In this document: one piece after another, positions 1-64,000 of the stretch | Numbering within the stretch: position 1 is the stretch's first letter | Layout of the letters: every line of letters begins with the position of its first letter | DNA from: Candidatus Tenderia sp. | GTDB taxonomy: Bacteria; Pseudomonadota; Gammaproteobacteria; Tenderiales; Tenderiaceae | DNA length: 64,000 nucleotides | Assembly (NCBI GenBank): GCA_031416075.1 | Contig: JANOSY010000043.1 | Location: 1-64,000 of the forward strand | Direction of reading: 5' to 3' | Notes under the pieces: model-generated | Databases searched by the model: none | The model's input: only the letters and a program-made list of their open reading frames with translations | Told to the model about the DNA's origin: nothing | Position numbers and translations under genes: made by a program

Positions 1-114
1 AAGATTATGGAATTCATTGAGGTCCACAATACCGATCCAAAACCCTTTGTGTGGACAAAAACAACTGAAGCGATTTTAGAGAAAATCGGGCGTGCTAAGG
101 CTGCCTTGGTATGA
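1..114 (+). CDS. IS630-family transposase, C-terminal end (partial, runs off window start)
   Basis: Frame +1 reads KIMEFIEVHNTDPKPFVWTKTTEAILEKIGRAKAALV*; HNxxPKPFxWTK is the typical IS630 transposase C-terminus. Confidence 0.8.
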   Translation, partial: KIMEFIEVHNTDPKPFVWTKTTEAILEKIGRAKAALV

Positions 115-139
115 GTATATTATTTGTTACAGCACACTA
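1..139 (+). mobile_element. Right end of IS630-family insertion sequence with TA target dinucleotide (138-139)
   Basis: Transposase stop is followed by a short tail ending ...CAGCACAC-TA-G. IS630 elements insert at TA, often within CTAG. The left end is outside the window. Confidence 0.7.
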
Positions 140-349
140 GACCCAGGCCAATACACGTATTACAAAACAGCGCGAGCCGTGATTGCTCGAGTAGGCGGAC
201 GACTATCTCACGGCGCCACCTTGCTTCGAGAGCTACAAACCCCCTCAGCCGTCTTACCCCAAATCGATCTAACGTGGCTGGGGCGGAGGGTCACTTACCG
301 CAATGGGGTGCTTACATTGGCGGAGATCACTATCAACCCATCATCATGA
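137..349 (+). pseudogene. 3' remnant of a PEP-utilizing enzyme (phospho-His mobile domain) gene interrupted by IS630
   Basis: From the TA site the frame reads LDPG...ARAVIARVGGRLSHGATLLRELQTPSAV, matching the DPG...GGxLSHGAxxxRExxxP motif of PEP-utilizer mobile domains. Confidence 0.7.
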
Positions 350-356
350 CCTTGAC

Positions 357-395
357 CTGACGGTTGCGCTAATACAACCCGCCACCGTCAGTTTT
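357..395 (+). terminator. Possible terminator hairpin between convergent genes
   Basis: CTGACGGT...ACCGTCAG inverted repeat followed by TTTT. Confidence 0.35.
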
Positions 396-429
396 AACCA
401 AGGCTACCTACATAGACGCTCGCATCGGA

Positions 430-1437
430 TTAACGAATAGTGCCACTCTGCATGCCCAGTACTTTCACAAAGGTCTCCGCCATCACCACACCAAACCGCT
501 CCACAAACTGCTGGAACGGGTCTGGTTTAACGGTGTAGTCAACAATGCTCTCTTCACCAATCACATCACGTGCAACATAGCTGGCACTGCCTAAACCATC
601 AGCCAACCCCATCTCAATGGCCTGCTCACCGGTCCAGACAAGCCCTGTAAACAGATCGTCGTTCTCTTTCAACCGATCACCGCGCCCTGTTTTTACCGTC
701 TCTATAAACTGCTGATGGATATTGTCGAGCATGCCGTGAATATGGGTCGCATCCTTCTCTTTCAGTGGTGAGAATGGATCTAAGAAACCTTTATTCTCTC
801 CCGCCGTCAACATCCGCCGTTCAATGCCCAGTTTGCCCATGGCATCAACAAAACCAAAACTGCCCATCACCACGCCGATTGAACCGACAATACTGGCTTT
901 ATCAACATAGATCTCATCCGCAGCGGCGGCTATATAGTATCCACCAGAGGCACACAGATCAGTCACCACTGCATATAAAGGAATGTTGGGATACTTTCCC
1001 CGCAACCGTTTGATCTCATCATTGATATAACCCGCCTGAACCGGACTGCCACCAGGGCTATTGATACGCAAAATAACCCCTGCGGTATGTTTATTCTCAA
1101 AGGCAAGGCGCAAGCTGCTTACTATATTATCTGCACTTGCCTCACTATCCGCCGCTATTACCCCTTGCACTTCAATCAAGGCGGTATGTTTTTTACCCAC
1201 GCCCATGCTGGCACCGTCCTGCCCCACAAACATAAACCCCACAATCGCCAGCAGATAGATGACCATGATTGACTTGAAGAAGATACCCCAGCGCCGCGCA
1301 CGTCGCTGCTCCGTCAACGCCCCCAGTGCCAGTTTGCTGATCAGCTCCTTTTCCCAGTTAGGGTCTTGCTGCTCTTTTACCTGAGGTGCCTGGGTCCAGG
1401 CATCTTTCACCTGACCACTATTATCATGATCTGTCAT
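430..1437 (-). CDS. sppA: Signal peptide peptidase SppA (S49 family)
   Basis: LRINSPGGS, ASGGYYIA and GSIGV motifs; N-terminal TM helix; conserved rluC-HAD-sppA context. Confidence 0.93.
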   Translation of the reverse strand: MTDHDNSGQVKDAWTQAPQVKEQQDPNWEKELISKLALGALTEQRRARRWGIFFKSIMVIYLLAIVGFMFVGQDGASMGVGKKHTALIEVQGVIAADSEASADNIVSSLRLAFENKHTAGVILRINSPGGSPVQAGYINDEIKRLRGKYPNIPLYAVVTDLCASGGYYIAAAADEIYVDKASIVGSIGVVMGSFGFVDAMGKLGIERRMLTAGENKGFLDPFSPLKEKDATHIHGMLDNIHQQFIETVKTGRGDRLKENDDLFTGLVWTGEQAIEMGLADGLGSASYVARDVIGEESIVDYTVKPDPFQQFVERFGVVMAETFVKVLGMQSGTIR

Positions 1438-1468
1438 ATTATTTCCGTTGGTTGTAAACGCTGCTGGA

Positions 1469-2134
1469 TTATAACTTCAAATTACGTTCAAACCATTCCC
1501 CTAACGCAGGAATGCTATCTAGGCTGGCCAAAGGCTGGTATTGATGTAGACGGTGTGGCTCATGGGCACCATAGGTCACCGCCAATGCGGCGGTTCCAGC
1601 CCGTTGTGCCATCTCCATATCATACTCAGTATCACCAATCATCAGTGTCGTTTCAGGCTTGGCACCAAGCTCCTCAATCAACTCCAGCAACATCTGGGGG
1701 TGCGGTTTGGAAGTTGTCTCATCGGCACAACGGGTCGCCTGAAAAAAACGGCCACAATCAGTGTGGCGCAAAACCCTATCCAACCCTTTACGACTCTTGC
1801 CTGTCGCCACCGCCAACATAACAGGCTGCTGGTGCAATCCCGCCAACAGCGCTGGGACCCCCTCAAACAGCTGCTCAGGCATCGGGCAGTTTCCCAAAAA
1901 ATGGTGCCGATACCGGTCGGTATACTGCCAAACATCCTGATCATTAATGGCGGGATAGAGGAAACGAATCGCCTCCTGCATACCCAATCCTATGATGTTA
2001 CGAAAGGCTGTGTCAGTCAGATCCTCAAAACCGAGATCCTGACCCGCCGCCCGTAACGAGGCAACAATCCGGGCGGCAGAGTCCATCAACGTGCCATCCC
2101 AATCAAAAACAACCAATTCAAACGCTCTGGACAT
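1469..2134 (-). CDS. HAD-IA family hydrolase (phosphoglycolate phosphatase-like)
   Basis: FDWDGTLMDS motif I, ATGK, SKPHP and MIGD motifs. Confidence 0.92.
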   Translation of the reverse strand: MSRAFELVVFDWDGTLMDSAARIVASLRAAGQDLGFEDLTDTAFRNIIGLGMQEAIRFLYPAINDQDVWQYTDRYRHHFLGNCPMPEQLFEGVPALLAGLHQQPVMLAVATGKSRKGLDRVLRHTDCGRFFQATRCADETTSKPHPQMLLELIEELGAKPETTLMIGDTEYDMEMAQRAGTAALAVTYGAHEPHRLHQYQPLASLDSIPALGEWFERNLKL

Positions 2135-2144
2135 GCCTACTCAC

Positions 2145-3092
2145 TCACACCAATTGACCTAAAACAGCCTCAAGATCCTCACCCAGCGGTGCCTGAAACT
2201 CCAGACGCCGCCCATCCCACATGAAATAGATGCGCTGGGCATGGAGGAATAGTCGCTTCAGCCCTAACGCTTTCATCTGCTGATTGAACGCCTTATCACC
2301 ATACTTTTCATCCCCCGCCAGTGGGTGGCCAGAATGGGTCGCATGGACACGGATCTGATGGGTACGCCCCGTCATCAACTCCACCTCCATCAAGGTGGCC
2401 GCCTTAAAACGCAGTTGGGGTGTAAAGCGGCTCAACGCCTCCTTACCGGTAGGTGTCACCCGCACCATCCGCTCCCCCGAACTCAGAGTATTTTTCAGCA
2501 GCGGGGCATCAACATCCCGCGCGCCCCCTTTCCACTTCCCCTGACAGAGCGCCAGATAGTGCTTTCCCACCTCACCGTTACGGATCAACTCATGCAGTTG
2601 GCGCAAGGCAGACCGCTTTTTAGCCAACAACAGGCACCCCGAGGTATCACGGTCAAGCCGGTGAACCAACTCCAGCCCCTGCAGCTCAGGTCTCAGCTTT
2701 CGCATCGCCTCAATCACACCGTAACTCACTCCACTGCCACCATGCACAGCAATGCATGAGGGTTTATTGAGCACAATCAACGCATCATCCTCAAACATGA
2801 TGCTCTCCTCAATCTGTCGCAACACCCCTTGACTAGGTGATACTGTGTCGGCAACGGCAGCAGTTTTAAGCGGTGGAATACGCACAATATCACCCGCCTG
2901 AAGCCGATAGAGCGGTTTAATACGCCCTTTATTCACACGCACCTGCCCAGTCCTTAATATTTTGTAAATCATGCTCTTAGGCAGATTACGCAGCTGCGCC
3001 ATCAAAAAATTGTCGATACGCTGCCCGGCACGTTCAGCATCAATTTCAAGGAAACGTGCTTCCATTTTGTCATTTTCAGAATAATCAGTCAT
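2145..3092 (-). CDS. rluC: 23S rRNA pseudouridine(955/2504/2580) synthase RluC
   Basis: S4 domain (GQRIDNFL), HRLDRDTSG, GRTHQIRVH; divergent from rne. Confidence 0.95.
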   Translation of the reverse strand: MTDYSENDKMEARFLEIDAERAGQRIDNFLMAQLRNLPKSMIYKILRTGQVRVNKGRIKPLYRLQAGDIVRIPPLKTAAVADTVSPSQGVLRQIEESIMFEDDALIVLNKPSCIAVHGGSGVSYGVIEAMRKLRPELQGLELVHRLDRDTSGCLLLAKKRSALRQLHELIRNGEVGKHYLALCQGKWKGGARDVDAPLLKNTLSSGERMVRVTPTGKEALSRFTPQLRFKAATLMEVELMTGRTHQIRVHATHSGHPLAGDEKYGDKAFNQQMKALGLKRLFLHAQRIYFMWDGRRLEFQAPLGEDLEAVLGQLV

Positions 3093-3722
3093 TTGTCACC
3101 ATTTTAGGGCGCTATAATAGCTTCTATGGCTCTAGAGAACATGCTATATTTGGGAATGGCGTCGAATCGGCCAGCCGTGCTAGCAAGCATGGATTAACGA
3201 TTCTAACCGCAGATAGCAACAGCTTTTTTCGTTCCGGTTAGATGCGAGCTTTAGTGATCGCAGCTGAACCAAATTAAAAACACGCTGTCATCTGATGGAA
3301 TAGTGCCGATACTGAAACCGTATCTGCCCTGAAGCAAATTTTACCACTCTATGGTGATTCGATGAAAGACCATAGAGAAGCGGCTGAATAAGCGCACGGC
3401 CCTACAGGCCATTTTATTAGTGTTTAATTAACGAACATATGGCGTTCCCGCCCCTGTGTGGCGCGGAAGCTGAACAAGCCCAATCTGTCTGGGGCATGTG
3501 GACCGAGAGTTGGTCAGCTCAATTAAATGGATTCAAACACCTTAGCTAGGTGATAACGCCCTGCTAAGAAGTTAAGTTGAACGTTGCGACCAGTCTCATC
3601 CTGACTCTGCCCGAGTGTGTGGCGGTGTTTTAGATGCGCATTAAGCGCAATGAAACTCCATAGCTTCAGCCTCCCCGTGCTGCCGGTTAAAAGCGCAGTT
3701 ACGCCTCGGAGAATAGTAAAAA
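3093..3722 (+). promoter_or_regulatory. rluC/rne divergent promoter region and long rne 5' leader
   Basis: 630-bp intergenic region; TATAAT at 3113-3118 and TGCTATATT at 3142-3150; rne genes typically carry long autoregulatory leaders. Confidence 0.5.
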
Positions 3723-6251
3723 ATGAAAAGAATGCTCATTAACGCAACTCAAAAAGAGGAGTTGCGTGTTGCTCTTGTTGATGGTCAAAGACTCTACGAC
3801 CTCGACATCGAACTGCCCGGCCGCGAACAGAAAAAGGCCAACATTTACAAGGGTAGAATTACCCGCATCGAACCCAGCTTGGAAGCTGCTTTTGTTGATT
3901 ATGGTGCTGACCGTCACGGCTTTTTGCCGCTAAAAGAGGTCAACCCCATCATATTTGCTAATCAGCCTAGCGATGAAAACAGCCGCCTAAACATTAAAGA
4001 GGTACTGAAAGAGGGGCAAGAGGTCGTTGTTCAGATCGATAAGGAAGAGCGTGGCAACAAAGGAGCCGCCCTCACCACCTTTATCAGTTTGGCAGGCCGC
4101 TACATGGTTCTCATGCCCAACAATCCCCGTGCCGGTGGAGTTTCGCGCCGTATCGAAGGTGATGAACGTAACGAACTGCGCGAGGCGATGGCTGCGCTCA
4201 GCATACCTGAAGGCATGGGGGTCATCGTCCGCACTGCGGGTGTTGGTAAAAGTGTAGAGGAGCTACAGTGGGACTTAGACTATCTACTGCGTCTCTGGTC
4301 TGCTATCGACATCGCCAGCCAAGAGAAAGCCGCCCCGTTTCTGGTCTACCAAGAGAGCAACATCATCATCCGTGCTATCCGCGACTACTTCCGTCAGGAT
4401 ATTGGCGAGATCCTGATCGACTGCAAAGAAGTCTACGATTACGCCCATGATTTCATGACTCAGGTGATGCCTCACAACCTGAAACGGCTCAAACACTACG
4501 ATGACCATGTACCGCTCTTCTCCCGCTATCAGGTAGAGAGCCAGATCGAAACCGCCTTTCAGCACGAAGTACGTCTGCCATCGGGCGGCGCGATCGTCAT
4601 TGACCGGACCGAGGCGTTGGTCTCCATCGACATCAACTCTTCCCGCGCCACCCAGGGCGGCGACATTGAAGAGACCGCTCTTAACACCAATCTTGAAGCC
4701 GCGGATGAGATTGCCCGCCAGCTACGGCTGCGCGACCTGGGCGGTCTGATTGTGATCGACTTTATTGACATGACACCGGCACGCAACCAGCGTGAAGTGG
4801 AAAACCGCATCCGCGACGCACTGAAGGTTGACCGTGCCCGTGTTCAGATTGGCCGTATCTCACGTTTTGGATTGCTGGAGATGTCACGCCAGCGGCTACG
4901 CCCCTCACTGGGCGAGTCGATTCAGGTCGCCTGCCCACGCTGCAAGGGCGAAGGCTCGATCCGTAATGTGGAATCACTGGCACTCTCCATACTCCGCCTC
5001 ATTGAAGAGGAAGCGATGAAAGAGAAGTCTGCCCGTATCGAGGCGCAATTGCCAATTTCGGTGGCCACCTTCCTGCTCAACGAGAAGCGCCAGGCGGTCA
5101 GCGCCATCGAGGCACGCCACAGCATTCACCTTGTTCTGATCCCCAACCCCTCGCTGGAGACCCCAAACTACGAGGTGAAACGGGTCAAGGCTGATGAGTT
5201 GAAAAATCTTGAAAGCACCAACAGTTATCAGATAGTTCAAGAGATTGAGCCTGAAGAGACCACTATGATCCCGCGCCCCACCAAGGTGGAACGCCCAGCG
5301 GTTCAAGGGATTCAACCCACCGCTCCAGCCCCGGCCCCCATTCAGGCCGCCAAGGTATCAACGGCCCAGCGCGAAGCGGAAGTTGGATTTATCAAGCGCC
5401 TCTGGACCTCGCTTTTTGCTGGAAAACCAGGTACCGCTGTTACCAGCGAAACAACAACCAGTAACAGTGAAGCGGAACAAGAAACATCTGCTTCAGCCTC
5501 ACCCCGCAGCAGCGGCCAGGGACAGACCCGGGAGCGTGACGGCAACCGTAACCGCAACTCATCCCGCAGAGGTGGTAATAATCAGCGTAACCGTCGTGGT
5601 GGTCGCACTGGTACAGTGGAAGGTCAGGACAAACCTGAGGCCGCCGTCGAAGCGCCCATCACACCAGCCGCTGCCACCACCGTGGCAACAGCATCCACAG
5701 CGGTAAGTGACAGTGACGAGACTACCGAAACAGCCGCTAACGCCCAACGTCGCAATACCGAGGGACGTCGTGGTCGACGTGGCGGAAATGGACGTCGTCG
5801 TCGGAAACCTTCTGAGCAGGGCGTAGCGACAGCTGAGCCACAAGAGGCCAACGGCAACGTTGCTGTCCAGACGGAGCCAACATCCAGGACTGAACCGGCC
5901 CCCAGGGTCACCGAAAATGCTTCTGGCAACAGCGCCCCTTCACCACAAGAGAGCAGCACACCCCCTCCTCCGGCTGCCGTTGCGCCACAGGATATGCCAC
6001 CACGGGTAGCACGACCACCACGCACACCGCGTAAACCACGGCCGCCTCGTGAACCACGCAACAGTGAGGCCAGCGAAGGTACTGAGACAAAGGAGCCCCG
6101 CAACGAACCTGCCTCCGCACCACAGGAAGCATCCCGCCCAGAATCTGAAGCAGCCAAACCTTCTGCGCCTGTGCAGCGGACCATGGATCTGCCCGCTCAG
6201 ACCCCAGCACCTGTGCAACCAACCAAAGCACCGGATTCTACTCCGGAGTAG
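3723..6251 (+). CDS. rne: Ribonuclease E
   Basis: [30 protein letters not shown] start, S1 domain, CPRC Zn-link, amphipathic [11 protein letters not shown], Arg-rich disordered C-terminus. Confidence 0.98.
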
Positions 6252-6263
6252 TTGAGTCACAAC

Positions 6264-6296
6264 CCCAGGGCCCGATGACGGGTTCTGGGTTTTTTT
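6264..6296 (+). terminator. Rho-independent terminator after rne
   Basis: CCCAGGGCCCG-ATGA-CGGGTTCTGGG followed by a T7 run. Confidence 0.85.
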
Positions 6297-6301
6297 ATCT
6301 A

Positions 6302-6775
6302 TTAAAGATGGTTTTCCTTGATATCCTGCAACAGCCCTTCAGCGGCTGCCTCCACCAGATCCAACACCTGTTCAAACCCGCTACCACCACCATAATAGGG
6401 GTCAGGCACTTCACGTTTTTTCATCTGCGGGGCAAACGTCATAAAGAGCTGCAATTTTTTACGTTGCTCTACCGGGCAGATCATCTCCAGATGCTGAAGA
6501 TTATCGTCATCCATCGCCAATACGTAGTCAAACTCATGAAAATCAGCCGGTTTAACCTGCCGTGCGCGCAATGCGCTTAAATCTATTCCACGACGAGATG
6601 CCGCTAACTGAGAGCGCTCGTCAGCCCCTTTACCGATGTGATAAGCATGTGTGCCCGCGGAATCAACTTGCACAACAGATGTAAGCGATTGATCCTCTAA
6701 GATTTTAACAAACACGCCATGGGCCGTTGGTGAACGACAGATATTACCCATACAGACAAACAATACTTTAACCAT
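6302..6775 (-). CDS. Low molecular weight protein-tyrosine phosphatase
   Basis: VCMGNICRS P-loop and DPYY motif. Confidence 0.95.
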   Translation of the reverse strand: MVKVLFVCMGNICRSPTAHGVFVKILEDQSLTSVVQVDSAGTHAYHIGKGADERSQLAASRRGIDLSALRARQVKPADFHEFDYVLAMDDDNLQHLEMICPVEQRKKLQLFMTFAPQMKKREVPDPYYGGGSGFEQVLDLVEAAAEGLLQDIKENHL

Positions 6776-6882
6776 CTCACATTACCCATGAAACCTTTGT
6801 TGGTTTCACGCCTCCATAGTTCTAAAATCGGAATTTACGCGTAAACTAAAAAACGTACCCAAGGGAAAAAGGATTAAACACC

Positions 6883-7158
6883 ATGCAGGAAACCGTAATC
6901 AATGTCTCCAAGCTGCGCGACCTGATTGGCCATGAGGTGGAGTTTGATGGCACCACATGCCAGATTATTGAGATCCTTGAAGATGGTCCGGCGCTGATAT
7001 TGCAGCACTGCCACCAGCATAGCACCATCCAGGCCGACCAACATGGCGAGGCCCACCGCCGAGTCCCCAGCACCATTACGGTACCGGTCTACGATCCACA
7101 GGGGGCCGCGCTAAACGCTGACTTCAGCGCCTTGAATCTGCTTGAACGCTTACTGTAG
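6883..7158 (+). CDS. Hypothetical protein (91 aa)
   Basis: ATG with upstream AAGGA; fills the gap between ptp and kdsB; protein-like composition. Confidence 0.65.
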
Positions 7159-7905
7159 CAGTTGCCGCACACGCTCAAGATCCTGGGCCGTATCAACACC
7201 GGCAACACTGGCAACCTGGGCTACCGCAAGATGTATTTTATGACCATGCCACAATACCCGCAGCTGCTCCAGGGATTCAATCGACTCCAGGGGAGAGGTC
7301 GGCCAGCGGACATATTCGTTAATAAACCCGGCGCGATAAGCGTAAAGACCGATATGGCGCAGATAATGGGTATCTTCCGGCAGCTCTGTTGTAGTGAGCG
7401 CAAAGGCGTCACGATTCCAGGGAATCGGGGCGCGACTAAAGTAAAGGGCATACCCCTGCCCATCGCTGACCACCTTCACCACATTTGGATCAAACAGCAT
7501 AGCCGCATTATGAATTGACTCTGCCAGGGTAGCCACACTGGCGGAGGGATGATTATTCAGGTTTTGCGCCACCTGGCGTATCAGCTGTGGCGGCATCAGC
7601 GGCTCGTCACCTTGCAGATTGACGATAATCTCATCGGCCTCCAGCGCCAGCGTCTGCACCACTTCTGAGAGTCGCTCGGTACCGGAACGATGGTCTGCGG
7701 CAGTCATGCAGACCCGCGCACCAAACCCTTGGGCAACCGCTTCAATCTTCGCCTCATCAGTGGCGATAATCACCCGCTCGGCACCACTCTCCAGCGCCCG
7801 TTCATAAACGTGCTGGATCATCGGCTTGCCACCAATATCAAGTAGCGGTTTGCCCGGCAGGCGGGTCGACGCAAAACGCGCCGGAATCACAACACTGAAT
7901 CTCAA
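7150..7905 (-). CDS. kdsB: 3-deoxy-manno-octulosonate cytidylyltransferase
   Basis: [35 protein letters not shown]. Confidence 0.97.
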
Positions 7906-8084
7906 CGCCCCACCTCTTCCAGTGACAAGCGGCGCGCCTCATCTTCCAGCATGACGGGGATATCATCGTGAATCGGATACGCCAGACGATCCGCCTTGCA
8001 GATCAACTCCTTGCGCTCTTTGTTATATAACAGCGTCCCCTTGCATACCGGGCAGACCAGAATATCCAGCAGTTTTTTATCCAT
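7902..8084 (-). CDS. ycaR: Trm112 family protein (YcaR)
   Basis: [12 protein letters not shown]...[11 protein letters not shown]; lies between lpxK and kdsB. Confidence 0.95.
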
Positions 8085-8086
8085 TG

Positions 8087-9073
8087 TTACGCACCCTCTC
8101 CTGTTAACTCTTTTATCTGTTGCATAAGGCGGTCAGCAAACGAACCATCCAGTTGCGCCTGCACCGGTAAGTACCAGATGCGGGCAGTGGCAAAGTGGCG
8201 ACATTTTACCGCATCTTTCTCGGTCATCAGTATGGGGAGTTCATCGGCAAAGTTGATATCACCCGCTTTAAACGGATAATGGTCTGGATAGGCGTGCTCA
8301 ATCACCGTCAGGCCACTCTGCCGCAACAACTCAAAAAAACGGGCCGGATTACCGATACCCGCCACGGCATGGACCTGCTGCCCATGAAGATCGGCAAGAG
8401 CGGTCTCACTGTTGCCGTCAAACAACGAGACCAATCTCTCTGGCAGCAGCGTCATCTCAATCTCACCATCACCGGCGCGACCATTCACTACCCGATAATC
8501 AACCCGTTTCAGTCGTGACACCGGCTCACGCAACGGGCCGGCGGGCAGACAGTGGCCATTGCCAAAACGGCGCACGCCATCGATCACCACAATCTCAACA
8601 TCACGCTGCAGGCGGTAGTGCTGCAGCCCATCATCGCTGATCAGGATGTTGCAGTTGCCCTGTCCCAGCAACATCCTGACGGCCAGTATCCGATCCGGCG
8701 CTGCCACCACAGGGCAACCACAGCGTTGTGCCAGCAGCACCGGTTCATCCCCCACCAGCACCGGGTCACTCTCAGCCGTTACCCACTGCGGCCACTGCTG
8801 CGCCTGCCCACCGTAACCACGGGTGATAATGCCCGGGCGGTAGCCACGCTGTTGCAACATCTTAATCAACCAGGCCACTAACGGCGTTTTACCGGTGCCA
8901 CCAACACTGATGTTACCCACCACCACCACTGGCACCGGGAGTTTTTCACTTTTCAGCAGACCGATTCTATACGCCAACCGCCGCAGCGTGACCAGTAACA
9001 GGAATAACCAGGAGAACGGCAACAGCCAGAGCGGCGCACGTGGCGAGTACCAATGCTGCACCAGCCGTTTCAT
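8087..9073 (-). CDS. lpxK: Tetraacyldisaccharide 4'-kinase
   Basis: [40 protein letters not shown]. Confidence 0.97.
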
Positions 9074-9101
9074 GCACGGGCATTAAACGTGGTGAACACG
9101 G

Positions 9102-9518
9102 TCACTGTTTTACATTACGGGTAGCAATGGAGAGGTGGATTAACCCCACCTGACGTGCCGCATCCATGGCAGTAACCACAGACTGATGTGGTGACATGGC
9201 ATCCGCGCTCACAATCACAGGCGGCGCATCCCGCCCATCCATCGCTTTGCGGAGTGCCCGTTTAAGGGTGTCAAGCTGGCTATTAACCACCAGAACGTTA
9301 TTAATATAGTAACGCCCCTCTTTGTCGATCAGTATCTCCAGCGGCTGACCCACCGACTCGGTCGGTTCGTTGGAGGCCTGCGGCAGATTAATCTCAATCT
9401 GGGATTCTTCACGAAACGTGGTTGTCACCATAAAAAAGATCAGCAGCAGAAATACCACATCGATCAGTGGTGCCATGTCGATGGAGATCTGCTCACGGCG
9501 ATGTTTGCGCCAGCTCAT
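9102..9518 (-). CDS. exbD: Biopolymer transporter ExbD
   Basis: PLIDVVFLLLIFFMV TM motif. Confidence 0.93.
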   Translation of the reverse strand: MSWRKHRREQISIDMAPLIDVVFLLLIFFMVTTTFREESQIEINLPQASNEPTESVGQPLEILIDKEGRYYINNVLVVNSQLDTLKRALRKAMDGRDAPPVIVSADAMSPHQSVVTAMDAARQVGLIHLSIATRNVKQ

Positions 9519-9520
9519 GG

Positions 9521-10150
9521 CTACACCCCTTCCCGCTGGCCCTGCTCACGCATGCCCAACAGAACCTCTACCAACTTCACCGACTCCTGCTCCATTGAGA
9601 CCACCAGTTCATCAACCTTACGCTCAAAGTAACGGTGTGCGATCAAACTCGGAATCGCTACAAACAGACCTGCGGCGGTGGTAATCAGCGCCACGGAGAT
9701 GCCACCCGCCAGAGGTGAGGCATTACCCACCCCTTCAAGGGTAATCGCCGCAAAGACCTGGATCATCCCCACCACAGTGCCTAACAGCCCTAACAGCGGG
9801 GCAATTTGCGCGATAATGCCTAGGGTATTGAGGAAACGTTCCATCTCCACCAGCACCTGACGACCGGTCTCATCAATAACCTCTTTGATGACTGCACGTT
9901 CGTGGTGACGATTAATCAGCCCTGCTGCCAATATCCGCCCCAGCGGTGAACCTGACTGCAAGGTTTTAATGCGGCTATTATCCAGTTCATTATTTTTGAT
10001 CCAGCCCCAAATCTCGGCCAACAGGTGCTGTGGGCAGATTTTGTTACGCTGCAAGGCCCAGAACCGTTCACCAACAATCGCCAGGGCGATCACGGAACAG
10101 AGGATGATGGGGTACATTAACCAACCACCTGACTTTACAATCTCTAACAC
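9521..10150 (-). CDS. exbB: MotA/TolQ/ExbB proton channel family protein
   Basis: APLLGLLGTVVGMI and GISVALITTAAGL. Confidence 0.92.
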   Translation of the reverse strand: MLEIVKSGGWLMYPIILCSVIALAIVGERFWALQRNKICPQHLLAEIWGWIKNNELDNSRIKTLQSGSPLGRILAAGLINRHHERAVIKEVIDETGRQVLVEMERFLNTLGIIAQIAPLLGLLGTVVGMIQVFAAITLEGVGNASPLAGGISVALITTAAGLFVAIPSLIAHRYFERKVDELVVSMEQESVKLVEVLLGMREQGQREGV

Positions 10151-10234
10151 TGTTCAAAGCTCCTATCGAAATGAATCGCTAATCATACTGATTTTTTGCT
10201 GACTGCCAAACGTTGATTTACATAAAGGGCTGAT

Positions 10235-12532
10235 TTACGGACGATGTGTCCAATAATGTTGCGCCGTTTCCCGGTATCCCTCCGGTGTCGAAATACCCTT
10301 GCCCTCAAAACGCACCGATATCGCCCCCATCTGCGCACTGTCCAGCAACTCAATGTTGTGCGCCTGATAACGCTCCACCACCTCAGGACGGGGAAAACTG
10401 AAGCGGTTACGGTACCCCACCGGAAACAGCGCCCAACGTGGCGACACCGCCGTGATAAACGCCTCTGTGGAAGAGGTCTTACTCCCGTGGTGCGGCACCA
10501 CCAGTAGATCGGCACGCAACCCTGAACCATGACGGCTCAGCAGCGCGCGCTCCGCCTCTTTTTCGATATCCCCTGTCAGCAGCAGTGACCCGGTCGCCGC
10601 GCTCACCTTCAATACACAGGAGTTGTTGTTCCCTTTGCGTTGCCGCTCATCCGTTGGGTTCAACATTAAAAAATCGACACCATCCCACCGCCACTGCTGG
10701 CCAGAGCGACAAGGTTCGGATAACTGTTGGGGCAGCTTTTCAGCGGCGCTGGTCAATAGCTGCTTAACCGGGAATGAGGCCAGCAAACTCTCTGCACCAC
10801 CAATGTGGTCGTTGTCACCATGGCTCACCACCAGCGCATCGACCTGCGCCACACCACGCTGCAACAGATAGGGGAGCAGTACCACCTCCCCCGTATCAAA
10901 GGTATCGCTAAACCGTGGGCCGGTATCAAAAATCAGCAGATGGTGCTCCGTCTCCACCACCGCAGCCAACCCCTGTCCCACATCCAGCAGGGTAAACCAG
11001 AACTCACCTGCCGCAGGACGGGTCTGTGGCAGTAGAAACGCCGTCGCTAACCACACCCCTCCAAGCCAGCGCGCTGGCCAACCCTTGGGGGCCAGCAGCC
11101 AGACCACGCCGATAGTGGCGGGGATCACCACCCAGCCGCCCACAAAGGCGTGGTAGATCTGCGCCATGGGTAGCTCTGCCAACCCATTCAGCAGCGGCCA
11201 GAGTAGCGCCAGGCAACCATTGGCCAAGACCAGCAGCCAGACACCTACTGCGGGGATCAGTAGCAGGAACAGACTGCCCAGCAGTACCAGCGGTACCACT
11301 AACAGGCTGACCCACGGCACCGCCACAAAGTTGGCCAGCGGCGAGATCAGCGACGCCTTCTGAAACAGCAACAGCGTAGCCGGTGCCAGCGCCACAGCCA
11401 TCAGCAGATGTATACGCCCCCACTTCCACCAGACACCCCGCAAAGCAAGACGACCACCCATACCAAAAAAGATAAAGGCAACCGCACCAAACGAGAGCCA
11501 GAAACCGGCATCCATTACCGCCAGGGGGTCAAACAGCAGCACCAGCAACAACGCCAACAACAGGCCATCACTAGGACGGCGGTAGCGCTGCAAAATCAGC
11601 GCCGCCATAAAGACCACCACCATAATCAACGTCCGCTGTGTGGGTATGGAGAACCCCGCCAGGGCTGCGTAGATCAGGGCTGCCAGAATGGCCGCCACCG
11701 CCCCGGCCTTCTGCGCCGGCCAGCGTAGCGTCAACCACGCCGAACAGCCCCAAAGCCAGCGCCAGAGAAAAAAGGCCAAGCCGGAGACCATACTCACATG
11801 CAGCCCCGATATCGCCACCAGGTGGTTGGTCCCAGTCTTTAAAAAGGTGGTCCACTGCGGCTGGCTGATCTCATCCTGCTTACCAATGGCCAGCGCCTTG
11901 ATAATGCCGCTAAACGGCGCCTCAGGCAGCGCCTCGTCAATCTTCGCCGAGATCAACGCCCGCCAGCGGTCCACCTGATAATCCAGTCCCGCCTCACCTG
12001 TTTTATGATTCTCGCCCTGATCACGCACATAGCCCGTGGCACGGATACCGTGACGATAGAGCCACCCTTCGTAATCAAAGCCCCCTGGATTCATAAAACC
12101 GTGCGGCTGCTTCAACCGCACCAGCAGCTGCCAGCGCTCACCAACGGCCAGTGGCGGGACACGGTTGTACCAATTCAAGCGAACTCGCTGAGGGAGCTGA
12201 GAGCGCCCCACACCGGGCGTCAAAACCTGCTCCACCTCAAACTCAAAACGCCAGAGGCGATCACGCTCTTCAGGGATCGTGGCGATCACACCGTTCAGCA
12301 GCAGATCCTCTCCCTCCAGGGCCGCAGCCAGTGGCGAACCCAGCAGCAGATGGGCATACACCAGCGCCCAGAGAAACCCGTTCACAAACCAGAGCACGGC
12401 GACAAAACGGAAAGAAACCACCGAAAGTGGCAATAACAGCAGCAACAGCCACCCCCAGCGCCCATCGGGCAGGCCTGAGAACTGCTGCAGCAATAAGATA
12501 CCTAAGAGAAATGCGACAATCCCTGTACGCAT
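10235..12532 (-). CDS. comEC: DNA internalization competence protein ComEC/Rec2
   Basis: HLVAISGLH competence domain, DVGQG, SHGDNDHIGG metallo-beta-lactamase fold, PHHGS. Confidence 0.96.
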   Translation of the reverse strand: MRTGIVAFLLGILLLQQFSGLPDGRWGWLLLLLLPLSVVSFRFVAVLWFVNGFLWALVYAHLLLGSPLAAALEGEDLLLNGVIATIPEERDRLWRFEFEVEQVLTPGVGRSQLPQRVRLNWYNRVPPLAVGERWQLLVRLKQPHGFMNPGGFDYEGWLYRHGIRATGYVRDQGENHKTGEAGLDYQVDRWRALISAKIDEALPEAPFSGIIKALAIGKQDEISQPQWTTFLKTGTNHLVAISGLHVSMVSGLAFFLWRWLWGCSAWLTLRWPAQKAGAVAAILAALIYAALAGFSIPTQRTLIMVVVFMAALILQRYRRPSDGLLLALLLVLLFDPLAVMDAGFWLSFGAVAFIFFGMGGRLALRGVWWKWGRIHLLMAVALAPATLLLFQKASLISPLANFVAVPWVSLLVVPLVLLGSLFLLLIPAVGVWLLVLANGCLALLWPLLNGLAELPMAQIYHAFVGGWVVIPATIGVVWLLAPKGWPARWLGGVWLATAFLLPQTRPAAGEFWFTLLDVGQGLAAVVETEHHLLIFDTGPRFSDTFDTGEVVLLPYLLQRGVAQVDALVVSHGDNDHIGGAESLLASFPVKQLLTSAAEKLPQQLSEPCRSGQQWRWDGVDFLMLNPTDERQRKGNNNSCVLKVSAATGSLLLTGDIEKEAERALLSRHGSGLRADLLVVPHHGSKTSSTEAFITAVSPRWALFPVGYRNRFSFPRPEVVERYQAHNIELLDSAQMGAISVRFEGKGISTPEGYRETAQHYWTHRP

Positions 12533-12601
12533 GCTTTTGTTTTTCGGTAGTTTATGGGTACTATTCCCATCCCAAAGAATGTTATTGAAGACTACTCAAG
12601 C

Positions 12602-13168
12602 ATGCCAAAAAAATTCTTTCGCCGTTGCATGCCCGATCCTCGCAAGATTCGTGAACACAAATATCTGCAATTTTTTGGCACCCTGCTGCACGACCCCAAC
12701 CTCTGGCACCTCAACCGCCGCTCCGTCTCCGGCGCGTTTGCCGTCGGCCTGTTTGTGGCGATGATCCCGATTCCATTTCAGATGGTGGTGGCAGCGGCCT
12801 TTGCCATCTTCACCCGTGTCAATCTACCTATCGCTGCGGGCCTGGCCTGGGTCACCAATCCATTCACCGTCGGGCCAATGTTCTACTTCGCCTACAAGGT
12901 TGGCACCTGGATTCTGCACGTCGAACCGCGTGATTTCAACTTCGAACTCTCATATGATTGGTTAATGGCAGAACTGGGGGCAATCTGGGCGCCGTTTCTG
13001 CTTGGCTGTCTGATTGTAGGGCTGGTACTGGCCGTGGCGGGGTACATCTCGATCCGTTTGGTATGGCGCATCTACATCGCCAACCACATCAAAAAGCGGC
13101 GACAACGCAGGGCCAGTAAACAGAGCGCCAACCACACGCCCCCGTCCAGTCAAAAAAGAGAAGACTGA
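12602..13168 (+). CDS. DUF2062 domain membrane protein
   Basis: MPKKFFRR...LWHLNRRSVSGAFAVGLF...NPFT; conserved between lolD and comEC; start moved to the ATG at 12602. Confidence 0.88.
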   Translation: MPKKFFRRCMPDPRKIREHKYLQFFGTLLHDPNLWHLNRRSVSGAFAVGLFVAMIPIPFQMVVAAAFAIFTRVNLPIAAGLAWVTNPFTVGPMFYFAYKVGTWILHVEPRDFNFELSYDWLMAELGAIWAPFLLGCLIVGLVLAVAGYISIRLVWRIYIANHIKKRRQRRASKQSANHTPPSSQKRED

Positions 13169-13176
13169 CGTTAGCC

Positions 13177-13857
13177 CTAAAACGGCTGTAGGTGGCCGTT
13201 CTCGATCCTCAATATACGGTCCATCTTGGCCGCCAGTGCCATGTCGTGGGTCACCACCACAAAGCTGGTACCCAACTCGCTGTTCAACTCCAGCATCAAC
13301 TCATAGACCTGCGCTGCTGTCTGCTGATCAAGGTTGCCGGTGGGTTCATCCGCCAAGACACACTGCGGTTTAGTCACCAGGGCGCGGGCCACAGCAGCAC
13401 GCTGCCGCTCACCGCCCGACAGCTCACTCGGTTTATGTTTCAGGCGATGTGCCAGCCCTACCCGTGTGAGTAGTGTAACGGCAGCACTGCTGGCAACCTC
13501 CGGCGAGTCGCCACGGATCAGCAGCGGCATCGCCACATTCTCCAGCGCGCTGAACTCAGGCAACAGATGGTGAAACTGGTAGATAAACCCAAGGGCGCGG
13601 TTACGCAGTTCACCACGCTGTTTTTCGCCCATACGGGTCAGGGAGTGGCCATTGACCTGCACCTCACCACTGCTGGGCAGGTCTAATCCACCCAACAGAT
13701 GCAATAGCGTGCTCTTGCCAGAGCCGGAGGCCCCGACAATTGCCACCCGTTCACCTCTATTGATGGTGAGATTGATCCCGGTCAATACATCCACCGCCAG
13801 ACCTGCATCAATAAAACGTTTTGATAGATTGCTGCAGGACAACACTACGTTACTCAT
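13177..13857 (-). CDS. lolD: Lipoprotein-releasing ABC transporter ATP-binding protein LolD
   Basis: [35 protein letters not shown]. Confidence 0.96.
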
Positions 13858-15097
13858 AACGCAACGCCTCCGCGGGTTGGGTTCGTGAGGCGCGCCAGGC
13901 GGGATAGAGCGTCGCCAGCAGACTCAGGAAAAACGAAATCACACTGATGGTTACTACATCTAAGACCTTCATCTCTGATGGCAGATTACTGATGTAGTAG
14001 ACATCCGGTGCCAAAAATTTCAATCCCAACATACGTTCAATAGCAGGCACAAGCACATCGATATTGCTGGCCAACGTGATTCCCCCTGCCAGCCCCAGCA
14101 GCGTGCCAAACAGACCGATCACCACCCCCTGGACAATAAAGATACGCATGATTCGCCCAGGGCTTGCCCCCAGCGTCCGCAAAATGGCGATGTCGGCCTG
14201 TTTGTCTGTCACCACCATCACCAATGTCGAGACAATATTAAAGGCCGCCACCGCCACAATCAGCATCAGGATCACAAACATCACAATCTTCTCCGTACGC
14301 ACAGCACGGAAGAAGTTGGCGTGTTGCAACGTCCAGTCTGTCACCACGTAACCACCGGGCAACTCACCCACCATTGTCTGGGTCAACATCGGCGCGGCAA
14401 ACATATCGGTCAGTTTTAAACGCACCCCAGTCACCTCATCGGGCTGAAGAAACAGTCGCGCCGCATCCTCAAGGTGAATCAGTGCCAGCGCGTTATCATA
14501 CTCATACATGCCCGCCTCAAAGACACCGGTAACGGTAAACCGTTTCAGGCGCGGCACAATCCCCACCGGGGTAACACTCGCCTGCGGCGTGACCAAGGTG
14601 ATCTTGTCACCCAGATAGACCCCCAGGCGATTGGCCAGATCTTTACCCAGAATAATGCCAAACTCACCCTGTTTGAGATCACTCAACTCACCCAACAACA
14701 TCTTGTCCGCCAGGTTTGAGACCTTGGGCTCCTGGTCCGGCAAAACACCACGAATCATCGTGCCACTCACCACACCGTTGTAGCTCAACATCCCCTCCGC
14801 AGCTACATAAGGTGCCAGCGCCTCAATCTCCGGATAACGTGTCAACAACGGGGGCAGCGACTGCCAGTCACGCATCCCGGCATCCACCCCGGTGATGGTC
14901 GAGTGGGAGGCCACACCGAGGATACGGGTCCGCAACTCCTGCTCAAAACCGTTCATCACCGACAACACCGTGATGAGTGCTGTCACCCCCAGCGCCACCC
15001 CCGCAATGGAGATAAAGGAGATGAAAGAGATGAAGTGGTTACGCCGTTTGGCACGGGTATAACGCAGGCCGATAAAAATTGAGAGGGGTTTAAACAT
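13850..15097 (-). CDS. Lipoprotein-releasing ABC transporter permease (LolC/E family, single copy)
   Basis: [35 protein letters not shown]; start at MFKPLS. Confidence 0.94.
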
Positions 15098-15151
15098 GGG
15101 GCAGCACATTACCACAATAGCGGTCGAGATGTGCAGACGAGGGGAGCACTT

Positions 15152-15868
15152 TTAACCCACTCCCGGCGGCAAACCCAGCCATACAATTATTGGAATATGA
15201 GGTCTGGTACGGATGATCTGATAATCGATTACCGTACCCTCCTCAGTATTCACCTTTACCTTCACCTGGGAGCCCACCACACCAGTGAGCTGCTGATAAC
15301 ACCACGCCAGGGACTTGCCCACAGCGGGATGGCCATCGATGGCAATAATGCCATCACCGCGGTTCAGCCCAACCCGCTCCGCCGCCGAATCAATCACAAC
15401 CGACGCAATCCGGATCCACTCACCATCATGGGCCAGGGTGATGCCGATCCCCACCTGTTCAGAAAACTCCAACACAACGTCAGGTTGCGGCACAGGCGCA
15501 ACATGGACCACGGGGGGTGGATAATGGTTCAGCAAATAGCCGTACGTCAGTGAAAAGCGGAATAGCAGATCGGCGGGATCAAACACCGGGCCCACCGCCA
15601 CCCCCTGCACCATCAGTTCGGCCTCAGAGAGTGGCGTCATGCCGGTAAAGAGATACATGCCCTCAATCGCATCGTCCAGCAGCGCCTCCACCGAAACCGG
15701 CTCCACATAGTGACTCTCAATCTTCGCCACAACCCGCTCAAAATCATACCGCGCCTTGCCCACCCCCAACGGCGACGGACCATTGCTGGCACAGCCGCTC
15801 AACAGAACACTGCACAGCAGCATCCCACGCAGTAGACCAGAGAATAAATAAGCGGCGAACTTCACCAC
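15152..15868 (-). CDS. Lipoprotein with CtpA-like N-domain and PDZ domain, lacking the S41 protease domain
   Basis: Lipobox LLSGC; FERVVAKIESHYVEPV...AIEGM; GIGI...SAAERVGLNRGDGIIAIDG PDZ. Confidence 0.7.
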   Translation of the reverse strand: MVKFAAYLFSGLLRGMLLCSVLLSGCASNGPSPLGVGKARYDFERVVAKIESHYVEPVSVEALLDDAIEGMYLFTGMTPLSEAELMVQGVAVGPVFDPADLLFRFSLTYGYLLNHYPPPVVHVAPVPQPDVVLEFSEQVGIGITLAHDGEWIRIASVVIDSAAERVGLNRGDGIIAIDGHPAVGKSLAWCYQQLTGVVGSQVKVKVNTEEGTVIDYQIIRTRPHIPIIVWLGLPPGVG

Positions 15869-15956
15869 ACCTGTTCACCACTGAAAAAAGTTGGGTAATT
15901 TTGTAGCAGTCGCGCCAGACGGTATTGAGCATGGCTTTGCCGACACCACACCCAAA

Positions 15957-15991
15957 CTCCACACAGAGTTATCCACAGCAAATGTGCATAA
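15957..15991. promoter_or_regulatory. DnaA-box cluster (DARS-like)
   Basis: Perfect TTATCCACA (15969-15977), inverted TGTGCATAA (15983-15991), weak third box CTCCACACA (15957-15965). Confidence 0.6.
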
Positions 15992-16006
15992 CCCGCCACG
16001 CAAGCA

Positions 16007-16669
16007 TTAACCCTGTGCCGTCGCACAACACCCTCTCAAACAGCACTCGCCACACAACGGTTTGGAACGGCACGACCGCTTGGCATGGATCACAATCAAG
16101 GCGTGATATTCGTTAAACAGCTGCGTCTGCTGTGGCCGCTCGGTATGGTTTGCCTTTAACTGATCTTCAAAGTGCTGGCGCAACTCTTCATAACGCTCAT
16201 CCCCCCGGATCAACCCCAACCGCATGAAGATACGACGGGTATAGGCATCAATAACAAAGATCGGGCGGACAAAGGCGTAGAGCAACATATCATCCGCGGT
16301 CTCCGGACCAATGCCATTGACCGAGAGCAGGGCACGCCGCAGCGTGGCATCGTCCCACGTCTGCAGGGCCGCCTCCCCCCCTTGTTGCAACAGCCAGCGA
16401 CAGAAGTTTTGTAGCCGTCGCGCCTTAACGTTGAAGTAGCCCGCAGGACGGATCAACTCAGCCAACTCTGCGGTCTCCAGTGTGACAATGGCCTGGGGAT
16501 CAAGGGCGCTGACCTGTTTAAGATTGGCCATCGCCTTTTCAACATTGCGCCAAGCGGTACTCTGGGTCAGCACCGCACCCACCATCACCTCAAAAGGGGT
16601 ATCCCCCGGCCACCACCCCTGTGGACCGTAGTGGTCAAACAGGGTGGTATAAACACCCCCTACGCTCAC
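16007..16669 (-). CDS. Endonuclease III-related HhH-GPD DNA glycosylase with 4Fe-4S motif
   Basis: WWPGDTPFEVMVGAVLTQ, GIGPETAD, VIDAYTRR, CRSKPLCGECCLRGCC. Confidence 0.9.
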   Translation of the reverse strand: MSVGGVYTTLFDHYGPQGWWPGDTPFEVMVGAVLTQSTAWRNVEKAMANLKQVSALDPQAIVTLETAELAELIRPAGYFNVKARRLQNFCRWLLQQGGEAALQTWDDATLRRALLSVNGIGPETADDMLLYAFVRPIFVIDAYTRRIFMRLGLIRGDERYEELRQHFEDQLKANHTERPQQTQLFNEYHALIVIHAKRSCRSKPLCGECCLRGCCATAQG

Positions 16670-17955
16670 TTACGTGTCTGACGCCGCTTTGGTTGGCGCG
16701 CAGTGGGTGGCCGTGCTGGCTTATCGCCGTCGGGACGGCGTGATGGTTTATCACCCTCGGCACGACGGGGTGGTCTGGCGCTATCGGAACGCGGCGCGGC
16801 CCTATCAGAACGCGGCACGGCCCTGTCACCATCACTACGGCGTGGCGACCGGTCACCTTCCGGACGGCGGGCAGGTTTATCGCCCTCGGCACGACGGGGT
16901 GGTCTGGCGCTATCGGGACGCGGCGCGGCTCTATCAGAACGCGGCGCAGCCCTGTCACCATCACTACGGCGTGGCGACCGGTCACCTTCCGGACGACGGG
17001 CGGATTTATCGCCCTCGGCACGACGCGGTGGTCTGGTACTATCAGAACGTGGTGCGGCTCTATCGCCATCACTACGGCGTGGCGGCTTGTCACCTTCCGG
17101 ACGACGGGCGGGTTTATCGCCCTCGGCACGGCGTGGCGATTTATCTGCAAAGGGATGCCTTACCCCCTTGTTCTCCGGTGTATCACGACTGCTTCTGGTA
17201 CTGGCCACTTCGGCGATCTTGGGCATGCCCACCAGCTGGCGCAGCTCATTTATGGCATCGCGATTAAGCTCATCCCAAGCCCCCGCCTTAAGGCCACGGC
17301 GCAGGGTGATAAAACCAAACCGAACACGGATCAGGCGACTCACCTTCACCCCTTGTGACTCCCAGAGACGGCGCACTTCACGGTTGCGCCCCTCGTTCAG
17401 GGTGACGTGATACCAGTGGTTGGCCCCCTGCCCGCCCGCATCCGTGATGGTATTAAAACGGGCCATGCCATCTTCCAGCTCCACCCCTTGGGTGAGTCGC
17501 TGCAACAGCTCGTTATCCACATCCCCCAATACCCGTGTGGCATATTCACGTTCGATCTCGCTGGAGGGGTGCATCAGCAGATTGGCCAGATCACCATCGG
17601 TGGTCATGAGGATGACACCGCTGGTATTGATGTCGAGCCGTCCCACGGCAATCCAGCGCCCAGACCGTATTGGGGGCAACTTGGCAAAGATGGTGGGGCG
17701 ACCTTCAGGGTCAGAGCGGGTGCAGACCTCCCCCTCCGGTTTGTGGTAGATCAATACCCGTTGCAGGGTTTCGCTGCGCTGCTCCAGACGTAACGCTTTA
17801 CCATCCAGGGCAATGACATCACCCCAATGGGCCTTACCGCCCAGCGTCGCCACCTCACCATTGACGGTGATACGTCCCGCTTCGATCATGCGTTCCACTT
17901 CGCGGCGCGAGCCGACCCCGGCAGTTGCCAGCAGTTTTTGTATACGTTCACTCAT
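16666..17955 (-). CDS. rluB: 23S rRNA pseudouridine(2605) synthase RluB with repeat-expanded C-terminal tail
   Basis: SERIQKLLA S4 domain, VGRLDINTSG, EGRNREVRR; downstream of scpAB. Confidence 0.95.
   Translation of the reverse strand: MSERIQKLLATAGVGSRREVERMIEAGRITVNGEVATLGGKAHWGDVIALDGKALRLEQRSETLQRVLIYHKPEGEVCTRSDPEGRPTIFAKLPPIRSGRWIAVGRLDINTSGVILMTTDGDLANLLMHPSSEIEREYATRVLGDVDNELLQRLTQGVELEDGMARFNTITDAGGQGANHWYHVTLNEGRNREVRRLWESQGVKVSRLIRVRFGFITLRRGLKAGAWDELNRDAINELRQLVGMPKIAEVASTRSSRDTPENKGVRHPFADKSPRRAEGDKPARRPEGDKPPRRSDGDRAAPRSDSTRPPRRAEGDKSARRPEGDRSPRRSDGDRAAPRSDRAAPRPDSARPPRRAEGDKPARRPEGDRSPRRSDGDRAVPRSDRAAPRSDSARPPRRAEGDKPSRRPDGDKPARPPTARQPKRRQTRK
16720..17145. repeat. Coding tandem repeat in the rluB 3' end (units of 129, 129 and 108 nt)
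   Basis: G(G/A)TTTATC(A/G)CCCTCGGCACG recurs at 16745, 16874, 17003 and 17111. Confidence 0.9.
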
Positions 17956-18827
17956 TAGGGTATTGCCACTGTTTTATTATCACGCTCTTCGTCGGCGGGT
18001 TCAGCCAGTGACTCCACCTCCTCTGGTTCTACTTGTTCTGGTTTTACTTGTTCTGGATCTGTTTGTGCTAAATCGATCTGTTCTGGAGCCACCTCTTCTG
18101 GCAACCCACTATCTTCAGGCAACCCAGCCTCTTCATCTATGTCAGCCATGGCCACGGCGACAGCCACAATAGTCTCGTCAGGCTCATCCTCCTCTCCATC
18201 CAGCTGGTCATCTTCACTATCAGCGCGCAACGGGGTAACAGGGGGTTTGGTATCAAACAAGCCAAAATCGAGTTCCCGTTCGATGCTTTCAATATTGCGG
18301 ATCTCCGCCAACGGCGGCAGGTCACTCAGGCTTTTAAGATTAAAGTAGTCGAGAAACTGGCGGGTAGTACCATAGAGCGCCGGTTTGCCCGGCACATCAC
18401 GATAACCGATCACCCGCACCCACTCCCGCTCCAGCAGGCTTTTAACAATATTGGTGCTGACGGCCACACCACGGACATCCTCGATCTCGCCACGAGTGAT
18501 GGGCTGACGATAGGCGATCAACGCCAGTGTCTCCAATACGGCACGGGAGTAGCGTGTTGGCCGCTCTTCCCAAAGGTTGGCAATCCAGCGCGCCAGATCA
18601 GACTTCACTTGAAAACGGTAACCATTGCTCACCTCCACCAGTTCCACACCCCGGCTGACACAATCGCCCTGGAGTGACTCGATGGCGGCGCGAATATCAT
18701 CACGGCTCGGCTGCTCCTCATCCAGAAAGAGCGCCAGGATCTGGTCAATCCCCAGCGGGCGACCTGCCGCCAGCAGCGCCCCCTCGATGATCTGTTGCAA
18801 ACGTTCAGGATTAGGATTCATGGACAT
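17955..18827 (-). CDS. scpB: SMC-Scp complex subunit ScpB
   Basis: SRAVLETLALIAYRQPITRGEIEDVRGV, LYGTTRQFLDYF; acidic tail. Confidence 0.96.
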   Translation of the reverse strand: MSMNPNPERLQQIIEGALLAAGRPLGIDQILALFLDEEQPSRDDIRAAIESLQGDCVSRGVELVEVSNGYRFQVKSDLARWIANLWEERPTRYSRAVLETLALIAYRQPITRGEIEDVRGVAVSTNIVKSLLEREWVRVIGYRDVPGKPALYGTTRQFLDYFNLKSLSDLPPLAEIRNIESIERELDFGLFDTKPPVTPLRADSEDDQLDGEEDEPDETIVAVAVAMADIDEEAGLPEDSGLPEEVAPEQIDLAQTDPEQVKPEQVEPEEVESLAEPADEERDNKTVAIP

Positions 18828-19638
18828 GTTGACGTGTCTTTACATAAATTGGGCCAAAAGGTTCTGTTTGAATAATCTCGATAATGCTCTCTTTGATCAG
18901 TTCAAGGATGGCCAGCAGTGTTACCACCACCCCCATACGCCCCTCTTTATATTCAAACAGCGTTGTAAACTCGGTAAAACTCTCGGCATTCAGCGCTGCC
19001 AGCACATTGGTCATACGTTCGCGTACCGACAGCACTTCGCGCTGAATGTGATGGCTGGCAAACATATCCGTGCGGCGCAATACATCCTGAAAGGCCAGCA
19101 ACAGCTCCTTCAACTCCAGATCCGGCTGCGCCTTGACCACGGTAAGATCCGGCCCCTTGGCACTCGCCTCAAAGATATCGCGCCCCACACGGGGCAGCTC
19201 TTCTATCTCTTCAGCCGCCTGTTTGTAACGCTCATACTCCTGTAGCCGCCGGATCAGCTCAGCCCGTGGATCCTCCTCATCCTCCGAGATGCTCTCGGGG
19301 CGTGGCAACAACATCCGCGACTTAATCTCCGCCAGCATCGCCGCCATCAGCAGATACTCCGCCGCCAGCTCAAAGCGCATATCCTGCATCATATCGATGT
19401 AGGACATGTACTGGTTGGTAATCTCAGCAATGGGTATGTCAAGCACATCGAGATTCTGACGACGAATCAGATAGAGCAGCAGGTCAAGCGGCCCCTCAAA
19501 CGCCTCAAGAAACACCTCCAAAGCATCGGGCGGGATGTAGAGATCCTGCGGCAGCTGGGTGAACGCCTCGCCATTTACCAGGGCGAAAGGTATCTCCTGC
19601 TGTAACGTCAGTTCTGGTGTGGTACTGGTTTCGGTCAT
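18811..19638 (-). CDS. scpA: Segregation and condensation protein ScpA
   Basis: FEGPLDLLLYLIRRQNLD, EDPRAELIRRLQEYE. Confidence 0.96.
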   Translation of the reverse strand: MTETSTTPELTLQQEIPFALVNGEAFTQLPQDLYIPPDALEVFLEAFEGPLDLLLYLIRRQNLDVLDIPIAEITNQYMSYIDMMQDMRFELAAEYLLMAAMLAEIKSRMLLPRPESISEDEEDPRAELIRRLQEYERYKQAAEEIEELPRVGRDIFEASAKGPDLTVVKAQPDLELKELLLAFQDVLRRTDMFASHHIQREVLSVRERMTNVLAALNAESFTEFTTLFEYKEGRMGVVVTLLAILELIKESIIEIIQTEPFGPIYVKTRQHVHES

Positions 19639-19665
19639 TGGTTTGCAGTCAATCCGGAGTTAAAT

Positions 19666-19701
19666 TCCCGCCCCTTTGCAAGGGAAAAGTTAGGGTGGGG
19701 G
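19666..19701 (+). repeat. REP-like palindrome (degenerate), left flank of cassette site
   Basis: TCCCGCCCCTTTGCAAGGGAAAAGTTAGGGTGGGGG resembles CCCTCCCC..GGGGAGGG-TTAGGGTGGGG type extragenic repeats. Confidence 0.4.
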
Positions 19702-19752
19702 TCACATGCTCAACATTCGTACCCACATAAACGCTTCTATCCTCATGCCCAA

Positions 19753-19827
19753 ATACATCGTTCCGCATAACCGGCTGGCAATGAAGCGCAGCGAAATTGC
19801 CAGTCCGCGTTGATGCGGCTTTTAGGC
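19753..19827 (-). mobile_element. Integron attC site (75 bp; R'' mutated to GCCTAAA, R' reads G/ATGTAT)
   Basis: Minus strand GCCTAAA-agccg-CATCAAC-gcggactggcaat-loop-attgccagccg-GTTATG-cggaac-GATGTAT; imperfect palindrome with extrahelical bases, 7 bp after the stop codon. Confidence 0.82.
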
Positions 19828-22800
19828 ATTGAGCTTACCCATCTTCCCGGTCTTTGTGATCGTTAATTACTCGCTCGGCCTCTCGGTCATAGCCGTTCGC
19901 TAAGCCTCTCAAAGTTACAGCAAATCGCTGAAAGCCGGCATTCTCTATTTCTTCCGCCTTGGTTCGGTACTCTTCAGCCAGTTCTCTCTCCGGTTTTTCG
20001 GTTGGGTCAACCCAATGAACACCGCGTGAGTTGTATGTCCCCGTTCTGAATCCGTCACGCATGTCATCAGCTTCACGGTCATTCAATGCGGCAGCGACAG
20101 CGCGGCGTATCCATAAGCCGTCTGGATCGGGTGGGGTATGAATCAATACTTCGCCAATATTGATGAGAGCAACTTCCATATGGCCGGATTCCGTACAGGC
20201 TTCCTTGACCCTTTGGAGCCATTCGGTGAAGCGCTCTTCGCTGAAAGTTCCATCTTTTTGTGTTCCCGGTGGTGTCTTCCACTCATGCAGCAGTCGCCAG
20301 GCATTTGTTGCGATTTCCTTTGATTCCTCGGTGGGTTCTCTCGGCGGCTGATCTTCATTCTTGGAACGGTAGATCAGTCGAATCACCTCACAAAAGAATT
20401 CGGGGTCATTGGCCAGTCTGCTCTCAAGGAGTTGGGGCGTGGCACCACTATGACGGTCGAGCAAGGGAACATATGCCCACTCCACTCTAAAGAGATCGTC
20501 CTGGTTAACCGAAGGCTCCGCCTGAAGATACTTGATCAGTTCTACGATATGGTACCCATCCATGGCGTAGTTAGGCTCATTGGAGGAAAGAGCTGCAAGT
20601 AACGCTCGAACACATTGATTCGTATCGATTGGCTGCTTGTCATGGCGCATCCTTTCCAGGCAGTTGATTGCCGCGTGTGGTCTGCCATGTTCAATGAGTT
20701 TCTCAATAGCAAATGCAAAATCGCCATCCGCCTGATAGGCATTCGCGTCGGTGCGGGTCCAATATTCACTCTCTTGCGCCCGAAGCCAATCAGAAGCGCG
20801 ATCCCATGCTTCCTTGGTAAATGGCAAATAAGCCAGGAATTGTCCTACTTGTTCTGAAGACCAATCAGATTTATCGATAGCGTCGCACCAATCCCAGCCT
20901 TTGAGGTGGTTACGCCGCCAGACAAACCTACTTACCAACGCCTTGCGTTTGCTGTCCGCGGAATCCAGGAAGTGAGGCAAAAGGGTTCGCTCAATGACTG
21001 GATCGGCAATAATGCCAAGTGCGTGCCCTACCTGACCGGGTGAAGAAGCGGATTCGGCAAATCGGATGAGACCATCAGCACCATCTTTCTGAAAGATTTC
21101 CGAGATGGCCGTTTCACGTCGCGTGTCTAGTTTCTTGCGCTGCTCCTCCCAATCGCCGTTCTCTTCGTAGAGATCAAAATCACGATCTGTAAAGAGGTGC
21201 TGATATAAATTGAACGGGTTGGTAGGGGCTAGTTGTTCGGCAACTTGTTCAATACGGGTAATCAGTTCGTCGGGCAATGCCCATTTCGCATCGGAGAACC
21301 GCCGGTGTTTGTTTGTGAATTTCGTGAGATGGTTCCAAATCAAAAGCCGTTGCTCTTCAGGAAGTTCTGAAATGGTGTTGGAGGCGAGAGCCTGGAGAAG
21401 TTGATCAAAAGCGGGGTTAGGCAGGTGATCAAAATGAGCAATCAATGTGGAAAGCCGAGCGGTAACTTGGCCAGCGGCAGCCACCGCAAGTTCCGCGTAA
21501 AAAGATGCCTGCTGCCAGTATTCCTGATGCGTAACACCTTTTTCCCAATCATCGGGGATGGTCTTTCGCCAGCTTGGTTTGTGCGATCCAGAAGAGGTCT
21601 GGTGTTGGCCGGGCAGAAGCTGAATGATCAGATTCCAGGCAATATCCGGCCATTCATTTAGAATCGTCCGCACCGCCACCTTGCGTTTGTCAACAGATGC
21701 CAGCGTTTGTGGCATCCAGGGCAGCAAAATGGTTGAAAGCGAATTGGATGGACGATTGGCCCACTGGCCGCCGGGGTCATGGCTGGCAAGTTCACCAAGC
21801 GCAACACAGACTCGAACTAGATATTGTCCATCCCAGGCAAGCCCTTCTAACGCCCAGAGCAGGCCGGTTAAATAATTGCCGCCGGAAATGCCATTGGCTT
21901 CCTGGGAAAAAAGCTCATCAAAGGGACAGGGCGTCAGACGCATCGCCTTTTCGACCGCATCAAGAAATTCATCTGGAGCGGCTTCGGCCAGGGTGGGCAG
22001 CAAACCGTTCAGGCTACCCCACAAAATCCAATCAGCATCGGTTAGAAGTTCACGTATTACCAATACGCCGGTTACTTCAGCCTTCCCTTGCGAGCAGTTA
22101 CCGCACGCGTCGGGCTGGGTGCCCAGAATAGCCAAACCCTCGGCAATTCCTTTTCGCAACACGTGCGAACACTTCAGCACTTTGCCGTGAATGCTGGCCG
22201 CATATCGCTTTTCGGCAGGAAGCTCAAAAGCGGGGTCTGGCTCTTTCAGTAAGGAAATAGCCAGCGACCTAAACGTATCGAGGTTCTGATCAAGGATGCG
22301 CGATCCTAGCAGTTTCCAAAGTTCAGTTCGATTGACAACTTTCCAGATGCCGTTTTTAAGTGACAACGGGCTGTCGGAGCAGTGCAATATTTCCCGTGCC
22401 TTCTTTAACCACTCGTCATAGCTGATGCCGAGCAACTGGGTTATCGCCTCAAGGTCGCACGGACTCTTGTCTTGCCAAGCGCCAATTAGGACTGCTAAGG
22501 CGAGATAGGTGGCATCGGGGTGATGAGCCCAGTCTGTCGACTGTTCATGAGGCAATGCAAAATTACTTGGAAATTCACTGACTGGCTTGGCAACAAAGAC
22601 ACTTGTCAACTCATCTGGCAAATCGTTCTGAGTGATGCAACCTGCGTGATGATTTCGGTTGTTGGTGAACTCCAGAACACGGCCCCACACCAACCGCGAA
22701 GACTCTGGTCTAAATTGTGAGATGTGAGAGTTTATGAGCGATAACACAACCCCTTCTTCTTCGCCTAAGTCATATCCCAATAGGTAGAAGTTGATGAGAA

Positions 22801-23404
22801 ATTTGTGAAAAACTTCATCAGTCAGGTCTATCCCATTGTTTGCCGCTTTCAAATGGTCACGGATGACGTTTAGTTTCTTGCGTTTTACATTCGAACTAAA
22901 TTTTGCAGTTGCAATGTTCCTAAAGAATCTTCCTGGGTCACTTGGATTAGCCCTAGCATGATTGAAGAGCCAAGCCACTTCAGCGTCGCCTTGAGTAAGC
23001 GGACCTGTGATCAGCGCAATAACATCTTTGTCCTTCGTAAACACATTGGTGTTATTAAAATCATTCCAGGCGGCCTGCATCACTTCGCCAAACAAAGCAC
23101 TACCCTGTGTGATGGAAATGGAATGCTTGACTTGCCCGAGAAGTTTCCACCGCTCCTTGCTGTTCACGTTTTCCACGACAACAACGAGGTCGTCCGTATC
23201 AAAGCCGTCGATCTTGCCCTGTAGTTTGATTTCCGCAATGGGCCAGCAGGGAAGACAAGGGGCATGACCGCCGGTAAGCATCAACGCTACAAATGACGCC
23301 TGGACATGCGCTTCAAAATGAACGCCACCACCGCCGGTGGAGAATGGATTGCTTAGTTTTTTCTTCTTTGCCATCTACGGCCACGCCCGATTTCTTATGC
23401 CTAA
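19759..23404 (-). mobile_element. Solitary integron gene cassette inserted between trpS and scpA
   Basis: GTTAGGC core site at 23405-23399 complements the attC R'' GCCTAA(A); single ORF plus attC; no intI in window. Confidence 0.78.
19835..23374 (-). CDS. 1179-aa hypothetical protein: N-terminal PD-(D/E)xK-like nuclease plus long helical region; candidate defence protein
   Basis: Intact long ORF; GGGGVHFE(21)...DD(61-62)...QVK(81-83) motif; no recognisable Walker A. Confidence 0.85.
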   Translation of the reverse strand: MAKKKKLSNPFSTGGGGVHFEAHVQASFVALMLTGGHAPCLPCWPIAEIKLQGKIDGFDTDDLVVVVENVNSKERWKLLGQVKHSISITQGSALFGEVMQAAWNDFNNTNVFTKDKDVIALITGPLTQGDAEVAWLFNHARANPSDPGRFFRNIATAKFSSNVKRKKLNVIRDHLKAANNGIDLTDEVFHKFLINFYLLGYDLGEEEGVVLSLINSHISQFRPESSRLVWGRVLEFTNNRNHHAGCITQNDLPDELTSVFVAKPVSEFPSNFALPHEQSTDWAHHPDATYLALAVLIGAWQDKSPCDLEAITQLLGISYDEWLKKAREILHCSDSPLSLKNGIWKVVNRTELWKLLGSRILDQNLDTFRSLAISLLKEPDPAFELPAEKRYAASIHGKVLKCSHVLRKGIAEGLAILGTQPDACGNCSQGKAEVTGVLVIRELLTDADWILWGSLNGLLPTLAEAAPDEFLDAVEKAMRLTPCPFDELFSQEANGISGGNYLTGLLWALEGLAWDGQYLVRVCVALGELASHDPGGQWANRPSNSLSTILLPWMPQTLASVDKRKVAVRTILNEWPDIAWNLIIQLLPGQHQTSSGSHKPSWRKTIPDDWEKGVTHQEYWQQASFYAELAVAAAGQVTARLSTLIAHFDHLPNPAFDQLLQALASNTISELPEEQRLLIWNHLTKFTNKHRRFSDAKWALPDELITRIEQVAEQLAPTNPFNLYQHLFTDRDFDLYEENGDWEEQRKKLDTRRETAISEIFQKDGADGLIRFAESASSPGQVGHALGIIADPVIERTLLPHFLDSADSKRKALVSRFVWRRNHLKGWDWCDAIDKSDWSSEQVGQFLAYLPFTKEAWDRASDWLRAQESEYWTRTDANAYQADGDFAFAIEKLIEHGRPHAAINCLERMRHDKQPIDTNQCVRALLAALSSNEPNYAMDGYHIVELIKYLQAEPSVNQDDLFRVEWAYVPLLDRHSGATPQLLESRLANDPEFFCEVIRLIYRSKNEDQPPREPTEESKEIATNAWRLLHEWKTPPGTQKDGTFSEERFTEWLQRVKEACTESGHMEVALINIGEVLIHTPPDPDGLWIRRAVAAALNDREADDMRDGFRTGTYNSRGVHWVDPTEKPERELAEEYRTKAEEIENAGFQRFAVTLRGLANGYDREAERVINDHKDREDG

Positions 23405-23416
23405 CATGAGACTCGA

Positions 23417-23447
23417 CTTCCCAACCATCCCCCGGCAAGAGGGGACT
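23417..23447 (-). repeat. REP-like palindrome (degenerate), right flank, inverted relative to the left copy
   Basis: CTTCCCAACCATCCCCCGGCAAGAGGGGACT immediately after the trpS stop; may also act as a terminator or pause hairpin. Confidence 0.35.
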
Positions 23448-23450
23448 GGC

Positions 23451-24668
23451 TCAACGATACTCCAACCCCATCGCCCGCCTGACCTCTTCCAGTGTCTTAC
23501 GAGTCACTTCACGGGCGGCATCACAGCCATCATTCACAATGCTGCGTACCAGATTGGGGTTGGCCGTCAGCTCGGCGGCCCGCTCCCGCATCGGTGCCAG
23601 TTCGGTAATCACCGCATCGATCACCGGCTGTTTGCACTCCAGACAGCCGATACCGGCAGAGCGGCACCCCTGCTGCACCCATGCCTTCACCTCCTCATCA
23701 GAGTAGACCTGATGCAGCTGCCAGACCGGGCACTTGTCCGGATCACCCGGATCGGTACGGCGCACCCGGGCCGGATCGGTAGGCATGGTACGCAGCTTCT
23801 TCTCCACCTCAGTCGGCTCTTCACGCAGGCTGATGGTATTGCCGTAGGATTTGGACATCTTCTGGCCATCCAGCCCTGGCATCTTTGACGCCGGCGTCAG
23901 CAGCGGCTGCGGTTCTGGCAGGATGATCTTGCCACCCCCTTCAAGATAGCCAAACAGCCGCTCACGATCGCCCAGAGTGACGTTCTGCTGGCTCTCCAGC
24001 AGTGCACGGGCCGTGGCCAGCGCCTCAACATCACCCTTTTCCTGATAACGTTTACGCAACTCACTGTAGAGCTTGGCGTTTTTCTTGCCCATTTTCCGCA
24101 CCGCCGCACCGGCCTTCTCTTCAAAGTCCGGTTCACGTCCATACAGGTGGTTAAAACGGCGCGCCACTTCACGGGTCAGTTCAATATGGGAGACCTGATC
24201 TTCACCCACCGGTACCAGGCCCGCCTTATATATAAGAATGTCGGCACTCTGCAACAGCGGATAGCCAAGAAAGCCATAGGTGGCCAGATCCTTCTCTTTG
24301 AGTTTTTCCTGCTGATCTTTATAGGTGGGCACCCGCTCCAGCCACCCCAGCGGTGTGATCATACTCAGCAACAGATGCAGCTCGGCATGTTCCGGCACTC
24401 GCGACTGGATAAAGATCTTGGCTGAACCGGGGTTAACCCCCGCGGCCAGCCAGTCAATAATCATCTCCCAGACGCTGTTGGCAATGCCGCCGACGTTGTC
24501 ATACTCGGTTGTCAGTGCGTGCCAGTCGGCAGCAAAAAAGAAACACTCATACTGATGTTGGAGCTTGACCCAATTTTTAAGCACACCGTGATAGTGGCCA
24601 AGATGGAGCCTTCCGGTGGCACGCATGCCTGAGAGGACGCGCTGATGTTGAGCTGGTACCGTATTCAA
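23451..24668 (-). CDS. trpS: Tryptophan--tRNA ligase
   Basis: HLGH (HIGH) motif, YPLLQSADIL, VPVGEDQ, KMSKS. Confidence 0.97.
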   Translation of the reverse strand: MNTVPAQHQRVLSGMRATGRLHLGHYHGVLKNWVKLQHQYECFFFAADWHALTTEYDNVGGIANSVWEMIIDWLAAGVNPGSAKIFIQSRVPEHAELHLLLSMITPLGWLERVPTYKDQQEKLKEKDLATYGFLGYPLLQSADILIYKAGLVPVGEDQVSHIELTREVARRFNHLYGREPDFEEKAGAAVRKMGKKNAKLYSELRKRYQEKGDVEALATARALLESQQNVTLGDRERLFGYLEGGGKIILPEPQPLLTPASKMPGLDGQKMSKSYGNTISLREEPTEVEKKLRTMPTDPARVRRTDPGDPDKCPVWQLHQVYSDEEVKAWVQQGCRSAGIGCLECKQPVIDAVITELAPMRERAAELTANPNLVRSIVNDGCDAAREVTRKTLEEVRRAMGLEYR

Positions 24669-24701
24669 GTCAAAACCTTCCCTAAACGTTCATCTTTCCC
24701 T

Positions 24702-25355
24702 TCAGATACTGAAGAGAGTGTAGATCAAATCGATTAACGCCCCCATGGGCGGGTTCATGATGCTGGACAAAATCTCCGTCGCCAGCAGCCCCAACAGAAT
24801 AAAAAAGCCGTACGGCTCAATCTTGTCATATTTATAAGAGAGCGGGCCGGGCAGCAGTCCCGAGACCACCCGGCCGCCATCCAGCGGTGGCAGCGGCAGA
24901 AGATTCAGTACCATCAACGCGATGTTGATGAAAATCCCGGCTGCGCCCATGTAGATCAACGGCTGGCCAATAAACGGGGCCGTGGCGATGGTCAACATGC
25001 CGATCTTAACCACCAGTGCCCAGATCAGCGCCATCAATAGATTTGCAATCGGCCCCGCCAGCGCCACAATGGCCATGTCCCGCTTTGGGTTGCGCAGGTT
25101 GCGCCAGGTGACCGGTACCGGCTTGGCCCAGCCGAAGATAAAACCACCCAGCATCAGCAGGATAATAGGCACCAGCACTGTACCCACAGGATCGATATGT
25201 TTCAGCGGGTTAAGTGTCAATCGCCCCATCATCATCGCCGTTGGATCGCCGAGCCGTTTGGCTACCCAGCCGTGGGCCACCTCATGCACCGTAATGGCAA
25301 ACAAAACCGGCAGTGACCAGACCGCTACCTTCTGTATCAAGCTCAACTCATTCAT
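24702..25355 (-). CDS. Site-2 protease family (M50) membrane metalloprotease
   Basis: HEVAH, AGPIAN, NLLPLPPLDGG. Confidence 0.94.
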   Translation of the reverse strand: MNELSLIQKVAVWSLPVLFAITVHEVAHGWVAKRLGDPTAMMMGRLTLNPLKHIDPVGTVLVPIILLMLGGFIFGWAKPVPVTWRNLRNPKRDMAIVALAGPIANLLMALIWALVVKIGMLTIATAPFIGQPLIYMGAAGIFINIALMVLNLLPLPPLDGGRVVSGLLPGPLSYKYDKIEPYGFFILLGLLATEILSSIMNPPMGALIDLIYTLFSI

Positions 25356-25481
25356 CGGCGGAGTATAACCCTTTTCCCAAAACCAGCCATTACCTAATTG
25401 ATTTAGCAGAAGTTATGGACGTTTATTAATCTTCTACGTTAACTTTAAAGAAAACAGAAACAGAAACAGCATCAGCACAAA

Positions 25482-26102
25482 TCAACGCAGCTGATCAGCA
25501 CTGCCCTTCCCCTGACGCACCACCTCAGGCATATCACCGGTCAGATCCACCACTGTGGTGGCCTCCAGACCACAGAAACCGCCATCGATAATCAACTGCA
25601 CCTGATTACCGATGGCGTCGCGGATTTCATACGGATCGCTGATGGGGTCACCCTCTCCTGGCAGTAGCAGGGTTGTACTCAAAATCGGCTCACCCAGCTC
25701 CGCCAGCAGCGCCTGGGAGATGGCGTTATCCGGAACGCGCACCCCCACAGTCTTACGTTTTGGGTGCAGTAGCCGCTTGGGCACAATCTTCATGGCGGGC
25801 AGAATAAAGGTATAAGGGCCAGGGGTAAGATTTCTGATGAGCCGGTAAGCGACGTTGTCGATGTTGGCGTAGGTGGCCATCTCCGCCATGTCACGACACA
25901 TCAGGGTGAAATAGTGTTTGTCATCCACTTGGCGGATACGGCGCATCTGCTCCAGGGCATCTTTATCGCCAATCTGGCAACCCAGCGCATAACAGGAGTC
26001 CGTCGGATAGACGATCACCCCCCCTTGGCGCAACAGCTCAACAGCACCACGGATCAGCCGCTGCTGGGGGTTGTCCGGGTGGATCTGGAACAACGGACTC
26101 AC
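25482..26102 (-). CDS. yciO: Sua5/YciO/YrdC family protein
   Basis: IHPDNPQQRLI, YPTDSCYALGC, PGPYTFIL, GVRVP. Confidence 0.92.
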   Translation of the reverse strand: MSPLFQIHPDNPQQRLIRGAVELLRQGGVIVYPTDSCYALGCQIGDKDALEQMRRIRQVDDKHYFTLMCRDMAEMATYANIDNVAYRLIRNLTPGPYTFILPAMKIVPKRLLHPKRKTVGVRVPDNAISQALLAELGEPILSTTLLLPGEGDPISDPYEIRDAIGNQVQLIIDGGFCGLEATTVVDLTGDMPEVVRQGKGSADQLR

Positions 26103-26968
26103 GCCGGCATCTCTGCAGTGGCAACGCCCCAGTCATGCCAAACCGGCACCAGCCCCTTGGGCAACGCCCCGATTCGCCCCATGCCCAGCCAGGTCTGGCT
26201 CGGACCGTGGTAATCAGATCCTACAGAGGCCTGCAACTCATGGCGTCTGGCGTAGTCCGCCATATTATGGTTATCCTGCACCCCTTGGCTACCGGATATC
26301 ACCTCAAACCCCTGTCCGCCCAGCGCCTTAAAGTCACCAATTAACGCCCGCAGTTTGGCGGCCGAGAGTTTGTAACGGGCGGGATGGGCAATCACCGCCA
26401 CGCCACCGGCCCCCTGGATCCAGCCCAACGCCTCTTCCAGTGTGCACCACTCACAGGCAGCGTAGGCCGGTTTGCCGGTGGCCAAGTAGCGGTCAAAGGC
26501 AGCCTGAAAGGTTTTGACACGTCCCGATTCAACCAGGAATTTGGCAAAGTGGGTACGGCTGAGAATCTCACCATTGGCGTAGCCTTGTGCCCCAGCCAAA
26601 GCATCCTCTATGCCAAGCTTGGCCAGTTTTTGTGCGATCTCATCACCCCGCGTCTGGCGTTTCTGCCGCAATCCGGCCAGCCCCTGCTGCAGCGCCTCGT
26701 TGGCCGGATCAAAATTCAGCCCCACTATATGGATGAGATGTTTCTGCCAGGTAACCGATATCTCCACCCCAGTGATGAAGCCGATACCCAGCTTTTCAGC
26801 CTCTGCCGCCGCCTCCGCCAGACCATCGGTGACGTCATGGTCGGTCAGCGCCATCACCTGCACCCCCTGACGGGCGGCGTGCTGCACCAGCGCCGTCGGC
26901 GACAGCTCTCCATCAGAGCTGGTGGAATGGCAGTGGAGGTCGTAATTTCGCTCTGTTGCTAAATTCAT
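26099..26968 (-). CDS. PHP domain-containing phosphoesterase/nuclease (TrpH/YciV)
   Basis: DLHCHSTSSDG, LTDHD, AHPARY, GSDYHG; start moved to the ATG at 26968. Confidence 0.92.
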   Translation of the reverse strand: MNLATERNYDLHCHSTSSDGELSPTALVQHAARQGVQVMALTDHDVTDGLAEAAAEAEKLGIGFITGVEISVTWQKHLIHIVGLNFDPANEALQQGLAGLRQKRQTRGDEIAQKLAKLGIEDALAGAQGYANGEILSRTHFAKFLVESGRVKTFQAAFDRYLATGKPAYAACEWCTLEEALGWIQGAGGVAVIAHPARYKLSAAKLRALIGDFKALGGQGFEVISGSQGVQDNHNMADYARRHELQASVGSDYHGPSQTWLGMGRIGALPKGLVPVWHDWGVATAEMPA

Positions 26969-27077
26969 AGAGTAATCATCTGTTAATGGCGCAATCACTA
27001 AACTGCCTATGATAGAATTTTCGACCTTATAACGCGAGTAACTGTTTTCATATACTCGCCAAACTGGCAGGTGCTGC

Positions 27078-27659
27078 ATGAAATTTCTGTTTGACTTCTT
27101 CCCGATACTGCTCTTTTTTATCGCCTACAAAGTGTTTGATATCTATGTCGCCACCGCCGTCGCCATCGCCGCCTCATTTGTACAGGTAGGCTGGTTCTGG
27201 CTTCAGTATCGCCGGGTTGAGAAGATGCATGTCATCACCCTGCTGATGATCACGGTACTGGGCGGTGCCACATTGATTTTTCATGACGACACCTTCATCA
27301 AATGGAAGGTGTCGGTTGTCAACTGGCTGTTTGGTATTGCCTTCCTGGGCAGCCAGTTCATCGGCAAAAAGCCGATTATCCAGCGCATGATGGAGGCCTC
27401 CGTAGATCTAGCAGCGCCTATCTGGTTACGCCTTAACCTAGCGTGGGCACTCTTTTTCATCTCCACCGGCTTCCTGAACCTCTATGTCGCCTATAACTAC
27501 GACCTCGATACCTGGGTCAACTTCAAGATGTTTGGCATGCTCGGCCTAACCATTCTCTTCATATTCGTCCAAGCCCTGTTCATCGGTCGGTACATTAAAG
27601 ACCCCGCCCCGAGTACACCAGAGGCCCCTGAAATCAAAGATAAAAAAGAGGACTTATAA
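27078..27659 (+). CDS. yciB: Intracellular septation protein A
   Basis: [24 protein letters not shown]. Confidence 0.94.
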
Positions 27660-27958
27660 TGCTCTACGCCATCATGGCTGAAGATACCGAGAACAGCCTG
27701 GAAAAACGGCTGGCAGCCCGCTCTGCCCACGTTGAACGGCTCACTGCCCTGCGCGATCAGGGACGCATGATACTCGCAGGCCCCTTCCCGGCCATCGACT
27801 CCCCTGACCCCGGTCCTGCTGGCTTCAGTGGCAGCCTGATTGTGGCGGAGTTTGAATCCTTGGCGGCGGCACAGCAGTGGGCCGATGCCGACCCCTATAT
27901 CAGCGCCGGCGTTTACGCCAAGGTAACCGTCAAACCCTTCAAAAAGGTCCTCCCCTGA
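27659..27958 (+). CDS. yciI: YciI family protein
   Basis: [23 protein letters not shown]. Confidence 0.93.
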
Positions 27959-28221
27959 TGAGCAACAACCGTATTGAGATGATTCGCCAGCAGCTTGAAC
28001 AGACCTTGGCCCCACAATCCCTGGAGATCATTGACGACAGCCACAAACATGTCGGCCACAGCGGTGCGGATGGCATGGGGCACTTCACTGTCCAGATCTG
28101 TGCCGCTGCCTTCGAGGGTAAAACCCCCCTCCAGCGCCACCGGTTGGTATATGAGGCGCTGGCGGCGCTGATGCAAACCGACATCCACGCCCTTAGCATC
28201 CAGGCCAGCGCGCCCAAGTAG
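27958..28221 (+). CDS. bolA: BolA family protein
   Basis: DDSHKHVGH, HF, RHRLVY, IHALSI; ATG overlaps the yciI stop. Confidence 0.93.
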   Translation: MSNNRIEMIRQQLEQTLAPQSLEIIDDSHKHVGHSGADGMGHFTVQICAAAFEGKTPLQRHRLVYEALAALMQTDIHALSIQASAPK

Positions 28222-28291
28222 TCAACACAGTAGCGATGATGTTAGATTGACGAACTTATTAAAATAACACCACATCCACACGGAGAGAGCG

Positions 28292-29107
28292 ATGCCCATA
28301 AAAAAATCAGGTATTCCAATTGCAGTCATCTGCCTTGGCATATCCAGCGTAGCCATCGGCACAGCCGCCATGGCACAAGAGAATGTTGTTGTTGGCACCA
28401 TTAACGGCGCGCCAATGACGCAGGGGCAACTGATTGGTTATGCACGTGTTGCCGCCCCCCAGGTCAACCTACAGGATCAGGCCGCACGGACCCAGCTTTT
28501 GCAGACCTTTATTGGCCGCGAACTGCTCTATCAAGAGTCACTGAAACAGAAAGTCGATCAGCAGCCCGCCGTAAAGGCCGTGTTGGAAGAGACCCGCCAC
28601 GCCGTGCTTGCACAGGCCTATGTCTCACAGCTGCTACGTGACAAACCCGTCACAGAAGCGATGGCCCGTGACATTTACGACAAACAGGTTGGCAACCAGA
28701 CCGGGGCTGAGTACCACGCCCGCCACATTCTGGTGGCCACAGAAAATGACGCCACTGCTGCCATCAACCGCCTTAAAAAGGGTGAGGAGTTTACCAAGGT
28801 TGCACAAGCCACCTCCAAAGACAGCAGCGCTGCCCGTGGTGGTGATCTGGGGTGGATCAAACCGGAAAAAATGCCCCCGACCTTTGGTGCTGCCCTCTCC
28901 AGTCTCAAGCCTGGCAAATATACAACCACCCCCGTCAAGACCGATTACGGCTGGCACGTGATCTATGTGGAGGCCAACCGCCCCGTTCAGCCGCCAACCT
29001 TTGAAGCGGTACGTGACCAGCTCATTAAAGCGATACAGGACCAGATCGTCAGCCAGCGCCTGGGCGAATTGCAAAAAGAGGCAAAAATCGTCTTTAACGA
29101 GAAATAA
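28292..29107 (+). CDS. Parvulin (PpiC)-type peptidylprolyl isomerase, exported
   Basis: Signal peptide; HARHILV, GGDLGW, PVKTDYGWHVI. Confidence 0.92.
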   Translation: MPIKKSGIPIAVICLGISSVAIGTAAMAQENVVVGTINGAPMTQGQLIGYARVAAPQVNLQDQAARTQLLQTFIGRELLYQESLKQKVDQQPAVKAVLEETRHAVLAQAYVSQLLRDKPVTEAMARDIYDKQVGNQTGAEYHARHILVATENDATAAINRLKKGEEFTKVAQATSKDSSAARGGDLGWIKPEKMPPTFGAALSSLKPGKYTTTPVKTDYGWHVIYVEANRPVQPPTFEAVRDQLIKAIQDQIVSQRLGELQKEAKIVFNEK

Positions 29108-29164
29108 TTCAACCGATTCTGCCCGGCCACCGACTGGCATAAGCAGAGAATCAGACCAACCATA

Positions 29165-29196
29165 CGGGTGGGGACATCAGCCCCATCCGCTTTTTC
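29165..29196 (+). terminator. Probable terminator after the PPIase gene
   Basis: CGGGTGGGG-acatcag-CCCCATCCG then CTTTTT. Confidence 0.6.
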
Positions 29197-29217
29197 AGAT
29201 GTATAATCCAGCCCTGA

Positions 29218-30405
<1,188 letters not shown>

Positions 30406-30444
30406 TCATCAGGAAGAGCTGTAACCAACCTGTGGAGAAAGGAC

Positions 30445-30816
30445 GTGACTGACCAACATCACGAAAAGAGACGCTTTAGCCGCATTCGTTTTGATGCCAA
30501 TGTGCTAATCAGCCAGAATGGCCAGGAGTGGCGTTCAAAACTGCTCGATATCTCGCTCAAAGGGGTGATGATCGAAGCACCTCCCAGATTGGATACCACA
30601 ATCGGCGAGCGCTTTCATTTCGAGGTGATTTTTACCGATAGCGGCAGCCTGATCAGTGGCAACGTCACCGTTGCCCATATTCGTGAGACACACATCGGCT
30701 TTGAGATCACACAGATCGATATTGAGGGTGCTGGCCATCTGCGCCGCCTGGTGGAGCTGAACATTGGTGATCCGGAGCTTTTGGAACGTGAACTGACGGC
30801 ACTACGCTGGCGTTGA
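30445..30816 (+). CDS. PilZ domain c-di-GMP-binding protein
   Basis: RRFSR and DISLKG motifs; HLRRLVELNIGD. Confidence 0.9.
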   Translation: MTDQHHEKRRFSRIRFDANVLISQNGQEWRSKLLDISLKGVMIEAPPRLDTTIGERFHFEVIFTDSGSLISGNVTVAHIRETHIGFEITQIDIEGAGHLRRLVELNIGDPELLERELTALRWR

Positions 30817-31346
30817 CCGATCCCTCACCCAAAAAACAGCTGATCCTGATACGCCACGCCAAATCAGCCTGGGAGAGTAACGTTTCTGACGACTATAACC
30901 GCCCCCTGGCACTGCGTGGTATCAATGACATTAACGCAATGGCCCATTGGCTAACCCACCAGACAACCAACATCGACCTGATCCTCAGCTCCAGCGCCAC
31001 ACGTGCCAAACAGACAACTGTACAACTCTGCCACGCCGCTAATCTCAACACTGCCAAGATCCATTGGCAAAAATCACTCTATCACGCAGCCCCTTCTACA
31101 CTGCTCAGTCATATTCACCAAGCACCTGCAACTGTCCGGCAGTTGATGCTCGTGGGCCACAATCCGGGACTGGACGAACTGTTAATGCAGCTCTGCCGCG
31201 ATCCCCCGCCACGCACCCAGAACGGCAAGCTGTTAACCACAGCAGCCATCGCTATTCTCACCCTGCCAGATGGCTGGCTGGCCCTTCAACCACATACCTG
31301 CCACCTAGCCCAGCTGATGCGCCCCAAACAGCTCACTGCGCACTGA
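30813..31346 (+). CDS. SixA-like histidine phosphatase
   Basis: LIRHAKS, RPL..RG, SS.TRA, VGHNPG. Confidence 0.9.
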   Translation: MTDPSPKKQLILIRHAKSAWESNVSDDYNRPLALRGINDINAMAHWLTHQTTNIDLILSSSATRAKQTTVQLCHAANLNTAKIHWQKSLYHAAPSTLLSHIHQAPATVRQLMLVGHNPGLDELLMQLCRDPPPRTQNGKLLTTAAIAILTLPDGWLALQPHTCHLAQLMRPKQLTAH

Positions 31347-31412
31347 TCCACCCCTACCAGCAAAAACCGTTATACTTTTCCCCTATCATCAATATGTTGC
31401 AGGATTAATCAC

Positions 31413-32915
31413 ATGCCCCATCAGAAGAAGCTTCCCGACTTTGTTGCAGCACTTGATCTTGGCTCCAACAGCTTCCACATGATCGTGGCACGGCTGCAGG
31501 AGGGGCAGCTGCACATCGTTGACCGAATGCGCGAAATGGTCCGGCTGGCCGATGGTCTGGATGAGAACCACTCAATCCGCCCGGCGGTGCAGCAGGTAGC
31601 ACTCGACTGCCTGCACCGTTTTGGCCAGCGGATTAAAGAACTGCCACACGGCGCGGTACGTGCCGTCGGTACCAACACCTTACGTAACGCCAGCAACTCA
31701 ATGGAGTTTCTGGCCCAGGCGGAGCAGGCACTGGGGCACCCCATCGACATTATTGCCGGCATCGAGGAGGCTCGCCTCATCTACCTCGGCGTCTCCCACA
31801 GTCTCGCCACCACGCCACAAAAACGGCTGGTGATGGATATTGGCGGCAGCAGCACTGAGCTGATTGTTGGCGAGAGTTTCTCCCCTGACTATATGGAGAG
31901 CATGGAGATGGGGTGTGTCACCCTGACACAACGTTTTTTCGGTGATGGCAAAATCAGCTCAGGCAACATCAAAAAAGCGCTGTTACATGCACGCCTGGAG
32001 CTGGAACCCCATCTCAACAACTATCGTAAATGGGGCTGGCAACAGGCCATCGGTGCCTCTGGCACTATTCGCGCTGTCCGCAGCGTGGTGGTTAAGGCGG
32101 ACTGGTGCAAGGGGGGCATCACCCTCTCTGCACTCAAAAAGCTGGTGGAGACACTGGAGGAGAGCGGCAAAATAGAGAACATCAAACTCGATGGCCTAAG
32201 CACCGAACGTGCATCCGTCTTTGTCGGTGGTGTCATCATCCTGCTGGCCATCTTTGAAGCACTGGGTATTGACGAGATGAGTGTCTCCGATGGCGCGCTG
32301 CGCGAAGGGCTGCTCTACGATCTACTGGGAAGATTACAACACGAAGATGTCCGCAGCCAGAGTGTCGAACATCTCACCCGCCGTTACCATCTCGACAGGG
32401 CCCACGCTGAGCGAGTCAGACTCACTGCCCAGTACTGTTTCCGACAAGCGGCGCTACCCTGGGGATTTGATGACGAGGATGAAAACCAGTGGTTAAACTG
32501 GGCCGCCACCCTGCACGAAACCGGGTTGGCCATTGCCCACAGCAGCCATCACCAACACGCCGCCTACATACTTGCCCACTCCGATATCCCCGGCTTTACC
32601 CAGCAGGAACAACGCATTTTAGCCACACTGGTCCGCAGCCATCGCCGCAAGTTTCCCGCCAAGAGTTTTAAAGAGCTGCCCAAGCAGTGGCAACGTCACG
32701 CCAAGGAGCTGGCCATACTGTTGCGGCTGGCCTGTATTCTTAATCGCAGCCGCAGCACTACACCACTGCCGGCCTTCACACTGATCGCCAGCGACCATCA
32801 GCTACATCTGCAATTTCCGGAAAACTGGCTCAGTGAGCGCCCACTTACCCACGCCGACCTGGATGAAGAGAAAGATCATCTTGAGGCCATCGATTATCAA
32901 CTCAGTTTTGAATAA
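31413..32915 (+). CDS. ppx: Exopolyphosphatase (Ppx/GppA family)
   Basis: DLGSNSFH, DIGGSSTE, GALREG, C-terminal HD-like domain. Confidence 0.93.
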   Translation: MPHQKKLPDFVAALDLGSNSFHMIVARLQEGQLHIVDRMREMVRLADGLDENHSIRPAVQQVALDCLHRFGQRIKELPHGAVRAVGTNTLRNASNSMEFLAQAEQALGHPIDIIAGIEEARLIYLGVSHSLATTPQKRLVMDIGGSSTELIVGESFSPDYMESMEMGCVTLTQRFFGDGKISSGNIKKALLHARLELEPHLNNYRKWGWQQAIGASGTIRAVRSVVVKADWCKGGITLSALKKLVETLEESGKIENIKLDGLSTERASVFVGGVIILLAIFEALGIDEMSVSDGALREGLLYDLLGRLQHEDVRSQSVEHLTRRYHLDRAHAERVRLTAQYCFRQAALPWGFDDEDENQWLNWAATLHETGLAIAHSSHHQHAAYILAHSDIPGFTQQEQRILATLVRSHRRKFPAKSFKELPKQWQRHAKELAILLRLACILNRSRSTTPLPAFTLIASDHQLHLQFPENWLSERPLTHADLDEEKDHLEAIDYQLSFE

Positions 32916-32969
32916 TCTATCCAGCACACCTTGAACGGTATTTTTGAACAACGGCCAGAGGGTAGCCTG

Positions 32970-33992
32970 CTAACCCAACAGCTGCTCGCTGGAGACCCCT
33001 TCCAGCTCCATGATCTTACGCAGCTTTCTTAACGCATCGACCTGGATCTGACGGACCCGCTCACGGGTAACGCCAATACGCTCCCCCACCTCTTCAAGGG
33101 TCGCCGCATCGTCACCGTTCAGGCCAAAGCGCTGCTCCACCACCTGACGCTGTTTATCATTGAGCTGGGATAACCACTCCGCCAGACAGATTTGTATCTC
33201 TTCCGTCTGCAACAGTACCGACGGGTCCGTCTGGCGCTCATCCGCAATCACATCCTGCAGTAACTTATCCTTGTCAAGAGTGGCTGAATCGAGCATTGAG
33301 AGCTGTTCGCTAAGCCCCATAATGTTCTGCACATCCATGACCGGCAGATCCAGTTTATTTGCCACCTCTTCCGGACTCGGCTCATGGTCCATACTTTGGG
33401 CCAGACGGCGGGCTGTTTTCTGGTAACTATTAATCTGTTTTACAACATGAACCGGCAAGCGAATGGTGCGGGTCTGGTTCATGATAGCCCGCTCGATGGT
33501 TTGACGAATCCACCAAGTGGCATAAGTGGAAAAACGATATCCCAGCTCGGGGTTAAACTTCTCAACCGAATGGATCAAACCAAGATTGCCCTCTTCGATC
33601 AGATCAAGAAAAGCGAGGCCACGATTCATATAGTAACGGGCAATTTTCACCACCAATCGGAGGTTGCTCTCAATCATGCGCTTGCGCGCCGCCCCATCGC
33701 CTGCCAGTGCCAGACGGGCAAAATGGACCTCTTCATCAGCAGTCAGTAAAGGAGAGAAACCTATTTCATTGAGGTAAATACGGGTAGCGTCAACGTTTGT
33801 ATCTAATGTATGCCAGACGGCTTTATCTTCAGCCACCCCTTTTACATGATCGTCAATATCCGCTAACCCAAGACTCTTTTTATCTTCAGAATCATCTTCA
33901 ACCGACCACTCAGCTTGAGAATCTATACCATCAACACTCTCACCTAACGTATCACTACCCTCAGTGCCCTGACTATTGTTGCCCACAACCAT
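32970..33992 (-). CDS. rpoS: RNA polymerase sigma factor RpoS
   Basis: [51 protein letters not shown]; downstream of nlpD. Confidence 0.94.
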
Positions 33993-34094
33993 GACCCCTC
34001 ATATTGCTGATGCGACTCGCCGAATTTAGAAGACTATAAAACCACCTGAATAAAACCGTTCCTCAAAATATTGACAATCTAAATGCGGACCAAT

Positions 34095-34883
34095 TTACGG
34101 AAGATAACGCAACGGGTCAACAGGCTTGCCATCAATGCGAATCTGAAAATGGAGCTGCACCCGCTCTGCCTCACTGCTACCCACATGGGCAATCACATCC
34201 CCCTGACTGATAACGCTCCCCTCTGCCACCAGAATTTTCTGATTATGACCATAGGCACTCAGATATTTATCATTATGTTTAATAATGACAAGGTTGCCGT
34301 ACCCCTTCAGACCATTACCGCTATACACCACCTTGCCCGCTGCCGCCGCGTACACCGGTGCCCCCAGTGGTGCAACAATATCCAGACCCTGATTGGCCGG
34401 CGAATTTAGATTAAATCTCGCCACGACCCGCCCCTTAACCGGCCATATCCAGGTTACATCAACCCTCAACACAGGTTCTATCTTGCCTGGGGGCACAGGT
34501 TTAGGGGGGACTGAAACACCTGATGGTATTGGCGGTGCCGTCGCAACACGCTCTTTGACAGGTAATACCTTATTACCGCTCTCGCCAGCCATTGCTGAAG
34601 GGGGTGGTTTGGGATCGGTTGTGGCCAACGTCCGCACTGCCGCCCCACCACTGGGCGGGGCCACACGCACCCAATCCCCCGCGTGGATCACATAAGGCGG
34701 GGCAATACCATTCCACGACGCGATCTGGCGATAATCCTGACCATAGCGCCAGCCTATAGAGTAGAGGGTGTCATCGGGGCGAACCTGATGGTAAACGTGA
34801 CTGCCACAGCCGGCAAACAGAAGCAGCAGCCCCATGGTAAAACCTAGGGTAAGGGACGCCTTGGACCTTTCATACATGAACAC
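34095..34883 (-). CDS. nlpD: LysM/M23 lipoprotein NlpD
   Basis: Lipobox LFAGC, LysM (DTLYSIGWRYG), M23 (GYGNLVIIKH, LHFQIR); start uncertain. Confidence 0.92.
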   Translation of the reverse strand: MFMYERSKASLTLGFTMGLLLLFAGCGSHVYHQVRPDDTLYSIGWRYGQDYRQIASWNGIAPPYVIHAGDWVRVAPPSGGAAVRTLATTDPKPPPSAMAGESGNKVLPVKERVATAPPIPSGVSVPPKPVPPGKIEPVLRVDVTWIWPVKGRVVARFNLNSPANQGLDIVAPLGAPVYAAAAGKVVYSGNGLKGYGNLVIIKHNDKYLSAYGHNQKILVAEGSVISQGDVIAHVGSSEAERVQLHFQIRIDGKPVDPLRYLP

Positions 34884-34905
34884 AACGAATTACAACTACC
34901 CACAG

Positions 34906-35493
34906 TTATTTGAAGGTAATAACAAGATAAAGCACTAGTGCCAAAATGACAAAAAGCCACCCTAAACGGTCAACATAACGACGCAGCAAACTGTTCATCC
35001 GCTCCCCTCCCCACAAGATCAACCCCGCCACCAGGAAACAGCGGCCACCAGGCCAATGATCGAAGCGAGTAGAAACGGGATAAAAACCATTCCCACGGTG
35101 CCCGCGATGCCCGCGGCTATGGTGAACACCTTATATGGAATAAGGGAAAAACCGGCCAGCAACACTACCCAGAAGCCCCACACTGCAAACCACTCAACAG
35201 CCGTTTGAAACGTCTGCCAATAACCAAACTGGTGCAGCAACGGCTCGATAAACTCAAACGCAAACATACCAATCAGGTAACCAAATACTCCACCCAGCAC
35301 AGAGGCAACCGTTGTAATAGCAGCATAGTGTCAGGCACGCGCCGGACGGACCAGCGCCATCGGTGCCAGCATCACATCAGGCGGTATCGGAAAAAAATGA
35401 CTCTGCAAAACTCATGGCCGCCAAATACCAGGAGGCATAGCGGTGACCTGCCCATGAGAGCACCAGATCATAGATACGTGAAAAGAGTTTCAT
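34906..35493 (-). pseudogene. yqaA: YqaA (DedA/VTT family) membrane protein pseudogene
   Basis: Reconstructs to [38 protein letters not shown]..; frameshift in the A7 run at 35391-35397, TGA at 35331-35333, second frameshift near 35050. Confidence 0.85.
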
Positions 35494-36164
35494 CAACGAC
35501 TGCCAGGCAATAGCGGCACAAAGCTAACCTCTTCAATTACATCCCTATCAAACCCCGTAGGGGTACGGGTGACCATATTCAACTGCTGTTTACCATTCAC
35601 CCCCACGGGGGCAATCAGTCGCCCACCCTCAGCCAGTTGTGCCAACAATCCTTCCGGGATTTTAGAGGGGGCAGCGGTCACAATAATCGCATCAAATGGA
35701 CCATGCTCTTTCCAGCCCATATGGCCGTCATAATGTTTTAACCGAACGTTATAAAGTTTCAGTTCACGCATCCGCTGCCGGGCACGATTCAACAGCGCAC
35801 CAATACGCTCAATACTAAACACATGCTCCACCAACTGCGCTAATACCGCCGCCTGATAACCCGAACCCGTACCAATCTCAAGCACCTTATTTGCCGGACC
35901 ACTCTCAAGCAGCAGTTGTGTCATACGGGCAACTATATACGGTTGTGAAATAGTCTGGCCAAAGCCGATAGGCAGGGCGGTATCATCATAGGCACGACTG
36001 GCCAACGCTTCATCAACAAAAATGTGACGGGGGGTATTCAAAATTACATCCAGAACAGCACGACTGCTAATACCCGCATCGCTTAATCGGGTGATTAAAC
36101 GCTCGCGGGTACGCTGCGAGGTCATTCCAATGCCGCGAAATTGACTAACCGTCAAGCTACTCAA
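35493..36164 (-). CDS. pcm: Protein-L-isoaspartate O-methyltransferase
   Basis: [33 protein letters not shown]. Confidence 0.96.
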
Positions 36165-36906
36165 CCCCTTTTAACCAATTCGCCACCTGCTCCAGAGCGG
36201 TATAACGGGTCAGGTCAATCTGTATCGGAGTCACCGAAACCCGGTTGTAACGAATGGCATGAAAATCCGTACCAGGGCCAGCATCCTGTTCTAAACCCGC
36301 CGGCCCCACCCAATAGATATCACGGCCACGTGGATCCTGAGTTTTTATCACCGCTTCAGCTTTATGGCGTCGTCCCAAACGGGTGGCCTCAAACCCTTCA
36401 ATCTGCTCCCAGAGGATATTAGGTACATTGACATTAAGAATCGTGTCCGCAGGCAGTGGATCACGCTGCAACTGTTTGATCAACATGATCGCCGCACGTG
36501 CGGCCGTCTCATAATGGATCAAAGCCTCCCCGGCCAGTGAGACTGCAATCGCCGGATAGCCAAGAAAACGCCCCTCTGTCGCCGCAGCCACAGTCCCTGA
36601 ATAGAGCACATCATCGCCTAAATTGGCACCCGCATTAATACCTGCCACCACCATATCCGGAGCAAATTCCAACAGCCCTGTTAACGCCAAGTGGACACAG
36701 TCTGTCGGTGTGCCATCAACAAAGGTCACGCCTGGGGAGACCTCCGTAGCGCGGAGTGGATACTCTAGAGTCAGGGAGTTACTGGCACCACTACGATTAC
36801 GCTCAGGGGCCACTACAGTAACATCAGCTATGCTACGCAGGGCCTCCGCCAAGCAACGTATACCACGGGCTTGATAACCATCATCATTACTAACCAAGAT
36901 GCGCAT
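36157..36906 (-). CDS. surE: 5'/3'-nucleotidase SurE
   Basis: [24 protein letters not shown]. Confidence 0.97.
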
Positions 36907-36953
36907 CAAAAGCCTCTATCAACACAAAAACAGGTACCACTACAAACCCGCTG

Positions 36954-38387
36954 TTACATAACAACAATACACCACTGCATCAAAGCCGCCGGGAAAATCC
37001 CCAGTGCCAGCATACCCAAGCTATTAAGCGAAATCACAATACGCATATCCATACCCGCCTCAATCTTAGCGGTATCTTCCGGCTTGTCGAAATAGATGGT
37101 TTTGATAATACGCAGGTAGTAAAACGCACCAACCACAGAAAAGACTACTGCAGTGACTGCCAACCACACCAGATCAACTTGGACAATGGATTGCAACACA
37201 GAAAGTTTGGCGTAAAAACCAACAGTTGGTGGCACACCCGCCATCGAGAACATCAGGATCATCATCATCGCAGCCAACCACGGACTACGTTCATTCAAAC
37301 CTTTAAAGTCGTCAATATTATCAGCCTCAAAACCGGCACGACTGAGTACAATAATCATACCAAACGCCCCCATACTCGTCAGCGCGTAAACCACTACGTA
37401 AAACATAGACGCCGAATAACCGTTCTCTGTCCCGGCCAATATACCCAACAAAATAAAACCCACATGGGAAATTGTTGAGTAAGCAAGCATGCGTTTAAGA
37501 TTGGTCTGGGCAATGGCAACAACATTACCTATGACGATAGAGAGAATCGCCAAAACCACCAGCATCGTCTGCCAATGGCCGTGCAGATCGCCCAGCCCTT
37601 CCACCAACAGGCGCATCACCATGGCAAACGCAGCGATCTTCGGGGCAGCACCAATGTACATGGTGACTGGCGTAGGGGCACCCTGGTACACATCAGGCAC
37701 CCACATGTGAAATGGTACTGCACCAAGTTTAAAGGCTAAACCAACAACTACAAACGCAAGTCCCAACAGCAATATGATGTTATTCGGACTCTGTGCCACA
37801 ACAGCGCTGATCCCGGCAATATCAAGCGTACCAGCAACACCATAAAGCATGGACATACCATAAAGAAGCATCCCAGACGCTAACGCCCCCAACACAAAAT
37901 ACTTCATCGCGGCTTCGGTCGCGCTCAATGAGTCACGTTGGAAAGCAACCATGGCATACAGCGACAGTGACAACAATTCAAGCCCCATATAGAGCGTCAA
38001 CATACTGTGAGCCGAAACCATCACCATCATGCCAAGCACACCAAGCAGGCCAAGTACAAAATACTCGCCCTTAAACAGGCCTCGCTGCTTCAAATATTGA
38101 CGGGAATAGATAAAAACAACAGCGGTAACCAGATAGATAAAGACCTTCAGCACGTTGCCCATCGGGTCACTAACAAACATATCATTAAAGGTTAAAATCC
38201 GCCCCGTTTCCGACAGGCTGATAGTCAACATCATTGCACCCACCAAGGTACCGATTGCCAGAACAAAAGTGACTATACGGTCATTATCTTTAATAAAAAG
38301 ATCAAATATCAAAATGATACAAGCCATGGTCAGCACGAATATTTCGGGCAACGCCGGCACAAAATTTGGTATTTCAAAATTCACCAT
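36954..38387 (-). CDS. nuoN: NADH-quinone oxidoreductase subunit N
   Basis: [32 protein letters not shown]. Confidence 0.96.
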
Positions 38388-38424
38388 AACGATTATTCTC
38401 TTAACCTTCTGTGCTTTTGTTATG

Positions 38425-39939
38425 TTACAGCTTAGATGTCACTGCCTGTTGCAGCAGATGCCCAACCGTTGGATGCATCACCTCCAGCAAAGGTGCAGGC
38501 CAGATACCAAACAACAAAATCAACGCTGCCAACGAACCCAACACCAATGCTTCACGGGCATTTATATCTTTCAGTACTGCCACATTATCATTTTTAATCT
38601 CACCAAAAACCACGCGTTTAACCAGCCACAGACTATAAGCAGCACCCAAAATCAGCGTGGTCGCAGCAAGGAATGCGTACCAGAAATTGGCCTGGAAAGC
38701 ACTCAGGATTACAAAAAACTCACCGACAAACCCCGACGTCCCTGGCAACCCGGCATTAGACATGGCAAAGAAAACCATAAACGCAGCAAACCACGGCATA
38801 GTGTTCGCCACACCACCATAATCACTGATCCTGCGGCTATGCATGCGGTCATACAATACACCGATGCAAAGGAACATTGCGCCGGAGATGAACCCATGGG
38901 AGATCATCTGCACCATCGCACCTTCCATACCAAGTGCTGCACCTGAGGTACTACCCGTCTGTTGATAGATGCCAAAGACTAAAAAGAAACCAAGCGTCAC
39001 AAATCCCATATGAGAGATTGATGAATAGGCCACCAGTTTTTTCATATCCTCCTGGACCAGTGCCACCAATGCGATATAGACCACCGCCACAAGCGACATT
39101 GTAATCACCAGCCAATCAAGTTCGTTACTGGCATCAGGGGTAATTGGCAACATAAAACGGAGGAAACCATAGGCCCCTAGCTTTAACATGATCGCTGCCA
39201 AAATAACGGAACCACCGGTGGGGGCCTCAACGTGGGCATCAGGCAACCAAGTGTGCACTGGCCACATAGGCACTTTTACCGCAAAGGCAATCAAGAACGC
39301 TAGGAAGATCAATATCTGGGCTGTCAGCCCTATCTGCACCGACTGGAAATCCAGAATGGAAAAATTACCTGTCTGGAAGTAGAGATAGATCAGTGCAATC
39401 AACAAAAAGACTGAACCAAAGAAGGTATAGAGAAAGAACTTAATGGTGGCATATACACGCCGTACACCACCCCAGATTCCGATTACCAAAAACATTGGAA
39501 TCAGCATGCCTTCCCAAAAAACGTAGAACAGCACCGCATCGAGCGCTGCAAATACACCGTTCATCATGCCTTCCATAATCAAAAAGCAAGCCATGTACTG
39601 AGCGGTTTTATGTTCAATCACTTCCCACGCTGCAACCACCACTAGAATGGTGGTAAAGGAGGTGAGCAGAATCAACGGCATAGAGACACCATCAATACCT
39701 ACGTGATAGAAAACATTAAACGCAGGTATCCATGAATACTGCTCAACAAACTGCATCTGATGTGTGGTCAGGTCAAAGCCTGTATAAAGCGGAATTGAGA
39801 CCGCAAAGGCAATAATCGCCCAGGCCAGTGATGACCAGCGTACTAAATCCTTATTGCCGGTGGCACCAAGTGCCAACACCATCAAACCACCAATAATAGG
39901 CAGCCAGATAACTAAACTGAGGAGCGGTAAATCTGACAT
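38425..39939 (-). CDS. nuoM: NADH-quinone oxidoreductase subunit M
   Basis: [20 protein letters not shown]. Confidence 0.96.
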
Positions 39940-39959
39940 TCAATCCAATCCCTTTATTC

Positions 39960-41915
39960 TTATGCGTAGGCCAGTAGCCAACTCATCAAAACTAGCAAGC
40001 CAATAATCATCGCAAAGGCGTAATGGTAGAGATAACCTGTTTGCAAATGACGAACCACGCCAGCCGCTCGGCCAATCAGATTGGCGGTACCGTTAACCAT
40101 TACCCCATCAATACCTTTCACATCCCCTATCTGCCAGAAAAATTTCCCAGCCTTAAGACTGCCCAACGCAAAAAACGCAGCGTTGAATTTATCAAAGAAA
40201 TAGGCATTATCGAGGAGCTTGTAAATGCCACCAAAACGAGCTTTGATTGTCGCAGGAAGCTCCGGACGTTTCATATAGAGATACCAAGCCGTGAAAACCC
40301 CCGCCATTGCCAGCCAGAATGGGGGTGCCATCATTCCATGCACAATAAAGCCCATCACCCCCGTGTAATGCTCACCCAAATGCGCTAATACATCATTCTG
40401 CTCACTAACAAAAATGGTATCGCCAAAATAATCACCAAAGAGCAATGGACCTACCGCAATAGCACCAATCACTACCGACGGTATTGCCAACAGAATCAGT
40501 GGCAAAGTAATCACTGCCGGTGATTCATGTAAATGCTCCTTGGTATGGTGATCCATACGCTCTTTACCATGGAACACCAGAAAGAACATCCGGAAGCTAT
40601 AGAGCGCTGTGACAAAAACACCCAACAGGACCGCCACATAAGCAAACGTTGCGGCAGGGTTATCCGAAGCGTGCACCGCTTCAATGATAGCGTCTTTTGA
40701 GAAAAAGCCTGCAAACCCAGGAAAACCAATCAGCGCCAGCGAACCGATCAACATACACCAATAGGTAATGGGCATATATTTTTTCAGACCGCCCATCTTG
40801 CGGATGTCCTGTTCATGATGCATCGCCACAATGACCGAACCGGCAGCCAGAAACAGCAGCGCCTTAAAGAAGGCGTGAGTCATGAGATGAAAAATACCCG
40901 CAGCATAGGCCGAGGCACCCAAAGCAACCGTCATATAACCGAGCTGTGAGAGCGTCGAATAGGCAACCACACGTTTAATATCGTTCTGAATCAGGCCAAG
41001 AAACCCCATAAACAGCGCTGTTATTGCACCAATCACCAACACCACACTCAACGCGGTAGTGGACAACTCAAACAGTGGGGACATACGTGCCACCATAAAT
41101 ATACCGGCAGTTACCATCGTTGCCGCATGAATCAGTGCAGATATTGGAGTAGGGCCTTCCATTGAATCAGGCAACCAGACATGCAGAGGAACCTGCGCCG
41201 ATTTACCCATTGCACCAATAAAAAGCAGTATGCAGATAACAGTCATCAATGACCAATCAATCCCAGGTAACACCTGAATGGTCAGCCCCGCCATCTCTGG
41301 AGCGGCTTTAAATACATCCGCATAATCAAGACTGTTGAAGTACATCAGCACCGCAGCAATTCCAAGCAGAAAGCCAAAGTCTCCTACACGGTTAACCAAA
41401 AATGCCTTCATGTTTGCATAGATGGCAGTCTCTTTTTTGTACCAGAAGCCGATGAGCAAGTATGAAACCAATCCCACTGCCTCCCAACCAAAAAACAGCT
41501 GCATGAAATTATTGGCCATAACCAGCATTAACATCGAGAAGGTAAAGAGCGAGATATAGCTGAAAAAGCGTTGATAACCTGGGTCGTCCCGCATGTAACC
41601 AACGGTATAGATATGCACCATAAGGGATACAAACGTCACCACCATCATCATGGTGGCTGTCAGTTCATCAATTAAAAAACCAACTTCAAACGCGATGCCA
41701 TCGCTAACAGCCCAGCTATAGACCGTGGCATTATAGATGACACCATTATTAAGAATGATGTCATTAAATACGAGCACAGAGAGACCAAACGCAACAGCCA
41801 CACCTATAATAGTCACCCAATGGGCACCACTACGACCCACCTGTCGGCCAAACAGACCCGCAATAATGGCCCCCAGTAACGGGGCAAGCACAATGCCGAG
41901 ATAGATGTTTTCCAT
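39960..41915 (-). CDS. nuoL: NADH-quinone oxidoreductase subunit L
   Basis: GKSAQVPLHVWLPDSMEGPTP, HAFFKALLFL. Confidence 0.97.
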   Translation of the reverse strand: MENIYLGIVLAPLLGAIIAGLFGRQVGRSGAHWVTIIGVAVAFGLSVLVFNDIILNNGVIYNATVYSWAVSDGIAFEVGFLIDELTATMMMVVTFVSLMVHIYTVGYMRDDPGYQRFFSYISLFTFSMLMLVMANNFMQLFFGWEAVGLVSYLLIGFWYKKETAIYANMKAFLVNRVGDFGFLLGIAAVLMYFNSLDYADVFKAAPEMAGLTIQVLPGIDWSLMTVICILLFIGAMGKSAQVPLHVWLPDSMEGPTPISALIHAATMVTAGIFMVARMSPLFELSTTALSVVLVIGAITALFMGFLGLIQNDIKRVVAYSTLSQLGYMTVALGASAYAAGIFHLMTHAFFKALLFLAAGSVIVAMHHEQDIRKMGGLKKYMPITYWCMLIGSLALIGFPGFAGFFSKDAIIEAVHASDNPAATFAYVAVLLGVFVTALYSFRMFFLVFHGKERMDHHTKEHLHESPAVITLPLILLAIPSVVIGAIAVGPLLFGDYFGDTIFVSEQNDVLAHLGEHYTGVMGFIVHGMMAPPFWLAMAGVFTAWYLYMKRPELPATIKARFGGIYKLLDNAYFFDKFNAAFFALGSLKAGKFFWQIGDVKGIDGVMVNGTANLIGRAAGVVRHLQTGYLYHYAFAMIIGLLVLMSWLLAYA

Positions 41916-41924
41916 AATTATTTC

Positions 41925-42230
41925 CTATCCCTTCAACGTATCAAGTTGTTCTACATTGATAGTACGGCGATTACGGAACCACACCACCAGAATTGCCAAA
42001 CCAATAGCTGCCTCAGCTGCGGCCACTGTCAATATAAAAAACACAAATACCTGCCCTGACAGATCACTTAAAAAGTATGAGAAGGCTACAAAATTCATGT
42101 TAACCGCCAGCAACATCAACTCAATTGCCATCAACAAAACAATGACATTTTTTCTATTCAGGAAAATACCCGCCACACCTATACAAAAGAGGATGGCGCC
42201 CAGCACTAAAAAATGTGACAGTGAAATCAT
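41925..42230 (-). CDS. nuoK: NADH-quinone oxidoreductase subunit K
   Basis: [15 protein letters not shown]. Confidence 0.96.
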
Positions 42231-42263
42231 GCTTCCCTCTAACCCCAGTCTATTGTGGATCGC

Positions 42264-42878
42264 TTATGTAGCAGAACCATCATTCTTCTTTTCAGACGCC
42301 ATTTTTACAATGCGTACTCGGTCATCCCGACGAACAGCAACCTGCTCCCCGATATTTTGAACCTTGGTATTAGGGCGACGGCGCATTGTCAAAATAATCG
42401 CGGCAATAATTGCAACCACCAGAACCACCGCAGCCAACTCAAAGGCATACACATAATCGGTATAAAGCACACGCCCCAACTCTTTGGTATTACTATAATC
42501 TGCCGCATGCCTGACGGGTGCTGGCATCTGTTCCAGACCAAACTCTTTTCTGCCAACAACCGCTATCAACTCAAGAAGAACTATCAACGCCACTGGCACG
42601 CCTACATAGGCATTTTTGACAAACCCCTCGCGAAGTACAGAAATATTAATGTCCAACATCATAACCACAAACAGAAACAGTACCATCACGGCCCCAACGT
42701 AGACCAGCACCAGGGTAATGGCAAGAAACTCAGCCTCCATCATTAACCAAATGGCTGCACAAGTAAAAAAGGCCAACACCAGAAACAATACTGCATGCAC
42801 CGGGTTACGGACTGTAATCACCGCCAGGGATGACGCCACCAACACGGCAGAAAAAAGATAAAAAATTACTGATTCCAT
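42264..42878 (-). CDS. nuoJ: NADH-quinone oxidoreductase subunit J
   Basis: NPVHA, AEFL, VYVGAVMVLFLFVVMML. Confidence 0.96.
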   Translation of the reverse strand: MESVIFYLFSAVLVASSLAVITVRNPVHAVLFLVLAFFTCAAIWLMMEAEFLAITLVLVYVGAVMVLFLFVVMMLDINISVLREGFVKNAYVGVPVALIVLLELIAVVGRKEFGLEQMPAPVRHAADYSNTKELGRVLYTDYVYAFELAAVVLVVAIIAAIILTMRRRPNTKVQNIGEQVAVRRDDRVRIVKMASEKKNDGSAT

Positions 42879-42892
42879 ATAGTATCGCTCAC

Positions 42893-43381
42893 TTAACGGT
42901 AAGGTGCATCTTCGGCACGGTCCGCAGCAATCTGCGATTCAAGACGATCACCCACAACCAACAATTTATCTTTGGTCATGATCTGCTCACCACGCTTTTC
43001 AAAGTGATACTCAAATTCCCGTGTCTCAACAATGGCATCCACAGGACACGCCTCCTCACATAGCCCACAATAGACGCACTTAAAAAGATCAATGTCATAA
43101 CGGGTAGTGCGGCGCGTACCATCATCACGCTGGTCAGATTCGATGGTAATGGCAAGCGCTGGGCAGGTCGCTTCACACAGCTTACATGCAATACAGCGCT
43201 CTTCACCATTAGGATAACGCCGCAAAGCGTGCAGACCCCGGAAGCGGGCCGACTGCGGTGTTTTCTCTTCTGGATACTGTACCGTAATCTTTCTTGCAAA
43301 GAAGTACTTGCCTGTCAATTTCAGACCCAGCAACAACTCCCACAACATAAAGCTCTTAACATAGTGGCGCATCATATTCAT
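42893..43381 (-). CDS. nuoI: NADH-quinone oxidoreductase subunit I
   Basis: Two CxxCxxCxxxCP ferredoxin motifs; RFRGLH. Confidence 0.97.
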
Positions 43382-43398
43382 ATCAGGCCGCTCCTTAC

Positions 43399-44463
43399 TT
43401 AATCGAACCAGGGGCCAACTTGACCCATAATGAACAGGCCAACCACCACTATCCAGACAATGGTCACGGGTATAAAGACCTTCCAGCCCAAACGCATGAT
43501 CTGGTCATAACGGTAACGTGGAAAAGTCGCCCGGAACCACAAAAACAGAAACAAGAAAAACGCTGTTTTAAGCAATAACCATACGATTCCCGGCACCCAC
43601 GAGAATAGAGGCCCAAGGACTGGAATACCCTCAAACGGCGAAAGCCAACCGCCCATAAACATAATGGACGTCAGCACCGCAATCAGAATCATATTGGCAT
43701 ATTCCGCCAGGAAAAATACCGCAAAGGTCATTCCTGAATATTCAACATGAAAACCAGCCACGATTTCAGACTCACCCTCAGCAACATCAAACGGGGCGCG
43801 GTTGGTCTCAGCAACACCAGAGATAAAATAGACTATAAACAAGGGCAGTAGCGGCAGCATAAACCAGTTAACAATACCCCACTCCCCTTTTTGCGCCAGC
43901 ACAATCTCCTGTAGATTCAAGCTGCCCGCCGCCATCAATACACCGACCAAGGCAAAACCCATGGCAATTTCATATGAAACAACCTGTGCTGAAGAACGTA
44001 ATGCCCCCAGAAACGCGTATTTTGAGTTAGAGGACCAACCCGCAATAATGACACCATAGACACCCATGGAGGTCATGGCCAAAATATACAGCAGACCCGC
44101 ATCCACGTTAGCCAGCACCATTCCCTCATCAAAGGGGATAACAGCCCAGGCTGCCAATGCTGGTCCCAGCGTAAGAATCGGCCCCAGAATAAAAAGAATC
44201 CGGTTGGAGTTGGTCGGGATAATGATCTCTTTGAGAGCCAGCTTCAATCCGTCGGCAATCGGCTGCAATAGACCTTTAGGACCAACTCGATTAGGGCCAA
44301 TACGTACCTGTATGTAACCAATCACCTTACGTTCAGCCAAGGTCAAATAGGCAACAGAAAGCATGATGGGAACCACAATAGCCACAATTTTGACAACCGT
44401 CAAAATAATTGTCTGCAACAGCTCTGGGAGCTGGTTCCACATTGTCAGCAAAGCATCAATCAT
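43399..44463 (-). CDS. nuoH: NADH-quinone oxidoreductase subunit H
   Basis: [29 protein letters not shown]. Confidence 0.97.
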
Positions 44464-44488
44464 TCTTTATATTCTCGTCTTCGCTCTT

Positions 44489-46849
44489 TTACACAGGTTT
44501 AATAACGATGGCCGCCGCATTAACACCAAAACCGGCCACGCCCGGCAGACCGGCAGGCAGCCAAACGGCACCATCAGCGACACGATTGTCGATCGTCAGT
44601 GGCAGTACACAGCACTCATCACCCTGACGTATCTCTACATTCACCGCATCCCCTACCCCCAACGCAGAAGCCACATTGGCATTAATACGCACAGTGGCGG
44701 CATCGCCATGGACCGTCGCCTGCAGAGCAGGGGCACGACGAACTGTGGCATCAGCAGCATAGGCAGCCAGCTCAGCAATACGTACCAGCGCGCTGCTTTT
44801 GTCAGTCAACGCTGCTGGAGCAATCCATCCGGTTGACTCAAAGGTCGCGCCTTTAACAAGCGCCTTGAGTTCATCACGCACCTCTTCTGAAGAGATATAT
44901 TCAAAACCATCCACTTCAAACAAATTACCTAACACACGTAATACTTTCCAGGCTGGACGGGTCTCACCCAGAGGTTTTATTGCCCCATTAAAACTTTGCC
45001 AGCAACCCTCTACATTGACGTATGTGCCCGATGTCTCTGTGAACGGAGCAACAGGTAGAATCACATCAGAATAGGTCAGCGCTACATCGTTTTTATATGC
45101 TGACAAAGTAACAACAAAGTCCGCACCATTAAGGGAATTCAACGCAACCGATGGGATGGCTGTATCAAACTCAGGCTCAACACCCAACAACAGATAACCC
45201 GCCAGTTTTTCTTTCAACATTGCAGCTGCATTTAAACCAAAAGTCTCGCCTTTTCCAGCAGCGGCGCGATACGGTAACACGCCCGCCAAATAACCACCCG
45301 CACTGTTTGCGCCAGTAGTCAAAGAGCCAAAAGTTGCCCCACTCATCGTGGCAATCGCCTGTGCTAAAGCACGAAGCACCGCCGCATTAGGCAGTGACTC
45401 TGCATACGAACCAAGCAGTACTGTCGATTTTGTGGATGTTTTTAACGCAACCGCCATCTGGCGCGCAGCATCGCTCACTTCAACATCAGCAAATAGTTTT
45501 TCAAGCCCCAAAGGTGCGGTGATACCCGATTCCTGTAACGCCTTGGCTATTGCCACCAGCACATCTTCCATATCAAGAGGAGCTGTAATAGTTTTAGCAT
45601 GAACCTTAAAAGTGAAATCATAATCAACAGGATTAACAAACATCACTTTGGCACCATTCATAGCGGCTTTACGAACCCGCAAACCAATAATGGGCTGTTC
45701 CATACGCACATTAGAACCAATGAATAACGCCGCGTTTAAAGTATCAATATCGGCAATGGAGTGGCCTAGCGCCGGATAAAGTGGCATTTGTTCCTGGTCT
45801 GAGAAATCCTGCTGCTGCAGACGAAAATCAACATTGACACTACCCAAACCACGTACCAACTTCTGCAACAGGTACATCTCTTCTGTCGTAGCACTCGCAG
45901 TGCAGAGCGCACCCAGCTGTGTAGCGCCTTTACTATCCACCACACTTTTCAAACCATTGACTGCAAACTCCAGTGCCGTCTGCCAGTCACACTCTACCCA
46001 ATCATCACCGTGTTTAATCATCGGCACAGCTATTCGCTCAGGACTATTCACACCTTCATAACTAAAACGATCACGATCAGAGAGCCAAGTCTCATTCAGC
46101 GACTCATTCTCTTCTGGAACAACACGGCGCACTTGACCACGCAACGACTCAATGTGGATATTGGAGCCAACACAATCGTGGGGAGCAATAGAACTCACTT
46201 TATCCATCTCCCAACCACGGGCATGAAAACGGAAAGGCTTGGATGTTAATGCACCCACCGGGCAGAGATCGATGATGTTGCCGGAGAGTTCAGAGGTCAT
46301 CGCCTTAGCAACGTAGGTACCAATCTGCATATGTTCACCACGCCCGGTAGCACCCAGCTCACGGATGCCGGCAATCTCCTGACCAAAACGGACACAGCGG
46401 GTACAGTGGATACAGCGAGTCATATCGGTTGCAACCAACGGGCCGATATTCTTATCCTTCACAACACGCTTCTGCTCACTGTATTCAGAGTGCGAGCTAC
46501 CGTATCCCATCGCCAGGTCCTGCAGGTCGCACTCACCCCCTTGATCACAAATTGGGCAATCGAGCGGATGATTGATCAGAAGAAACTCCATGACCCCCTT
46601 CTGGGCAGCCACCGCTTTTCTGGAACGGGTATAGACCTTCATGCCATCGGTAATGGGTGTGGCACAAGCAGGCAACGGCTTAGCGGCTTTTTCCACCTCC
46701 ACCAGACACATCCGGCAGTTAGCGGCAACAGAGAGTTTTTTGTGGTAACAAAAACGGGGGATGGGGATTCCTGCGTCATCGGCGGCTTCAATAATCATTG
46801 AGCCATCTTTAGCATCGATTGTCCTGCCGTCGATCTCTATTTTTACCAT
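44489..46849 (-). CDS. nuoG: NADH-quinone oxidoreductase subunit G
   Basis: PRFCYH, CRMC, HPLDCPICDQGGEC, CIHCTRC; start moved to MVKIEIDG. Confidence 0.97.
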   Translation of the reverse strand: MVKIEIDGRTIDAKDGSMIIEAADDAGIPIPRFCYHKKLSVAANCRMCLVEVEKAAKPLPACATPITDGMKVYTRSRKAVAAQKGVMEFLLINHPLDCPICDQGGECDLQDLAMGYGSSHSEYSEQKRVVKDKNIGPLVATDMTRCIHCTRCVRFGQEIAGIRELGATGRGEHMQIGTYVAKAMTSELSGNIIDLCPVGALTSKPFRFHARGWEMDKVSSIAPHDCVGSNIHIESLRGQVRRVVPEENESLNETWLSDRDRFSYEGVNSPERIAVPMIKHGDDWVECDWQTALEFAVNGLKSVVDSKGATQLGALCTASATTEEMYLLQKLVRGLGSVNVDFRLQQQDFSDQEQMPLYPALGHSIADIDTLNAALFIGSNVRMEQPIIGLRVRKAAMNGAKVMFVNPVDYDFTFKVHAKTITAPLDMEDVLVAIAKALQESGITAPLGLEKLFADVEVSDAARQMAVALKTSTKSTVLLGSYAESLPNAAVLRALAQAIATMSGATFGSLTTGANSAGGYLAGVLPYRAAAGKGETFGLNAAAMLKEKLAGYLLLGVEPEFDTAIPSVALNSLNGADFVVTLSAYKNDVALTYSDVILPVAPFTETSGTYVNVEGCWQSFNGAIKPLGETRPAWKVLRVLGNLFEVDGFEYISSEEVRDELKALVKGATFESTGWIAPAALTDKSSALVRIAELAAYAADATVRRAPALQATVHGDAATVRINANVASALGVGDAVNVEIRQGDECCVLPLTIDNRVADGAVWLPAGLPGVAGFGVNAAAIVIKPV

Positions 46850-46927
46850 CTGGCGTCCCGTTACCCTTATCTGATTCAACACATTCAATTCACTGAGTTA
46901 AGCCACACTAGCCTGCACAACTCGAGG

Positions 46928-48193
46928 TCAAACCATACATTTGCCGTGGTCGATATGATATTGAAACTCATCGCGGAAATGTTTGATAAAACTCGCTACT
47001 GGCATGGCCGCAGCATCACCGAGCGCACATATAGTTCGCCCCATAATCTTCGCTGCAACGTCATCAAGCTTGTCAAGATCATCCTGCCTGCCATGCCCAT
47101 GTTCAATACGATGCACAACACGCGACAGCCAACCCGTGCCTTCGCGACACGGCGTACACTGGCCACAGGACTCTTCATAATAAAAGTGCGAGAGCCTGGA
47201 CAACGCCTTAACCATGCACATACTGTCATCGATGACAATAACCGAACCCGCCCCCAGCATGGAGCCCGCTTTGCTAATGGAATCATAATCCATCGTCAAA
47301 TCCATCATAATATGTGCGGGCAACACCGGTGTTGAAGAGCCGCCCGGTATAACCGCCTTAAGTTTATGCCCCGTCCGAACACCTCCCGCCATCTCTAACA
47401 TTTCTGCAAAAGGGGTTCCCATCGGAATCTCATAATTACCTGGTTTATTCACGTGGCCAGTCACTGAAAACAGTTTGGGGCCACCATTATTGGGCTTGCC
47501 AATCTCCAAAAACCATTGACCACCGTTGGCGAGTATCTGCGGGATTGATGCCAGCGTTTCAGTATTATTAATCGTCGTCGGACGACCATAAAGCCCATAA
47601 CTGGCGGGGAACGGCGGCTTAAAACGGGGCTGCCCTTTTTTGCCTTCTAATGACTCCAGCAGCGCAGTCTCTTCACCACAGATGTAAGCCCCTGCGCCCA
47701 GATGTGTATCGAGATCAAAATCGATACCGCTGCCCATGATATTTTTACCCAGAAGTCCGGCGGCACGCGCATCTTCAATAGCACTCTGAAAACGCTCATA
47801 GGGCTCCCAGAATTCACCACGAATGTAGTTATAACCTTTGGTAGCACCGATGGTGTAACCAGCAATCGCCATGCCTTCAATCAGCTGATGGGGGTTAAAA
47901 CGAAGTATGTCGCGATCTTTACAGGTACCCGGCTCACCTTCATCAGAGTTACAGACAATATATTTCTGGCCCGCTGAGTTACGAGGCATAAAACTCCACT
48001 TGAGCCCCGTAGGGAAACCCGCACCACCACGACCACGCAGCGCCGATATTTTCACCTGATCGATGATCGTTTCAGCAGGCGTTTTCTCTTTAAGAATTTT
48101 TCTCCACTGCTCATAACCACCCGTACTCTGGTAGACATCCAATGTCCAGGGTTTATCAAGATGATTATTGCGAAAACAGATTTCATTGGCCAT
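46928..48193 (-). CDS. nuoF: NADH-quinone oxidoreductase subunit F
   Basis: [30 protein letters not shown]. Confidence 0.97.
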
Positions 48194-48199
48194 AAGATT

Positions 48200-48706
48200 C
48201 TACTCGAGACTATCCAAAATGGAGTCTATCTTCTCCGGTGTCAGATCTTCGTAATATACCCGTCCAATCTGCATCATTGGCGCACCGGCGCAAGCACCCA
48301 AGCACTCCACCTCTTTCATGCTGAACTTACCATCAGCACTCATCTCGCCAAACTTGATACCCAATCGCTTTTGCAGATGGTCTACCACTTCCTCTGAACC
48401 GCGCAACAGACATGAAATATTGGTACAAACACACACCTTATGACGCCCCACAGGTTTAAGCTCATACATCGAGTAAAATGTGGCCACTTCGTAAACAGCA
48501 ATCGCAGGCATCTCCAGATACTCTGCCACTGCATCCATCAAATCATTCGTCAACCAGCCACCATTTTGATCTTGCAGAATTCGCAAAGCAGCCATAGACG
48601 CAGACTGCTTCTGATCAGCCGGATACTTGGCAATCCACATATCAATTTCAGCGCGGGACGCCGGGGTGATCAAATCCAGTTTACTTTGGGACATCTGTTG
48701 GGACAT
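48200..48706 (-). CDS. nuoE: NADH-quinone oxidoreductase subunit E
   Basis: VATFY, CTNISC, ECLGAC. Confidence 0.96.
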   Translation of the reverse strand: MSQQMSQSKLDLITPASRAEIDMWIAKYPADQKQSASMAALRILQDQNGGWLTNDLMDAVAEYLEMPAIAVYEVATFYSMYELKPVGRHKVCVCTNISCLLRGSEEVVDHLQKRLGIKFGEMSADGKFSMKEVECLGACAGAPMMQIGRVYYEDLTPEKIDSILDSLE

Positions 48707-49959
48707 CAGCGATCCACCTCTCCAAACACGATATCTTGTGTACCGATAATTGTGACAACATCAGCAATCATATGGCCGCGGGACATCTCATCCAGACCAG
48801 CCATATGAGCAAACCCGGGCGCTCTAATCTTCATGCGATACGGTTTATTAGCGCCGTCGGAGACCAGGTAGACACCAAACTCTCCCTTTGGATGTTCAAC
48901 TGCCGCATACGCCTCACCCACCGGCAGACAATACCCTTCGGTATAAAGCTTAAAGTGGTGAATCAACGCCTCCATATCGCCCTTCATAAGCTCGCGGTTT
49001 GGTGCAGACACCTTGTAATTATCCACCTTCACTGGACCAGGATTTTTACGCAACCAATCAACACACTGCTTGATAATATGGTTAGATTGACGCATCTCTT
49101 CAACACGCACCAAATAACGATCGTAGCTGTCACCTTCAACACCCACTGGAATATCAAAATCAAGACGGTCATACACTTCGTAAGGCTGCTTTTTACGCAG
49201 ATCCCACTCAATGCCAGAACCGCGCAACATTGGGCCAGTAAACCCCATCTGCAAAGCACGCTCCGGAGAGACAACACCAATACCTACCGTGCGCTGCTTC
49301 CAGATACGATTATCTGTCAGGAGTGTTTCATACTCATCCACGTACGTTGGAAAACGTTGCGTAAAGTCATCAATAAAGTCGAGCAACGAACCCTGCCGAT
49401 TACGGTTCATGCGATCCACATCACGGGCATTATGCCACTTGGATGGCTGATAATGAGGCATCCGATCCGGCAAATCACGTGCTACACCGCCTGGACGATA
49501 ATAGGTAGCATGCATGCGCGCGCCCGAAACAGCTTCGTAGGCGTCGAGCAGATCCTCACGTTCACGGAAGGCATACAAAAAGACCGTCATCGCGCCAATA
49601 TCAAGTGCATGGGCACCTAGCCAGAGCAGATGATTGAGAATACGGGTCATCTCATCAAACATGACACGAATGTATTGGGCGCGCAGCGGAATCTCCATGC
49701 CAAGAAGTTTTTCAATGGCCAATACATAACCATGCTCATTGCACATCATGGAGACATAATCGAGACGGTCCATATAACCAATGTTTTGATTATATGGCTT
49801 GCCTTCAGCAAGCTTTTCGGTAGCGCGGTGCAAAAGGCCGATATGCGGATCCGCGCGCTCAATCACCTCGCCATCAAGCTCCAACACCAGACGCAGCACT
49901 CCATGCGCTGATGGATGCTGCGGACCAAAGTTCATAGTGTAATTACGAATTTCAGCCAC
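48706..49959 (-). CDS. nuoD: NADH-quinone oxidoreductase subunit D
   Basis: [23 protein letters not shown]. Confidence 0.97.
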
Positions 49960-49961
49960 GA

Positions 49962-50570
49962 TTATCTACCCTTTGCCATTTTTTCGTAACGGTTATCATC
50001 ACGAATCACACGCGGGACATTAACGCGCAACTCTATTGATACCGGCTCATACACAACACGTTTACGTTCAGGGTCATAGCGCATTTCCACATGACCTATC
50101 AACGGAAAGTCCTTTCGGAAAGGATGGCCAATAAAGCCATAATCAGTCAAGAGCCTGCGTAAATCAGGATGATCCTCAAAGAGTATGCCAAACAGGTCAA
50201 ACGCCTCACGTTCATACCAATTTGCGGCGCTCCATATGTTAACAACCGAGCTGATCTTAGGCTCGTCATCATCCACAAAAGCACGCACCCTCAAACGCAC
50301 ATTATTCTTGATAGAGAGCAGGTGGTAGACAACAGCAAAACGTGATCCCTGCCAGCGGCTAGAGCCATATTCAAGGTAATCCACACCACAAAGGTCTATC
50401 AGCTGCTCAAAATGAAAATCAGGATCATCACGCAGGAGAGTGCATACATCAACCACTTGGGCGGCGGAAATCTCAACAGTGACCTCATCTACCGCGACAC
50501 GGCAGTTCTGCAAAACCTCGCCAAAACGGGCGTGAAGGGATTCAACCAATTTCTCAAGCGTAATAGACAT
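49962..50570 (-). CDS. nuoC: NADH-quinone oxidoreductase subunit C
   Basis: [30 protein letters not shown]. Confidence 0.96.
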
Positions 50571-50580
50571 TAATCAACTC

Positions 50581-51057
50581 TCAACGCGCAATGGTATTAG
50601 TACGGCGAATTTTATTCTGCAACTGAATTATCCCGTAGAGCAGGGCTTCTGCCGTTGGGGGACAACCCGGCACATAAATATCCACAGGCACAATCCTGTC
50701 GCAACCGCGAACCACAGCATAAGAGTAATGGTAGTATCCGCCACCATTAGCGCATGATCCCATGGAGATAACCCAACGCGGTTCCGACATCTGGTCATAC
50801 ACCTTACGTAGCGCAGGTGCCATTTTATTGACCAGCGTCCCGGCCACAATCATCACATCTGACTGACGGGGACTGGGACGAAAAACCACACCAAAACGAT
50901 CCAGATCGTAACGGGCTGCACCGGCATGCATCATTTCAACGGCACAACAGGCCAAACCAAATGTCATTGGCCAAAGCGAACCTGTACGCGCCCAGTTAAT
51001 AAGCTTGTCGGCAGTTGTGGTAACAACCCCCTTCTCGAGAATGCCTTCTATTCCCAC
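50581..51057 (-). CDS. nuoB: NADH-quinone oxidoreductase subunit B
   Basis: [21 protein letters not shown]; GTG start overlapping the nuoA end. Confidence 0.96.
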
Positions 51058-51404
51058 TCCAAAGCCCCTTTTTTCCACTCATATATAAAGCCTACAACCA
51101 GAATACCAAGAAACACCATCATGGAGAGAAAGCCAAACATCCCGATCTCCTTAAGCACCACTGCCCAAGGAAAGAGAAAAGCAATTTCGAGATCAAATAT
51201 TATGAAAAGAATAGCAACTAGGTAGTAGCGCACATCAAACTTCATGCGCGAATCCTCAAACGCCTCAAAACCGCACTCATACGGCGACAGCTTTGCACTG
51301 TCTGGACGATGGGGTGCCAACACAAAACCGGCAACAACAGGTCCCACACCAAATAAAATGGCTAGTACGAGGAAGATCAAAACCGGCAAGTAATTCTCTA
51401 ACAT
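51048..51404 (-). CDS. nuoA: NADH-quinone oxidoreductase subunit A
   Basis: [18 protein letters not shown]. Confidence 0.96.
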
Positions 51405-51663
51405 TTAAGTCGCCCTCCCATTACTCGACTCTTGATTAACTTCAAGACCGGAACATAAAAACCCAACAGACATGGCCGCTACTGTTATTTTATTTATAGC
51501 GTTGGAGGGGCAGTCTAGGCTAGTTATTCGCGCAGTGTCAACCCAAATAACCCGGATAGAAGCCGCTACATTCATGAGGTTAGCGATGTTTTTATTTTCG
51601 CACCACATCAAACAACACAAATTTATCATTTTTATTATTTAAGCAGTCTTGCTGCCTTTAATT

Positions 51664-51748
51664 TGGTGCCGATGGCCGGACTCGAACCGGCACAGCTTGC
51701 GCCACTACCCCCTCAAGATAGCGTGTCTACCAATTTCACCACATCGGC
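51664..51748 (-). tRNA. tRNA-Leu(GAG)
   Basis: GCCGATGTGGTGAAATTGGTAGACACG-CTATC-TT-GAG-GG-GGTAG...GGTTCGAGTCC...CACCA; long variable arm; canonical position after secG. Confidence 0.96.
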
Positions 51749-51770
51749 AATTCTTTACAAATCAAAAATC

Positions 51771-52097
51771 TTAATTGGCCGGAAGCACTGGCTTATCTGA
51801 CGGCAAATCCAGTGATGGCTTATCAGTCACTGATTGGGTCGACTCAATCACGCTCTTATGCTCCCCGCGATGCCCGCCTAAGTAACCCAACGTAAGGCTG
51901 GTCACAAAAAAGAGCGTCGCAACTAACGCTGTAGCGCGAGTCAAAAACGAAGCTGAACCCTGGCTACCAAACACAGTTGACGAGGCGCCGCTACCAAAAG
52001 CCGCACCCACATCTGCACCCTTACCGCGCTGAACAAGCACCAATACAATCAGTGCAATCGTCAACACAATATGAATCACAGTAAATACTGCAACCAT
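51771..52097 (-). CDS. secG: Preprotein translocase subunit SecG
   Basis: LVQRGKGADVGAAFGSGAS.TVFGSQGS..FLTR. Confidence 0.95.
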   Translation of the reverse strand: MVAVFTVIHIVLTIALIVLVLVQRGKGADVGAAFGSGASSTVFGSQGSASFLTRATALVATLFFVTSLTLGYLGGHRGEHKSVIESTQSVTDKPSLDLPSDKPVLPAN

Positions 52098-52128
52098 CAA
52101 ACCTTCCCCTGATTACCAGCCACAGCGC

Positions 52129-52881
52129 TTATGTTGCCGCCCTGCAAATTGTCAAAAATTCTTCAGCATCGAGCGAGGCACCGCCTATCAGCCCGCCATC
52201 GATGTCAACCTGGGCAAACAGCTCTTCAGCGTTCCCACCCTTCACGCTGCCACCGTAAAGGAGCTGGATTCTAGCAGCTAACGCGGGGGCTTTCATAGCT
52301 ATTCTTTGGCGAATAAACGCGTGCACGCTCTGAGCTTGCTCAGGTGTCGCCGTCATGCCCGTACCGATGGCCCACACCGGCTCATAGGCTATAACAGCAC
52401 TTTGCAACGCCGCCAGCCCGGCCTCGCTGCTTAACAGCGCATCAAGCTGGCAAGAGATGACCGCTTCGGTCGTGCCTTGCTCACGCTCCGCCAGCAGCTC
52501 GCCAATACACAGTATCGGGGTCAGGCCAGCTTTACTGGCAGCAACCACCTTTTCCGCCACAATCGCATCACTCTCCCCACACTGGGCGCGACGCTCTGAA
52601 TGGCCCAGAATGACGTACTTACAGCCGACATCCAGTAACATGCCAGCAGAGAGTTCACCCGTGTAGGCCCCCTCAACATGCTGTGACATATTCTGGGCAC
52701 CTAGAGAGACTGGCGAACCTCGCAACACCCTTTCCACCATCGGCAAATAGACAAATGGCGGACAAAGAACCACATCAGCGACGGATGACTTCAGCCCGAC
52801 TTTAATCGCACTCACTAAAGCCTCACCATCTGCCGCGTTACAGTTCATCTTCCAATTACCGGCGACTAGTGACTTACGCAT
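52129..52881 (-). CDS. tpiA: Triose-phosphate isomerase
   Basis: AGNWKM, GHSERR, AYEPVWAIGTG, YGGSV; start at MRKSLV. Confidence 0.97.
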   Translation of the reverse strand: MRKSLVAGNWKMNCNAADGEALVSAIKVGLKSSVADVVLCPPFVYLPMVERVLRGSPVSLGAQNMSQHVEGAYTGELSAGMLLDVGCKYVILGHSERRAQCGESDAIVAEKVVAASKAGLTPILCIGELLAEREQGTTEAVISCQLDALLSSEAGLAALQSAVIAYEPVWAIGTGMTATPEQAQSVHAFIRQRIAMKAPALAARIQLLYGGSVKGGNAEELFAQVDIDGGLIGGASLDAEEFLTICRAAT

Positions 52882-52992
52882 CCAACTTAACTCCGGGCTT
52901 TGAAAATAATGGTCCCAGATATTACAGAGCGGGAGCCAATAAATCAAACGTTTTTAAGCAGTTGGATGAGACATACTCAACCTGGATGTGCA

Positions 52993-54354
52993 TTATAGCT
53001 GTGCGTATGCAAGCTCAACCTGTCGTGCCAGATACTCAGCACATTGACGCACCAACTCACCACTTTGACCTTCTACCATCACCCTAATCACTGGTTCGGT
53101 ACCCGACGCCCGCAATAAAACACGGCCATTGCCGCTGAGCCGCAGGTCTACCTCTCGCAACGCATCATTCACAATAACCGATTTGGCATAATCAAACGGA
53201 CGTTCTGTACGAACATTGATCAGGGTTTGTGGGTATTTTTCCATTCCGGATTTTAATTCGCTCAAAGATTTACCTGACTCGACCACGGCAGCCAGCACCT
53301 GCAACGCAGCAACTATACCGTCTCCCGTGGTAGCATGGTCCAGACAAATAATATGGCCAGATGACTCTCCACCCAGCGCCAAATCGCCTTGCCGCAACAA
53401 ATCCATTACATAGCGATCCCCTACCGCAGCGCGATGCAATTCAATGCCTAACGTTCCCAGGGCATGCTCAAGCCCCAGGTTACTCATCACCGTCCCCACC
53501 ACTCCTCGTTTGAATCCGGGACGCCCCATTCTGGCGACCGCTATGATAAAGAGCAGCTCATCACCGTCGAGCACCTCTCCTTTATGATCAACCATAATCA
53601 ACCGGTCACCATCACCGTCAAGCGCAATGCCCAAATCAGCACGGTGATGAACAACCGCTGCCTGCAACAACTCTGGGTGAGTCGATCCACAGTTGTCATT
53701 AATATTTAAACCATTTGGCTCGGCACCAATGGAGATCACTTCCGCGCCCAACTCTTCAAGCACCAACGGGGCCATCCCGTACGTGGCACCATTCGCACAA
53801 TCCACCACTATTTTGAAGCCACTAAAAGAGAGTCGTGATGGAATGGTGCTCTTGCAAAACTCTATGTACCGGCCTGCCGCATCCACAACCCGTTCAGCCT
53901 TACCCAAGGCATCCGGTGCCACCGTCTCCATCGGCTTATCTAGCTCTGCTTCAATAGCAAGCTCAATGTCATCAGGTAGTTTGGTACCATCACCAGAGAA
54001 AAACTTTATCCCATTATCGTAATAGGGGTTATGGGAGGCGCTGATGACAATACCTGCGTCCGCACGAAACGTACGTGTAAGATAAGCAACCCCCGGCGTT
54101 GGCATCGGCCCCAGCAACAATATGTCCACACCCGCTGCAGATAGCCCTGCCTCCAATGCGGATTCAAACATATATCCGGAAATACGGGTATCTTTACCTA
54201 TCAACACCCTGCTCTGCCTGCCTTTGCCTTGTGCCAATACACGACCAGCCGCCCAGCCGAGCTTCATCACAAATTCTGGCGTAATAGGATACTGCCCCAC
54301 CTTTCCACGCACACCGTCAGTACCGAAGTATTTTCTTTTCCCCGACATACTCAC
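52993..54354 (-). CDS. glmM: Phosphoglucosamine mutase
   Basis: [34 protein letters not shown]. Confidence 0.97.
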
Positions 54355-54372
54355 TACCTCGCACTCATATAT

Positions 54373-55194
54373 TTAAGGGTACTCATGTCCTGCATTCTGT
54401 ACGGCATGACAGAGCCTCATAATATCGACCGTTGCGGCCACATCATGCACACGAATAATAGCGGCACCGTGCCATAACGCCAGCGTTGCGGCTGCAAGAC
54501 TACCCATCAACCGCTCATTCACAGATTTATTCAACACAGCACCAATAAACGATTTACGCGACAACCCCACCAACATTGGCACACCTAACGTCTTGAAATG
54601 ACTCAACCCATTAAGCAGCATAAGATTATGCTTTGTCGTTTTACCAAAACCAAAACCGGGGTCGACTATAAGACGCTCCATTGGGATGCCCGCCTCAACA
54701 CATACACCAATACGCTGCCGTAAAAAATCAGCCACCTCTTCCACAACATCATCATAGACAGGCTGGTTTTGCATCGCATGCGGCTCACCCTGCATATGCA
54801 TCAAACAGACACGTACCTGAAGCTTCTGCGCCATCTCCAACGCACCGTCCTCACACAACGCACGTACATCATTAATGATTGTTGCACCTGCAGCTACGGC
54901 TGCGGCCATAACAGTCGGTTTGCTTGTATCAATCGAAACAACAACACTGAAACGGTTAGTAATAGCATCGACAATTGAGGCAGCCCGATCAATCTCCTCA
55001 GCCGCCGTCACAGGCAAAGCACCTGGGCGAGTTGATTCTGCACCCACATCGATAATGTCAGCACCTTCAGCAACCATCTGCTCCGCCCGCCTCAACGCTG
55101 CGTCCCGAAACATATAACGGCCACCATCAGAAAAAGAGTCAGGCGTGACGTTCAGAATACCCATCACTTCTGGAGGCGAAAACTCTCCCAGCAT
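54373..55194 (-). CDS. folP: Dihydropteroate synthase
   Basis: MGILNVTPDSFSDGG, DPGFGFGK, SRKSF, RVHDV. Confidence 0.96.
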   Translation of the reverse strand: MLGEFSPPEVMGILNVTPDSFSDGGRYMFRDAALRRAEQMVAEGADIIDVGAESTRPGALPVTAAEEIDRAASIVDAITNRFSVVVSIDTSKPTVMAAAVAAGATIINDVRALCEDGALEMAQKLQVRVCLMHMQGEPHAMQNQPVYDDVVEEVADFLRQRIGVCVEAGIPMERLIVDPGFGFGKTTKHNLMLLNGLSHFKTLGVPMLVGLSRKSFIGAVLNKSVNERLMGSLAAATLALWHGAAIIRVHDVAATVDIMRLCHAVQNAGHEYP

Positions 55195-55234
55195 CTAATA
55201 ATATCCTCAATCAATGCCAACTAGATCCACCAAG

Positions 55235-55263
55235 AAAAACGCCCTGCACAGGCAGGGCGTTTT
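55235..55263 (-). terminator. Rho-independent (bidirectional-type) terminator after ftsH
   Basis: AAAAACGCCCTGC-aca-G-GCAGGGCGTTTT. Confidence 0.85.
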
Positions 55264-55285
55264 AATAACAACCACAATCAAACCA

Positions 55286-57208
55286 TCAGTGAGACTCAGC
55301 CGGCCCACCCACCTCTTTTTCAGATGTTTTATCAACAGCATCATCACCAGACTTCAGCCCACTGCCAGCACCATCGTGTGGCTCGTGATCACTCCAATCC
55401 TGGGGAGGACGAGGTACACGCCCCTCCATGATGTCATCTATTTGTTTGCTATCAATAGTCTCATACTTGATCAGTGCCTCCGCCATGCGGTGCATTTTTT
55501 CCAGATTATCAACCAAGATCTTCTTGGCGCGTTGGTAGTTACGATCAATGATCACCCGGACTTCCTGATCAATGGTATGGGCAGTTACGTCGGAAACACT
55601 CTTAGACTGAGCTACGGAGTGGCCAAGAAAGACCTCGCCCTGCTCTTCACTATAAGTCAGCGGCCCCAATACATCGGAAAGGCCCCATTTGGTCACCATA
55701 TTACGCGCCAGCTCGGTCGTGCGCTGAATGTCGTTAGAGGCACCTGTGGTCACCTTATCCGCACCAAATATCAACTCCTCGGCAATTCGACCACCATAAA
55801 GAGTACTGATCTGGCTCTCAAGGCGCTCTTTGCTATAACTATAACGATCCTCCTCAGGCAGGAACATGGTTACACCAAGAGCACGGCCACGCGGGATAAT
55901 AGACACTTTATAAACAGGGTCATGCGATGGAACAAGACGCCCAACAATGGCGTGACCCGCTTCGTGATACGCAGTGAGTTTTTTCTCTTCATCATTCATC
56001 ACCATGGATTTACGCTCCGCGCCCATCATGATTTTGTCCTTCGCCTTCTCAAACTCCTCCATTCCCACCATGCGTTTATTCTGTCGCGCCGCAAACAAAG
56101 CAGCCTCATTAACAAGGTTGGCTAAATCCGCACCAGAAAACCCAGGAGTACCACGAGCAATAAGGTTAGGTTTAACATCATCACCTAATGGCACTTTACG
56201 CATGTGCACACGCAAAATCTGCTCACGACCACGCACATCAGGCAGCGGCACCACCACCTGCCGATCAAAACGGCCAGGGCGCAACAACGCCGGATCAAGT
56301 ACATCGGGACGATTGGTAGCCGCAATCACTATTACACCTTCACTGCCTTCAAAACCGTCCATCTCAACCAACAGCTGGTTAAGTGTCTGCTCACGCTCAT
56401 CGTGTCCACCACCAAGGCCAGCACCACGATGACGCCCCACAGCATCAATTTCATCAATAAATATGATGCAAGGGGCATGTTTTTTTGCCTGCTCAAACAT
56501 GTCACGGACACGGGACGCACCAACACCCACAAACATCTCTACAAAATCAGAACCTGAAATTGAGAAAAACGGCACCTTCGCCTCACCGGCAATCGCCTTC
56601 GCCAACAGGGTTTTACCTGTGCCAGGGGAGCCAACCATCAACACCCCCCGAGGAATTTTACCGCCTAATTTCTGGAATTTACTCGGGTCACGGAGGAACT
56701 CAACCAGCTCACTCACCTCATCTTTTGCCTCCTCAACACCGGCAACATCAGCAAAAGTGATCTTAACTTGATCTTCGCTCAGCAGCTTGGCACGGCTCTT
56801 ACCAAAAGACATGGCACCCCGACCACCGCCACCACCACCCTGCATCTGGCGCATGAAAAAGATCCAGACACCGATCAATAACAGCATCGGAAACCAGGAG
56901 ATAAAGATCTGCGTCAGAAAACCCTGCTGCTCTTGTGGCCGGGCATTGATCTCAACCCCGCTCGCCAATAGGTCACCCACTAAACCACGATCATCAGGAC
57001 TGTAGGTAATAAAACGTTCCCCGGAGGTAGTGACGCCCTGAATAGAGCGCCCCTCGATTATCACCTTTTCTACCCTGCCACTTTTCACATCGCTAATAAA
57101 TTGCGAATATGGCGTCGCCTGTGAGGTCGACTGTGATGGGCCGAAGTTGCTGAAAACCGACATCAGCACAATCGCTATCACCACCCATAAAATCAAATTT
57201 TTTGCCAT
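55286..57208 (-). CDS. ftsH: ATP-dependent zinc metalloprotease FtsH
   Basis: [25 protein letters not shown]; start at ATG 57208 or TTG 57217. Confidence 0.98.
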
Positions 57209-57308
57209 ATCGCTCAACGTTAATCCCTCTCCAGAGTCAGGAAGGCTTTGGTCGCCCACGTCAGATCAAATGTGTCCAACGCAGATCAATCCTCTATTCG
57301 AAAAAATA

Positions 57309-57929
57309 CTACACTTTAAGTTCGCGCGCTACCAGATAAACCTCACGACTACGTGGACGTGAAGCCTTGGGTTTACGTACCAACACCTTGCCAAAACTGG
57401 CACGAACATCGTTTACATATTCGTCAAAACCGCTGCCCTGAAACACTTTAGCCACAAATACACCTTTGGGACCCAGCACCTGTCTGGCAAAATCAAGGGC
57501 CAGTTCAACCAGATACATCGCCTTGGGCTGATCCATCGCCGCCATCCCGCTTATATTGGGGGCAATATCCGAGATTACAAGGTCAATTTTGCGACCGGCA
57601 ACCAACTCCAGCAACTGATCCATCACCACCTGCTCACGAAAATCGCCCTGGATAAAGTCAACATCGGCCAATACGTCCATAGGTAAAATATCCAGCGCAA
57701 AGACACGCCCCTTGTCACCGATCGTTTTCGCCGCAACCTGGGACCAGCTGCCTGGTGCCGCCCCCAAATCTACCACAAGCATTCCCGGCTTTAGCAACTT
57801 GTCACGCTCATTCAGCTCCAGAAGCTTATAGGCTGCCCGTGAGCGGTAACCATCCTGCCGTGCTTTGAGCACATACTGATCCGACTCATGCTCCTGCAAC
57901 CAGCGGTTGCTGCTTTTACTCTTGGTCAT
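57309..57929 (-). CDS. rlmE: 23S rRNA (uridine2552-2'-O)-methyltransferase RlmE
   Basis: [33 protein letters not shown]. Confidence 0.97.
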
Positions 57930-58194
57930 GAAAAGAGTCCGCCTTTGCGCGCTGCGCCTGCTCTATACGCCGTGTTTTTGCCATCAACCAGATCATGGCA
58001 GACACACCGTACACCGCAAGAAACAACGTTTGTCCTAAGCCATTGTCAATCAGACGATCGTGTATTAGCCAGACGACCACGCCCACAACAACAATCAGCG
58101 CCAAATCAAACTTCACGCCATTAAACGGGCTGGCAGCAACGGTGAAACTACGCCGCTGGCGTGGTAGACTTGGCTCCCTTTTTGAATGGGCCAT
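57916..58194 (-). CDS. Small hypothetical membrane protein (2 TM)
   Basis: Two hydrophobic segments; fills the rlmE-yhbY gap and overlaps the rlmE start by 14 nt. Confidence 0.6.
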
Positions 58195-58213
58195 GATGGA
58201 GTTACCCTAGATA

Positions 58214-58504
58214 ATGTCTCTCAACGAAGATAAAAAACGCCAGTTACGTAAACTTGGTCATACACTCAAGCCGCTGGTGACCATTGGCAACAATGGCCTG
58301 ACAGATGCCGTCTATGCTGAATTTGACAGCACGATTGCCCACCATGAGCTAATCAAGGTCAAAGTTCATGCCGACGAACGTGAAAACCGTGACGCCATGA
58401 TTGCGGAGCTGTGCCAGCTCACTGATTCTGAACTGATACAACGTGTCGGGCATATCGCCCTAATCTTTCGCCGCAACCCACAGAAGCCCAAAATTCATAT
58501 CTGA
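58214..58504 (+). CDS. yhbY: Ribosome assembly RNA-binding protein YhbY (CRM domain)
   Basis: LRKLGHTLKP.VTIG..GL, HELIKVK, QRVGH. Confidence 0.94.
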   Translation: MSLNEDKKRQLRKLGHTLKPLVTIGNNGLTDAVYAEFDSTIAHHELIKVKVHADERENRDAMIAELCQLTDSELIQRVGHIALIFRRNPQKPKIHI

Positions 58505-58509
58505 TTTCA

Positions 58510-58974
58510 TCAGGCCTGCCCACTGGTGCGGGCCTGCATCATCACCAGATATACACCTAAAAGTGAGGTTGCCAGGTACAGCAGCGATGAGATGCCGTGC
58601 AACCGGCCAAACTGTGCCGCGACTTCACTGCCCGGCTGATAACCAACGGCCTTAAGCGTCTGCATCATCGGCTGCAATACAAAAAAACCAATCGTTACCA
58701 GACACAACATTATCAGTAATACCTGCACCCGCCGCGTTTTTAACCAGCGGCTACCAGACGCGACTAACGCACTCAGTAACAGCGCACCACCACAAATAAA
58801 CCCGACAATGCTCATGGCTGAAAACATGCTGCCCGCTACTGCACCTGCCAGACGGCGGTCATCCAGCGTCTGAAAAAGGATCGGCACGGCCAGATAACCG
58901 ACCACCAGCAGCCCCCCTATCCAAACAGTCTGGAGCAGCTGCTCACCTTTAAATAGCCACTGCCTATTCATCAA
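58510..58974 (-). CDS. DUF4149 family membrane protein
   Basis: [23 protein letters not shown]; typical position downstream of greA. Confidence 0.8.
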
Positions 58975-59447
58975 ATGTAGTGTACAGCAAGGATTTCATA
59001 CTCTTTGTCGCCAACAGGGGCTTTAACAACCACCGTGTCACCCTCCTCCTTGCCTATCAATGCCCGTGCGATAGGGGAGCTGATGGAGATGCGGCTTTTG
59101 CTGATGTCGGCCTCAAGATCACCCACAATCTGATAGGTCACTTTTTGACCTGTTTCATCATCCACCAGGTCAACGGTCGTGCCAAAGACCACACGCCCGG
59201 TGGGTTCCATTTTGGTAACATCAATCACCTGGGCCTGGGATAACTGCCCCTCCAGGTCAGAGAGACGCCCCTCAATAAACCCCTGCTGCTCACGGGCAGC
59301 GTGATATTCCGCATTCTCTTTTAAATCACCGTGGGCGCGCGCTTCCGCGATGGCCAGAATTACCCGTGGGCGATCTACTGTTTTAAGGTGATGCAACTCT
59401 TCGCGCAGACGTTCTGCCCCTTGCGCAGTCATTGGAATGGTACTCAT
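58971..59447 (-). CDS. greA: Transcription elongation factor GreA
   Basis: [26 protein letters not shown]. Confidence 0.97.
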
Positions 59448-62400
59448 GCAGAAATCTCCTTGTGTAAATCCTGCAAACGGTTAACACCATGGTCGACATT
59501 ATGTTTTAGGGCCATACACGTTGCTCTGGCACCCGACATGGTGGTGGTGTAGTTTACTTTATGCTGCAATGCCTGACGCCGAATCATATAGGAGTCAGTG
59601 CTCGCCTGGCGACCTTCGACGGTGTTAATGATCAGATCAATCTCATCATTTTTGATCATATCAACGATATGGGGTTGCCCCTCAGCAACCTTATTCACAC
59701 GTTTGCACGGCACGCCCGCCTCCTCCAGAATCTTGGCTGTCCCCCGGGTGGCGCACAGTTCAAAGCCTATTTCCACCAGATCTTTGCCTACACTCACCAG
59801 ATGGATCTTGTCAGCATCACGTACGCTGATGAAGGCACGACCACTGCGTGGCATATCCACACCCGCACCAATCTGGGATTTGGCAAAGGCCTCAGCGAAG
59901 GTTGGCGCAACGCCCATCACCTCACCGGTAGACTTCATCTCTGGCCCCAAAATAGGGTCTACACCCGGAAACTTGGCAAACGGGAAAACTGCCTCTTTAA
60001 CACAATAATAAGGTGGCACGATCTCTTTGGTCATGCCCTGCTGCGCCAGCGTCTGGCCCGCCATGCAACGCGCCGCAATCTTCGCCAGTGGTTTACCAAT
60101 CGCCTTGGAGACAAACGGCACGGTACGTGAGGCCCGTGGATTCACCTCGATCACGTAGATCTGATCATCCTGGATTGCAAACTGCACATTCATCAACCCC
60201 ACAACATTCAGACCACGGGCCATCTTCACTACCTGGTCGCGCAGCTCAGCCTGATGTTCTGCTGAGACGCTGTACGGTGGCAATGAACAGGCCGAGTCAC
60301 CCGAATGCACTCCCGCCTGCTCGATATGTTCCATCACCCCGCCAATCACCACATCAACACCGTCACTGATGGCATCCACATCCAGCTCAACGGCGTTATC
60401 AAGAAAGCGGTCCAGCAAAATAGGCGAGTCGTTTGAGATCTTGACCGCTGTTTTCATATAGCGCAGCAGGTTCTCTTCATTATAAACAACCTCCATCGCA
60501 CGCCCACCCAAGACGTAAGAGGGGCGTACCACCAGCGGGAAACCCATCTCCCGTGCACGTTCAACCGCCTCTTCAGGATTACGGACTGTGCAGTTAGGTG
60601 GCTGACGCAGCTCCAGTTTCTGTAACAGTTTCTGGAACCGCTCGCGGTCCTCGGCCAAGTCGATAGAGTCCGGGCTTGTACCGATGATCGGCGCGCCCGC
60701 AGCCTCCAGGGCACGGGCCAGCTTCAATGGTGTCTGGCCGCCGTACTGAACAATAATGCCTTTGGGTTTCTCTTTGTGCACAATCTCCAGCACATCTTCC
60801 AGCGTCAACGGCTCGAAATAGAGACGATCAGAGATATCGTAGTCAGTAGAGACCGTCTCTGGATTACAGTTAACCATAATGGTCTCATAACCATCTTCGC
60901 GCAGCGCCAACGCCGCATGAACACAGCAGTAGTCAAACTCAATCCCCTGGCCGATACGGTTAGGCCCACCACCCAACACCATGATTTTCTGCTTATTGGT
61001 AGGGGCAGCCTCACACTCATCTTCATAGGTGGAGTACATGTAGGCAGTGGCGGTTGAAAACTCGGCGGCACAGGAGTCGACCCGCTTGTAGACCGGGCGC
61101 ACCCCTAGTGCATGGCGTTTGTTGCGCACCTCACCCTCACTGATATTCAGTAGCCTGGCCAGACGGCGATCCGAGAACCCCTTGCGTTTGAGCTCAAACA
61201 TACGCCCTTTGATCAGCGCTGCCACACCCTTGGCACGAACCTCGTTTTCGCATTTAACAAGATCCTCCAGCTGCACCAGAAACCAGGGGTCGATACGGCT
61301 GAACTCATGCACATCCTCCACCGTCCACCCCTGGCGGAAGGCATCGGCCACGTACCAGAGGCGGTCCGGGCCGGGAATCCGCAGCTCGTGCCGCAGTTTG
61401 TTTTTGATCCCTTCGGAATCCATGCTGGTATCCAGCACCTCATCCAGACCATCAACCCCAGTCTCCAGACCACGCAGCGCCTTCTGCAGTGACTCCTGAA
61501 AGGTGCGACCCATGGCCATCACCTCACCCACCGACTTCATCTGGGTACCCAGCGTCGGCACCGCCTGTGGGAATTTTTCAAAGGTGAAACGGGGCACCTT
61601 GGTGACCACGTAGTCGATACTCGGCTCAAACGATGCCGGTGTGGCACCGCCGGTGATCTCGTTTTTCAGCTCGTTCAGTGTGTAACCCACAGCCAGTTTC
61701 GCCGCCACCTTGGCGATAGGGAAGCCGGTGGCTTTGGAAGCCAACGCCGATGAGCGCGAGACACGCGGATTCATCTCAATGACAATCATACGGCCATCTT
61801 CCGGGTTGATGGCAAACTGAACGTTGGAACCACCGGTATCAACACCGATCTCGCGCAGCACCGCAAGAGAGGCGTTACGCATGATCTGATACTCTTTATC
61901 CGTCATCGTCTGGGCGGGGGCCACGGTGATGGAGTCACCGGTATGCACGCCCATCGGATCGAGATTCTCAATTGAACAGACGATGATGCAGTTATCTTCG
62001 TGGTCACGCACCACCTCCATCTCGTACTCTTTCCAGCCGATGATGGACTCTTCAACCAGCAGCTCCTTGGTGGGCGAGAGATCAAGACCACGCTCACAGA
62101 TCTCCAGGAACTCCTCTTTGTTATAAGCGATGCCACCACCACTACCCCCCATAGTGAATGAAGGACGGATGATGGTGGGATAACCGACACGGGCCTGAAC
62201 CTGCAGCGCCTCCTCAATACTGTGGGCCACCGAAGAGTCCGGCATATCCAGGCCGATCTTGATCATCGCCTTACGGAACAGGTCACGATCCTCTGCCTTA
62301 TTAATGGCATCACGACGGGCACCAATCATCTCGACATTAAACTTCTCCAGCACGCCCTGTTTGGCCAGATCCAGGGCGCAGTTGAGCGCCGTCTGCCCGC

Positions 62401-62671
62401 CCATGGTGGGCAGCAGCGCATCGGGGCGCTCTTTCTCGATGATCTTGGCCACAGTCTGCCAGGTGACCGGCTCGATGTAAGTGGCGTCTGCCATGTCCGG
62501 ATCGGTCATGATGGTGGCAGGGTTGGAGTTAACCAGAATGACGCGGTACCCCTCTTCGCGCAGCGCCTTACACGCCTGGGCACCCGAGTAATCGAACTCA
62601 CAGGCCTGACCGATCACAATCGGACCAGCGCCAATAATCAGTATGCTTTTAATATCGTTACGTTTTGGCAT
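59444..62671 (-). CDS. carB: Carbamoyl-phosphate synthase large subunit
   Basis: [30 protein letters not shown]; two ATP-grasp halves; MGS domain. Confidence 0.98.
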
Positions 62672-62712
62672 CGCTTACTCAATCACTCGTCGTGTTGTTC
62701 TTGGGGGGCAGC

Positions 62713-63861
62713 CTACTTTGCAGCCGCTTTGATCAGCTTAATAAAATGGTCAAAGAGCGGCGCTGCATCGCAGGGGCCAGGGCTCGCCTCCGGATGCCCC
62801 TGAAAGCTAAAGGCGGGCAGATCTGTACGTTGAATACCTTGCAAAGAGCCATCAAAAAGTGAACGGTGGGTCGCCTCCAGATTGGCAGGCAGGGTGGAAT
62901 CATCTACCGCAAAACCGTGGTTCTGACTGGTGATCATCACCCGCTTGCTCGCAAGCTCCTCGACCGGATGGTTGCCACCGTGATGGCCAAACTTCATCTT
63001 CAAGGTCTTGGCACCACTCGCCAGCGCCAACAGCTGGTGGCCCAGGCAGATACCAAACGTCGGCATGCCACTGGCCACAATCTTTTGGATCGCCTCAATC
63101 GCATAATCACAGGGGGCGGGATCACCGGGCCCATTGGAGAGAAAAACACCATCGGGCTTCAGCGCCAGCACCGCCTCAGCAGAGGTCTGGGCAGGCACAA
63201 CAGTCAGGCGGCAGCCACGATCCACCAACATCCGCAGAATATTCCGTTTAACACCGTAATCGTACGCCACCACATGGTACGGCAACTCAGCGTCAGCTCG
63301 TAATACATGACCATGACCCAAACGCCAGCTCCCCTCATTCCAGATGTAGCGCTCTTTAACGGTCACCTCTTTTGCCAGATCCATACCCGCCAATCCGGCA
63401 AAACCCTTAGCAGCTGCCAGTGCCTCCGCCTCGTCCAGCGCCAATCCGGCAATAATGCAGCCATTTTGGGCACCTGTCTCACGCAGGATACGGGTCAACT
63501 TACGGGTATCAATATTGGCAATGCCCACCACATTGTGGCGTTTAAGATAGGTATCCAGGCTCTCCTGCATGCGCCAATTGCTGGCAACCAGCGGCAGATC
63601 ACGGATCACAAGACCACTGGCAACGATATGAGGCGACTCCTCATCCTCGCTATTAGTGCCCGTATTACCAATATGGGGGTAGGTCAATGTCACAATCTGT
63701 CTACAGTAGGAAGGATCGGTCAGAATCTCCTGATAGCCGGTCATGGAGGTATTAAAGACCACCTCCCCCACAGTACGCCCCACCGCGCCGATGGATTTCC
63801 CATAAAACAGCGCGCCATCTTCCAGAACCAAAAGGGCAGACTTTTCCAACTCATCCTCCAA
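62713..63861 (-). CDS. carA: Carbamoyl-phosphate synthase small subunit
   Basis: [33 protein letters not shown]; start uncertain. Confidence 0.97.
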
Positions 63862-63867
63862 GCTTTA

Positions 63868-63910
63868 GTTGCAACAAAGCGGGATGGCTCTTGCGACCCA
63901 CCCCGCTGTG
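63868..63910 (-). promoter_or_regulatory. carA leader hairpin (possible attenuator)
   Basis: Minus strand AGCGGGGTGGGTC-GCAA-GAGCCATCCCGCT-TTGTT between the promoter and carA. Confidence 0.55.
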
Positions 63911-63944
63911 CGTTCTAAAAATACGGTACTAAACGGTTGCGCGG

Positions 63945-63974
63945 ATTCTACTTTACCTAACCCTCCCCTGTCCA
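63945..63974 (-). promoter_or_regulatory. Putative sigma70 promoter of carA
   Basis: TGGACA-18 nt-TAGAAT followed by the GC-rich discriminator CCGCGC. Confidence 0.5.
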
Positions 63975-64000
63975 TGGGGATTTGCTGGCAATAATTGCCA

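Follow-up and report, generated by a model that had tools for sequence, protein, structure and literature searches.

Integron gene cassettes are usually far smaller than 3.6 kb. In the literature of the 1990s, aadB resistance cassettes were reportedly found at secondary plasmid sites, in an RSF1010 derivative and in pRAY. DSR2 is an example of single-protein defence, in which an effector head is combined with a helical-repeat sensor. The insertion and expression of cassettes outside integrons have been described in the form of attG sites and SALINs, as given in the available text of Loot et al. (bioRxiv 10.1101/2022.09.11.507474). In the same portion of that source, the attG consensus is 5'-GWT-3' with cleavage after the G, sense orientation downstream of a resident promoter is the condition for cassette expression, and excision of genome-inserted cassettes is reported. 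For chromosomal integrons, the accessible part of PMC12614218 states that cassette recombination is driven by natural transformation. Bacteriophage resistance integron cassettes (BRiCs) were obtained from mobile integrons and tested with phages, and close homologues of defence cassettes also occur outside integrons, according to the available text of bioRxiv 10.1101/2024.07.02.601719.

The cassette described here lies in a 64-kb stretch of DNA (the window), within the spacer that separates trpS from scpA (Table 1). Similarly to aadB in the RSF1010 derivative and in pRAY, it is a precise cassette with its attC at a G-W-T-like site; aadB is said to be expressed from a resident promoter. It differs from aadB in being chromosomal, in an environmental organism and with a non-resistance cargo, whereas aadB is plasmid-borne and was found in clinical bacteria. 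With the SALIN and attG cases in the available text of Loot et al. it shares one CDS and one attC with neither another attC nor intI nearby (the arrangement that defines a SALIN, here within the 64-kb window), a G|AT target that fits 5'-GWT-3', and the sense orientation downstream of a resident promoter. In contrast to the cases in that text, the cassette is 3.6 kb long, occurs in many phyla, carries AAA for AAC in R'', and the nearest relative, in which 66 nt more are missing, does not show the expected empty site. A further difference lies in the host lineage: it possesses a chromosomal integron of its own, so that this off-array copy occurs in a lineage that bears integrons. A cargo resembling a phage-defence gene links it to the BRiCs as presented in the available text; unlike these, the predicted defence cargo matches no PADLOC model and the cassette stands alone, off-array. 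The original prediction had regarded a cassette domesticated outside any integron as a novelty, a claim that fails since attG sites and SALINs had already been described (bioRxiv 10.1101/2022.09.11.507474, available text).

Cassette boundaries and the attC site

The cassette is composed of the leader, a single ORF and the attC. On the left side, a G at 23405 is followed by TTAGGC (23404-23399), a further 24 nt and the ATG at 23374. The left junction reads G|TTAGGC and the right one ...AACG|ATGTAT, with the G at 19759. The ORF points towards its own attC, which begins 7 nt past the stop codon. BLAST comparison with other copies of the cassette showed an onset of similarity at 23405/23404 and an end at 19759, which are the limits that had been predicted. 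With a position weight matrix (PWM) of 15 cassette 5' ends, the leader was the top match in the window (22.4 bits), and the TTAGGCAT... leader before the ATG is common to 15 loci. The stretch in the first row of Table 1 is a genuine integron gene cassette.

Table 1. Positions of the cassette, its parts and the neighbouring features in the window
Feature	Position	Strand	Length	Basis or remark
Integron gene cassette	19759..23404	-	3646 bp	TTAGGC... to crossover G; cross-genome similarity limits
Cassette leader (TTAGGCATAAG...)	23375..23404	-	30 nt	kept among copies
Cargo ORF	19835..23374	-	1179 aa	single ORF of the cassette
Predicted Cap4-type PD-(D/E)xK nuclease-like domain, N-terminal	22580..23374	-	about residues 1-265	AF2 model
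Predicted C-terminal module	19838..22537	-	about 900 aa	AF2 model; small winged-helix-like start, then alpha-helical solenoid
attC	19753..19827	-	75 nt	covariance model match, 80.1 bits, E 3e-20
trpS (tryptophanyl-tRNA synthetase), upstream operon gene	23451..24668	-		Pfam tRNA-synt_1b, E 1.2e-62
Left spacer segment	23406..23446	-	41 nt	missing from G003 empty site
Right spacer segment	19734..19758	-	25 nt	missing from G003
Spacer in common with G003	19639..19733	-	95 nt	
scpA, downstream gene	18811..19638	-		Pfam SMC_ScpA, E 4.5e-35
scpB	17955..18827	-		Pfam SMC_ScpB, E 1.1e-51

The source genome (G000) is a metagenome-type assembly of 95 contigs, and copies of the cassette from other organisms are present in related samples; the copy in run X5 is about 95% identical and has different surroundings. 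A cassette of another organism wrongly joined to the contig during assembly or binning is hardly credible, however, as contigs from run X2, obtained from a different sample, span both junctions (19526-19950 and 22992-23624) with 0 differences, and synteny with the relative G003 extends over both flanks of the cassette.

For the analysis of the attC, 10 attC sites that follow homologous ORFs in other genomes were used to build a covariance model, the window being excluded. The model matched the site over its full length, which confirmed the attC of the original prediction. No second match was obtained in the window at E<=5. With filters off, the next best match between 19400 and 23800 was again to this site, on its other strand (E 0.13), and no further attC was detected in either flank. 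In the alignment of 11 attC sites, 85.2% of 297 cells were paired in the stated structure, against 22-37% when the partners were slid by 1-3 columns. Covariation was limited to one pair with a double change, no better than in shuffles, because the sites are too alike. C16, G20 and A24 of the 5' arm were unpaired in all 11 sites, and the DNA fold of the attC was predicted at -21.4 kcal/mol (z -2.71).

The 75 nt of the site are divided into 69 nt of the cassette (19827-19759) and the target-derived half of R' (ATGTAT, 19758-19753). The boxes are R'' (GCCTAAA, from 19827), L'' (CATCAAC), L' (GTTATG) and R' (GATGTAT). The copy at locus L021 agrees with the site in 67 of its first 69 nt (the differences being C7A and A9G), with divergence after G69. 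R'' carries AAC in 10/10 other sites of the same attC type and R' begins with GTT in 7/11 others; a non-GTT right junction was found in 5 of 12 sites of this type (GCT in three, GTC in one, and GAT in the window). The canonical R box, in which an AAC-ending R'' is paired with a GTTRRRY R', is absent from the attC of the window. Only one Watson-Crick and two G-T pairs are possible among the seven positions of R'' and R', against 6/7 in L021. The sequence features listed in the original prediction, including the G|TT and G|AT junctions and the AAA of R'', were all found at the coordinates given there.

Relatives of the cargo ORF are encoded at 67 loci in many phyla, including two contigs of archaeal MAGs, and 6758 cluster representatives match the cargo protein at E<=0.001. 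An attC match follows the ORF directly in 16 of the 67 loci, and 11 of these sites are of the same 75-nt type. Additional attC matches were detected beside the copies in five loci (L021, L029, L035, L048 and L060, the last with seven matches), which therefore lie in arrays. An intI above the curated cut-off was found in 3/5 genomes with cassette copies.

Origin of the insertion

The cassette has the same orientation as trpS and scpAB, all on the minus strand, as had been predicted. The trpS-scpA gap measures only about 10 nt in other species of the genus. With a GC content of 0.507, the cassette lies below both the genome (0.528) and trpS (0.573). The cargo ORF was not found in any of the 16 family relatives searched, and G003 has trpS and scpA adjacent and no cassette, with flanks that are 96% identical and syntenic on both sides. 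The lack of the ORF in these relatives and of the cassette in G003 suggests a recent and foreign insertion.

In the preferred explanation, the insertion would be the work of an integron integrase acting on a circular cassette, whose attC, in its folded form, would have recombined with a non-canonical genomic site of the attG type. Crossover after a G followed by AT would produce both the G|TTAGGC left end and the ...AACG|ATGTAT right end. The right junction fits the attG consensus and its cleavage after the G, for a putative target. Taken jointly as an off-array cassette inserted by an attG-type integrase reaction, hard to excise, read through from trpS and carrying a single-protein defence cargo, this explanation was given a probability of about 0.68.

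The breakpoints of G003 are located at 23446/23447 and 19733/19734, against cassette limits of 23405 and 19759. Relative to G003, the indel spans exactly 19734..23446 (3713 bp), i.e. the cassette plus 41 and 25 nt; the 41-nt segment ends just before the G that abuts the cassette. G003 lacks these additional 41 and 25 nt, and therefore the predicted empty site is not seen in it. Nor was that site found anywhere else, G003 being the only empty-site relative, and breakpoints other than 19759/23405 in relatives, which the original prediction had named as evidence against itself, are formally what G003 displays. The 66 flanking nucleotides without the cassette were detected neither in the own genome or the 67 cassette loci, nor in two metagenome scans (0 matches) or 400 other genomes of the class. 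A joint skipping the cassette was not found in four sequencing runs.

The extent of the indel would be expected if the whole 3713-bp block had entered with 41 and 25 nt of foreign flank, from a donor in which the cassette was already off-array, and independently of an integrase, e.g. by transformation and illegitimate or short-homology recombination. The 66 additional nucleotides occur nowhere else in the genome, the assembly contains no intI, and for chromosomal integrons natural transformation is reported as the driver of cassette recombination (PMC12614218, available part). Such a block entry was nevertheless considered rather improbable. No donor with these flanks was found in the 67 cassette loci, the two metagenome scans or the 400 genomes of the class; the 41-nt left segment in particular is unique in the genome and absent from those loci and class genomes. 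Moreover, neither of the two breakpoints shows direct repeats or microhomology. The spacers of G000 and G003 differ by about 10%; in a spacer that changes so fast, a separate indel of 66 nt is equally possible.

The right flank contains a feature that a simple attG event does not predict. In its 25 nt, a motif resembling a cassette 5' end is located at 19752, 6 nt past the crossover (9.9 bits on the PWM, rank 9 of about 128,000 positions), and in the predicted DNA fold it pairs with R'' of the attC. If ATGTAT (19758-19753) is left out, the attC continues into TTGGGCAT, a canonical GTTGGGC R', and it is with TTTGGGCAT that the AAA-bearing R'' pairs. Similar motifs occur at 23424 (rank 85) and 19713 (rank 166), and the spacer of G003 holds a G|TTAGGCATGTGA site of 14.2 bits at the orthologous place. 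A spacer of this kind is lacking in other species of the genus. The spacer could accordingly be a reused integrase landing site or a decayed mini-array, in which a canonical G|TTRRRY core-like site would have received the cassette before small insertions (6 nt at the crossover and about 20 nt on the left) displaced the original R'. This scenario, however, requires several extra events, and no second attC was present in either flank with filters off. A match of 14.3 bits in an unrelated gene at window position 4120 also indicates that such PWM scores arise by chance. It was judged distinctly improbable.

Under the attG-type insertion, excision would be hindered by the target DNA forming the right half of R', by AAA for AAC in R'', and by the lack of an integrase in the assembly. 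No match to the integron integrase model TIGR02249 was found on the contig of the cassette. In the search of the whole genome, which the original prediction had proposed, the best match in G000 reached 86.7 bits against a curated cut-off of 265. An intI above this cut-off was present in 8/10 family relatives, including G003 at 483 bits, and the G000 locus syntenic with intI of G003 reaches a contig end, where a fragment of an IS transposase is located. At least seven further attC matches are located on five other contigs of G000. The predicted lack of an integrase and of a second cassette holds for the window only. The predicted immobilisation agrees with the altered R boxes and the lack of intI in the assembly; on the other side stand the other attC sites, the intI genes of relatives, the locus at the contig edge and the excision of genome-inserted cassettes reported by Loot et al. 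The cassette looks hard to excise, and its immobilisation is uncertain.

A consensus scan revealed 0 promoter-like sites between 19500 and 23700, and neither a terminator-like nor a promoter-like site was seen at the cassette junctions. As the cassette runs in the same direction as trpS and scpAB, the cargo gene is probably read through from the trpS promoter, and its transcription as part of the trpS operon is plausible.

The cargo protein

The whole cargo protein gave no match in Pfam, PADLOC or PDB sequences, and in NCBIfam only a match at chance level (E 0.025). For residues 1-290, no Pfam family was obtained even at E<=10, nor any PDB sequence or profile match. The AF2 model of the N-terminal domain (pLDDT 95.6) was therefore compared with solved structures. 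Foldseek retrieved LmuA (9hr5_A) at E 3e-6, and also Cap4, Avs3 and HamA. VIA-align Z scores to the nucleases of Avs3, LmuA and Cap4 spanned 12.6-14.3, with 14.3 for Avs3 (8dgc_A, 213 aligned, rmsd 3.6), 14.2 for LmuA (9hr5_A) and 12.9 for Cap4 (6wam_B). As modelled, the N-terminal domain shares the fold of the solved Cap4, LmuA and Avs3 nuclease domains. Over the larger set of Avs3 (8dgc), LmuA (9hr5, 9nxx), Cap4 (6wam, 6vm6), HerA-DUF4297 (9c1m) and HamA (8zue), the same fold was recovered with about 190-230 aligned residues and Z 10.8-14.3; sequence identity to these proteins is only 10-13%, and unlike them the cargo has no STAND NTPase, SAVED or SMC partner. Among 73 sequences, E21, D61 and D62 are invariant and Q81 and K83 are conserved at >=90%; these residues may belong to the active site.

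The C-terminal model (residues 280-1179, pLDDT 86.1) consists nearly entirely of helices and gave only generic HEAT/ARM matches (TM about 0.15). As in Avs3, the nuclease-like domain is N-terminal on a large presumed sensor protein. No STAND NTPase was detected between effector and sensor repeats (no Pfam family in 1179 aa, helical-repeat model), a difference from the Avs/STAND antiviral NTPases, which have this central module.

In relatives, the C-terminal module carries SIR2_2, FRG, DUF4062, GT4-conflict or Metallophos heads (6/8 chosen variants), and the heads of four of the eight variants match PADLOC defence models. A variable enzymatic head, including SIR2, on a long helical body is reminiscent of DSR2; no PADLOC model, which would include DSR, matches the cargo solenoid, and the likeness is one of architecture. 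Homologues were also found within type I R-M operons, between hsdS and hsdR in L049, after hsdM-hsdS in L056 and after hsdS in L045. Fold, domain swapping and gene neighbourhoods suggest that the cargo is probably an uncatalogued single-protein anti-phage system, in which a helical solenoid of about 900 aa would sense infection and keep the DNA nuclease head, of the Cap4 type, under control.

A broader proposal can be offered only tentatively: an uncatalogued defence system made of a Cap4-type nuclease and a solenoid sensor may be packaged as a cassette, may be spreading across phyla at about 88-90% nucleotide identity and may repeatedly land off-array, as the five non-GTT right junctions among 12 sites would suggest, here in an essential housekeeping operon at a possible recurrent landing pad with several boundary-like motifs.

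Significance of the locus

The locus represents a clean case, from nature, of a cassette inserted outside an array, and not a new kind of element. Its boundaries are set by many independent copies, which is rarely possible with field examples. The family combining a predicted nuclease with a solenoid, also found in type I R-M operons, is tied here to integron cassettes, which would provide a concrete vehicle for its spread across phyla. It can also serve as a test case in which a large gene of defence-like character, placed directly before the chromosome-segregation genes scpAB, may be driven by a housekeeping promoter.

The cassette and its attC site

A solitary 3.65-kb integron cassette had been predicted between trpS and scpA. 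All the sequence details of the prediction (left core, distance of 24 nt to the ATG, R'', L'' and L' boxes, right junction) were found to be correct. BLAST similarity to other copies of the cassette starts at 23405/23404 and stops at 19759, as anticipated, and the cassette is therefore defined as 19759..23404 (3646 bp). The same 75-nt site as in the window follows the ORF in 11 loci, and the leader preceding the ATG (TTAGGCAT...) is common to 15 loci. A covariance model (R1) built from 10 of the attC sites, that of the window being left out, recovered the proposed site at 19753-19827 on the minus strand (80.1 bits, E 3e-20) as sole match in the 64-kb window. The segment 19759..23404 is a real integron cassette.

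RNAalifold did not return any structure for a mixed alignment of 18 attC sites. Therefore, the structure was named by hand and its pairs were then counted: 85.2% of the cells are paired, versus 22-37% when the structure is slid. No covariation was seen among the attC sites because they are too alike. The site of the window and that of the homologous locus L021 show two differences in the first 69 positions, C7A and A9G, the former turning AAC into AAA in the window; both sites part right after G69, which corresponds to window 19759. In the R box of the window attC, one Watson-Crick and two G-T pairs are left of seven.

Gene order, cassette boundaries and integron-related features (G000, genome of the window; C, contig; L, homologous locus or extracted segment; G003, closest relative)
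Feature	Position or extent	Strand	Remark
M50-type peptidase gene	24702..25355	minus	first in gene order
trpS	23451..24668	minus	next after peptidase gene
Gap trpS to ORF	76 nt	minus	
Cargo ORF	19835..23374	minus	1179 aa
Gap ORF to scpA	196 nt	minus	
scpA	18811..19638	minus	
scpB	17955..18827	minus	
Pseudouridine synthase gene	16666..17955	minus	after scpB
Left cassette edge	G at 23405	minus	then TTAGGC; ATG 24 nt on
attC boxes	R'' begins 7 nt past stop codon	minus	R'' GCCTAAA; L'' CATCAAC; L' GTTATG
Right junction	G = 19759	minus	AACG^ATGTAT
attC-type site, G000	C3:2285-2389		
attC-type site, G000	C61:1202-1268		
attC-type sites, G000	C73:872-994/1259-1361/1626-1728		
attC-type site, G000	C93:41-143		
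attC-type site, G000	C32:6757-6823		
attC-type site, G000	C58:~138-198		
attC-type site, G000	C26:~136-186		
Transposase stretch, G000	C33:44127-44335 (L106:528-736)		compared with G003:C16:61652-62590 (L102)

Insertion into the trpS-scpA spacer

The junctions, G^TT on the left and G^AT on the right, are those expected of a reaction between attC and attG, a genomic cassette insertion site. The preprint on attG insertion gives a 5'-GWT-3' consensus, cleaved after the G, and counts 3400 SALINs (single attC sites without other attC or intI nearby) in 21,105 genomes; inserted cassettes were expressed when near resident promoters and excised occasionally, sometimes imprecisely (10.1101/2022.09.11.507474). 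The fit of the junctions and these results favour an integrase-mediated off-array insertion, to which we give a probability of about two in three. An integron integrase, which may have belonged to the lineage and since been lost or may have been present only transiently, would have inserted the cassette at an attG site. Considering the weak pairing of the R box and that no intI was found, a low present mobility of the cassette is plausible. The promoter scan found no promoter-like site (0), and the three terminator-like sites are fewer than the shuffled mean of 4.8, none of them lying at the cassette junctions. Since, in addition, scpA starts 10 nt after trpS in sister species, transcription is likely to run through the cassette into scpAB.

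An empty site was available in G003, where trpS and scpA are adjacent and the flanks are 96% identical to those of the window. The matching pieces abut at G003:C14:53004/53003, corresponding to window 23447 and 19733. After removal of the cassette in silico, 23406-23446 (41 nt) and 19734-19758 (25 nt) are still without partner in G003. These breakpoints formally fulfil what had been named as a refutation of the original prediction, even though the edges of the cassette are where it placed them. The 66 nt were found nowhere else in G000, the 67 loci with ORF relatives, the metagenome contigs or 400 genomes of the class. BLAST searches with the two flanks gave only chance matches of 11-16 nt in the genome and the 67 loci, exact-pattern scans of the metagenome contigs with the 26-nt trpS end and 22 nt of the left flank gave 0 matches, and a 71-nt query of the 400 genomes detected only the trpS end of G003 (24 nt) and one 32-nt match (84% identity). 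A joint skipping the cassette was absent from the metagenome runs X2-X5. Contigs of X3 and X4 end at 23445, 19729 and 19759; these ends are uninformative because they are at low depth and stop short of bridging the junctions. In three other species of the genus, trpS and scpA are separated by only about 10 nt, and these species cannot polarise the change in the spacer.

Integrase-mediated imprecise excision from G003 was rejected as full explanation, because the 25 nt on the right of the attC crossover should have stayed and are missing in that genome. An independent 66-nt indel remains as an explanation, in a spacer which differs by ~10% between G000 and G003, as does the transfer of a block of 3713 bp. 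The discrepancy may also reflect a less simple series of events at a spacer where cassettes landed repeatedly. In favour of this last reading, TTGGGCATGAGGAT is found in the flank six nt past the crossover and is similar to the 5' end of the cassette itself; this motif ranks 9th of ~128,000 positions with a weight matrix of 15 leaders and, in the predicted fold, is paired with R''. Weaker motifs are located at 23424 and 19713, and a site in G003 scores 14.2 bits; caution is needed, as a chance match within a gene at 4120 reaches 14.3 bits.

Motifs resembling the 5' boundary (G^TTRRGCAT...) were seen clustered in the spacer at 19752-19739, 23424-23409 and 19713-19698 on the minus strand. Similar motifs are present in the G003 spacer (L009), and a spacer of this kind is lacking in the other species of the genus. 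The cluster may be a remnant of past integrase events.

Integron traces in the genome and in relatives

No integrase or second cassette had been noticed at first. This holds for the window, which contains a single attC and no integrase, whereas further attC sites are present elsewhere in the genome. A broadened attC model (R2) gave seven more matches in G000, on C3, C61, C73 (three in 900 bp), C93 and C32, with canonical ends (GGCTAAC...GTTAGCC and related), and two additional attC-like sites are located near the starts of C58 and C26. Most of these sites were found on small contigs or close to the end of one, as expected of broken arrays, and resemble parts of a chromosomal cassette array that was fragmented, with an attC type which differs from that of the 3.6-kb cassette.

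No integron integrase was found in the G000 assembly, the best TIGR02249 match reaching 86.7 bits versus a cut-off of 265. Among family relatives, intI exceeds the cut-off in eight of ten, including G003 at 483 bits. DNA flanking the G003 gene matches contig C33 of G000 up to 146 bp before intI. The last 209 bp of C33, past that point, encode the C-terminus of a DDE transposase (rve_2, E 1.9e-7; rve_2/rve_3); the syntenic locus of G003 has an intact integron integrase, with attI and cassettes behind it. The G000 integrase may therefore have been lost to an IS or be unassembled.

A scan of one genome per species identified 67 loci encoding relatives of the ORF (45-88% identity in the best segment, one outlier at 28%). 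Their hosts are Gammaproteobacteria, Desulfobacterota, Chlorobi, Cyanobacteria, Planctomycetota, Verrucomicrobiota, Anaerolineae, Firmicutes and two archaeal MAGs. Copies in L060 (seven R2 matches), L035 and L029 (three each), L021 and L048 (two each) belong to true arrays, and intI is over the curated cut-off in three of five genomes holding cassette copies. Sixteen loci have an attC immediately behind the ORF; in 11 of them, no second attC was seen in the fetched flanks. The crossover triplet in 12 sites of this attC type, window included, is GTT (7), GCT (3), GTC (1) or GAT (1). Lone sites and non-GTT triplets together suggest that off-array landings of this cassette may be frequent. Relatives were detected in 34 plasmid records, with 49.7% identity at best, and no close copy of the cassette was found on a sequenced plasmid.

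In the biofilter metagenome X5, a copy of the ORF ~95% identical over window 19823-23374 was observed at high depth (word depth ~162). Similarity is lost exactly at both ends of the ORF (loose ends 19823 and 23374), and the gene is thus present there without this attC or leader. The homologues in L023, L038 and L047 have an in-frame stop well ahead of the expected end (locus positions 5728, 6529 and 4363) and are probably broken copies.

The cargo protein

The cargo protein has no match in Pfam, PADLOC, PDB sequences or a PDB profile search, and only a chance-level one in NCBIfam (E 0.025). Clusters retrieved from the protein atlas were all labelled 'hypothetical protein', and six cluster proteins looked up had no name beyond one 'hypothetical protein'. 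Residues 1-290 (model pLDDT 95.6) superpose on Cap4-type nuclease domains: Avs3 (Z 14.3), LmuA (Z 14.2), CBASS Cap4 (Z 12.9), HerA-DUF4297 (Z 12.5) and HamA (Z 10.8). In 73 sequences, E21, D61 and D62 are invariant, Q81 and K83 nearly so. Residues 280-1179 are modelled as a helical solenoid (pLDDT 86.1), for which a fold search gave generic repeat (HEAT/ARM) matches only (TM about 0.15).

The family counts 6758 cluster representatives at E<=0.001, many of which carry another head on the solenoid. Eight variants checked have SIR2_2 (2), FRG (1), DUF4062 (1), GT4-conflict (1), Metallophos (1) or no Pfam match (2); PADLOC defence models match four of these heads and none covers the solenoid. No printed description treating DUF4062, FRG, SIR2 and Cap4 heads together was found. 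Several homologues were found inside type I restriction-modification operons: that of L049 separates hsdS from hsdR, that of L056 comes after hsdM-hsdS and that of L045 after hsdS. The homologue of L044 lies behind an Eco57I-type methylase, and a weak PglZ match is seen downstream (BREX-like). This pattern of heads and neighbourhoods is the signature of a putative defence protein with a swappable effector.

The window copy is a mosaic. For cassette nt 1-407 and 868-3646, identity to the L021, L026 and L041 type amounts to 86-90%, and nt 408-867 (window ~22538-22997), of low GC (0.44-0.45), have no nucleotide match to these otherwise closest copies and match the L020 type only (84.5%). The ORF is thus a recombinant of family variants, and the exchanged stretch falls inside the predicted nuclease domain and extends as far as its boundary.

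Plasmids of Rhizobium, Bradyrhizobium and Arthrobacter (hits H6, H7, H10-H12) also encode proteins distantly related to the solenoid (27-29% identity); their annotation as helix-turn-helix regulators suggests a further N-terminal head for the module. In G000 itself, a second gene at C15:25658-26656 (L108; open frame of 454 aa) is 29% identical to residues 836-1169 of the cassette protein and is a short relative of the C-terminal end of the solenoid.

SALINs and attG insertion (10.1101/2022.09.11.507474) as well as bacteriophage resistance integron cassettes, BRiCs (10.1101/2024.07.02.601719), have already been published. To these, the present analysis adds a well-bounded natural off-array insertion in a housekeeping operon, with its 66-nt discrepancy to G003, and a nuclease-plus-solenoid family which moves as an integron cassette equipped with a conserved attC of its own.
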